A stretch of 52,411 nt of DNA, from NCBI GenBank assembly GCA_003427395.1, contig BFEA01000045.1, forward strand, positions 4,097,421 through 4,149,831, in the 5' to 3' direction. The position numbers and the translations under genes were made by a program. The stretch is from Chara braunii (Eukaryota; Plantae; Charophyceae). The notes under the pieces were generated by a model. It was not told the DNA's origin. It did not search any database and saw only the letters and a list, made by a program, of their open reading frames with translations. Of the stretch, positions 1-52,411 are shown in pieces (positions within the stretch are counted from its first letter, which is position 1; each line of letters begins with the position of its first letter).

Positions 1-90
<90 letters not shown>

Positions 91-110
91 CGCGTGCGTG
101 CAGAATGCCA

Positions 111-146
<36 letters not shown>

Positions 147-183
147 TAATTTCTCTCTCTCTTTCTCTCTCCGTGTGATTTCC

Positions 184-219
<36 letters not shown>

Positions 220-220
220 C
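1..220. repeat. (CT)n microsatellite cluster ending in a short (CG)n run
   Basis: Directly visible dinucleotide runs. Confidence 0.95.
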
Positions 221-294
221 CGGTGAGGTGGCAGCCATGCTCTCTCAGTCTCTCGCGCCGGTGACGTGGCGGACATGCTCTCTCTTGCTATGCA

Positions 295-762
295 TGTTTG
301 TCCTCTGCAGTCTTCTTGATGTCGGAGCTGCCTCCTTCGTTCTCCTTCGCCGCCCTCCGGTTCTTTTCAATCCTTCTCGCCATGTCGAGTGCTAGCCAGC
401 ACTCTTCTTCGACTTCGGAGGCAGGAAGGGTGCGAGTTTTTTTTTTCTCTCTCGCAGCCTCCTCTTCCAGCGACCTTGGGTTGGCTTTCTCCCTCTCGAG
501 GTACCTCTCCGCCTCTCTATCCCGTTCCTTGTCCTTCTCCTCTTCCAGCCGTTGTCTCTCCTATTCCTCCATCCCTGCTTGCACCTCCCATGCGTACCTC
601 AGTTGCCATAGGTACCTGCCATGTGTGCACTCGGCTCCATGCACAACGTCCCTTCTAGAGAAGAGACTACCGTCTGGCCATCATATGCTGAACGGATTTA
701 TGGAGCCTCCGTGGCCACGGCTCTTGCTGTTCCTCGAGCTTGCCGTGTTGTCACGCACCATG
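295..762 (-). pseudogene. Decayed E/R/K-rich coding remnant of unknown, probably TE, origin
   Basis: The minus strand from ATG at ~762 reads MVRDNTASSRNSKSRGHGGSINPFSI*WPDG...QAGMEE*ERQRLEEEEKDKERDREAERYLEREKANPRSLEEEAAREKKK, with two in-frame stops. The + ORF 298-849 is its antisense shadow. Confidence 0.35.
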
Positions 763-778
763 GTGTTGTGGAGAGAGA

Positions 779-820
<42 letters not shown>

Positions 821-1074
821 GAGAGAGAGACAGAAAGAGTGTAGGATAGACACAGAGAGAGACAGAGCGATGGAGAGAGAAAGAGAGTGTAGGATAGAGA
901 CAGAGAGAGACAGAGAGAGACAGAGCGATGGAGAGAGAGGTGGGCTATGAAGCAGTAGCGTAGTGGAGTTCCACTTCACAGCAGCGTTGACGAGTTGGAG
1001 TTTGACATGCTCCATACTCGGATTGGTCAANGTTTTATACAGTAAACGTTGANCTGGCNCTTGCCCCGGGCTGG

Positions 1075-1272
1075 GCATTGACCTGATCTTNGGCCCAGGT
1101 TGACGTGAGTGTGGACCTGGGTCAGGTCAAATTTGTTCAGGTCAACATCAATTTTTTTTTGGGTCAGGTCAACATCAATTTTTTTCTGTTTATTATCCTG
1201 ATGTTGACCTGGTCCTGTAGTGGTCCTCGGTGCGTTCAAATTTGTTCTGTTTATTATCCTGATGTTGACCTG
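1075..1272. repeat. Short direct and inverted repeat cluster (foldback-like)
   Basis: CAGGTCAACATCAATTTTTTT occurs twice and TGTTTATTATCCTGATGTTGACCTG twice; GATGTTGACCTG is the reverse complement of CAGGTCAACATC. Confidence 0.75.
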
Positions 1273-1276
1273 TATA

Positions 1277-1455
1277 GATTCTTATCCGACAGGTCTACAG
1301 ATTGAACCCACGCTACCCATGGACGCTACGACAACCTATCATCTGTTACAACTACAGAGGTTGCGGGGTTCAACTCTACGGGCAGACACAGGTACTGTAC
1401 ACAGGTAAGGTTGGGGTCTAGGGATCGAACCTCGGGATCTGCAGCAGCTACTGCT
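1277..1455 (-). mobile_element. Fragment of LTR-like family A (5' part)
   Basis: Reverse complement aligns by eye to 48650-48830 (TGCAGATCCCG..GTT.GATCCC.AGACC ... ATCTGTAGACCTGTCG). Confidence 0.7.
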
Positions 1456-1548
1456 AACTGGTGCATACCGTTTCACTTGGGCATTGGGACCACTTTTAAT
1501 TTAAAAAAAAAAAAAAAAAAACTGCAATTTTGGCATTTGAGCAGACTA

Positions 1549-1862
1549 GGCCTGCAGGTGCAGGTCCACGCCCAGGTGGAGCCCCAAGTGCAGGCCCACG
1601 CCAAGGCCCACGTGCAGGTACACATGCACGCCCATGTGCAGGCCCCACTGCAAGTCCCAGCCGAGGTGCAAGCCCTGGCCCATGTACAAATGCAGGCGCA
1701 TGTATAGGTGCAGGCCCTCTGTGCAAGCCCAGGTGCATGCCCGCTGGGCCTACACCTGGGCCTGCACCTGGGCGTAGGTGCAGGCCCGCTGTGGAGACCC
1801 AGGTGTAGGCCCACGTGCATGTAGACACGGAGGCCCAGGTGCATGTAGACACGGAGACCCAA
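1549..1862. repeat. Degenerate GC-rich minisatellite (CAGGTGCAGGCC-type 12/24-bp units)
   Basis: Recurrent caggtgcaggcc/gcccaggtgca; this produces the QVQAH-rich ORFs. Confidence 0.8.
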
Positions 1863-2070
1863 CCACCACGCACCATTTTGCACGATCTTCTTGGCTTGAA
1901 TGATGTTTTTTTTTCTTTCTTCTTTGCATTCTTCTTTTCTTTCTCCTCTGTCTCTATCTATCTGTGTCTCTCTATCTCTCTCGCTCCTCTCTCCCTCTCT
2001 CTCTCTCTCTCTCTCTTTCTTTCTCCTTTTTTGTGTTTATCTATATGTGTTCCATTTGTTGGTTTGGGCG

Positions 2071-2143
<73 letters not shown>

Positions 2144-2146
<3 letters not shown>

Positions 2147-2165
2147 GGGCATTGCCCGCAGCTAG
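2144..2165 (+). mobile_element. Helitron-like 3' terminus (hairpin + CTAG)
   Basis: TGCGGGC-ATT-GCCCGCA hairpin followed by G-CTAG and then T. The hairpin-to-CTAG spacing is shorter than canonical. Confidence 0.5.
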
Positions 2166-2224
2166 TTATTATTATTTGTGAAATCAGACTCGTTTTCATT
2201 CACACCTCTCATACATGCAAACAT

Positions 2225-2870
2225 GTGCGCAGTAGACCGACGACAAGCGCCCACTCAGATCTCAGAGATATGGTAACCCAGAACATAGTTCAGATTCAAG
2301 TTTACTTCAATGGCTATGACGACTCAGCGCCCACACCACTTTCTCGGTTCGCATACACAGGATCACCCTAGATATCCTACACGCTTGCACACTGACACGC
2401 ACGCTGACTCATCCATGGCCGCTCAACCCTGCTGGCTGTGGCTGCGCAGCCTCTTCTTGCCCACTTCGTCTTCAGACTCACTGCAAACAACCCCGCACAA
2501 GTCACTGTAGCAGCGCTTCCGCATGGCTCACGCAGGAATGAAGGAATGATTGGGTGTTGTCTCTTGATTTATATTTCTGAAGCCCGATGATCTGGCCCAC
2601 TCCCATGCCCGTAGTGCATACAATCCCATGCGGTACTTGCTTGACTGGACCAGGACATACTGGGACGGGGATTGCTGACTCAGCACGGGTAGACTCCACC
2701 ACTGCCCACTTGCCTCTAGTCTGCTGTGATCAATGGTTGAGGGGTCGTTTCCGGATCTTCCGGAAGTTTGTGGATTTGCCCCTTCGGCTCTGTAGCAGCT
2801 ACGACCTTGACCTTTCAGGACTGTAGCAGCAACGATCTTGACCCACACGGGACAGACCTACGGTACGAGA
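2225..2870 (-). mobile_element. LTR-like family A copy
   Basis: Collinear reverse-complement similarity to 48800-49585, including the TATAAATCAAGA box (~2562-2573) and the GGTCAAGGTCGTAGCTGC repeats. Confidence 0.75.
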
Positions 2871-2889
2871 CCCGACGGCTACAGTGGTC

Positions 2890-3470
2890 TGCGATAGACA
2901 AGCGGACAGACAAAGACGGACAAACAAACAGACACCGACAGACGAACTGACAGGGGCAAAAATGGACAGACATATGCAGACACACAGATGGACAGACACA
3001 GACGAACACAAACTGGCAGACGAACAGACAAACAGACAAGGACCGACACAGACAGAAAACAGACATACAAACAGATAGTCAGACAGATTGTTTTGTCACA
3101 TCTCGACAAACTGTTTGTGCGTGTGTTGACCGGGTCTGCGTGCGAACAGACTGTCTATGAGTGTACAACCCGTGACTGCATGCAAACAAACTATCTGTGT
3201 GAAGACAAACTTCCTGTGTATGCAGACCGTGTCTGGATATGAACAGACTGTCAGAATGAGAATAGGTTATCTGTATGTGTGCAGACCGTGTCTGCATGTG
3301 AACAGACTGTCTAGGTGTCGACCGACTGTGTATCTGTGTGGGAATAAACTGTATCTGTGTGTGTGCAGACTGTATCTGCATGTGAACAGACTGTCTGTGT
3401 GTCGACAGACTATGTGTTGGTGTGAGAATAAACGGTGTCTGTGTGTGCACATGTTGTGTGTGTGTGGTCA
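2890..3470. repeat. GACA-rich and CAGACTGTCTGTGTG-type degenerate simple repeats
   Basis: Directly visible low-complexity repeats. Confidence 0.8.
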
Positions 3471-3559
3471 TATTCGCTATACAACCCCGGAAAGTGTGAC
3501 TGCGTCAGACTGATTCATCTGACTTTTTACAAACGCACACACATGGACCTACTAGCATT

Positions 3560-3900
3560 GACCCTACCTACTAATCTTTGACACAGCTCACTTCGTCTTT
3601 GGGCAATCTGCAAACCTCCGTAGCACGAGCCGCAGTGGCAGCGCTTCCGCATCCTTATTTATACTTGGTTTTGACTTCGTTCATCGATGGCGCCTGAGCC
3701 CAGGGGATGCACAATTCAACTTTGCACTACTGACTAGACCAGGTAGGCAACAGGACTGGGAACCGCTGACTGGACTAGGTAAGACTGCCCACTTGACCGC
3801 TTGCCTACAAACCTGCAGTTCAAGCTCACACGAGTTAACTGATACGGTATGTGGGTAAGGGCGAGACCCGGGATCGATCCTGGGAACTGTGTCTACCACC
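3560..3900 (-). mobile_element. Diverged relative of LTR-like family A
   Basis: Shares GCAGCGCTTCCGCAT, the TTTATA (TATA on -) box and ACTGCCCACTTG with the 2225-2870 copy. Confidence 0.5.
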
Positions 3901-4549
3901 GTACAAGTGATACCCGTTTCAACTGTATCACTATCCGAGGAAGAGAGGAAGAGAGAAAGAGAGAGATAAGAGAGTTGATGATGTAGGGACACGTACCTGG
4001 TCTGGCGGCAGTCTGCTTGAGCATCGATATCTTGTAGTTCAATCTTCAGTTGTTGAGTGACTCTAGTTATGCATTGAAGTCTAATCTAGTATAGGTATCA
4101 GTTATAGGTTGGGTGTCATATCAAAAGTGGGACATTGTATTTATTGTTGAGATTGGAGAAAGATGGTGCAGGACACTACATCAGGGTTCATTGTTATGTT
4201 TTTATCTGACTCTACTTATTGTTTGATACACGACTATCAGGTTTACAGTGTGGAAATGCTTTATGGATTTCTGTACAGCGCTCTCGCTCCGATTCCATGC
4301 ACTAACACGTTTGATGAGTAAGCATGAGCGACAGTAAGAAGGGATTAAAATAAGCACAGATAGAGGGAAAGGAGAGAATAAGAGAAAATGAGGATGAACG
4401 GAGAAGAGAGAGAATGGGATTGAAGAGGAAAGAGAGAGAGAACCAGGAGAAAAACTACATACTTACATTGCCGATTTTTTGCCTCCTACTGTAATTGTAT
4501 TAAACCGGAATAATAGTTTGTATACATTCGTTACGTCAACATTGTTGCC

Positions 4550-6038
<1,489 letters not shown>

Positions 6039-6050
<12 letters not shown>

Positions 6051-7250
6051 GGGGTCGTCACACCGTTGCATGAGCTGACTAAGATGGGTGACGGGGTACT
6101 CGCCGTCCAAAGTTACCCTGCCATTCATCTTACTAGAATGACAATTTGATGAAATGTCTGTTTGATTTCGGCGTTGGTAACAAGAAGGCGCCGTGCGTCT
6201 TCTCTATTGACTTACAGGCTAGATCTAAGAGATAATCCGGTACTCCCGTGGGGTACATATCTTCAATGACTAATAGAAGCGAAGGTAGTAGGAGGCTCCT
6301 GTGAGGCTCTCCTATCGATGATCTGACCAGACTTAGAAAAATACTCACCGTGTGAGTACACGAACTCCCAAGTCTGGGACGGTCTGTCCGACTTCCCGTA
6401 GGAGACGGCATACCTTTTGCTCATTTACGACGCATGGTCACGGTAGATGAACGATCAGAATGACTCGACCATGAGTTGTTTGACTGATCTCCTACACATC
6501 GAACTAGTAGTAGAATAACTCCCGGGAGAATTACCCTAATACTTGTTTGATCTAGGGATCGACTTACGGGGGCAAAAAAATGAGGTGATTGTATTTGGGC
6601 AGTAGAGGGGTGCTCCCGGGTGAGTAACCCTACTACTTGTTTGAGTATAATTGATGGATGGCATGATTGATTACGAACAGCCTATCTATTTAACATTGAA
6701 GCAGGAAATGGGAGGCTCCCATGGGGTCATCCTATTGTTTGCTTGACTTTATCTTAACAGGTCTGATAAGATACTCCAACAAAGGGAGGATCTGGTGTTC
6801 GCCTGAGGCTACTAACTTAATCCTTGCTCGTATGACTCTAAGGAAGTAATAGGGTGACTTCCGTAGGGTCATCCTATTACACCTTTTGAGGATAGGTTGT
6901 GTTTTAATCAAGGAGTAATGGGAGGCTTCCGTGAAGACTACCTATTACTAACTTGAATTTCCTACTGACACCTGGATCCGGAATGTTTTCTGAATGATGG
7001 GTCAAGTGTTGAGACGGTTCAACATAGGCCTCCTAACCACTTGTTTTAACTAATAAGGGGGGGTGCTCTCATATAAATTATCCGATCGCTTCCATAAGGT
7101 TGATTAAACTAATTGTTTGCCTAAGGACTACATGGACATTGAAGGGTGGTTGACTGCTCCCGTGGGGCGGCTCGACTACTCATTTGATTAACCAAATGTC
7201 TGAAATCGAAGTAGTGGAAGATTCCCGGGTGAATCAACCCACTACTTACG
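6039..7250 (+). repeat. Dispersed array of a degenerate ~35-bp motif separated by dissimilar spacers
   Basis: Consensus is roughly GGAGGCTCCCGTGGGGTCATCCTATTACTTGTTTGA. Clear copies are near 6039, 6239, 6291, 6515, 6607, 6710, 6852, 6920, 7152 and 7216. Confidence 0.65.
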
Positions 7251-8404
7251 TATGTCAGGACAAGAAGAAAAGAAAGGGAAAAGAAGTGCTTCAGCGGGAG
7301 TGACTCCAAATGTCCTAAAAAGAAGCAGAATAAGAGGCAAGTACCGCGGGGAAAAAAAAATAGAAAAGAAGAAGCACCACGTGGCCTCGGTTCATTAATA
7401 ACCTCCTCAGGGAGAAACTGCCAATGGCATGAGTTGATCTCAGCCGGACGACACCATAAGCACCAAAGGGTGTGCTTATTCGCAGGAGAGAAAAAGAAGG
7501 ACTGAGAGTAGGGGAAATATGAGTTTCAGTAAGATAACTTAGGACATAGGCAAGAAACTCCTTCAACAAAAGGAGGAAGACTGACAGACGACACAGGGTA
7601 GGTAGAAGCTAAGGAGTTAGACTTTTGGATGTTGATCCCATAACTCACAGACCAGATCTAAGGGCTTGACCCTTGGATATCAATAAGTGAAAAATCGAGT
7701 GGGGTGTTGAATCTTTGTTGACCTGTGTGTGTGCAGGTCTCTGTTGTGATCTACTCCAATTGAAGGAGAAGTCCTACAAAGAGGACTCAATTTTTATGTT
7801 ATCTCTCGATAACAGGTCGGTCGTTGCCGATTCAACTTTTCCCCTTTTGACTTGATATCCACGTCTAAAGTCAAACCCTGTGGTCAGTAAAACTATCACC
7901 TGTGGTCATTGCCTAAGTGGTCCTAGTCACTCTCAAGGGTCCTTTGAAGAAAAGTGAGGGGGTTGGGCTTACGTCTCAGGAAAGATAAAGCTGGCATACA
8001 TGGTTTGGGAAGTGAGGGACAGGTGTGGATTGATGGTTGACGTCGTTAGTGCATGCATGACATGTCAACTGTCTTTGCATCATTCTGTGTAGGTTTGTTA
8101 TGTTCGTGGGTTTAGATTGAACTGAACCTGATCTGTTGAAGAGTCTTCGATGCACAACACTTGTGAAAGTGGGAAGGGTTCTCGGCAGTAATACCTCCAT
8201 ATTCATTTATCAGTCTTATATAACTTCTATGTTATCTGATGTTCAGTCATATGTTGAGTAAAATAAAATGTTTTTGGTAGTGACATGATTTGATTGGTAC
8301 TTTGATCGTAGTGGTTAGAAGAATAATATGTTTTTGAAGCAGAAGCGAAAATAGGCGGCCTTCTGAAAGTTCGACCTGAATATCTAACGGGTCAGTTTTA
8401 TGCG

Positions 8405-8672
8405 TCTTACCTCGCGTACCCCGTTTTGTGCTACATCGATTGAAAAAACGTCATCGGTCGACCTACCTCTACAAAGGCATGTAAAAGTCTTCGCATGTGG
8501 GTCGGTAGCTCAGCAGGGATACGCCTACCTGAGGGTGGTGACAGCCCCTTGGGTAGTGGTAAGCTGTACCTCGTGATGTCCCGACCTGTCACAGGGCGTT
8601 GTAAGAGGAATAGCACGAGCGCACGGTCGGAGTGGTGACTGGTTCTTCTCAGACAAAACATCCTGCGTGACA
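8405..8672 (-). mobile_element. LTR-retrotransposon terminal segment (family B), likely LTR 5' end TGTCACG on -
   Basis: Similar to 33908-34174 (ACCTCGCGTACCCC, TCGGTAGCTC.GC.GGGATAC, AGGGTGGTGACA.CCCCTTGG). Similarity in both copies ends at ATCCTGCGT. Confidence 0.6.
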
Positions 8673-8729
8673 CGACCGTGAGGTTCAGCGCTCCCCCTCA
8701 GGGCGCGGGACCGCCGCGCCCGACACCGT

Positions 8730-9160
8730 GCACTATGTGTCTGTGCACTGTGTCACAATGTGACTGTCACTGTGAATGTGTGTTGCAGCGTCTGTGTATG
8801 TATAACTGTCTGTTTTTGTTGTGTATGTGCGTGTGTCACAGTGTGATTGTGTCTGTGTGTTCACTGTGTCTGTGTATCTCGTGTCACCGTCTATGTTACA
8901 CTATGTACCTGTGTGATTTTACTGTGTCCGTCACCGTGACTGTGTGTCTGTGCACTATGTATGTGATTGTGCACTATGTATGTGAATGCGCACTGTGTGT
9001 CTGAGTGTCACTGTGTGACTGTGTCACTATGTGTCAATATATTTATGTATGTATCACAGTGTTTGTGCGTGTGTCAGAATGTATGTGTGTCACGGTCCGT
9101 ACGTCTGTCTGTTTGTCTGTCTGTCTGGCGTTTTCTGTTTGTTTGTTTGTTTGTTTGTTT
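8730..9160. repeat. TG-rich degenerate simple repeat
   Basis: tgtcactgtgtg, tgtc and tgtt units. Confidence 0.8.
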
Positions 9161-9520
9161 GTTAGTCGTAGGTCCGGTGTAGGGGTTTGATCTGTAGGTT
9201 TGTCAAGTAGGGGTCAAGGTCGTAGTAGAGGTCGTAGCTGCCACAGTCCTGAAAAGGTCAAGGTCGTAGGTGTTGTAGTCCTGAAAGGTAAAGGTCGTAG
9301 CTGCCTCAATATCGAACGGCCAAATCCATGTAGTTCTGAAAGGTCCGGAAGTGGTCTTTCAAATGTTGCTCACAACGGACCAGAGGCCAGTGGGCAAGCG
9401 GTGGAGTCCACCCCTGCTGAGTCAACGGTACCCAGTACCAGTCTCACTTAGCCCAGTTAGCAAGTACGATGCGGGACTATGTGCAGCAAGGCCCGGTGGA
9501 AAAAGGGGCAGACTAGCAAC
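9150..9520 (+). mobile_element. LTR-like family A partial copy
   Basis: Collinear with 48760-49170 (GGTCAAGGTCGTAG repeats, AAGGTCCGGAAGTGG, AGTGGGCAAG, GCAAGTAC, GGGGCAGAC). Confidence 0.75.
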
Positions 9521-9707
9521 GAAAATAAATAAAAGAAATAAGATTAAAAAGCAATCTAACTACTAACTATCTCATTGTGTCAACTGTCACAACGGGCTTT
9601 AACTGCACCTAACTCTAATATTGAAGTCACGGGTTCGAGCCTCGTGTGTCCGAAGGCGGGGTAAAAATGTTTGTGTGAGCTCTTAACAAAAAGAGCTAGC
9701 TCTTGGG

Positions 9708-10145
9708 GTCACAAGCAGTTATTGGGTAGCTGAAAATTCGGGAATAAAAATTATGAAGTGAGAGTTTTTGGCAGTCTGAAAATCTTGAATGGTCCTGAAG
9801 TGGTGAAAGGTCCGACGACCCTGAAAAACATCTGTTTAGACAGCCTGAATCCTGAAGTGGTGAAGGGTGTCCTGAAGTGGTCCAGTGAGAGTTTTGGACA
9901 GTCTGAAAATCCTGAATGGTCGTGAAGTGCTGAAAGGTCCGAAGACCATGAAAACCACCTTCACCACTTGAGGATACAGCCTACCTAAACATGTGGTTTT
10001 CAGGGTCTTCGGCGTTTTCACCACTTCAGGACCATTGAGGATTTTCAGACATGAATGGTCCTGAAGTGGTGAAAGGTCCGAAGACCCTGAAAACCACCTG
10101 TTTAGGCAGACTGCATCCTGAAGTGGTGAAGGGTGTCCTGTAGTG
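9708..10145. repeat. CCTGAAGTGGTGAAAGG repeat block with an internal inversion; direct copy at 11285-11525
   Basis: ~130-bp units; 9957-10050 is inverted (CCTTCACCACTT...CACCACTTCAGGACCATT). The same block recurs ~1578 bp downstream. Confidence 0.85.
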
Positions 10146-10489
10146 GTGATGAAAAATACGACCGTTGTTAACCTTCTCTCACTTTGTCGGCAGTCCGGAA
10201 CCCACGAAGGCGCTGGGGCATACCGAGAAGAGGGCCGCAAAGTATTTAAGCCCAACTGGGCCTAGGATCAGGACACTTCCATGATACATACTTCGCACAT
10301 GCGCACATGAAGGCGCCCGAGAGGAGCTGGAGTTTTGGGGGTGAGCGCTTGCAGGCGTACAGACTCCCACATGCGTACTTACAAGAGCACAGGAGGAGCT
10401 AAGGAGACTTGGGGACTGTCGCATGAGGGGGCACTACGGGAGCACCAGAAGAGAGGTAAGAGGAGAGTGATACACGTGGCAGTCATAGC

Positions 10490-11040
10490 CACGCGCACAA
10501 ACGCACGATCGGGACTGCGTGCGTACGGCTGCGCGTACACACACACGGGCACGTGCGATGGGGATCGGGATTCGCGCGGTTGTGCACACACGCGCACGAG
10601 CGCGCACGATAGGGATAGGTCCTACGCGGCTACACGCGCACGGGCACGGGCACGCGCAAACGGGATCGGGACTAGCGTGACTGTGCGCACACGTGCACGG
10701 GGGCAGCGATCGGTATCGGCACTCGCGAGGCTGCGTGCACACACATCCGGGCGCACACGATCGGGATAGGCCCACGCAACTACACACACACGCGCATGGG
10801 CGCGCACGATCAGGATCTGGACTAGCACGACTATGCGCACATGCGCACGGGAGCACCGAACGAGATAGGGACTCTCGCGGTTGTGCGCACACGTGCACGG
10901 GCGCACACGATAGGGATAGGCCCCGTGCGGCTACACACACATGCGCACGGGGGTGCACGATCGGGATCGGGACTCGCGCAACTGCACGCGTGCGGCTACA
11001 CTCACACTTGCAGCAGCTCGCGCGATCGGGATCGAGACTC
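10490..11040. repeat. ~50-bp CG-rich minisatellite with ~150-bp trimeric higher order
   Basis: GCACGATCGGGATCGGGACT-like heads occur every ~50 bp. The GATAGG(T/C)CC variant recurs at ~10614, 10765 and 10915. Confidence 0.8.
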
Positions 11041-11284
11041 AGGTTTTTGCAATTGACACAACGACGACATCAGCTACCAGGATGGGGCCAGTCCGAAGTT
11101 CAAGGCGCGTACGTCTTTAGCGTGACACTTAAAATGATGTCCTCGACCTTTGAGGTTGGGCAAATCGGTGAGAAAATTTCGAGAGTATGCACGCGCGTTG
11201 TTATGACGTGCGTTGTAATGGTTAGGATCAATAGTAATACCCTCCGACCGACAAAGGTCAAGGGGTTGATTAGGTTAGTGTTGT

Positions 11285-11522
11285 GTCCTCAAGCGGTTAT
11301 CGGGTAGCTGAAAATTCAAGAATGAAAATTCTGAAGTGAGAGTTTTTGGCAGTCTAAAAATCCAGAATGGCCCTGAAGTGGTGAAAGGTCCGAAGACCCT
11401 GAAAACCACCTGTTTAGGTAGGTTGCATCCTGAAGTGGTGAAGGGTGTCATGAAGTGGTTAAGTGAGAGTTTTGGGCAATATGAAAATCATGAATGGTCT
11501 TGAAGTGGTGAAAGGTCTGAAG

Positions 11523-11525
<3 letters not shown>
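11285..11525 (+). repeat. Second copy of the CCTGAAGTGGTG repeat block
   Basis: GGGTAGCTGAAAATTC...AAGTGAGAGTTTTTGGCAGTCT is shared with 9724 onward. Confidence 0.85.
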
Positions 11526-11598
<73 letters not shown>

Positions 11599-11628
11599 CG
11601 CGCGCGCGCGCGCGCGCGCACACACACA

Positions 11629-11667
<39 letters not shown>

Positions 11668-11673
11668 GCACAC
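11525..11673. repeat. Compound (CT)n(CG)n(CA)n microsatellite
   Basis: Directly visible, with ~18 uninterrupted CG dinucleotides at ~11583-11619. Confidence 0.95.
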
Positions 11674-12539
11674 ATCCTCCATATTTTTCGAGCAATCCGA
11701 TGTCGTCTCAGCGCCCCGTAGTCACGCCTTTGTGTGTGCCGCCATGTTTGCTATAGACACTCAAAACAAAAAATCAATGACTTTGCCAGACTGTTCTGTC
11801 AGACTTTCGACATGTGTTTGTGGCACGTGCATATGTGTGTTTGTATTGTCCTATTTGTATGTGTGTGTATGAGAGTGTGTTTGTGTTAGGGTTGGTGGAG
11901 CAGGGTGTGTATGCGTGTGCGGTGCACAAGGTCAAAAACAGAAAAACGGCACAGGCCTGGCAAAGTTGGATGATGATGCGTCTCAAGGTTGTGGCCCGTT
12001 AAGCCACGTCCTTCACGACATCAAATAAAATTGCATGGATAAGCATGCCCCTTACGCAAGGATGATACTCATACATTGTGAAATGGTTCAAATGGGGCCT
12101 CCCTCCACTGCAAATATTCTACATCATACTTCCAGCGCATTACGTGCGTGCGACCTGCGCACATGATGCGACATATTACTTTGATTTTAAAAAAATAAAA
12201 AATCCGAAAGGACAGGGTGGGATCGCCAAACATGCCCCTCCCTTCTAAAAACAAACTCAAGAGGGAAAGAAATTGGAGTCACATCAAACCCAAAAACTGT
12301 GTCTGCATGTCCTAATTGTGTCCAGCCTCTTTTCAGAAGGGGCCTTACAACGAATGAGCAAGGACCCATCACAAAGTAGAGGAATGCGTTCAACTTCCAG
12401 TTCTGCATGAGTGGGTCGAGGTATATAGTCCGGATTCGAATCAGGTCTGTGTATCAACGCTTATGGGTTTTTTACTCAGTCGGGCTCTCTTGCTCTCTGC
12501 ACGTGTTTCTACGTTTTTTTGTTTTCCTTTGCTTATAAC

Positions 12540-14190
12540 ACATGGAGTGGTCAAACCTAAATCCAAGGATGAAATTTTGAGACAATCCCTGTTTGAGAAC
12601 CCGTGGGTGAGAGACGAGAGCGATCGCCCATTAAGCAAAACCTCAACATGGAAGGCCGGATGTTTGGGAATCAAGGTACAAGAAATTCCCCCTTCAAGAG
12701 CCTATCACGTCTCCCATGAGCAGCAAAGTCCGAATACCGGAGCGTTTTTTTTCTCCTTCCCAATAACCGCTTTCGCGCACCGCCTGCCTTCCATTCAGAA
12801 CAAGGACGTGGAAAGTTCTGCCCTAGACCCTCTCGTCCACAGGAAGGTAAGAGTGTTGGGTTCATGGCCAAAACTATCCAGGACCTAGACTCTGACCTGG
12901 TGGAATGGGCATGGACTCCTGACAGAAACAGAAATACTCGGTAAAGCTGGGATATAAATTACTACTGAAAACAAAGGATTCAAACCCCGTAATCAAAGGC
13001 AGATGGCAAAAACTGTTAGGGAAGGAACCGAGTCAGATCATTGAAATTCTATGAAAAAAATTCAAGTCAATCCGGCCGGTCAAAATCAGAAGTCTCCAAT
13101 GGCTCATTGCGTATGTTGCCCTACCGGTCAACCAATGGTTACATATCAGAAGAAGAAGGAACGATCCCAATAGTTCAGACTTATGCGCGGTATGCTCCGA
13201 AGAAAAAACAGAAGACATGCTCCGATGTTTAATACACTACAAAGAGGCGACAAAATATTGGGTTAGGGCCTCAAACTTATAGGGTTCCCTCTTTTCGACT
13301 CCCCTCCCTCAACACCTCATCCAGCTACTCCTTTGGACTAACATCCCAGCCCACTTTCGGAAGAAGAAAAAGATCTGGTTTGGCATGATCAGAAAAGTAA
13401 CGTTGTGGTCCATCTTGAAGGAAAGGTGTTGCAGAACGACTGAAGGTCTCGCATGTCCAAGGGAGAGAGTTTGGGCGGAAACAAGGAGCTTGATTCAAGC
13501 AGAGATTCTCTGTAAATGGTATAAAATGAGACAAGTCATGCAAGACGACGAAGAACAGCAGAGGAGAATTAGAGGGAAATTTACCATGAAGTGGCTGGCA
13601 GGGGCCAAGGTGGCTGTGTTGAACGACTCTCGTTTACGTTGGAAAGACTGACACAATTCTGAAACAGGAAGGAGGAGGCAGAACCTCCATGCAGCAAATC
13701 ATCAAGACCCACTGCAGACTACTTGAGATGACAGGCCAAGACCGTCCGGAGCTTTTCTTACAATTCTGTAGACGAGGGCTTAGGGTTTAGGGTTTGGATA
13801 GTGTTTATCTGAACAGAGATAAGGGAGGACAAAGTGGTCACGAAACATATGGACAGGGTTTTAAGGAATGGTAGAAAGATCCGCTTCAGTAGATTCCGAA
13901 TTCTTTCTTGCTTTATACGTAATATCTGACAGGTTTCTTAGCAAACTTGAGAGGAAAAGGGGAACCAGGGCAAGCTGACAGTCAATCCTCCACCACGCTG
14001 GAGTAATCAATGTGATCAGGGTTCTTTCGGCCAGACAGAAGGAAGCGTGTGTATTTCTGTGCTGCAATGTTTTATTTTGACTTGCCGGTGGAATAGGAAC
14101 CGGACTGGTGCTCCCCATAATGGATAAGGAGTTAGGACCATAAGGTCTTGTTTATGTCAAAAGAAAGAAAGAAAAAAAAGAAAAAAAAAG
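12540..14190 (+). mobile_element. 5'-truncated, frameshifted L1/Tx1-type LINE (ORF2 C-terminus with zf-RVT, 3' UTR, A-rich tail)
   Basis: Across frames it reads EILRQSLFENPW, YSVKLGY (FSVKSAY-like), WLIAYVALPVNQWL...CAVCSEEKTEDMLRCLIHY (decayed CCHC) and LWSILKERC, with a stop at 13651 and an A-rich tail at ~14158-14189. Confidence 0.75.
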
Positions 14191-14548
14191 ATTACGTGCA
14201 GTGGCCCTAAGGGTCTCTACTCACCATATGCACAAAAGACAAAATATATGGCAGTCTATGGTTCCATGTTCTAGCAAAAGACTCATTTTAATTTTGCACA
14301 TGTGGTGAGTAGTGCAGCCAAGCCATGAGAATCACATGCAGCGACCAACAAGACCTAGGTAAGTGAGCGACACATAACTGCTGAAACACAGACCTGAATT
14401 CAAATCTAAACTATAGATTCGATCAGCGTCTGCTCCATTGCATATTCAACGCTTGCCTAGGCTTGGCGGAGGGTTTCATGCTAATTTGTTGTGAGGACCC
14501 CTCAGATTACCTGCAGGGGTCCTCCGATATGTGTGAAAGGGGCACTTT

Positions 14549-14602
<54 letters not shown>

Positions 14603-15247
14603 NNNNNNNNNNNNNNNNNNNNNNNNNNNNNNNNNNNNNNNNNNNNNNNNNNNNNNNNNNNNNNNNNNNNNNNNNNNNNNNNNNNNNNNNNNNNNNNNNN
14701 NNNNNNNNNNNNNNNNNNNNNNNNNNNNNNNNNNNNNNNNNNNNNNNNNNNNNNNNNNNNNNNNNNNNNNNNNNNNNNNNNNNNNNNNNNNNNNNNNNNN
14801 NNNNNNNNNNNNNNNNNNNNNNNNNNNNNNNNNNNNNNNNNNNNNNNNNNNNNNNNNNNNNNNNNNNNNNNNNNNNNNNNNNNNNNNNNNNNNNNNNNNN
14901 NNNNNNNNNNNNNNNNNNNNNNNNNNNNNNNNNNNNNNNNNNNNNNNNNNNNNNNNNNNNNNNNNNNNNNNNNNNNNNNNNNNNNNNNNNNNNNNNNNNN
15001 NNNNNNNNNNNNNNNNNNNNNNNNNNNNNNNNNNNNNNNNNNNNNNNNNNNNNNNNNNNNNNNNNNNNNNNNNNNNNNNNNNNNNNNNNNNNNNNNNNNN
15101 NNNNNNNNNNNNNNNNNNNNNNNNNNNNNNNNNNNNNNNNNNNNNNNNNNNNNNNNNNNNNNNNNNNNNNNNNNNNNNNNNNNNNNNNNNNNNNNNNNNN
15201 NNNNNNNNNNNNNNNNNNNNNNNNNNNNNNNNNNNNNNNNNNNNNNN
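14603..15247. other. Assembly gap (645 N)
   Basis: N run following a CT microsatellite. Confidence 1.
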
Positions 15248-15379
15248 TGAGCAACAATACCACACGAAGAGAGACCTGAAGGATGTAAAAACTCAAAAAT
15301 GCAATTGCTGCCCTGCGATGCAATGCATCCAACATATCAATCGCGATCCGTAAAAAAAAAAAAAAACTCATGTTGCACC

Positions 15380-15900
15380 ACCATATCAAACCAACATGGC
15401 AAGCTGCCAAGATCACTGATCGCATGACCAGAACTCCAAAATACTTGGTCAGTACCATAGACATGCGGCCAAGGAGAATTGTATTATTGTGCAGATTGAT
15501 ATAAAACATAGCGCCAGACTCGTCTGCCTGGAAGGAGCTTAGCTGCTAGGGGATAGATCAAACACACTCTAGGTCGCACTCACGTCTAGCTTTGTGCTTG
15601 CAGGTCCACAAGCTTGTTGGGACTGCACGGGCGTCAATTGGCATCCCTAGGCATAACAGGTAGATGCGGGGCTCTGCCACCAGACGAGAACACGGTGTTC
15701 CCACACGGATTATCCTACCCCACAATCTGCAACCCCCCTCCTCGGAGTTTGACAAACACACGAAAAATTTCAAACAGATCTTGAAACTGTTAGATTCACC
15801 TTCTGCGACAAAAAAATGTCGAAAGTCATGGGATCAACTTCTGCTAGGCAAACAGTCAGAGGTGAATAACAGCAGGATGAGAAGGGGGTTCGCCACCACT
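15380..15900 (+). mobile_element. Decayed RTE-like LINE C-terminal remnant
   Basis: Translation SRLALCLQVHKLVGTARASIGIPRHNR plus CGALPPDE in an adjacent frame resembles the RTE/RTE-X C-terminal pattern R.GSH.L.IE.GRW..IPRE.R.C..C...EDE.H. Stops and frameshifts are present. Confidence 0.4.
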
Positions 15901-17109
15901 GAACACCACACTTCACTTTCAGTCTACCACCCAGTTAGTAGCGCAATACAGAATCCGCCTCTCTGAGGCGGCGAGGCCAGCGCCAACCACTAAGATGAAG
16001 AACAAGACTAGCGGTGGAGTCCTCAGTGCCGCTGAAAAATCTCTAACAAAGAAGGCTACACCTATGGCTACAGCGCCATTGTCTCTTTTACGCAGGTATC
16101 TCTGACAAAGTAGCAGCAGTAGTGGTCCACCCACAAACAACTATGTAAAGCCTCCTGATAGCCGAGACAATCGCTGACACTCTCAGGGGTGAGTGCTCAG
16201 AGGACGCCCCAACTATGGCGAGCTCTGGAAGTCTGGCTATGACCGTCGTTCACAACGAGGGACTCAGGATGCCGCATGCAGTCAATCGTCAACTACGCTA
16301 AGTTTGGTGTTTGTTGGGGTTGTGAAGATGACTGTTTTGGTCTATTTTTTGTCTGTTCAAGTAGTGTCATTTTGAACTTTTCCCAGAGTCCGAACAGAAT
16401 TGTGTGTGTTCGGACCTGAGGACCACAGTAGTGTTTTTGGTCAAGGTCTGCCTATGCCAAGTTTGGTGTTTGTTGGGGTCTTGGAGATGACTGTTTTGAC
16501 CAACCCTGAAAATCTTGAAAAATCTTGAAAACTAAAAAGGGCGAATTTTGCATGAAAATACACTTTTGCCTTCGGGTTTAGGGCCCCTTTGATTTTTTTT
16601 ATTTTTTTTTGTGGTTTACTTGGTGTCCACTCTATGAACTGATGACAACTCTGGCTTAAACGGTGTAAGGCGTTTGTTATAATGACCCTGAAAAAAACTT
16701 GAGAAATTAGGGGTCGGTTAACTGCTTCTCCCAGATCCGTGTTCGTCCGTAGTGGAGCAGTTCCTGCTGCATTAGCAGGATTACCTGGACGTTTGGTAGG
16801 GACTCGGACAGGACGTTTTGAGGCCAAGCCAATGGTCTGGGACTTGGGCCTTCGAGCAGGGTTGTCGATCAGATACTAGATCCGACAGTCCTGATCAAAG
16901 GCCGAGTGTTGCGCAACCAGGCCCAGCGGTATACAGCTGGGCCAGCCCTCTGGACCAGGGTACTTAGTAATTGTCAATTTGTGGGCGTTACACTGTTGGA
17001 GCAGTGTCAGGACCTTGAGCGTTGTAGTAGAGTAGAGGTAGACACTGGGAGTGAGAGCGGAGGGGAGTGGGGAGCGGCGACCATAGCCGCGAGGTTCGAC
17101 GAACTTACC

Positions 17110-17142
17110 TGGGCGCCATAGCTGGTTCACCCTCCAACGACC
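17110..17142 (-). other. Candidate 33-bp exon of an unidentified minus-strand transcript
   Basis: The minus strand reads tctctgtgctgcag|GTCGTTGGAGGGTGAACCAGCTATGGCGCCCAG|gtaagt, with a strong acceptor and donor and a length divisible by 3. Confidence 0.3.
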
Positions 17143-17286
17143 TGCAGCACAGAGACCACACGCCAGCTAGTTAGTCGTGGCATCAACATTCGTGCAGGTG
17201 AGACAGAGGAGGGATTGTTGTTTCTTCTTCTTCCTGTCTCCACCCTCCATATCCACCACTCTTCTTCTCCTTATTCCACTTCCGCA

Positions 17287-17317
<31 letters not shown>

Positions 17318-17476
17318 AAAAAAAAAAAGAGAGAGGGGCTATGTGGGGCACTGCCCCCGGGACATGACTCGACGCTTTGGAGAAAGACATTGGTCGGACT
17401 ATTGGCAGGGGGACTACTTTTGGACGACATGACTTATTCTCCTCTTCCTACTCCTCCATCCACGCCATCATCCATT

Positions 17477-17479
<3 letters not shown>

Positions 17480-17563
<84 letters not shown>
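17480..17563. repeat. (GA)n microsatellite
   Basis: Directly visible. Confidence 0.95.
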
Positions 17564-17567
<4 letters not shown>

Positions 17568-18372
17568 TTACACTTTCTCAATGAGTCAGCACTGGGAACT
17601 CTTGGCTGCTATTGCTTTTGTTTCTCACAATTTGTTATTCACTCAGTCCTTGCCAGTCTGTTGTGTATTTCTTTCTTTCATAGACAAGGGTCACATGATT
17701 CATATTTTATGCCCAACACACCCTTCAAGTCTATTGTTTCAGATAAACTTTTTGTAATCATTGATTACTTCGTTTTGCTATTTATCTTGTTTTGATGTCT
17801 GACTATTCATTTTTCCTCATCTCTTTACTTCTCATGGGCAGATTTTGTTTCACAGAAAGTCATTGTTCCAAGTTGTTGTTTCGACATTTTTCCAGATGGT
17901 AAGATTTACCCTTTTCAATTTTCATTTCCCCGTATGGTGTGCAAAAAAATTGTTAATCATACAACTCAAACTGGTGATTCTTTTGTTTTAAACCATTTGT
18001 ACACCAAAGGCTCAATGCACGAGGCTAAATTTGAATTTGACCGAGCCTAAAAAACAAAGCATATATTTTCCGTTTTCTTTCTCGTTGATTTTTTTTTGGG
18101 GTGGGAGGGAAGGGGAAGTGCGTTGGAATCACACCCAACGTTCAGAATGGGCAACTTTAGCAGTTCTCGAAATGGAGCAAAACAATTTACCCTTAATCTG
18201 CCAAGGTCCACTACGGGTAATGACTGGGGCAGTTTTAAACCCTCGCTAAACTTTCACATTTCATTGCTTATTTCAAACTAAAAGTGTACCACAGCTGCAA
18301 TTTTTTTTTTTTTTTTTTCTACTCGTTTTTTTCGTCGTGTCTGCGTGACAGGGTGTTCTATCTCCCCATGTG

Positions 18373-18521
18373 GAAGGGAGATGCACAGGCAGGGAGCCCA
18401 GAAGGCAGATGCACGGGCAGAGAGTCGAGAAGGCAGATGCAAGGGCAGAGAGTCAAGAAGGCAGATGCACAAGTAGAGCGCCCATAAGGCAGATGCACGA
18501 ACAGAGAGCCCAGAAGGCAGC
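18373..18521. repeat. 28-bp minisatellite, about 5 copies
   Basis: GAAGGCAGATGCACGGGCAGAGAGYCVA units. Confidence 0.9.
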
Positions 18522-18899
18522 AAGTAGACATACACGCCTACAGTTATGGGAAAACGGGAGTGGTGACATAGGATAACGTCACATAATGTTGCAATGAAAA
18601 ACCCAAAATTTGAAGTGAAAGAGGAGTTGTGTACAAGGGAAGAGAACTGTGTGTTTGTCACTTTTGTTTTTCATATTTTTTGCCAACTAATATGCATTTC
18701 TTGTTTTTGCTTGCTTTTGTTCTCTGTATGTTTGACAGGTTTAACTGATTCGCTGTTAATAGAGAATTCGTGAGAATTTCTGGGCTCATGGACGATTTGC
18801 AGTGCACGACCGTTGTTGACTACCTGAGATGTAATACTACGACTTCTATGGGGGAATTTTTTGTCATAGAACTTACACAGGAAATCAAGTACAGTCTCA

Positions 18900-18911
18900 A
18901 GGGAGAGAGAG

Positions 18912-18964
<53 letters not shown>

Positions 18965-19230
18965 GTTGTTCGTAAATTCATAGTCACTAAGTTCAAGTGT
19001 AATATAGGTGCTTACATGATCACAGAACAATGACATTTTTGTCGTACATATATAGAGATAGAAGGCGAAAGAGAAAGAGAGAGAGAGACAGACACACAGA
19101 GAAAGAGAAAGAGAGAGACGGACATACACAGAGAGAGAGACGAGGTTGTTCGTAACTTCATAGTCACTAAGTACAATTGTAGTAGAGGTGGTCACATGAT
19201 CGCAAAACTATTATATTTTTGTTGTATTCA
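18900..19230. repeat. ~180-bp tandem duplication (GA tract plus GTTGTTCGTAA.TTCATAGTCACTAAGT block)
   Basis: The block starts at ~18965 and ~19145. Confidence 0.8.
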
Positions 19231-19365
19231 TGAAGCCCGGTTAGAAGTCATCATTTCTATATGAAGAATTTTTTTTCCGAATTTTAACTCCTTTACTGTG
19301 TATTTTGTTTTGTAATTCCACTTTTAACGTTGCTCAAGGATGCTTTGTCTCTTGCTTCTGCAATT

Positions 19366-19428
<63 letters not shown>

Positions 19429-20073
19429 NNNNNNNNNNNNNNNNNNNNNNNNNNNNNNNNNNNNNNNNNNNNNNNNNNNNNNNNNNNNNNNNNNNNNNNN
19501 NNNNNNNNNNNNNNNNNNNNNNNNNNNNNNNNNNNNNNNNNNNNNNNNNNNNNNNNNNNNNNNNNNNNNNNNNNNNNNNNNNNNNNNNNNNNNNNNNNNN
19601 NNNNNNNNNNNNNNNNNNNNNNNNNNNNNNNNNNNNNNNNNNNNNNNNNNNNNNNNNNNNNNNNNNNNNNNNNNNNNNNNNNNNNNNNNNNNNNNNNNNN
19701 NNNNNNNNNNNNNNNNNNNNNNNNNNNNNNNNNNNNNNNNNNNNNNNNNNNNNNNNNNNNNNNNNNNNNNNNNNNNNNNNNNNNNNNNNNNNNNNNNNNN
19801 NNNNNNNNNNNNNNNNNNNNNNNNNNNNNNNNNNNNNNNNNNNNNNNNNNNNNNNNNNNNNNNNNNNNNNNNNNNNNNNNNNNNNNNNNNNNNNNNNNNN
19901 NNNNNNNNNNNNNNNNNNNNNNNNNNNNNNNNNNNNNNNNNNNNNNNNNNNNNNNNNNNNNNNNNNNNNNNNNNNNNNNNNNNNNNNNNNNNNNNNNNNN
20001 NNNNNNNNNNNNNNNNNNNNNNNNNNNNNNNNNNNNNNNNNNNNNNNNNNNNNNNNNNNNNNNNNNNNNNNNN
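19429..20073. other. Assembly gap (645 N)
   Basis: N run following a CT microsatellite. Confidence 1.
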
Positions 20074-20970
20074 CCCCCGGCCCACCCTATTAGCCTATGG
20101 GCCAAGACTAGGCACCAAACTGGTCCGGTACGACCACGTACACGGGCCCCAAAATCGGATACGAGAAAACACGTACACGTCACGTACGCTCGCTCGTACA
20201 TACGCGCATGCACCTTCGCGGAGCCCGTGTACGTATACGTCGTACAAAATATATATATATCGGAACGGGCCGAACGCCCGAACGTAGAGGACCCCTTGGG
20301 ATCCGTTCGGGTCGAACGCGGACCAAAACAAAACAACAACCTGCAAAAAAATTATGTTATGAAGAAAAATAAAATAAACACCATTTGTTTGAGCATTACA
20401 TCCAAATTCTTTGCCAGATTGGAAATAAAAATAAAAAACGGAAATACGAATAAAAATAAGAAAAAATAAAAAGAGAATTAAAATTATTAAGTGCGCGAGT
20501 ATGTTTTCAACACCGCCATCTTTGGCGATTTTTTATTTTTCTGGGGCATAGAAAAATGCTCTGAAAATTTGCATATGTGTAATTCACATAATACAAAACG
20601 TATGAAAAAAATTAAAAAAAATAGTACAAGGTTTTAGGCGGCGAAATAAAGTGAAAACAGAAAGTAAAAAGGAAAACAATCAGTGGGCGAGCACGTTTTG
20701 ACAATGCCGCCTTTATAAATTTTTCATTTTTTTTTTTGCTTAGCAAAATAACTCTAAAATTTGTAGGCATGTACCTCACATTATAGACAACTTACAAAAA
20801 AAAACTCTGAAAAAATATATATATATCCTTAGGCATCGAAATCATTTTTGGCGGGGGCCGAACCCCTCCAGGTTCGAGCCCCGAAAGGGACCCCGAACGC
20901 CCGTAAGTACGGAGGTTGCACCGGGGGCCTCCGTACGTACGGGCTGGTGACCCTGTATATATATCGACAA
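20074..20970. mobile_element. Probable DNA-transposon subterminal region (CGTAC/CCGAAC-rich, ~195-bp internal duplication)
   Basis: 20490-20620 resembles 20683-20810. Short repeated motifs are dense and lead straight into the palindromic satellite. Confidence 0.4.
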
Positions 20971-20971
20971 A

Positions 20972-23032
20972 GTTGAACACCGAATTCTCGAAGTGCGTTT
21001 TCGGTACACCGAAACCACTTCGGGATATAATGTAGTTGATAAAGAAAATCGACTAAGTTAAACACCGAAATCCCGAAGTGCGTTTTCGGTACCGAAACGC
21101 CAAAAGCACTACGGGATATGATGTATTAAACACTGAAATCCCGAAGTGCATTTTCGGTACAGAAACACCGAAAGCACTTCGAGACATGATGTAGTAGATA
21201 ATAGAAAATCGACTAAGTTAAACACTAAAATCCCGAAGTGCGTTTTCAGTACCGAAACACCGAAAGCACTTCGGGATATAGTGTAGTTGATAAAGAAAAT
21301 CGACTAAGTTAAACACCGAAATCCCAAAGTGCGTTTTCGGTACCGAAACACCGAAAGCACTACGGGATATGATGTATTAAAAACCGAAATCCCGAAGTGC
21401 ATTTTCGGTACCGAAACACCGAAAGCACTTCGTGACATGATATAGTACATAATAGAAAATAGACTAAGTTAAACACCGAAATCCCGATGTGCGTTTTCGG
21501 TACCGAAACACTGAAAGCACTTCGGGATATGATGCAGTTGATAAAGAAAATCGACTAAGTTAAACACCGAAACCCGAAGTGCGTTTTCGGTACCGAAACA
21601 CCGAAAGCACTACGAGATATGATGTATTAATCACCGAAACCCCGAAGTGCGTTTTCGGTATCGATACACCGAAACTCCGAAGTGCGTTTTCCATATCGAT
21701 ACACCGAAACCACTTCAGGATATGATGTAGTTGATAAAGAAAATCGACTAGGTTAAACATCGAAATCCCGAAGTGCGGTACCGAAACACCGAAAGCACTA
21801 CGTGATATGCTTTATTAAACTCCGAAATCCCGAAGTGCGTTTTCGGTACTGAAACACCAAAAGCACTTTACGACATGAAGTAGTGGATAATATGAAATCG
21901 ACTAAGTTAAACACCAAAATCCCGAAGTGCGTTTTCGGTACCGAAACACCGAAAGCACTTCGGGATATGATGTAGTTGATAAAGAAAATCGACTAAGTTA
22001 AACACCGAAACCCCGAAGTGCGTTTTCAGTACCGAAACACCAAAACAATTTTGTGATATGATGTAGTTGATAAAAAAAATCGACTAAGTTAAACACTGAA
22101 GTCCCGAAGTGCGTTTCGGTACTGAAATACCGAAAGCACTACGGGATATGATGTATTAAACACGGAAATTTTGAAGTGCATTTTCAGTACCGAAACACCG
22201 AAAGCACTTCGGGACATGATGTCGTAGATAATAGAAAATCGACCAAATTAAACACCGAAATCCCAAAGTGCATTTTCGGTACCGAAACACCGAAAGCACT
22301 TCGGGATATAATGTAGTTGATAAAGAAAATCGACTAAGTTAGACACCGAAATCCCGAAGTGCGTTTTCGGTACCGAAACACCGAAAACACTACGGGATAT
22401 GATGTATTAAACACCAAAATCCCGAAGTGCATTTTCGGTACCGAAACACCAAAAACACTTCGGGACATGAGGTAGTAGATAATAGAAAATCGACTAAGTT
22501 AAACACCGAAATCCCGAAATACGTTTTCGGTACCGAAGCATCGAAAACACTACGGGATATGATGTATTAAACATCAAAATCTCGAAGTGCGTTTTCGGTA
22601 CCGAAACGTCGAAAGCACTTCGGGACATGATATAGTAGATAATAGAAAATCGACGAAGTTAAACATCAAAATCCCGAAGTGTGTTTTCGGTACCGAAACA
22701 CAGAAACCACTTCGGGATATGATGTAGTTGATAAAGAAAATCGACTAAGTTAAACACCGAAGTTCCGAAGTGCATTTTCGGTACCGAAACACCGAAAGCA
22801 CTACAGGATATGATGTATTAAACACCGAAATTTCGAAGTGATAAAGAAAATCGACTAAGTTAAACACCGAAATCCCGAAGTGCGTTTTTTGTATTGAAAC
22901 ACCAAAAACACTACAGGATATGATGTATTAAAGACCGAAATCCCAAAGTGCGTTTTCAGTACCGGAACAGTGAAAGCACTTCGGGATATGATGTACTACA
23001 TGATCGAAAATTGACTAAGTTAAACACCGAAG
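20972..23032. repeat. Palindromic satellite of ~25 monomers (68/91/92 bp) with a ~251-bp trimeric higher-order repeat
   Basis: Common core AACACCGAAATCCCGAAGTGCGTTTTCGGTACCGAAACACCGAAAGCACT with three tail types that cycle. For example, monomers start at 21061, 21129, 21221 and 21312. Confidence 0.95.
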
Positions 23033-23689
23033 AGTATTTTGATGAAATTTGTGAGTTTGCGTTCGGTATACAATTTATAAAACTCATTTCGATATAGATT
23101 CGGTGAAATATATAGCCTCCATTAACCATCTTTCCCCGTAGACCCATCGCTTTAACAATCCGTACCTAAACCAACTGGGCTAGCTCCTTCCCTGCTCAGA
23201 AGGAGAAGATCAGGCATATGTAGGTGTTTAGGCTCAACTAATTAGTATGTCGATCCCAAGGCTCGTTTTGAAGGTCAAATTAAGCCAACTTCGACCGCCA
23301 TAGCCTTCTATGAAAGGAACCATGTCCTTTTTGGTTGCCCTGGCCGCACGACCGGTCCTATAATAGTCTCTAACCCTCTTCACGGATCTATCGACGGTTC
23401 CAATATCCGTAGATCCTATCTACTTAACCTATTATACAGTATGGTATAATGCCGCGACGTCGGGCGCCCTTTTACCTATTGATCATCCTTCCGACCTTTG
23501 CAGTTGGAGGTTTCTAACCCTTAATATTTATTTGACTTTGTGTGCACCACAATGGTACGCGCGACGTAGAGCTTGAAGTGTTCTTACTTATTACTGAAAT
23601 TTTTTTCCTTCGTGATAGTCGATGTCGGTGTTCTGTTAAATAAAAAAAATATGGCTAAACGCCTTTGTAAGGGTATTTGGTCTGATAAC

Positions 23690-24082
23690 GAGTTTGTTGA
23701 ATCTACGAGTGTTTCACTGGAGTTTCACGGGAGAGCAATGTTTAGTGATGTGGCAGTGAGAGTCGTCGCTGAAAGCACATGTTTTGCATCAGTGGTCATA
23801 TCTTTTGTTGTGAACACATGCATGAACGACAGTGTGGGGGCCCACAAGTGCGAATTTGTACAATGGTGCAAAGAGGTCAACAACAAAAGGCAACACATAA
23901 TAGGTTGCAAGAAATTGAAAAGGGAGAAATTGAATGAACATCAACACAGTAGCGTCATCTCGATTGACACTACAGTAGACCAAGTCCATATTGTTCCAGT
24001 TTTCTCTAAACCAAAATGGGGATCAAAGCAGCATGAAAAACAACGTGATGACTGTTTTTATTTGAACAAGTATATATCGTAG
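23690..24082 (+). pseudogene. C-terminal fragment of a Plavaka-type (CACTA-related) transposase
   Basis: FHGRAMFSDVAV...FASVVISF...CEFVQW...GCKKLK...SVISIDTTVDQVHIVPVF...FYLNKYI* follows the C-terminal pattern of Plavaka transposases (F.G..R.D.V.V; A.V.WF; VI.LD.I.R.VHL.P.F; FY.NKY). Recognised from motifs only; no upstream catalytic domain is seen. Confidence 0.6.
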
Positions 24083-24379
24083 AAAAAACAAATTAAAAAT
24101 GATTAACTTTGCTATTAGAGAAATACACATTCTGAGAAACTCATGTTGTTTCGTTATTGACTTGAGAGATAAAAAGAGAGAGAGGTTGGTTATTGCGTAC
24201 ATATCAAAGATTTGATGTCCCCGTTTACCATATAATTGTCACACAGTAGTGAACTTTTGGGTGATCTTTAGTTTGACATGCGGTTTTCTCCACTTTGTAA
24301 GGTTGGTTGTGTTTGAGATGATTTTTCACGGATACATGACAGATCGTGAAACAAATGTTATTTTTTGTTCCTCTATACT

Positions 24380-24399
24380 TCTTTCTCTCTTTCTCTCTC

Positions 24400-24477
<78 letters not shown>

Positions 24478-24495
24478 ACACACACACACACACAT
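24380..24495. repeat. (CT)n(CA)n microsatellite
   Basis: Directly visible. Confidence 0.95.
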
Positions 24496-25071
24496 TCTCT
24501 CAAGTATTTTATACAAATTATCTCTCCCTCTCAAATATTTTATAAAAACTCTTTCATGTAGCCAATAACATTACAATTCATGTGTATCATGGACAAGAAG
24601 ACAAACTTACGACCTTGAATACCGTTTGGCAAAGAACGACACCAAACATAAGTGACAGTGTCACCCGACAGGACACCATCCCTTCAAACATAACAACAAC
24701 ATCGTGAAGAGGAAGACGGTGTAGGTAACAAAAGCTAAGTGAACATAACAGAGTCACGGAAAAGCAACACAGGCGGTAGTGAGAAATACTCGTATATGGG
24801 TACAGAAATGACAATCACTTTCACAACAACAAATAAGGATGAAGACTTATGTAGAGAGGTCGCATGTGAACCGTTGTCTTCATTGACTAGCGAGAGGTCA
24901 ATGAAGAGGTGGAAGAATCTGTTGAAGGACCCTTAGTACGCTGACATGTATGAAATAATGTCATCAAGTGAAGTAAAGTCTCCCCAACCGATGGCCGAAG
25001 AGTCCTCCAGCATTTATGGAAACGTGAAAGTGGGGGACATGGCCAGAACGTGAGAAAACAAGACAGACATA

Positions 25072-25290
25072 TGTGATGAGGAGCAATTGTTCCCCTTCAC
25101 GTAGAAATCAAGGAGACACGTCATTCCCGTAATGAAGTCTGACATTGCACGATTGGGCGGGAACGGATGGTTGAACGTCAACATTATCGATATTTATTTA
25201 CAGTCTGTGTATGAAAAACATTCGTCGACAAGGGACAATGCAACAGTTTATGTCTGTACAATTTTCTGGCACCCCCAAGTTGTTGGTGCA
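25072..25290 (+). pseudogene. Ulp1/SENP (peptidase C48) N-terminal catalytic-domain fragment
   Basis: CDEEQLFPFT*KSRRHVIPVMKSDIARLGGNGWLNVNIIDIYLQ...VYVCTIFW matches the SENP pattern D..RL....WLND.II.FYL...v.if.tfF. It has an in-frame stop and no catalytic His/Cys was found. Confidence 0.65.
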
Positions 25291-27399
25291 AGGTTGGTTA
25301 CTGCGTGCCACTTCATGTCTTGACTGACATGTCGGAGAAATGGTGTCACGCACTAGTGAACCCTGCTTGTAGAAGGGTAACAGGCCATATTCTTGACGGC
25401 CCCGCATGCATTCCTTCATAGAATGAAAATACAGAGAAAAAAATAAACGTTGGCTACTGCGTGTCACTTCATAAATTCGGTCAATTTCCACGAAAAACAA
25501 AATGTGCATGCCACATTCTTCCCTCTCTCTCTTTGTCCCCCCCCGCCCTCGCCCTTTCGCCACCCCGCCATGTTTTTCAACAACGTCATCAAAACAGAAC
25601 CTACAAAATTCAGTGTGTATTAGCTGTCAGAAACAGACGAAGACTCGAAGATTGAGAAACATGAAAGCATAGTGTATTGTGGTGCAGTTGTGAATAGAGG
25701 TCCGTAGGTTTTGTAATTGCGTCATTGCTTCCCTCCTTCCGCAGGTCACGATTTGTGTGTCAATGTCCAGTGTCTATCATATTTTCGCACACGCACAACG
25801 AACCCATGTGTTGTGTCCTGCTCAATGACAAGGACCAACCAGATCCTCATCCTGCCATAATGATGTACGTTGTTTTGTCGCATTCTTTTCAGCAACAGAC
25901 AAAACTATTGTATTGACATTGGAAAAAAACACAACAGCTCGAGCGACAAAAAGTGATTTTTTTTTCCGAACAGGAAGTGCAATGTTCAACAATTAGTCAA
26001 CACACCTCCAACGACTTTTCAACATGTTTTAACAAATGAATCAACAATTGAACACAGTATAATCTGTTCGCGATATCTGTGATCAGGGTTGAATTCCTTT
26101 ACTTCTGATAGACCACATGACACCCTCATTGCCAAACAGTTTATCAACACAGTTCCAACGGTTTATAAATGGGGCTCACATGTGATAATCCTGTTATAAA
26201 AATTGCCACAATTGTTCTATTGCTCGGCGAAGGCGTACTTAAAGGGAGTTACCGCGTATAAAATTCGGGTTTTCCCCACTTGATTGGTAAAAGTGCGTCT
26301 TTAGAGTGGGGAGTGATGTGTGTGGCAGCTATGAGTAGAACCAGGTCTCTTCGTGTGGTGTGTGGCGGTGTTCGGCAGTCGCAGGTTTGGCCGGTAAACG
26401 AAGATGTGTCAGTGGAGTGTTTCAGTACAGCCACGCACATGGTGGAACCGTTTATGTGGTATTTTGCAGCAGCTAATCTCGGCTCTAGGCCTATGAATAT
26501 TGGTTACAGTATTGGACTTTCAGCAGGCAGGTTCACGAATCAAGGCCAGCACCCAAGGGCGAGGGAGCGAAGGACTGCGTACGAAGGACTGAGGGGTGGC
26601 GGTCCCGACCGAGAACCCAATCGGTGAGTGCAGAACGTACCAACAACTCCATTTATCCCCTCGTCAATCCCGTTTTCTGTACAACCTCATATTTCATTTT
26701 TATTTCTTACCTCTCTTTATTGTTTTATTTATTTTTATTTCTATTTTGATCCCGTTTCAAGACGGGTACCGAGGGTTGAGCAGTTAGATTATGATATCTC
26801 AAGACCGTTGCATTATGAGGTAGTCCTTCAAGTCAGGATGTCTGTTAAAAAACAGAACAATACAGAGACGACTAACATGGCCCCTACAACTAGTTCTGAG
26901 GCATGTCATGCAACCAACTTACGTCCATAAACTGTTGTAGCATAAATATGAGTACGAACTCTACCGCAGCAAATGAGAGAAATGTTATCGATTTGAGCTG
27001 CTTGCGGCCATTGATATCAAGGTCGCCCCCCCCCTCCTCTTTTCTTACAGAGTCTGTCAACATGGGGTGCGGTGGCCGGTACTGCAGTGACGAGCTCGTC
27101 GTGACAATCAAAGATTTTGAGGAAGGCCTTTTTTTGCTGACCATCGATGTATCTAGTCGTGTTCTTACGAGATAATCATTCTCGTTATGCACATTTGGGA
27201 AGTAGAGAGAGTCGGGGCACATAGAAAAGTGGAGGGGCTCGCATGTGTGAGCACGCGATTGGATCGAGAGGGTGTGTATATGAGAGAGAGAAAGGGGAGG
27301 AAGTACATACCTTGGGTGATGTATTCTTCCCTTGTTCTAGCGAAAGATTCATCCTCATTTTTGCTTATTTTGTGGGACATATGTTGAAATTATAACGAT

Positions 27400-29400
27400 A
27401 CGGAGAAGATTAAGGTTACAGAAGTAGCATCCGGCCCCACAACCACTCACTGAAACTGTTCAGCAACTCCAACTATTATAAGGGAAACTTCGGAGGGAAC
27501 CAACTCTGGAGGGTTCGATTAGTCTTTCGTCCCTATATCCGACAGACTATTTGCACGTCTGTTTTGTTGACAGCCTCCGCCAAGGTTCCTCCAGCCTTGC
27601 GCTGCTCAGACATAATTCACCACCTCTTGAGTCATAATAGGCATGCTCTCATTCAAACCTCCCACAACAGATCGACGGTGCACCAGCCACTCAGGTTTCT
27701 CCTGCCCCGTGGGCTTAATACCCACCGGCCCGCTTGCACGTTGGCTCCTCTGTCCATGTATCAAAACGGCAGAATAAGGGAATATCGACCCAGAGATGTC
27801 ACCATTGAACTGAACGGCCCTTGATAAGTATGAATTGCAATATTTCACTCGTCTACGTTCAGTGGAGTTCAAACTCGGGTCTGTATTTCATCAGTTCATG
27901 CGTGTACCGACCAACCAATCGGTTGCATTACTAGTCTTGGAACTGGTGTCGGGTCTTTTGCAGAGGTTGCTTCTCAAGACTACGATTTAGGGAGCACACG
28001 GCTCAAATGCACGTGACTGGCACACTCGACTAGGTTACCTCTCCAACTTTACGGACGTCTCAAATACTAAGGTCGAATGTCGTTGCCTTGGGCATCATGA
28101 TCGGAGTGACAGATCTATGTAATTTTAAATGCAGTATTTTATTCATCTGCTTTCAAAGGGAGTTTAAACTCATGTCTGTGTTTCAACAGTTCGAAGTTTA
28201 ACCAGCGAGGATCGACCCAGAGGGCTCGTAGTACCTTTATTTACAGCAGCAGCCTAGCAATAGGTGCGCAGCGCTGGTCTGGTTGTGTACACAGCCAGCT
28301 GACGGGAAGGAGCCTAAATCGATGGACTCGAAAGAGCACATCGCATACTTGAGCAGTACGACTCAGTCGGCGGTCGGGTGAGACTAACTAAGCAACCAAC
28401 GTTGGTTCCATCACGGTCCCAGTACCAGCACTGGTACCGATCCCAAAATAAATAATAATAATACAAAAATGAACAAAAACTTTGAATCTTGTCAAGAGGG
28501 AGAGGGATCGTTAACGAAACCAAGGGGGATACCCCTAAACGCTTCTTCATCGCTGTCCACAGGCCTTGATCCCCGTGCCTCCCGTACCTGCTGCATGAAA
28601 GCCCAACATCGTAACCAATAGCACTAGGCCCAAGGTTAGCACTAATAGCTGCAAGAATTCATATAGATGGGTATCGTATCGTGTGTAGGCCTACCAAAAT
28701 GCCCCAAGGCCAGACCTTGGCCTACCGGCTAGACTTATGGTCACCACTTCCCTATGCTTGCCGCACAAAAGGTCGAACCTTGTTCATAACCACCACACAC
28801 ACCATTCATTATGCAGAGGTCTTTCCACAAATAGTAAAATCTGTCGTGCAAATGGCCACAATTTAAAAATCATATCCCCAACGGCAAAAGCTTCAACTTT
28901 CACCTCGGCCGCATACTTTTTCAAGGTCGAGGGTGACTCCTTCTAACTCGTAGGCTTACACAGACCAAGGCGCCATGCTAAACACCACGCTACACGGACT
29001 CCAAAAATCCTTCCAAAAGATAAGCAAATTAACCACCTCAAGATCGTGGCCCCGACAATTAAATTTTGACGTTAGCCACGACCGATGCTGCCTCGGCATG
29101 AACACACGTACCATAAACAAACGTATCAACCAAAGGAAATATCATTTAGTCCTAATTTTAATCGAGAACAATAATTTTAGTCGACACATGTGCCAACTTT
29201 GTAATATCAACAAGGAAAAGCGTGCGTGTCTTTAAACTGCTCGCTCATACACTCCCTATTTTTCTCATGAACACCAAGTTCATAACAACTGCAAACTGGT
29301 CACGATTTGCGCGACACAACCAAATTTCGAACCAAAATTCATTTATGACACTTACAAAAACCAAGGCGGATACTCTTGTAAGGATATTTGCATCCACAAC
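27400..29400. repeat. Copy 1 of a ~2-kb diverged direct repeat containing LSU-derived sequence
   Basis: Collinear anchors with copy 2: 27630/34420, 27765/34545, 28120/34790, 29100-29330/35500-35730 and 29370/35795. Confidence 0.65.
27467..27782 (-). pseudogene. Degenerate nuclear LSU (26S/28S) rRNA-derived fragment
   Basis: The + strand reads AGGGAAACTTCGGAGGGAACCAACT..GGTTCGATTAGTCTTTCGTCCCTATA..ATTTGCACGTC..GCTCAGACATAATTCACCA..GTCCATGTATCAAAACGG. This is the reverse complement of the conserved LSU segment between the LR5 and LR3 primer sites, with many substitutions. Confidence 0.85.
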
Positions 29401-30469
29401 TTAACGGACCACATTAAGCGACGTCCCTGTCGCTCCGAATAATCAAAAGTTACCAACCACAACTCAAATGCTGATGACAGAAAACTAAATCTGATCGGCC
29501 GACTGACTCCGTTTTGAGGGTTTTATCGATCAATGACTACCTGCTGTCAGTATTTCAACATGGGTCTCCGTTGTCCTGACATCGAACGCCGGCATACCTG
29601 ATCAGTACTACAACATAGAGCTCACGTGGTTATAAAACTTTTCATAGTCCTCTTCCTTTGTCCTAGACAATTGTCGGTTGATCGTTGAGCGTCCTGTTCA
29701 GTCACAATCCCTCGTGCTGGGTCATAACTTTGAACGTGGGCCCTAATCAAGACCTTTATAAGGCACACTCACCTTTTTGTTATCACACACTTTTTGTGAA
29801 GTCTAGTACAAAAGGGTCAGGTCTCCATCTTGGTGCACCATAGTCTGGTTGATCGAGCAAGATCTATGGTCCGCCACATCATTATTTTAGCAACAGTGTT
29901 TTCGTTGGTTACGTAATGATATACGATTTTTCTGATAAGACTTTTATCAAGACTCTAACAAATAGATTTGACTTTTATCCTTCCAACATCCCGCGGGAGT
30001 AAGAGTCTCTGAGGCGGTCACACCCCTCAAGCCTCTCCTTTTGGTCAGTCGTGGGTCCGCTACCATATTGCGCCGATCAGCAGTCAACACTAGGGGTTGC
30101 GCCCCAGTGATGCTCAAATTTTCCTTTTAGTTGGGTTTTTTCACACATGTCTTAAGATTAACATCATAATGATTGAACAGTGTGTCGCAATAAACTCGGG
30201 CCTACCGTGAGACTATGCAAAGGCTCGTTTGATTCTAAGACATTTACCAACTCTCTCTTAGACAACATAAAGCATATTTTTCAATAATAAAAATTCATTG
30301 TCTGATTCACAGGGTTTATGTCTCCCACTTGATCAAAGCAAACTAGGTCTCACATCTTAAGATCATTTCTAAAAAACAAATAACAATATGTGCGACATTC
30401 CAAGATTCCACCATTGGATTATCACTTTTTTAGTCCTTCTCGTCATACTTTATCATTAAGGTCATTTTT

Positions 30470-30640
30470 AATCATTTAACTACCTTCCGCTTTAAGGGAA
30501 GTCATTCATAGAATCATTAAGTCACCCTTCCAGTTGAAAGGGAGTCAACTGTAAAATCATTAAGTCATCTTCTTGCACTTGAAGATGAGTTACAAAATAA
30601 ATCATTAAGCCACCTTCCAATTGAAGGAGAGTCATTCACA
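30470..30640. repeat. ~43-bp tandem repeat, 4 copies, each unit with a small hairpin
   Basis: AATCATTAAGTCA-CCCTTC-CAGTT-GAAAGGG-AGTCA type units. Confidence 0.8.
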
Positions 30641-30737
30641 CATGATGCATCTCACGACTTATGCATGAGGAGTGTATGAACTCCCCACTCTTCGTTATAC
30701 CTAAGAAGTCTGTCAAATTAACGGACTGAGAGCTTAA

Positions 30738-31565
30738 ACCACCAGTATCTCCGAGTCTGTTTTTGCCGACCCTGATTTTCACTTCGCTCCGAGTTTCTCG
30801 ATCCAAGGTCCCACTCCATTTCTTTATGGTACTCTCACGGGCATAAAAAAAAAGGAAAAAATAACAGAAAAGTTACGGTCGTGAAACCCACAAAAAAAAA
30901 AGAAACAATGCTCTGACCGTGATTGTAGTTGTATACATTCATGGAAGTGGTAGTGTGAGTGTGCCCTCAGTGAGGGCATCTCAGCCTCGTGACTAGGTTA
31001 TCAGATTCAAAAAAAAAAAAAAAAAAAATCAGAAACGAGTATTTGGACGTGAAAATGGATGGATACGTTCCTCTAAGTGTCAGTGTGATAAGGGTTACAA
31101 TCCTCTGAGGGAACACAGCCCGAGCAGATCATGGATTCGTATTGTCAGATTTCAAAAAAAAAAGAAAAAAAAAACGGAAACATGGATTCGACCGTGAAAA
31201 TGGTTGGATACATCAGGGTTACAATCCTCTGAGGAAACACAGCCAACGCATCAGGGATTCCGCCCTGCATCGTTGGCAAAAGACTCATAATAAACAAACG
31301 AGAAATAAAAAAAGAAAACAACAAGTTTCAGAATGTGACCGTCTTTGTTGTAAGATGCAATCTGTAGGAAAACTTTGAGCATGACCTCCTAGACTACCGT
31401 GCCCGACATCATTGCAGTACATAAGTTTTTTTTTTTTTCCCTTTTTTTTTTCACACGCGGGCAAAAGAAAACGAAGATTTATGAGACTCGTCGACCCTGG
31501 GTCTCACCACCGATTTTCAGACCAATACTTTGTAATTTCCCAACACTGACAGAGGTACTAGTGGT
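30738..31565. mobile_element. 828-bp non-autonomous TIR element (MITE) with TTAA flanks
   Basis: TTAA(30734-30737)|ACCACCAGTATCTC ... GAGGTACTAGTGGT|TTAA(31566-31569); 12/14 TIR match. There is an internal duplication GGGTTACAATCCTCTGAGG.AACACAGCC at ~31092 and 31216. Confidence 0.7.
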
Positions 31566-34249
31566 TTAAGTATGAGAAGGGAAAGCATAGTTCACTAATG
31601 GATTGGTGTGAAAATCTCGAAGGATTTATGTGTCTTATGTGGCTCAAAGTTTGTCTGTGCCGACTGTTTTTTGTTAATGTGAATTATGTTGACGGCTCAT
31701 AGCGAGCCTCTCAATGAAATATGGTTTTGTGGTGAGCCCCCTACAAGTGGGAGGTGGTTATATGCATCTCCACATAAAAATCGTCATACATTAAGATAAG
31801 TCCACACACTTGAGAGTGATTATGATTGTCGAGCAAAAACGATAGACTCAATCTCAAATACACTCCAAGTTCAAAAATCTCAACTCAAAATGAAACAAGA
31901 ATAGTCTCAAAATCTCACACATACTGAAAATTGAGAAAGTTTCAACTCAGAATGACACCAAGTAGTTTTTGTGTCCCACGTGTACTTAGCGTTAAACAAT
32001 TTCAACTCAATATGACACAGGGTAATCACTATATCACTAATGGACTCAGTGTTTCACTCAATATCATACAAAGGTGTTGTTGAGTTATTGTACAAATATC
32101 ATTGAGGTATCGCACAAATGTCACTGAGGTATCGCACAACTATCATAACCCTAGTGACCAAAACAAAAAATAGTCTCAACTAAGGCGCAATTACATCCCT
32201 TATCTATAAAAAAAAGCAAGGCAGACATAATATGTATCCAAGTATCATATACATAAAATAGAAAACAATAGAGTATCTAAAGTGACCTCGAGTCAAAGAC
32301 GTTGTACATACCACTCTCTCATATCACAACAGAAACAAAAGCATAAAAATCTTATAATAACCCACGAGGTCATAATATCACCAAATTGTAAAACTAATAC
32401 CCACCAATCCTAATATACCTTACATATACAAACATATGAGAGACATTTCCCCAAAAGAATCGCGAGTCTCAAACAATCACCTCACCCCGAATTTCAGGGC
32501 AATATCTTGAAAGGAAAGACAAGTATCTAAGAGGAAAAATAATTACTAGAACCCGAAGTCAAAGCAGTGCTCTTGATAAAGTCACATCCCCAAACGTGAT
32601 CATTCATCACACTCAAACCTAACTTTAAGCCATACTCACAACAAACTCCCACTCACGGTGATCCACGCTTACATGAGGCCCACACTTATGCCAAAATCAT
32701 AACCTATAGAAAATCATGGTGCAACATATATACATACACACTAAGATGTACATCTACTCTGACTCACCCAATATATAACTAAATACTGCCAACTACCAGA
32801 AAAAATGAGATCAAATAAGTGGTGTCTTCTGTCTCATCCTTTAGAAACACACCTAATAGTCTAAAACAAAATCTGCAGACTGAAATTTTTTAAATACAAA
32901 GATAAAGGTCGATTGAAATTCGTACCACTGTACTTTCGCTAACCCTGTCTTTTTTACCACCTCTATGATCATTCATTGCCTCGTCCACCCTTTCCATAGC
33001 CTTGGCCACTCTGGTCGTTTCATCCATTACTACGTGTGTTGCCATTACGTTCATCTTCACTTTGGTCTCCACCTATAGTTTCGTCGGTTTTCATCGTGGC
33101 CGTAAACGCCACGACCCGTATTCTTGCGCCCTCACCCAACACGTTGCTTTTGGCCTCCCCCACTTGCAGCACTAGCTTGCAATGCTCGCTGTGCCGGTGG
33201 AGTGGGCGGCCCCATAGGTTGGGTTTGGTTTGCCTGAGGTCCACGTGACATCCTGCTCATTTGTGGGCAGGAGTAAGCTTCATATTAGCTTACAAGGCCC
33301 TAGCCACCTAGTGTCCAAGGCATGTACAAATTGCGCATCAGCCACTAGCTATATAGTACTTGCTCGGTTGGAGGGGGTCTCGTTGACATCAATCGGCTTC
33401 CTGACCCTGACGGAGACGCTGTTGCATATTGCGAACACTGCCATTTCCAAACACCTTAACCTCCTTGAGCAAGGTTTCTCGCCTTTCGTTGAGTCTTTGT
33501 CAACTTAGGAGGTTTATGCTTTTTCTCCACCTTCTTACCTTTTTCTCTGTCCTGAATGTCAGACCACATTTTCTGGATCTTCATGAGATGTGAGAATCTT
33601 GATCATCATCATTTGTTTTCTTTCCACTTCGGCTAGCCATCTCGCTCAACGTTCCTTCTAAGATTTTCCCCTCGCCTTTCCTATTTTTTTTTCCAATCGC
33701 GCCATGCTCTTTTTCATTATCCCTACTTGTTTCTATATACCACTTAAATCTCCTTGTGCTAATACACCCCCGACTACTTGCATAAAGCTATCACAATGTT
33801 GGTCTCCCCACTCCATCTTCTATAAATCTTAGCCTCAAAAAACTCTCAATGTCACTCTATGACCGCGACTTTCGTATGAGGGTAAATACTTTCTTGCTCA
33901 GCTCCTTCGACCTCGCGTACCCCTTATACTACAACGAACGAGAAACGCCCTTAGTTGGGTCACCTCTACGATTGCACTTGACAAACTTTTGCACGTGATT
34001 CGGTAGCTCGGCGGGGATACAACTGTCCAAGGGTGGTGACAACCCCTTGGCAGATATAAGTTGTTCCTCGCGAAACCTCTGTCCTGTCGTAGGGTTTCCT
34101 AAAAGGTATGGCTGCCTCACTCACCCGAAGTGGCAAAATATGTTTTTGAGAAAAAAAATGCAAAATCCTGCGTAAAGTGATCTGGAAGGTCCGCCTGCTG
34201 GACCGATGTGCTTGACACCGCAAGCAACAGTTTTGAGATACTGTCATTT

Positions 34250-35830
34250 AAGTGACTGGTCTTGCTGAGCAATTCATCATTGTAGTATTTCACTCATCCT
34301 CGTGCGGTGGAATTTGAACTCAAGTCTACATTACAACGTTTTTTGGGAATACCAACTGGGCTAGCTCAGCGAGTCTCAACGTTGGTCCAGAACCAGCATT
34401 GGCACCGGCTCCGACAAGCATGCTCATGCCCCATTCTCACAACATACCGTGGTTAGCGAAAGGTGCTCCAACCATTGGTTTCTTCCGCCTCGTGGGTTGA
34501 GCACCCATCGGCTCGCTTGCTCACTCACTCCTCGGTTCGTGTTTCAAGTCGGCGAGGAAGAGGAATTTCACCAGCATCCCGAACACGCAGGAACCCCAAC
34601 AGTTGTGACGGTCACCTGTGGGGGTTTCAATCACTCCCAACCGCAGTTTTGTCCCCAATAGTCCATGCCGACGGGCACCCTGCGTCTAGCAAGGAAATAA
34701 ATTCGATCAGACCCCAAAAAGAGGCATCGAGTCCAGGTCTTTGACTACCGTAATGACACTAAGACGTCACCGAGCTGAGCGGTCCTCGATAATTCAAAAT
34801 TAGTTGGTTTTACTCATCGAGTTCCCTTATTGAGATTCAAACTCATGTCTATTTTTCAACAATTCATAGTTGTACCCATTGTTATAGGCTTTTAGGTTCG
34901 TATACGCGGGTTGACTCAACCCATAACTGTTCTAAAACTTCAATTAGTCAGCGGATGCCAATGAGAACCATTATAAGTAGAGCGTTGACTGAGTAGTGAC
35001 CATACCACAAGACATGCATGAAGCATGATTTTTCCCGCTTGCCCATGCACTGAGGTTTTATCTCTTTAGCGTACAGATAGTCACTATACCGACCAGACAT
35101 CGCCACGAATGATCACAATAGTGACCAGACACCTGCCCTCTCCGTGAATCACCGTGAAGCAAAGGCAGAAAGTCAAAATGGGTAGGGGCATGAGCAATAT
35201 CGACATACTCACCGCTCCAAACCTCCAAAAACAGCCCGCTAACACTCCTGCCCACAATAACGATGTTCCATTAAAAAAAAAATAAAAAAATGTAGCCGCC
35301 GTTGCTGAACTCTGCCCAACATACGTCATGTTAGTCGATGGTTGTTCGCACCGTCTATGCCAATATGATAATCTCTCTCCTCACGAATCTTGTTGTATGC
35401 GGGTTCAACCACTGCCTCAAAATAAAGTCAAAGGTAATATTTCTAATCGGCAACACCGGTGACTGGACCTGACACCGACCATAACGCCGCCGCCTCCACT
35501 CGAGCACACATGTGTCACGATGAAACGTACCGACCAAAAGAAAAGAGCATTTAGTCATAATTAAATCAATAACAGAAGTTGGCCAACAATTGTGTCCACT
35601 CTACAATATCAACAAGAAAAATCAAGCGCGCCTCAAAATTGTAAGCGCACACACTTCCTACTTTTCCTTCGAACACACAGTTGGTCATAAAAAGAAAAGT
35701 GGATGCGGTTTGCGAGACCCACCCGACTTTCGCTCTACATTTTTTTGAATAAAAACTATTTTTTTGTCATTTGCAAGAAATCAGGTGGATACACCTGTAA
35801 GGGAATTCGCACTGACAACGCGAGAAATTG
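34250..35830. repeat. Copy 2 of the LSU-containing direct repeat
   Basis: See the anchors listed for copy 1. The LSU-like segment at ~34415-34570 includes ACTCCTCGGTTCGTGTTTCAAGTCGG (LR3-site-like). Confidence 0.65.
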
Positions 35831-36669
35831 AATATAAACAACATTCAAATCCAACCCAGACATGCCAACCCTCTTTAAGGCTACGCTTTGGCTAATCCAA
35901 GCCCACCAGTTAGGCCCAAGACCTCCGATCTTCATCACTGCATGCACGAGGTCTAAAGGCCGCATCTTGGCTATCCGACACATCGTCCACAATACCTACG
36001 ACCGACTTTCAGTTTTTAGCGTGCATGTGGTCCACCATTCGCACTTAGGTCCTACTTGATAAGATTAAAGACATCCCTCGGTCGCATGTCGGATCTTTTC
36101 GATTCGACCTTGTCGAACTTGGACCAGGGTTATGCCTTGGCCACGCAACACGTCGTTAACCATAAACAAGAGTGTCGAGCCTCGGTTCGGCCCAACGTTT
36201 TTTAGCGTTCAGTAAACGATTGAAATTGACCTTCATATTAGTCCTGACAACAGACTATGTCATCGACAACAGTTTTGGTAGTTGGATTCGACCAGTCATA
36301 AAAACAAACAACTTTAATAGAGTAAAAATACAATAAAAGCGAATAAATAAATAAATAAATAAAACGAACACAATTAAAAAATGATCGACAACACAGTGAC
36401 CTCACGCCGCCGCACTTTCACTCGTTGCGGTAATGCGCGCCCATAGACAATCTCTAACCTAACCCAACCTACTCAAACTATCTTGAGCCTAACGACGTGG
36501 GCAGGAGTCACGTAAAAAGAGTGTGACACTGTTTCAACTATCGTCATGAATGCACCTTATGCGCCCTGCGTAAACCCGGGTAAATACCCTTGTAAGGGTA
36601 TTTGCTCTAACAACTCTAACCATAATAATACAAAATAATAAGATACATCATCAAAATAAATAGTAACTA

Positions 36670-37520
36670 AAACTTTGTAGGACTTAAGTACTAAAAGAAG
36701 CATTGATGTAAAAGTAATAATTTCAAAACTCATAATCAGAACATGAAATGAAAGTTTTGCACAAATATAACTTTTTAAAAAGCCAAAAAAATATTTTTTT
36801 TAATTAAATCGCCTATAAAACAAAAGTGATGATTATACCAATCGATTTTCAAAGCAAATACTCGATTAAGAACATTGCAGATGATCCATTAAGCAAAAAC
36901 AAAAAGAAAAAAAAAGATAAGGGGAAGGAGAAGAGAAGAGAGGGGAAATAAAAATTATGAGAGGAAAAAAAAGATAGAGAGAACAATTGATGTCTACTAT
37001 AAAAACGAACATCAAACTAATAAGGAAAGTAAAATTACTTGAAAGAAAGGAGGGTTAAAAAAAAATTATAAATAAAAAGGGAAAAGAGGAAAGGAGGGAG
37101 TGAGAATGTATACAAAGAAAAATAAACAAAGTTGAGAAAAATATAAGGATAATAAAAAAATAAAAATAAAATATAAAATATAAAATATCAATTAGATACA
37201 TGACCAAAACAAAAAGTAACTGCAACTTCGTAGGACCGAAGTACTAAAAGAAGTTCAACTTGCAAAACTCGCAATCAAAGTATGAAACGAGAAACTTATG
37301 CATTATAACGCGATTAAGAACATTGCAAAATGATATATTATGCAGAATCGAAAAGAAAAAGGAGATAAGGAGAGAGAAAGGAGGAGAGAGGGAAGATATA
37401 AGGTATGAGAGAGAAAAGAGAAAGAGAAAACAATTGAAGTCTACTACGAAAATGAACATCAAACAAATGAGAAGAGTGAAGCTATTCTGAAGAGAAAGGG
37501 GTGAACAAAAAACCATGTGA
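36670..37520. repeat. A-rich region with a diverged tandem duplication
   Basis: GTAGGAC..AAGTACTAAAAGAAG, CGATTAAGAACATTGCA and AACAATTGA.GTCTACTA each occur twice in the same order. Confidence 0.75.
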
Positions 37521-38165
37521 ATGGAAAAGCGAGCGAGGAAAGGAGGGAGAGAGAGGGCAAAAAAAAAAAAAAAGAAACAGGGATGGGAGAAATACAGGGA
37601 CAACGGAAAAAGAAGGGAGAGAAAGAAGTAACACATAAAATATCTATGATGGCACTGAGGACATAAAAAACATGTGTAAAGATATCATGAAAGCACAAGG
37701 AAAATGCAAGAAGATGAAAAGAGAAGCGGATGAGGAAAGGGATGAGCTACTGAAGGATAAGGTCCTGCTGTCACAGTCCATACACCCTATAGGTCCCTCT
37801 ATGGATTCCATGGCTGACAAAAAATCTGCCAGCCCTGCAAGGGTGGTACCAAACACACCCAACCTGAGCTGCCATCGATGGACGGAAATGCCCTTTCAAT
37901 GCCCTTCCCGTGCCCTTCCCGGCTGCAGCCTGCATACTGCTTCCCCATGGTCTAGAGTTCAACGCCCAATGGTGAGGCGTTATCATCCTTCCCTTCCCTC
38001 ACTGCAGGCGAGGAACAGCTGAGCATGCCCTGGAAACAGGAGGTAAGTCGGGGGCAGCCAGAATGGTGCACGAGCCTCTACCCCCAGCCCATGGCAGCTC
38101 AGCGTCTTGTAAGCTCAGCACTGCAAGTAGGGGGTGCTCGAGCGGCAGGCGGGGACTTCGATTAC

Positions 38166-38344
38166 CTGCTGTGCAGTGTGTGCGGCGCAGTCTCGAAGTC
38201 GTCGCTCTCCGACGACCCGAAAGAGGGTCGTGGAGGCCCGGAAGGGACTCTCACCGTCACCCTCAACAGCAAGCGAGGACGTTCAGGGGAGACCCCGTCG
38301 GGATCAAGCTCGAAAACCGGGGTTTTTGTCGCTCGGCGGGACAT
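38166..38344 (-). CDS. Candidate first coding exon of a divergently transcribed unknown gene
   Basis: GC-rich, non-repetitive, ATG-initiated frame MSRRATKTPVFELDPDGVSPERPRLL...APHTLHS ending at a CAG|GTAATC donor, ~1 kb upstream of the golgin ATG. No homology recognised. Confidence 0.25.
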
Positions 38345-39000
38345 GTGGCATTTTCATGATTCACAAGTGTTCTTCGGCTTCGTCGTCAGGACTTGAGGAC
38401 GTCCATCACTTTCAGTCACCTGGAGTAACTGGACTCACCGCGCTCATTGTCTATGGCCATGGCGATGGCGATGGCGATGGCGAAAAGGCATGGGAGCGGT
38501 TCGTCATCCTCCACAGTGATGCGCGCTACGTCCTCCCCGATTCGTTGCACCATCTTTCGCAGACATGCCGCTGGCAATATTTACCCTTGCGTGTGACATA
38601 TGTCACGAGGAGAAGAGGTCGTGGCGTTGCGGACAGATAATCGCATCGCCAGAGAAATTTGTGGGGTTCTTATTGATGTAGAATGGTGATGCGTTCGAGA
38701 AAGGTCGACAATTGTTGTTTCTTAACCATTATTGTTATTACAATGACTGATACACCAAATAGTCAGTCAGGCATCATTAGGAGCAGCAGCAAGGCCAACG
38801 TCGGTCGCGGCGGGAGTCTGTCCTTGGGCCGGGTCTTCGTACCGATCGGTCATCAACGGCCGGGCAGTCTCCTCCGCCCAAGCGATTTTTTTGAGAAGGC
38901 GGAAGGGAGGAGAGATTCATCTTCAAATGGTACCAGATGCGCATGCGCATGATATATATGATGACTCTCTTTAGAGCGTGAACTGGCGGTAGGGTGTAAC

Positions 39001-39010
39001 GACACGTGGC
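39001..39010 (+). promoter_or_regulatory. G-box/ABRE-type motif GACACGTGGC upstream of the golgin gene
   Basis: Exact match to the plant bZIP ABRE/G-box consensus, ~330 bp before the ATG. Function untested. Confidence 0.35.
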
Positions 39011-39099
39011 TGCAATGCCAACGGTTGAAACGGCGAGTTTGGAGGACGGCTGGCCAAGTGAAGAGGGAAAGTGGCACAGGAGTTTCTCAGGTCGTGGAT

Positions 39100-39114
39100 G
39101 CACACACACACACT

Positions 39115-39195
<81 letters not shown>

Positions 39196-39196
39196 N

Positions 39197-39284
<88 letters not shown>
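39100..39284. repeat. (CA)n(GA)n microsatellite just upstream of the golgin start codon
   Basis: Directly visible; it ends ~47 bp before the ATG. Confidence 0.95.
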
Positions 39285-39286
<2 letters not shown>

Positions 39287-39330
39287 AGGGGGGGGGGTGT
39301 CGTAGTTGATCGGTGGGAGGGCCGTGCACG

Positions 39331-39513
39331 ATGTGGAGCACGATTTCAAGCTTGAAGGATAACATATCGCAGATCGCGTCCGATGTATTGGATACAGCGC
39401 AAGAATTGGAAGCTGGTGGGAACTACAGGGACGCGGACGGTAATGATGGACCGCCCGCGCTGTCCGTCTTCTCTCCTGTTCGAGAACAAGCAGATGAAGA
39501 ACGAGAGGCGCAG
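39331..39513 (+). CDS. GC4: Golgin candidate 3/4-like protein (GMAP-210/TRIP11 family), exon 1
   Basis: MWSTISSLKDNISQIASDVLDTAQELE resembles the plant GC3/GC4 N-terminus (MWSS.AN.KENL.KIA.DV). 61 codons, donor CAG|GTGAGC, phase 0. GC3 versus GC4 cannot be distinguished. Confidence 0.85.
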
Positions 39514-40539
39514 GTGAGCACGACAATCTAGCTACCGATTTGCTTTCCTACCGTCCTCAACCTTATATAGCTGTATTTGGGGCAATTTGCAGTCTCGGTA
39601 CAGGGATAATTACCAGTCGTTCTATTCTGGTGAAGACGGCAGTTTTCTTACTTCGATCCGGTTTCGTTTGATTTGATACGTCTGCTGACATAGACTTGGG
39701 GCCTCCGTCCAACACTCACCACGTGCACAAAGACAAAAGTTATAGTGGTGTATCTTTCCATGTCCTAGCGGAAGATTAATTCTCTATTTGCACATTTAGG
39801 GAGTGCTGGAGCGAGGTCCTTGGGGTTAACGATTTGCTTTTCCTATTTCTCCTCTCCATCTCCAGTTCAGTACGTGACGAAAGAAATTAAAACTTACAGT
39901 AAATTGAGGAATTTCACTTGCCATTGGGTTAATTGCGGTGGGGCGGGTGGAGGGCGGGGTTGACCCCGGACGGGAGAGTGAGGGTGAGGGGGATTAACGG
40001 GGTTAAAATATTACGGATACGGCAGAACTCATTTTTCGTGACGCGAAAGCTGAACTCCATAGACAACGACTCCGATGCTTTTGGTGCGGATTCAGGGTCA
40101 GGGGATAGGGAGGAATCGGTCGGGTGATTTCGTCACTTGGAGGGGGCCGAAGGTAATGACCACCGCTGATTGAGTGGTTGCTGGGAAGAGCACCCTGCTG
40201 CCGATGACCTGTGTAGAAGAGGAAGAACGAAGACAATCATTGGGTTTCCTCTGCATCATTTTTCTCCCCTTGCTAACTGGTTCGACAACCACAAGACAAG
40301 AATAACAAAAGCTTAGATTTATGAATTAAGGATTCGATGGACTGTTTCACTTGAGAGCGTGAAGGAGGACAAAGTTTACCAGCATCCGCTTTGATCTTGC
40401 CACTAGGCGTTTCATCCACGAATAGCACAAGAATAGCACAAAAGTATTGTACTATATCGGCACTCAACATCGTTCCGTTTTTTTTTACATGGAATAGCAG
40501 CTGGTGTGTCTACTCTAATTTGAATGATGACAGACGCAG

Positions 40540-40665
40540 GCGAGTGGCACATGCCATAGCAAGGGAGTGACACGTGGCATATCAAGCGAGTGACACGTGA
40601 CATACCAACACGTGGCATAGCGAGCGAGTGCACCAGGCATAGCGAGCGAGTGACACCTGGCATAC
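40540..40665. repeat. ~22-bp degenerate repeat rich in CACGTG G-boxes (intron 1)
   Basis: GAGTGACACGTGGCAT, GTGACACGTGACAT, ACACGTGGCAT and GTGACACCTGGCAT. Confidence 0.75.
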
Positions 40666-40961
40666 CAAGCCCTTGGCGTACCAGAATATCGCATCGTAGA
40701 GCTGCTGAAAAAAGAAAGATGTCGAAAGTTTCGAAACCATGCCTACTGTCTTCTCCCCGACCACGACGTACCCGATCATGACTGTGTCCAAGCTATGTGC
40801 AGTCATGACGTGTGTGACGTTGTGTTCGGAAGGAAGACGGTAGGCACGATTTCGGTCTCTCTGATCCGATGGTACGAACCTTCGGTTAGTCTGGAGCACA
40901 GCTTCGGTTAGCCTGGCAACACAGCTTGGTACCAACCTTTGGTGAGCCTGGCAACACATCC

Positions 40962-41190
40962 TGGCCAGCTCAGCGCTGACGTGTCAACATGTGGTGGTTT
41001 CTTTATCGCCTAATTTGGCAACGAACTTCGCAAGGTCGGCTCTGACACGTCAGCGTGTGGTGGTTTCGTGACCTATTTTGGTAACCAGCTTGACCAGCCT
41101 CTGCTCTGACATGTCCGGATGTGGTGATTTCGTTGCCTAATTTGGTAACCAGCTTGACCAGCTCAGCTCTGAGACAGGTCTGCTTGTGGT
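40962..41190. repeat. ~65-bp tandem repeat, about 3.5 copies
   Basis: CTCTGACA.GTC....TGTGGTG.TTTCGT..CCTA.TTTGGTAACCAGCTTGACCAGC units. Confidence 0.75.
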
Positions 41191-41679
41191 GGCTGAGGGC
41201 ATACGCACGCTGGGGCTTTCTTTCTTTACTTTTGGACGTAGTTGCGGCCACATACATGGCCGCAAATGCGGTCACATACATTCGAGATAGTGCTAGTAGT
41301 GTGAGTACGCCCTGAGAGTAGCGCGTCATCGTTTTTTTTTTTGTGGAAAGACATTTCAATCACACATTGGAGAGTTGGGGCCGACCACCCCACATACAGG
41401 TCGGATCTGGGAGCATTATCCAGTTTCGCTTTTTACGGGACCCAGGGGACCCGGGCGAACCTCGAGAGAAAAAGGTAGAAGTTGATCAAAGAGGTCTCAT
41501 GGGTATGCTATTCCTAGGGCGAAAGGGGAGAAAAGATGGGGGTGGGAGGGTGGGCCCGAGGAAAGGGGGGGGGAGAAAGCCTAATGCCTAAAGACAGTGT
41601 TGGCGAGAAAGGGGGGATGTTTGTGATGGGAGTGTTAGGTAGTGAAAGGGAAAGAGGGGGGCGGCTCCGGCGGCATTAC

Positions 41680-43640
41680 TCACCAAATATCGAAAATGGG
41701 GAGTGCATCTTCACCTAGAAGGTGGAAAGATACACTCGGACAGAGGACCTCGCTGTACTACCGTCTTCGCACGAATAGAACGCCCGGTCGTTTCAGCTGT
41801 ATTCGGGGCGACTTTCAGTCCACATACAGCGATAAGACGGTAGTCACCGCATATGTAAAGATAGCGAGTGCATCTTCACCTAAAATGTGGATAGATACCA
41901 TCGGCTTTTCCTGTCTTTTTCAAGGTCCGAGAGTGTGTAAGATGGCGAGTGCATCTTCACCTAAAAGGTGGATAGATCCAGTAGGCTTTTCTTAATCTTT
42001 TATCACCGTTGGAGAGTGGTGGAGCGAGGCCCATATTCACCACACATATCCCGCTGGCGTAGGGCCTCGCCGCACCGCTCGCCAAACGTCAACATTTTGA
42101 ATGTTTCAGGACCTGTCATCGTGGCGAGTGGTGCGGCGAGGCACTGACTATGGAATGGGAGGCAAGTGAGCATGGGGAGGTGTTTGACATGTGTGCGGCA
42201 AGCGAGGAGGGCTCCGCCGTGCGCGAGCGCGGCGAGTGAGGAGGCAATGCTCGCACCAGGACTTTTCCCGCTGAACGTGGTCGGAATGTGTGGCGAGATA
42301 GAACTGTTGTTCCCTTTCCACTCTCTTTTTTATTTTTATTTCATATTTGATTACTTCTCTACCACTTATGTAGCGCAGTTTTGTCTGTTTTTCAGCAAAG
42401 ATGCAGTCAAAGATGATATGGGATTTGAAGCCTGAATCGGGACGCGTTTGTTGCGAGGTGCAGAAAATCGCGATTGACCTGCTATTCTGCATCTCCGCAA
42501 TGAAACACGTCCAGATGCAGGCGCTTAATCCAATCCTCTTCGCTAGTGGGACCTCGCTCCTGACGAGCGCAGATGGGCAGGAAACTCGCCTCTCCCCCTC
42601 CCCCTGGGGACCTTCCCCTGGGACGAGGTCCTTCGGGCTGGACGCGTTTGTGGCGAGGTGCAGAAGTCTGCGATCGATCTGCTTTTCTGCACCTCCGCAG
42701 TAAAACAAGTCCAGATTCAGGCGCTCGATCGACTCCTCTTTGCTACAGGTAGTGTGGACCTCGCCCCTGGCGAGCGCAGACGGGCAGGAAATTATATTTT
42801 TATGGCCATCGTCTTCAACCGAATAGAACACCCGGTCATTATCGCTGCATCTAGACTGAAAGGTGACCCAAATACAGAAATGAAGACCGGGCGTTGTATT
42901 CGGGTGATGGAGACGGTAGCGCAGTTTTATTGCCGAAACGAGGGGCGAAGTACCACTTAACCCGAATGATCGATTTCTGACCGCAGATTTGGAAGATCAA
43001 CGACCAGAAATCAGGGATCAGCGGCAGTGGGACTTGGCCCGAGGACACACACTTTGACGTCGATGCTTCTGTCCTCCTCAAGAGTATGAGCCTCGCTCAG
43101 CTACTCACCAAATGTGCAAAATGAATGAATCTTTCGCTAGAACATGGAGAGATACACCGCCATATTTTCTCTTTTGTGCACGTGGTGAGAAGTGGATCGA
43201 GGCCCTATTGGTCCTGAACAAGCTCTTTTTTTTTTTGAACCGAAGAAAAGAAGGCGCGGTAAAAGGCCGGACTTTATCCGATAATGATGATTTGGCGGGA
43301 AGAGTCCAGGTGGTCAAGTGTAGACCGCAGTTTCGCTTTTTCTCCCGCCATCTTCATCTTCATCTCCATCTCCATCCCCAGAGACACCAACATCGACAGC
43401 GACTCGAAGGACTTGAGTATAGATGTTGCCATCTCCATCTCCATCCCCATCGACAGCGACAGCGACTCGAAGGAGTGGATTATAGATGGAGAACAAGAAA
43501 ATGAGTTGTTGGAGAGGGGGGGAGGTATATTGAAAAGAAGATGGAGACGACGGTAATCAGCAGCCGTCACCGGAGGATAATGTCGCTGTATCTAGACTGA
43601 AAGTCGCATGAAATAGGGCTATAATGATCGGGCGCTCATA
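41680..43640. mobile_element. Mosaic of direct and inverted repeats, probably a non-autonomous DNA element in intron 1
   Basis: GAGTGCATCTTCACCTA occurs three times (41701, 41867, 41947). 41752-41840 is inverted relative to 42838-42925, and there is a ~150-bp direct repeat at 42440/42639. Confidence 0.5.
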
Positions 43641-43921
43641 GAATGAATGGATCCATCTTCGTCGAGTCGTCCCGTCTTCCTCGTCTCTGATGTGAAGCAT
43701 CCTATCATTGTGTCGGTGCTCCATTTGGTGACCAGTTTCCCTGACGTAATTCACGAATGACCCATCCGTTTGATAATCTATTTAATAGTCCAATTTCGCT
43801 GACCGAATTTAATAAGCCATCTAGTAAAAGTTATATATAAACTGGACTTGACCAAGTGATTTCTGGATGGCCTGACTTTCTTCGTCAATTGGTTGTTTTA
43901 TCGTGCGGGTGATGCGCGCAG

Positions 43922-44020
43922 CTTAATTGGTACAAGGCAGAGGTTCGTCGGCTTGCGGAGTCGGAGACGGAGATCCAGGCGCTGTCTATGAATTACGTCA
44001 AGTTGTTGAAGGAAAAAGAG
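43922..44020 (+). CDS. GC4: Golgin candidate 3/4-like protein, exon 2
   Basis: cag|LNWYKAEVRRLAESETEIQALSMNYVKLLKEKE|gtagat, 99 bp, phase 0-0. It matches the conserved plant GC3/4 block IERYKAEI.KLQ.SE.EIKALSVNYAALLKEKE. Absent from the ORF track. Confidence 0.9.
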
Positions 44021-44261
44021 GTAGATGCACTGCACCCAGCGTGTGCTCCGCAACCCCAAGCGCGGCATGCCTGGCATTTACCTCCTTCCCTCCCCCCCCT
44101 CCTCTCCGGCTTCCCCCTTGAACCACAAGAAAAGTGAAACCCGCCATCGACCTTCCCCGGCCACTCTCCTCCCCTCTCTCCCCCCCCTCCCTCTCCTCCG
44201 CCCCCCACTCTTTCATAAACGACGAACAGTCTCGTACAGTAATGCTTTTTTGTTGGAGTTG

Positions 44262-44392
44262 CACACTCACACACCCACACACCCACACCCACACCCACAC
44301 CCACACCCACGCCCACGCCCACACCCACACGCCCACACACCTACACACCCACACACGCACACACCCACACACCCACACACCAACACCCACCA
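44262..44392. repeat. (CACCCA)n/CA-rich simple repeat
   Basis: Directly visible. Confidence 0.9.
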
Positions 44393-44544
44393 GCAAGAAG
44401 GGGAAATAAGGGGAAAAACTCGAGGAAGCGTGCGGCGATATATGGCCATCTCTCTTGGGAAGGGGTCCTTATGGTCAACGGGTTTGTTCTACAGACCGTG
44501 AAGGGTCTTTAGGGCATTCAGGGGTTGATCTTCCGACGGGTGGG

Positions 44545-44586
<42 letters not shown>

Positions 44587-45795
44587 AAGGGGGCAGGGGA
44601 AAGAAGGGGGGGGGTACAGGGGGGCGGGGGGAAGAAGGGACGCGGAGTGGTGTTTAATTATATAATATCTTTTTTATTACCTAGTATGTAAAATATAGAT
44701 ACAGATGACATAATGCTGTGGAGAGTTGGGCGAAACACACTATAAGAAGGGGTTCGTCCGCCGATGCAGCTTGACTTCGATTTATTTGCTCCAATGCCTC
44801 TCGACGTTTGTGCAGGGTTGCCGTGGAGAAAGACCTCCCAGAAAAAAATGTAGCTCGCAAAATGTTTGATTTAATGGAGTCTAATTTCTCTGAAGAAAGG
44901 AATGTTATTTCAAAGGAAGAAAACGTAGCTGTAGCTTGCCAGCAGTCTTTTCTAATCAATGCCTCCTCCTCGGCAAATCACAGGGAGGGAGGAGGCTCCT
45001 CATAACCAGCCTCAGGTGGAAGCTGCCTGCCTCTCCTGATGACTGAATGCTTGCTGCTATGACCAGTAGCCGCATTAACGTGAGGTCATCCCTCCGCTTG
45101 ATCTACTGACGGAACGAGGAAAGTGGCGATGTATCTTTACTGTTTTTATGGAACGGATACATGAAAGCAGCGAGGCCCAAAGTCTGTGGGTCTGTGGTTT
45201 GTGATGTGATTACTGTGTTTTGGATCCGCATCTCTTGGGATCCTATTTCCGTCCATCCCCCTCTTCGGCTACTCTGTCATCCTCCTGCGTTGTGGATGCG
45301 GGGTCCTCCTTGGTACTGTGGCTGGGGGGGGGCGTATGTTGTTCATCCTTTCACCCGCTCTTCACCCTTTTCCGAGAGTACGTCAAGATATTCCTCATTC
45401 TCCGTGTCTTCGTCCCTGCATTATGTTCCCCCTTCTCCTACTGCTGGCCTCTCCCCCCCGCTACCCTCGTCCCCTGCACTGTGTTCCCCCCTCTCCTAAT
45501 GCTGCCCTCGTTTATCTCCGACTTCATACTCGTTGTCTTCTTGCTCCCTGGAGTGTGTTCCCCCCTCTCGTACTGCTGCCGTCTTCCCCCCAATACCCTC
45601 CCACTGCTCCTCCGTCTCATTCACCTTGTCTCTGTGTGTGTGTGTATTTTCCCCGCCCCTTCCTCCCGTTCTTCCCTTTCCTTCCTTTGCTTCCCTTCCT
45701 TCCCTTCCTTCCCTTCCTCCCTGCATTTTGTTTCCCCCTCTCCTGCTGCTGCCCTCTTCGCCCTGATTCGTTCCTCCCAGTGCTCCTCATTCTCC

Positions 45796-45870
<75 letters not shown>

Positions 45871-45983
45871 AGAGTGCATGCGTTGTTTCCCTTCCGTCCT
45901 TCCCGTCCTTTCTTGCCCTTGTTTTGATGTTGAGTATAGCAGGATCATATAAATATAGAGGTAGCAGAGAAAATGCCCCTAGA

Positions 45984-46300
45984 TCTACATCTACATCTAC
46001 ACCTACTATAAGAACTGCTAAACGTCATAACTCACGGCCTGAATCTACATCTACATCTACACCTACTATAAGAACTGCTAAACGTCATATCTCACGGCCT
46101 GAATCGCGTCGCGGACGGCCCAGATCGCAGGCCGATCAGAAAACTTCGCAGGCCGGTAACGCGTCGCGGACGGCCCAGATCGCAGGCCGATCAGAAAACT
46201 TTCTGATAGGCCTGCGATCTGGGCCGTCCGCGACGCGTTACCGGCCTGCAATTCGGGCCGTGAGTCGGGCCGTGAGACGTGCTCTCCTTGGTTCTCATTG

Positions 46301-46341
<41 letters not shown>

Positions 46342-47272
46342 TGCTCTCCTTTGCTGCTCGACGGGGACTTGGGTGCCGTGCTTGGATTCGTGCTCATCAT
46401 TGATCCGTGGATCCGTGCTTCGATTCGTGCTCTGTCCATTGGTGCTCATCGTGTTCTNTCCATTGGTGCTCATNGTNTTCTCTCCATCGTGCTCATCGAG
46501 GATCCGTGCTTTTTTTTGGAGCACGACCACGTGCTCATCGTGGATCGTGCTTTTCGTCACCTGCTCATCGTGGATCTGTGCTTTTGGTCACGTGCGGACC
46601 GTGGATCCGTGCTTTTCGTGCTCATCATCGTGGATTCGTGCGGGAACTTTGGTGCATGATAATGTGCTCATCTTCGATCCGTGCTTTTGGTGGTCTGTGC
46701 TCATCGTGCTCGGTGCTCATCGTGGATACGTGCTTTTCATGCTCATCGTCGATCCGTGCTTTTCGTGCCACGTGCTTTTCATGCTCATCGTAGATCCGTG
46801 CTTTTCGTGCCATCGTGGATACGTGCTTTTCATGCTCATCGGCGATCCGTGCTTTTCATGCTGATCATTGATCCGTGCTTTTCGTGCTCATCGTTGATAC
46901 GTGCTTTTCATGCTCATCATTGATCCGTGCTTTTTGTGCTCATCGTTGATACGTGCTTTTCGTACTCATCATCGATCCGTGCTTTTCATGCTCGGTGATC
47001 ACCGTGGATGCGTGCTCATCGTGAATCCATCCTGACGTGCTCATCGTGAATCCATCCACCGGTGATCACCGTGGATGCGTGCTTTTCATGCTCGGTGCTC
47101 ATCGTGAATCCATCCAGACGTGCTCATCATTGATCCGTGATTTTCATGCTCATCCAGACGTGGTCACCGTGGATGCGTGCTCACCGTGGATGCGTGCTTA
47201 CCGTGGATGCGTGCTCACCGTGGATGCGTGCTCATGGTGAATCCATCCAGACGTGCTTTTGGTGCTCATCAT
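45984..47272 (+). mobile_element. Helitron-like non-autonomous element: duplicated 5' end, long palindrome and internal minisatellite
   Basis: A|TCTACATCTACATCTACACCTACTATAAGAA start (plant Helitron-type 5' TC), repeated 60 bp later. A 50-bp-arm palindrome spans 46148-46249 and a GTGCTCATCGTGGATCCGTGCTTTTC array spans ~46376-47272. No clear 3' hairpin-CTAG was found. Confidence 0.55.
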
Positions 47273-47299
47273 CGGCCCTCCCTTCTTCCTCCCTTTCTC

Positions 47300-48265
47300 C
47301 TTCCTTCTTCAGATTGGCTGTTACCCCGTGGCTCCTCTCTCTACTAGCAACACCGTCAGCAATTTGGTTGAAGAAAGAGGGATGAATGTGGACACTACCT
47401 GCAGAAGATGTCAGTGGGCCTTTGAGTCCTCAGGCCACCTATGGTGGGACTGTCCAGCCTCAGCCCGAATCTGGAAATGGTGGTCGAAAGCCTGGGAGAG
47501 GCTGTCCAACAATGCCCTTCAGTGGGACAAATTGTGGGTACTGCTCGGAGGAATTCCGCAGAACCTCCAATTAGATGAGGGCTGGGGATACATCGCTCAG
47601 GTAACCGGAGCGATTGGCCTTGCAGTGATCTGGTCGGGTCGGAACAAACTGATCTTCAGTTCAGAGGACGTGGCAGGCAAGGAACAAATCAATCTGTTCA
47701 AACTTCAGATCCGGAATGCTATTGCAGCGGACTGGAGGAGGAAAGTGGAGAGAGCGTCAGATAAGCAGACGGGTAGGAGATGGTTTGGAAACACGTGGGG
47801 TAACAGTGGCAGTTTGGTAACGGTCAAGTGTGACAGAATGCTGGTTTTCTCGGATTGGTTGCTAAAGGGAGGGTAGGATAGCGAGAGAGGTGACTACCAA
47901 CCAGGTGCACTCAGTTGTTATTTCCGCAGTAGGAAGTAAGAGGGATTGAGAGGGTTGGCGAGTGCCCAGGTGTAGGAGGACTGAGTTCCACCCTGACGTT
48001 TTAGTCGGGGTTTTGAGGGGGTCTTACCCCGACCTGTAAGTAGGTTAGTTTAGATTCGTTGTTTGGTTGTTTTCCTTTTTTAGTTTGCCTGTATTGGTTC
48101 ATGATGTTTCTTTCGGTTGCTCTTGATTTTAAGGCTCTGCCTAGTGTTGTTGGGGTAAAACCCACATAAAAATGGTCCCAGCAGTGACGCTATCCTTTCC
48201 GGGTTGTTTGTGAGGAATTCCCGGCCTCATGGTTTTCATGATAATGGATTCCTTGCTTCCCCCCC

Positions 48266-48296
<31 letters not shown>

Positions 48297-48304
48297 AAAA
48301 AAAA
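47300..48304 (+). mobile_element. 5'-truncated L1/Tx1-type LINE (ORF2 C-terminus with intact CCHC zf-RVT) in intron 2
   Basis: WLLSLLATPSAIWLK (frameshift) RGMNVDTTCRRCQWAFESSGHLWWDCPASARIW...VIWSGRNKLIF..., stop at 47876, then a GT-rich 3' UTR. A poly(C)+poly(A) tract lies at 48259-48304; the true 3' end is uncertain. Confidence 0.85.
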
Positions 48305-48647
48305 GATCTCACACCTTTACATCTACCCAGTTTGCACTGATGCTTCACCCCCCACCCCCCACCCCCACCCCTCGTTTCAGGAAATGCAAAGAAGCAAGGC
48401 TCTTATTTTACAAACAATTTGCTCTTCCGCTAGGCTGTTCTGAACTCATTGCAAGAGGCATGAGGACCCGTTAGGCGACATAGGGACGGCATTGGAGCAA
48501 CTCACCTTCGGCGTTATGAAGCCAAATGACTTTAGCTGCCTCTACCCTCTGTTCTGGGAAGGGAAAATCAAGATTCCACTGGTGTCCCCTGCCTTCCCCC
48601 CTTCCCCTTTCCCCTCCGTGCCCCTCTGCGCTGAATCAGTTTTCACC

Positions 48648-49585
48648 TTTGCAGAGGCAGATGCAGATCCCGGGGTTTGATCCCCAGACCTCACCTCACC
48701 CATGTACAGTATCGAGTTGACCCTTGAGTGTTTGAACCCGTGACCTGTGTTTCATGAGTTGTTGTTTGTCTGTCGTAGGACTGTGTGGACATAGGGATTC
48801 GATCTGTAGACCTGTCGAGTAGAGGTCTTAGAGAGTTCCAGAAGTCGTAGCTGTAGATGTTCTGAAGGGTCAAAGTCGTAGCTGCTACACTCCTGAGAGG
48901 TCAAGGTCGTAGCTGCTACAGTCCCGAAAGGCCAAGTCCACAGACTTCCGGAAGGTCCGGAAGTGGCCTTTCGCAGCTTGCTCACGTTTTAGACTGAGGC
49001 AAGTGGGCAAGTGGTGGACCAACTGCAGTACGTTCGCAGTACGATAGCGGTAGGTTAGCAGTGCGTCCCCAGGCAGTCAGCAGTGCGTTCCAGTCAGTCC
49101 CAGTCCAGTCCAGCAAGTACCACCAGGGACTATGTGTACCATCGGCCGATGGAAAGGGGCAGACCAACGAGTTACAGAAGTATAAATCAAGAGGCAGCGC
49201 ACAGCCATTCATTCATTCCTGCGGAAGCCATGCGGAAGCGCTNCCACGGTGACTTGTGCGAGGTGGTCTNCANAGGAGCCTGAAGTCGAAGTGGGCTGAA
49301 GGGAGTTAGCGCAGCCATAGCTGCTTGTAGACTAGAGTTAGCTGGCGGCCATAGCTGCCATAGTTAGTGATAGGTGTGTATTCGTGTGTGTGCAGAGTTG
49401 TGTGTGGAGTATCCAGGGTGATCCGGAGTTGAAGTGTGAAGCGAACAGTGGTGTTGGACACAGTGACAAGAGTTGCGATGTGTGGGTGCTGATGCACCAT
49501 AGCCTGTTGAAGCGAGCTTACATCTGAACTGTGTCTTGGTTTCCATATCTTCGAGCTTTGAGTTGGGCGCTATGTGCCAGTGTGA
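48648..49585 (+). mobile_element. Longest LTR-like family A copy (solo-LTR-like, ~940 bp) in intron 2
   Basis: Homologous to 1277-1455, 2225-2870 and 9150-9520. It has a TATAAAT box at ~49181 and tandem GGTCAAGGTCGTAGCTGCTAC units, and TTCACC lies on both sides. Confidence 0.7.
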
Positions 49586-49679
49586 TTCACCATCTGTTTG
49601 TATGCATCTGAATTGACGAAGTATGCGAGTCTGATTGCAGCGCCCCTTGTGTTAATTTTTCTCCTTTTTTCTTGCATAG

Positions 49680-49811
49680 GAAGAAGTGCGAAGTCTTTGG
49701 ACGCTTAGCGAGGAGCTGAAGGCGAAGTTGGCCACAAATGATGCAGAGCGAGCTAGAAAGGAAGCTGAAAACTGTCGTGCTGAGATTGAACAACTCAAAC
49801 GGCAAAATGCG
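49680..49811 (+). CDS. GC4: Golgin candidate 3/4-like protein, exon 3 (coiled coil); gene continues past the window
   Basis: Polypyrimidine tract plus tag|EEVRSLWTLSEELKAKLATNDAERARKEAENCRAEIEQLKRQNA|gttcgt, 132 bp, phase 0, in frame with exon 2. The donor position is less certain. Confidence 0.75.
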
Positions 49812-50719
49812 GTTCGTGCCACTCCTCCTTCCATTCCACCCCCCCCTCCCAACTCTTCCGATGTATTTCTCTCTGTACCGAGCTAGCTGATCTCTTGGAC
49901 ATGGTAGGAGCAAGTTTCCCAGGAACCATAGTTATATGATGATGTCTTAATCAGTTGTCGAGGGAAGTTCTACGATTCAAATCGTTCATCATCTGTACAA
50001 TACTACAGTTCTCAATGGCCGTGGGTCCTGTGCACTGGCTGATGATGCGATCATGGGCGTTGGATGTGTGATGTTTGTGGTTGCGATTGTTAGTTGGAGT
50101 GGTTACAAGTGCAAGGAACATGAATATGGACGAAGCACAGAAATCCAGATTGCAAAATCACACTGAAGTCCAAGTAGTCAAAGCAAGAGCAGATAGCACA
50201 ATGGAACCGAGTAACCATTTGAGAACGATACAGAAGAATCGTGAGTCAATGTCCAAGCCCAATCGGGCAACACCAACAGCATAACCCAATGTAGCTCTCT
50301 CTCTTGAATGGCGCCAGGCGCTCTACCTACTCTACAGCCTATCACTACAACTACAGCTATGAAGCAACCAGACAACTTGACGACCAGCGAGTGATGACGT
50401 CAACACCAATGCCGACCTCGTCTCCACCCAGGTACGCCCTTCACCTCCGAAGAACCACCTTCGCCCTTCACCCTCTGCGCACACAGGTAGCCCGGCTATG
50501 GCCGCCAGCGCCCTGTGCCCACAGGCAGCGCCCTACCGCCTAGCGCTGTCCTGCTTCCCTCAGCCTTAGCGCAGCGCAGCATGCATGCAACGCAGCAGTG
50601 TGCCGGCCTTGCTCGCAATGGCCAAGATCCCTGCCCACTCGCCCTCTCTGCCTATATGCCAGTGTTGCGTGTGGGCGGCCTCCCTTGAGCCTGCGCCTGG
50701 GCCCCAGTACCTGTACCCA

Positions 50720-52411
50720 GGCCCAATGCAGTTGGGGCCCGCGCAGTACAGTTGTGCCTCTTTCGTCCAGGCCTGCGTCCAGATTCAGGTAGTGGACTGA
50801 TTTCCCATTGGCATTTTCGGCCTCTATTTCCAGTATGCAATGTCGGCCTGACGTTTATGTGCCCAGGGCCTAACCAACTGCAAAGGCCCTGGGATATCTG
50901 TATTTGCAGAAATCCGAAACTCGGTGCACTCCAACCAACTGGCGTGCTGCAACTGTATGGACCCCACTTCGTGAAATGTTGGCACAGAGGGCTCTTGTTG
51001 ATTTGCTGGCCCGCCTTCACTTAGGGTGGGCACTAGGCTTGCTGGGGCCTTAGCCCAGAACATGTACATCATGGCAAGGCCCCTTCTTGAGGGCTCAATC
51101 CTCACACAAGGTGACACGAGAACTGTTCATGGGTGTGGATTGTGGTCGAGTCCTTTGATGTGTTGTGTTTTTTACATCGTACAGTTGCATTTTTCACGAT
51201 TGTGTCAGATGCGGGTGCGTTTTTGAGAGGGCGAAGGTTAGCTTGCGAGAGGTGAAAGCAAATATTTTGCTGAGCCTGCAAGAGGTGAAAGCAAATATTT
51301 TGCTGAGCCTGCAAGAGGTGAAAGCAAATATTTTGCTGAGCCTGCTAGAGATGAAGGGAAAAAAAAAATAAAAAAATAAAAAAAATGAACGTAGTAAACG
51401 TACGTATTGCGATGGTGTCAGAATGTGTGTATATTTCCTAGAGAAAGTTTGAACCTCCGAAGATGCTTCATTTTGGGTTTTCGCCGTGTGACGTGAAGAC
51501 GTATGATGTGTTTCTGAATTGTTTAGATCGCACGGTGGAATTTGTCTGAGAAAGGTCGTGTCAGAATGTGTCAGATTGGTGTTGGTTTCTCAGAGGGCGA
51601 AGGTTCGAGCCTCGTAACAGGCTTTCTTTTGGGCAGTGTAGCTTGAATTCTTAGTCTTTGCGTGTATCTTTCCGACGGGGCGAAGGGCCGAATCTCCCAG
51701 ATTCTTCCATTTGGGTTTTGGGCATGTAACGTGAAAATGTACGATGGGTTTCTGAATTGTTTAGATCGCAGTGGGATTTGTCTGTGAGAGGTCGTGTCAG
51801 AATGTGTCAGATCGGTCTTGGTTTTCGTGAGGGCGAGGGTTCGAGCTTCCGAGCGGGGTTTGTTTTAGGCGGTGTGACGTGAATTCTTTGTCTTTTTCAA
51901 GACATTGGATGGGTTTGTCAATCGTTTAGATCGCACGGTGGGTTTTGTTTGTGAATTGTAATGCATTTGTAATCCGCAACCTTGGAGTGTTACGTAGACG
52001 GTGACGGTTCAAACCTTGGGTACAAGTGTGAGGATTGAGCCCTCAAGAAGGGGCCTTGCCATGATGCACATGTTCTGGGCTAAGGCCCCAACAAGCCTAG
52101 TGCCCGCCCTAAGTGAAGGCGGGCCAGCAAATCAACAAGAGCCCGCTGTGCTAACATTTCACGAAGTGGGGTCCATACAGTTGCAGCACGCCAGTTGGTT
52201 GGAGTGCACCGAGTCTCGGATTTCAGCAAATGCTGAAAACCCAGGGCCTCTGAGTTAGTTAGGCCCTGGGCACTTGAACGTGAGGCCGACAATGCATGCT
52301 GGGTATAGAGGCCGAAAATGCCAAAGGGAAATCGGCCCACTATCTGAATCTGGCCGCAGGCCTTGATGAAAGAGGCACAACTGCATTGCCCCGGGGCCCA
52401 ACTGTATCGGG
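50720..52411. mobile_element. Long inverted repeat (foldback or long-TIR element), right arm truncated by the window end
   Basis: The reverse complement of 50720-51108 matches 52026-52411 closely. The ~917-bp spacer carries a 33-bp triple repeat (51249-51345) and ~245-bp direct repeats. Confidence 0.9.

Follow-up and report, generated by a model that had tools for sequence, protein, structure and literature searches.

A probable dead fragment of a giant Plavaka-type DNA transposon lies beside a separate palindromic satellite in Chara braunii

Positions 23693-26222 of the window, by which we mean the whole 52,411-nt stretch of Chara braunii DNA analysed here, are probably what is left of a Plavaka-type cut-and-paste DNA transposon, a giant of 23-24 kb; this dead fragment is truncated on its 5' side and has an internal deletion. 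To its left stands a 2-kb satellite, a separate repeat outside the relic, with no indication that it is part of the transposon. The window thus holds a fragment of a Plavaka member, not a functional member; the relic can neither encode transposition nor be mobilised, the latter because one terminus is missing. The family is of interest, the relic itself an ordinary one. From left to right, the features are as follows.

20074-20962, no strand assigned: left segment at the N gap, an AT-rich core between two GC-rich blocks; outside the relic
20963-23031, + strand: satellite array of 24 monomers of three types (91, 68 and 92 nt) forming a 251-nt higher-order repeat; TRF score 2012
23032-23692, no strand assigned: spacer between satellite and relic; the array fades by about 23100 and the remainder is unique DNA
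23693-24082, + strand: last part of a Plavaka-type transposase (C-terminal residues 801-928 of 929, with the stop codon); frame intact, DDE core absent
24186-24262, no strand assigned: degenerate family hairpin in the transposase-Ulp1 spacer (window 24164-24287 against L001 19557-19680, 74%)
24380-24494, no strand assigned: (TC)n(CA)n microsatellite in the same spacer, found by TRF
24745-25291, + strand: Ulp1/C48 pseudogene fragment, residues 31-170 of 376, with stops at 24934, 25051 and 25102; it stops short of the catalytic His, Asp and Cys
25292-25466, no strand assigned: family hairpin found by motif scan, with 19-nt arms at 25292-25310 (+) and 25344-25362 (-) and a lone arm at 25448-25466
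25982-26222, + strand: 3' subterminal block and 3' terminus, 69-73% identical to L002, L004 and L006 and ending ...TTCTATTG

A preliminary description of this DNA had assigned a + strand ORF ending HIVPVF...FYLNKYI* to a Plavaka transposase. We located this ORF at 23573-24082, and the assignment is upheld by homology to an intact 929-aa ORF at another C. braunii locus, L001, which window positions 23693-24079 match at 53% over 128 aa (E 5e-37, tblastn). The L001 ORF matches Pfam Plavaka (1.9e-25) with its core at residues 157-484. The window fragment also aligns with residues 1627-1730 of GBG85192.1 (51%; E 1.3e-22 in a whole-library search), a C. braunii protein composed of Pfam Histone plus Plavaka, and has the motifs HIVP.F and FYLNKY in common with P0003, a more distant Plavaka-like homologue (alignment A5). 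In the same alignment, the window residues upstream of 23693 are unrelated to the transposase homologues. An exhaustive HMMER search with the ORF returned three clusters only, namely a Chara vulgaris transcript, GBG85192.1 and one more distant homologue on an ENA contig. All 40 of the 40 matches in a word search were C. braunii models, many of which fuse Plavaka with Histone or C48. No match to Pfam PF18759, the Plavaka DDE core, was obtained with the window ORF or with 92 open pieces from 23.2-30.1 kb.

The second coding fragment, DIARL...WLNVNIIDIYL, sits in an open frame at 25105-25320, and its earlier reading as part of an Ulp1 protease gene likewise stands through L001, whose 376-aa C48 ORF matches Pfam Peptidase_C48 (7.9e-15, residues 131-339). 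Residues 31-170 of that ORF align with window positions 24868-25287 at 49% over 140 aa, with three stops (E 6e-39, tblastn), and the alignment of P0020 to the pseudogene begins at 24745. The open frame at 25105-25320, which takes in no more than roughly the initial 40 residues of the PF02902 catalytic domain, gave no match to that domain even at E 10; in a phmmer search of the PDB, the top four matches of the open piece were to SENP2 (E 0.15). The catalytic His-Asp-Cys triad is absent, as homology stops at residue 170 of 376 and the HW, DS and DCG motifs of L001 lie further on. The Plavaka and C48 profiles, by which the preliminary description had proposed that its calls be checked, do not match the window pieces because the relic lacks both of the cores that Pfam models; the calls are nonetheless right.

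Elsewhere in C. braunii, transposase and C48 genes follow one another on one strand, in fixed order and with fixed spacing, in seven other loci (L001-L007), and an intact copy of the family, with intact transposase and C48 ORFs, is present in L001. The proposal of one large DNA-transposon family stands for the linkage of the transposase and Ulp1 genes and is not supported for the inclusion of the satellite. As L001 and L006 show, an intact element has inverted termini of 16-25 nt of the form 5'-CAACAG...CTGTTG-3' and carries a histone-H3-like gene, the 929-aa Plavaka DDE transposase, the 376-aa Ulp1/C48 gene and a further ORF, with the Ulp1/C48 gene about 0.6-1.2 kb 3' of the transposase on the same strand. 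The family hairpin, with 19-nt arms GGTTGRCTACTGCGKGCCA and a loop of about 34 nt, occupies its intergenic spacers and forms a four-unit array upstream of the H3-like gene. Of such an element, the relic keeps only the last 128 transposase codons, a decayed spacer hairpin, Ulp1 codons 31-170, a further hairpin and a half, and the 3' end. The homologies, the gene order, the breakpoints, the terminus and the lack of the satellite in other copies are direct observations; how the element transposes, and any role that the hairpins and Ulp1 may have, we infer.

The borders of the relic were set by comparison with these loci. Its left break, at 23693, falls in the middle of the transposase, and family homology in seven loci begins at 23693-23727. 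Its right end, at 26222, coincides with the family 3' terminus and lies past the border at 25330 drawn earlier, which was too short. All family copies diverge directly after ...CTGTTG (alignment A3); the window ends in ...CTATTG at 26222, and the family ends are CAACAG.../...CTGTTG in L001 and L003-L008. At the 5' end of L006, the outermost 25 nt are an inverted match to window positions 26222-26198 (88%), and the L008 5' end is likewise an inverted match to the 3' end of the relic. In L006 the flank before the element closes with GA and the flank after it opens with GA, which may be a 2-bp target-site duplication (TSD) but would arise by chance in 1 of 16 cases; L001 shows none. The C48 start and the 3' block are 0.7 kb apart in the window versus 4.05-4.25 kb in L001-L004, and the relic carries an internal deletion of about 3.5 kb, the left edge of which lies at the family hairpin at 25292-25466. 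No 5' terminus or 5' subterminal block was found in the window, the block being 74-76% conserved among L001, L006 and L008; N gaps occur in every locus, several of them directly beside hairpin arrays, and may conceal a 5' terminus or more arrays, as could the window's own gap at 19429-20073 (645 N), 0.9 kb to the left of the satellite array. At 63-71% nucleotide identity to the other copies, all of which come from lineages other than its own, the relic represents a separate deep lineage of the family.

The hairpin in the transposase-Ulp1 spacer recurs at the corresponding position in L001, L003, L004, L006 and L007, and is present in six of six assembled transposase-C48 spacers; the window copy, at 24186-24262, no longer folds better than shuffled sequences. 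At the place that matches the window microsatellite, L001 has (GA)26 and (CT)23. Window positions 25290-25377, at the second hairpin, match L001 24128-24216 at 71%. In the 5' part of intact copies, hairpins occur as arrays followed by assembly gaps (L001 7713-8148 and L007 2097-2484).

The palindromic higher-order satellite recognised in the preliminary description was confirmed by TRF, which reports a single array of period 251 x 8.1 copies with sub-periods of 68, 91 and 160 nt. Monomers are spaced 68/92/91 nt apart in fixed order with local irregularities, and so constitute a higher-order repeat. Each contains a 48-nt quasi-palindrome (for example, window 21919-21966) centred on the perfect 14-mer TTTCGGTACCGAAA, and as single-stranded DNA the monomers fold far better than shuffles (z -8.2 and -6.0). 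The fixed order of 91/68/92-nt monomers and the roughly eightfold repetition of a 251-nt unit resemble the organisation of alpha-satellite-like satellites of the centromere type; the array differs from these in being only 2 kb long and in the strong palindromic core of each monomer. The segment to its left (20074-20962), which had been taken for a repeat-dense, terminal-like part of the element, does contain repeats, albeit weak ones (a few motifs of 15-25 nt, each present two or three times), and has no transposon terminus motif and no match to any of the eight family loci. The motif CCGAA/TTCGG occurs in it at 6.8 per kb, compared with 1.4 per kb over the remainder of the window, and the segment is probably a degenerate edge of the satellite. 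For the spacer at 23032-23692, blastn gave no match to the family loci or to other parts of the window.

The satellite ends 660 nt to the left of the relic break, in DNA without family homology, and has no match in seven of the eight other family loci. In the eighth, L008, a related array with a simple 92-nt monomer periodicity (7338-8608) is external to an element terminus: an inverted copy has its 5' terminus 2.7 kb away, and a truncated copy follows after 3.8 kb, a hAT ORF lying in between. The two arrays are at unlinked loci, with cores about 92% alike and linkers that differ, and the satellite palindrome is unrelated to the family hairpin, which is the one that the relic carries. The satellite probably belongs to a dispersed family whose monomers, about 91 nt long, are built around a conserved palindromic core, and grew by unequal exchange into its 251-nt higher-order repeat; that it adjoins the relic is presumably due to the build-up of both in one kind of repeat-rich DNA. 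Against this explanation, the satellite or a close relative occurs within a few kb of family copies in two of nine loci, each time 5' of the nearest copy and in its orientation, which may be more than chance.

Other readings of the satellite were weighed against this one. It had been proposed to be a subterminal array of palindromes bound by the transposase; in a fuller form, a non-autonomous deletion derivative of this family would carry it as a 5' subterminal array, its palindromes bound by an element-encoded protein, in a layout running from a 5' terminus within the N gap through a terminal segment and the array to a deletion joint, followed by the transposase tail, an Ulp1 stub and the 3' terminus. 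The 5' position and orientation of the arrays in the window and L008 are consistent with such a layout, as are the hairpin arrays and ensuing assembly gaps at the 5' side of intact copies (L001, L007), the tandem inverted-repeat arrays beside an accessory gene in red-algal giant Plavaka elements (bioRxiv 10.1101/2025.02.11.637652) and the N gap at 19429-20073, which could conceal a terminus. However, the window has neither the 5' terminus nor the 5' subterminal block, well conserved as the latter is elsewhere, nothing in 20074-23692 matches the eight loci except the L008 satellite, that array lies outside its element, seven of eight loci lack the satellite altogether, and the relic's lineage shares its hairpin motif with the other lineages and does not use the satellite palindrome. 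We consider this reading quite unlikely, and the original claim is, within the limits set by the N gaps, not supported. It is also unlikely that the satellite belongs to another mobile element, as its cargo or as one of its arms; this would be a foldback-like 'mobile satellite' that inserted into a full-length Plavaka and thereby truncated it at 23693. The sharp homology break within the transposase ORF would fit such an insertion, and two unlinked arrays with conserved cores and different linkers show that the repeat has spread, yet no inverted repeats join the two flanks of the array, no remainder of a Plavaka lies to the left within the window, no transposase domain is found nearby, and the satellite motif is not enriched in the hAT ORF beside the L008 array. 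That the satellite core is an array of cis-elements targeted, seeded or used by the Plavaka family or its protein would explain the co-oriented 5'-side arrays near family copies in two of nine loci, and we regard it as decidedly improbable.

With the satellite set apart, one alternative concerns the relic itself: the open 143-169-codon ORF at 23573-24082 might be a living short gene, a domesticated C-terminal transposase domain rather than neutral debris. All 129 homologous codons are open, versus three stops in 140 codons of the adjoining C48 stretch, and Chara vulgaris transcripts of 137-138 aa span the same domain. Yet the C. vulgaris ORFs align at an internal Met of the full transposase and are probably partial transcripts of the element, the window residues upstream of 23693 are unrelated to them, and the exhaustive HMMER search found no closer homologue; at the C48 stop rate, we estimate the chance of such an open frame at about 0.06, which is only mildly unlikely, and the surroundings are a decayed relic. 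It therefore seems very improbable that this is a gene, and a dead Plavaka fragment is the preferred reading.

Plavaka elements reportedly belong to the CMC/CMCT clade of DNA transposons (Iyer et al. 2014). In line with Plavaka membership, full-length Chara members match Pfam Plavaka over the whole model and have termini of the 5'-CA...TG-3' type with short inverted repeats; they differ in their 23-24 kb size and several genes, and the window copy in its missing DDE core. The terminal sequence CAACAG...CTGTTG sets them apart from the fungal PlavakaA and PlavakaB groups, with termini TGT..ACA or CATCA..TGATG (PMC12730594). The combination had been thought possibly undescribed, which was an overstatement: Plavaka is published from Archaeplastida including streptophyte algae (PMC13519894), giant Plavaka elements of 17-19 kb in red algae carry the accessory genes PAG1-3 and tandem inverted-repeat arrays (bioRxiv 10.1101/2025.02.11.637652), and CACTA-ULP elements are described in grapevine and rice (PMC2528002). 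The Chara family resembles the red-algal giants in its large size, internal inverted-repeat arrays and several accessory genes that plausibly act on chromatin. Its cargo, however, is an H3-like protein and an Ulp1/C48 protease instead of a DNA methylase-SET protein and a ParB-like/2OG-oxygenase protein, and its repeats are single intergenic hairpins plus one four-unit array. An Ulp1/C48 domain as transposon cargo is shared with CACTA-ULP elements, which belong to the same broad transposase clade, and with Ulp1-carrying MULEs (Kaonashi, or KIU-VANC of VANDAL elements; PMC13317346); the short motifs that KIU-carrying VANDALs recognise within non-coding DNA of their own are possibly an analogy for the Chara hairpins. 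Those elements differ in having Tnp2/En-Spm and MuDR transposases, in occurring in land plants rather than a charophyte alga and in having no H3-like gene, and the role of the Chara Ulp1 is a putative one. A CACTA/En-Spm identity for the Chara element was rejected, as its termini are CAACAG, not CACTA, and its Pfam match is to Plavaka, not to the Tnp2 family.

The window locus itself adds little beyond one more deep lineage and confirmation of the 3' terminus and the fixed hairpin position. On the explanation that we regard as probable, the satellite is not the element's binding-site array and should be kept out of the family model, which removes a tempting false lead. The interest lies at the level of the family, a 23-24 kb Plavaka of a streptophyte alga in which an Ulp1 SUMO-type protease, an H3-like gene and an intergenic hairpin have been kept across lineages with about 65% nucleotide identity. 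The Chara family extends the recent picture of giant algal transposons with chromatin-directed cargo, and it offers an analogue, open to testing, of KIU/VANC, the anti-silencing system of plant VANDAL elements.

An exhaustive HMMER search with the 170-residue open frame at 23573-24082, which ends HIVPVF...FYLNKYI* and had been read in the preliminary description as part of a Plavaka-type transposase, returned only three hits among 1.84 billion representatives.

HMMER matches of the window ORF
Chara vulgaris, 137-aa transcript ORF, E 1.5e-26
Chara braunii GBG85192.1 (2125 aa), residues 1627-1731, E 1.3e-22
ENA-contig protein of 122 aa, more distant

GBG85192.1 contains Pfam Histone (residues 439-557) and Plavaka (983-1310) domains. 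In its locus, L001 (BFEA01000509.1), two uninterrupted ORFs lie on the same strand. L001 was compared with seven further Chara braunii loci (L002-L008); all comparisons relied on individual ORFs, or on intact proteins aligned to the DNA by tblastn.

Uninterrupted ORFs of L001
16551-19340, transposase, 929 aa, ending HIVPRF...FFLNKYIL*; Pfam Plavaka 1.9e-25, residues 157-484
19959-21089, C48 protein, 376 aa, 620 nt downstream of the transposase; Pfam Peptidase_C48 7.9e-15, residues 131-339

By tblastn, residues 801-928 of the L001 transposase align to window 23693-24076 without a stop (53% identity, E 5e-37), and residues 31-170 of the L001 C48 protein, which bears HW, DS and DCG motifs, align to 24868-25287 (49% identity, E 6e-39), a stretch interrupted three times by an in-frame stop (24934, 25051 and 25102). 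The piece reading DIARL...WLNVNIIDIYL, which had been proposed as a Ulp1 protease fragment, is in an open frame at 25105-25320. These matches to intact ORFs establish that both gene calls were right. Pfam gave no match to Plavaka in the first frame, to Peptidase_C48 in the second, or to either in 92 open pieces of 23.2-30.1 kb on both strands, and no transposase or C48 match in a second set of 108 open pieces from the surroundings. The profiles missed both genes because the window retains only parts outside, or at the extreme edge of, the modelled domains; the calls stand, with the core domains missing. When the 72-residue protease piece was compared with all PDB sequences using phmmer, the top four hits were SENP2 catalytic-domain chains, at an E of 0.15 only, aligning by the start of that domain. 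In an alignment of transposase C-terminal ends (A5), the window ORF shares C-terminal motifs with the distant ENA protein, which ends ...FYVNKYVDHHAF, and its residues ahead of 23693 are unrelated. An ending such as FYVNKYVDHHAF is typically seen in fungal Plavaka and KDZ transposases.

With the L001 transposase as query, a word-index search retrieved 40 proteins, every one from C. braunii, and many of these models fuse a Plavaka domain to Histone or Peptidase_C48. In L001-L007 the C48 gene comes after the transposase and shares its strand, and L001, the intact copy that had been sought, is the only locus in which both ORFs are free of stops. Between lineages of L001-L007 the Ulp1 protein is far more diverged (40-52% amino acid identity) than the transposase (62-69%). 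Two proteins from the Chara vulgaris transcriptome (P0001 and P0004, 137-138 aa) comprise the transposase C-terminal domain and show 45-46% identity with the ORF of the window; the family is present and transcribed in this second Chara species.

We were also able to place the 3' end of the window copy. A conserved block of ~250 nt in L001, L002, L003, L004 and L006 matches window 25982-26222, and in the five-copy alignment similarity breaks off abruptly after ...TTTTTCTGTTG; the window version reads ...TTGTTCTATTG, with 26222 as its last position. In reverse complement, as CAACAGAAAAA(A/T)TGTGG, this sequence is found at the start of the elements in L001 (1916) and L006 (4376) and of the inverted copy in L008 (4606), and window 26222-26198 matches the outermost 25 nt at the 5' end of the L006 element. 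The abrupt shared end and the reverse-complement starts thus identify these as the family termini, which belong to the 5'-CA...TG-3' type described for the CMCT clade (PMC12730594). With N gaps counted, the L001 element is 23.0 kb long and the L006 element 24.3 kb; the L006 flanks show a possible 2-bp target duplication, GA. A 240-nt inverted repeat brackets the L001 element (L001:1629-1866 and 24893-25131, 81-84% identity). This 166-240-nt repeat was considered as long TIRs and rejected, since no other locus has it and the family homology stops within it, at CAACAG/CTGTTG; the insertion site of the L001 element was probably the loop of a foldback or palindromic repeat.

At the left edge of the window copy, similarity to seven loci sets in at 23693-23727. 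No further family homology, no 5' terminus, no 5' subterminal block (74-76% conserved among L001, L006 and L008) and no TIR partner of the 3' end were found anywhere in the window. The distance from the C48 start to the 3' block is 4.05-4.25 kb in L001-L004 versus 0.7 kb here, so that ~3.5 kb are missing; the lost part includes the half of C48 that holds the catalytic site, as well as the ORF that follows, and the deletion joint is at a hairpin at 25292. The left break, the internal loss and the end at 26222 define a dead relic, 23693-26222, that is truncated on the 5' side and carries an internal deletion. Its transposase tail has 63-70% nucleotide identity to every other copy, and similar distances separate L001, the L002-4 group and L005 from one another in this region, which makes the relic a further deep lineage and not a decayed copy of any of these.

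The family has a palindrome of its own, two inverted 19-nt arms close to GGTTGGCTACTGCGTGCCA lying 53 nt apart, start to start, that occurs in the intergenic spacers of the element. A four-unit array precedes the H3-like gene (L001 7713-8148, L007 2097-2484), and the transposase-C48 spacer holds the hairpin in all six copies with an assembled spacer, including the window.

Family hairpins in the window
24186-24262, decayed spacer hairpin; 24164-24287 matches L001 19557-19680
25292-25362, second hairpin (motif scan)
25448-25466, lone hairpin arm (motif scan)

The window hairpins are decayed and fold no better than shuffles (L001 unit, z -3.9). N gaps in L001-L008 often begin right after family-hairpin arrays (L001 8149, L007 2514), and these arrays are probably longer than assembled.

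Upstream of the relic, TRF and a motif scan detected a single tandem array at 20963-23031, which we refer to as the satellite. Its 24 monomers are spaced 68, 92 and 91 nt apart in recurring order, giving a 251-nt higher-order unit in ~8 copies with some local irregularities. Each monomer contains a 48-nt quasi-palindrome (for example 21919-21966) with the perfect 14-mer TTTCGGTACCGAAA at its centre. The folding energy of a long monomer as single-stranded DNA is -22.5 kcal/mol (z -8.2), that of a short one -14.2 kcal/mol (z -6.0). The higher-order repeat would stem from unequal exchange, its usual origin, and persistence of the core may reflect concerted evolution or some candidate binding function. 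The segment to the left (20074-20962), previously called terminal-like, has few short repeated motifs and is about five-fold enriched in CCGAA/TTCGG. With this enrichment, and with the array signal fading by ~23100 on the right, it resembles a degenerate margin of the satellite rather than a transposon end. No inverted repeats were found between the two satellite flanks.

The satellite had been proposed to belong to the transposon as its subterminal binding array. Neither the array nor either flank has a match in L001-L007. A related array does occur, in opposite orientation and with N gaps on both sides, at L008:7338-8608. Its monomers follow a plain 92-nt periodicity and the 68-nt type is absent; its consensus is 74% alike to the long window monomer overall, with a nearly identical palindromic core and a clearly different linker (C-run and A-run). 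This array sits 2.7 kb outside the 5' terminus (4606) of the inverted family copy and 3.8 kb ahead of a co-linear copy, the homology of which starts only at 12406, with a hAT transposase ORF (DUF659, Dimer_Tnp_hAT) in between. The gene model P0031 (L008:10001-12541) runs from this ORF, DUF659 then Dimer_Tnp_hAT, into the H3-like gene of a Plavaka copy; either hAT inserted there or the two were fused in this lineage. We also considered the satellite as a subterminal array of the adjoining hAT element, which was rejected as the satellite motif is not enriched around the hAT ORF.

Arrays thus lie near family copies in two of nine loci, both 5'-sided and co-oriented with the nearest copy, a proximity counted over these nine loci; furthermore, N gaps are frequent beside hairpin arrays. 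These points leave the proposed subterminal array a low but not zero probability. Since the satellite is unmatched in L001-L007, since the L008 array lies beyond the terminus, and since the satellite palindrome is unrelated to the family hairpin, which the relic itself carries, we conclude that the satellite is a dispersed repeat family in its own right, not a recurrent transposon part. The absence of a 5' terminus from the window likewise speaks against a subterminal array.

The window is eukaryotic, with many (TC)n and (CA)n microsatellites and two 645-N assembly gaps, of which that at 19429-20073 is immediately left of the region first described (20074-25330). We noted several other features in it.

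Neighbouring features of the window
4612-5803, repeat in several tandem-like copies, shared with L008:5213-5682 (68-91% identity), unrelated to the Plavaka family
27500-27744 (-), eukaryotic LSU rRNA fragment (Rfam 82 bits, model positions 675-954), shortly beyond the right end of the relic
46490-47260, tandem array, 26-nt period, ~25 copies, units like CATCGTTGATCCGTGCTTTTCATGCT
50738-51107 and 52026-52394, ~370-nt inverted repeat (95% over 227 nt, 87% over 142 nt), arms 0.9 kb apart, a foldback-like element at the window end

Plavaka elements, long known from fungi only, are now reported across Archaeplastida, including streptophyte algae (PMC13519894), and giant red-algal forms of 17-19 kb carry three accessory genes and tandem inverted-repeat arrays (bioRxiv 10.1101/2025.02.11.637652). 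Ulp1 domains have long been known in grapevine and rice CACTA elements and in MULEs (PMC2528002). Our literature search found no description of Plavaka with Ulp1 or H3-like cargo, nor of Plavaka in Chara. The observations of the preliminary description are partly confirmed and its interpretation partly supported: the gene calls hold and the satellite falls outside the element. The region holds a dead fragment of a transposon family beside an unrelated-looking hairpin satellite, and the relic, which lacks a catalytic transposase and keeps one terminus and a protease stub interrupted by stops, does nothing. In the family at large, the DDE transposase would excise and reinsert the element at its CAACAG/CTGTTG ends, and the conserved intergenic hairpins are candidate cis-elements that may serve as binding sites for element proteins or as transcription punctuation. 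VANDAL elements offer a parallel, in that their KIU/VANC system recognises short motifs within the elements' non-coding sequence (PMC13317346); the Ulp1 and H3-like proteins may in a similar way target the chromatin of the element that carries them.
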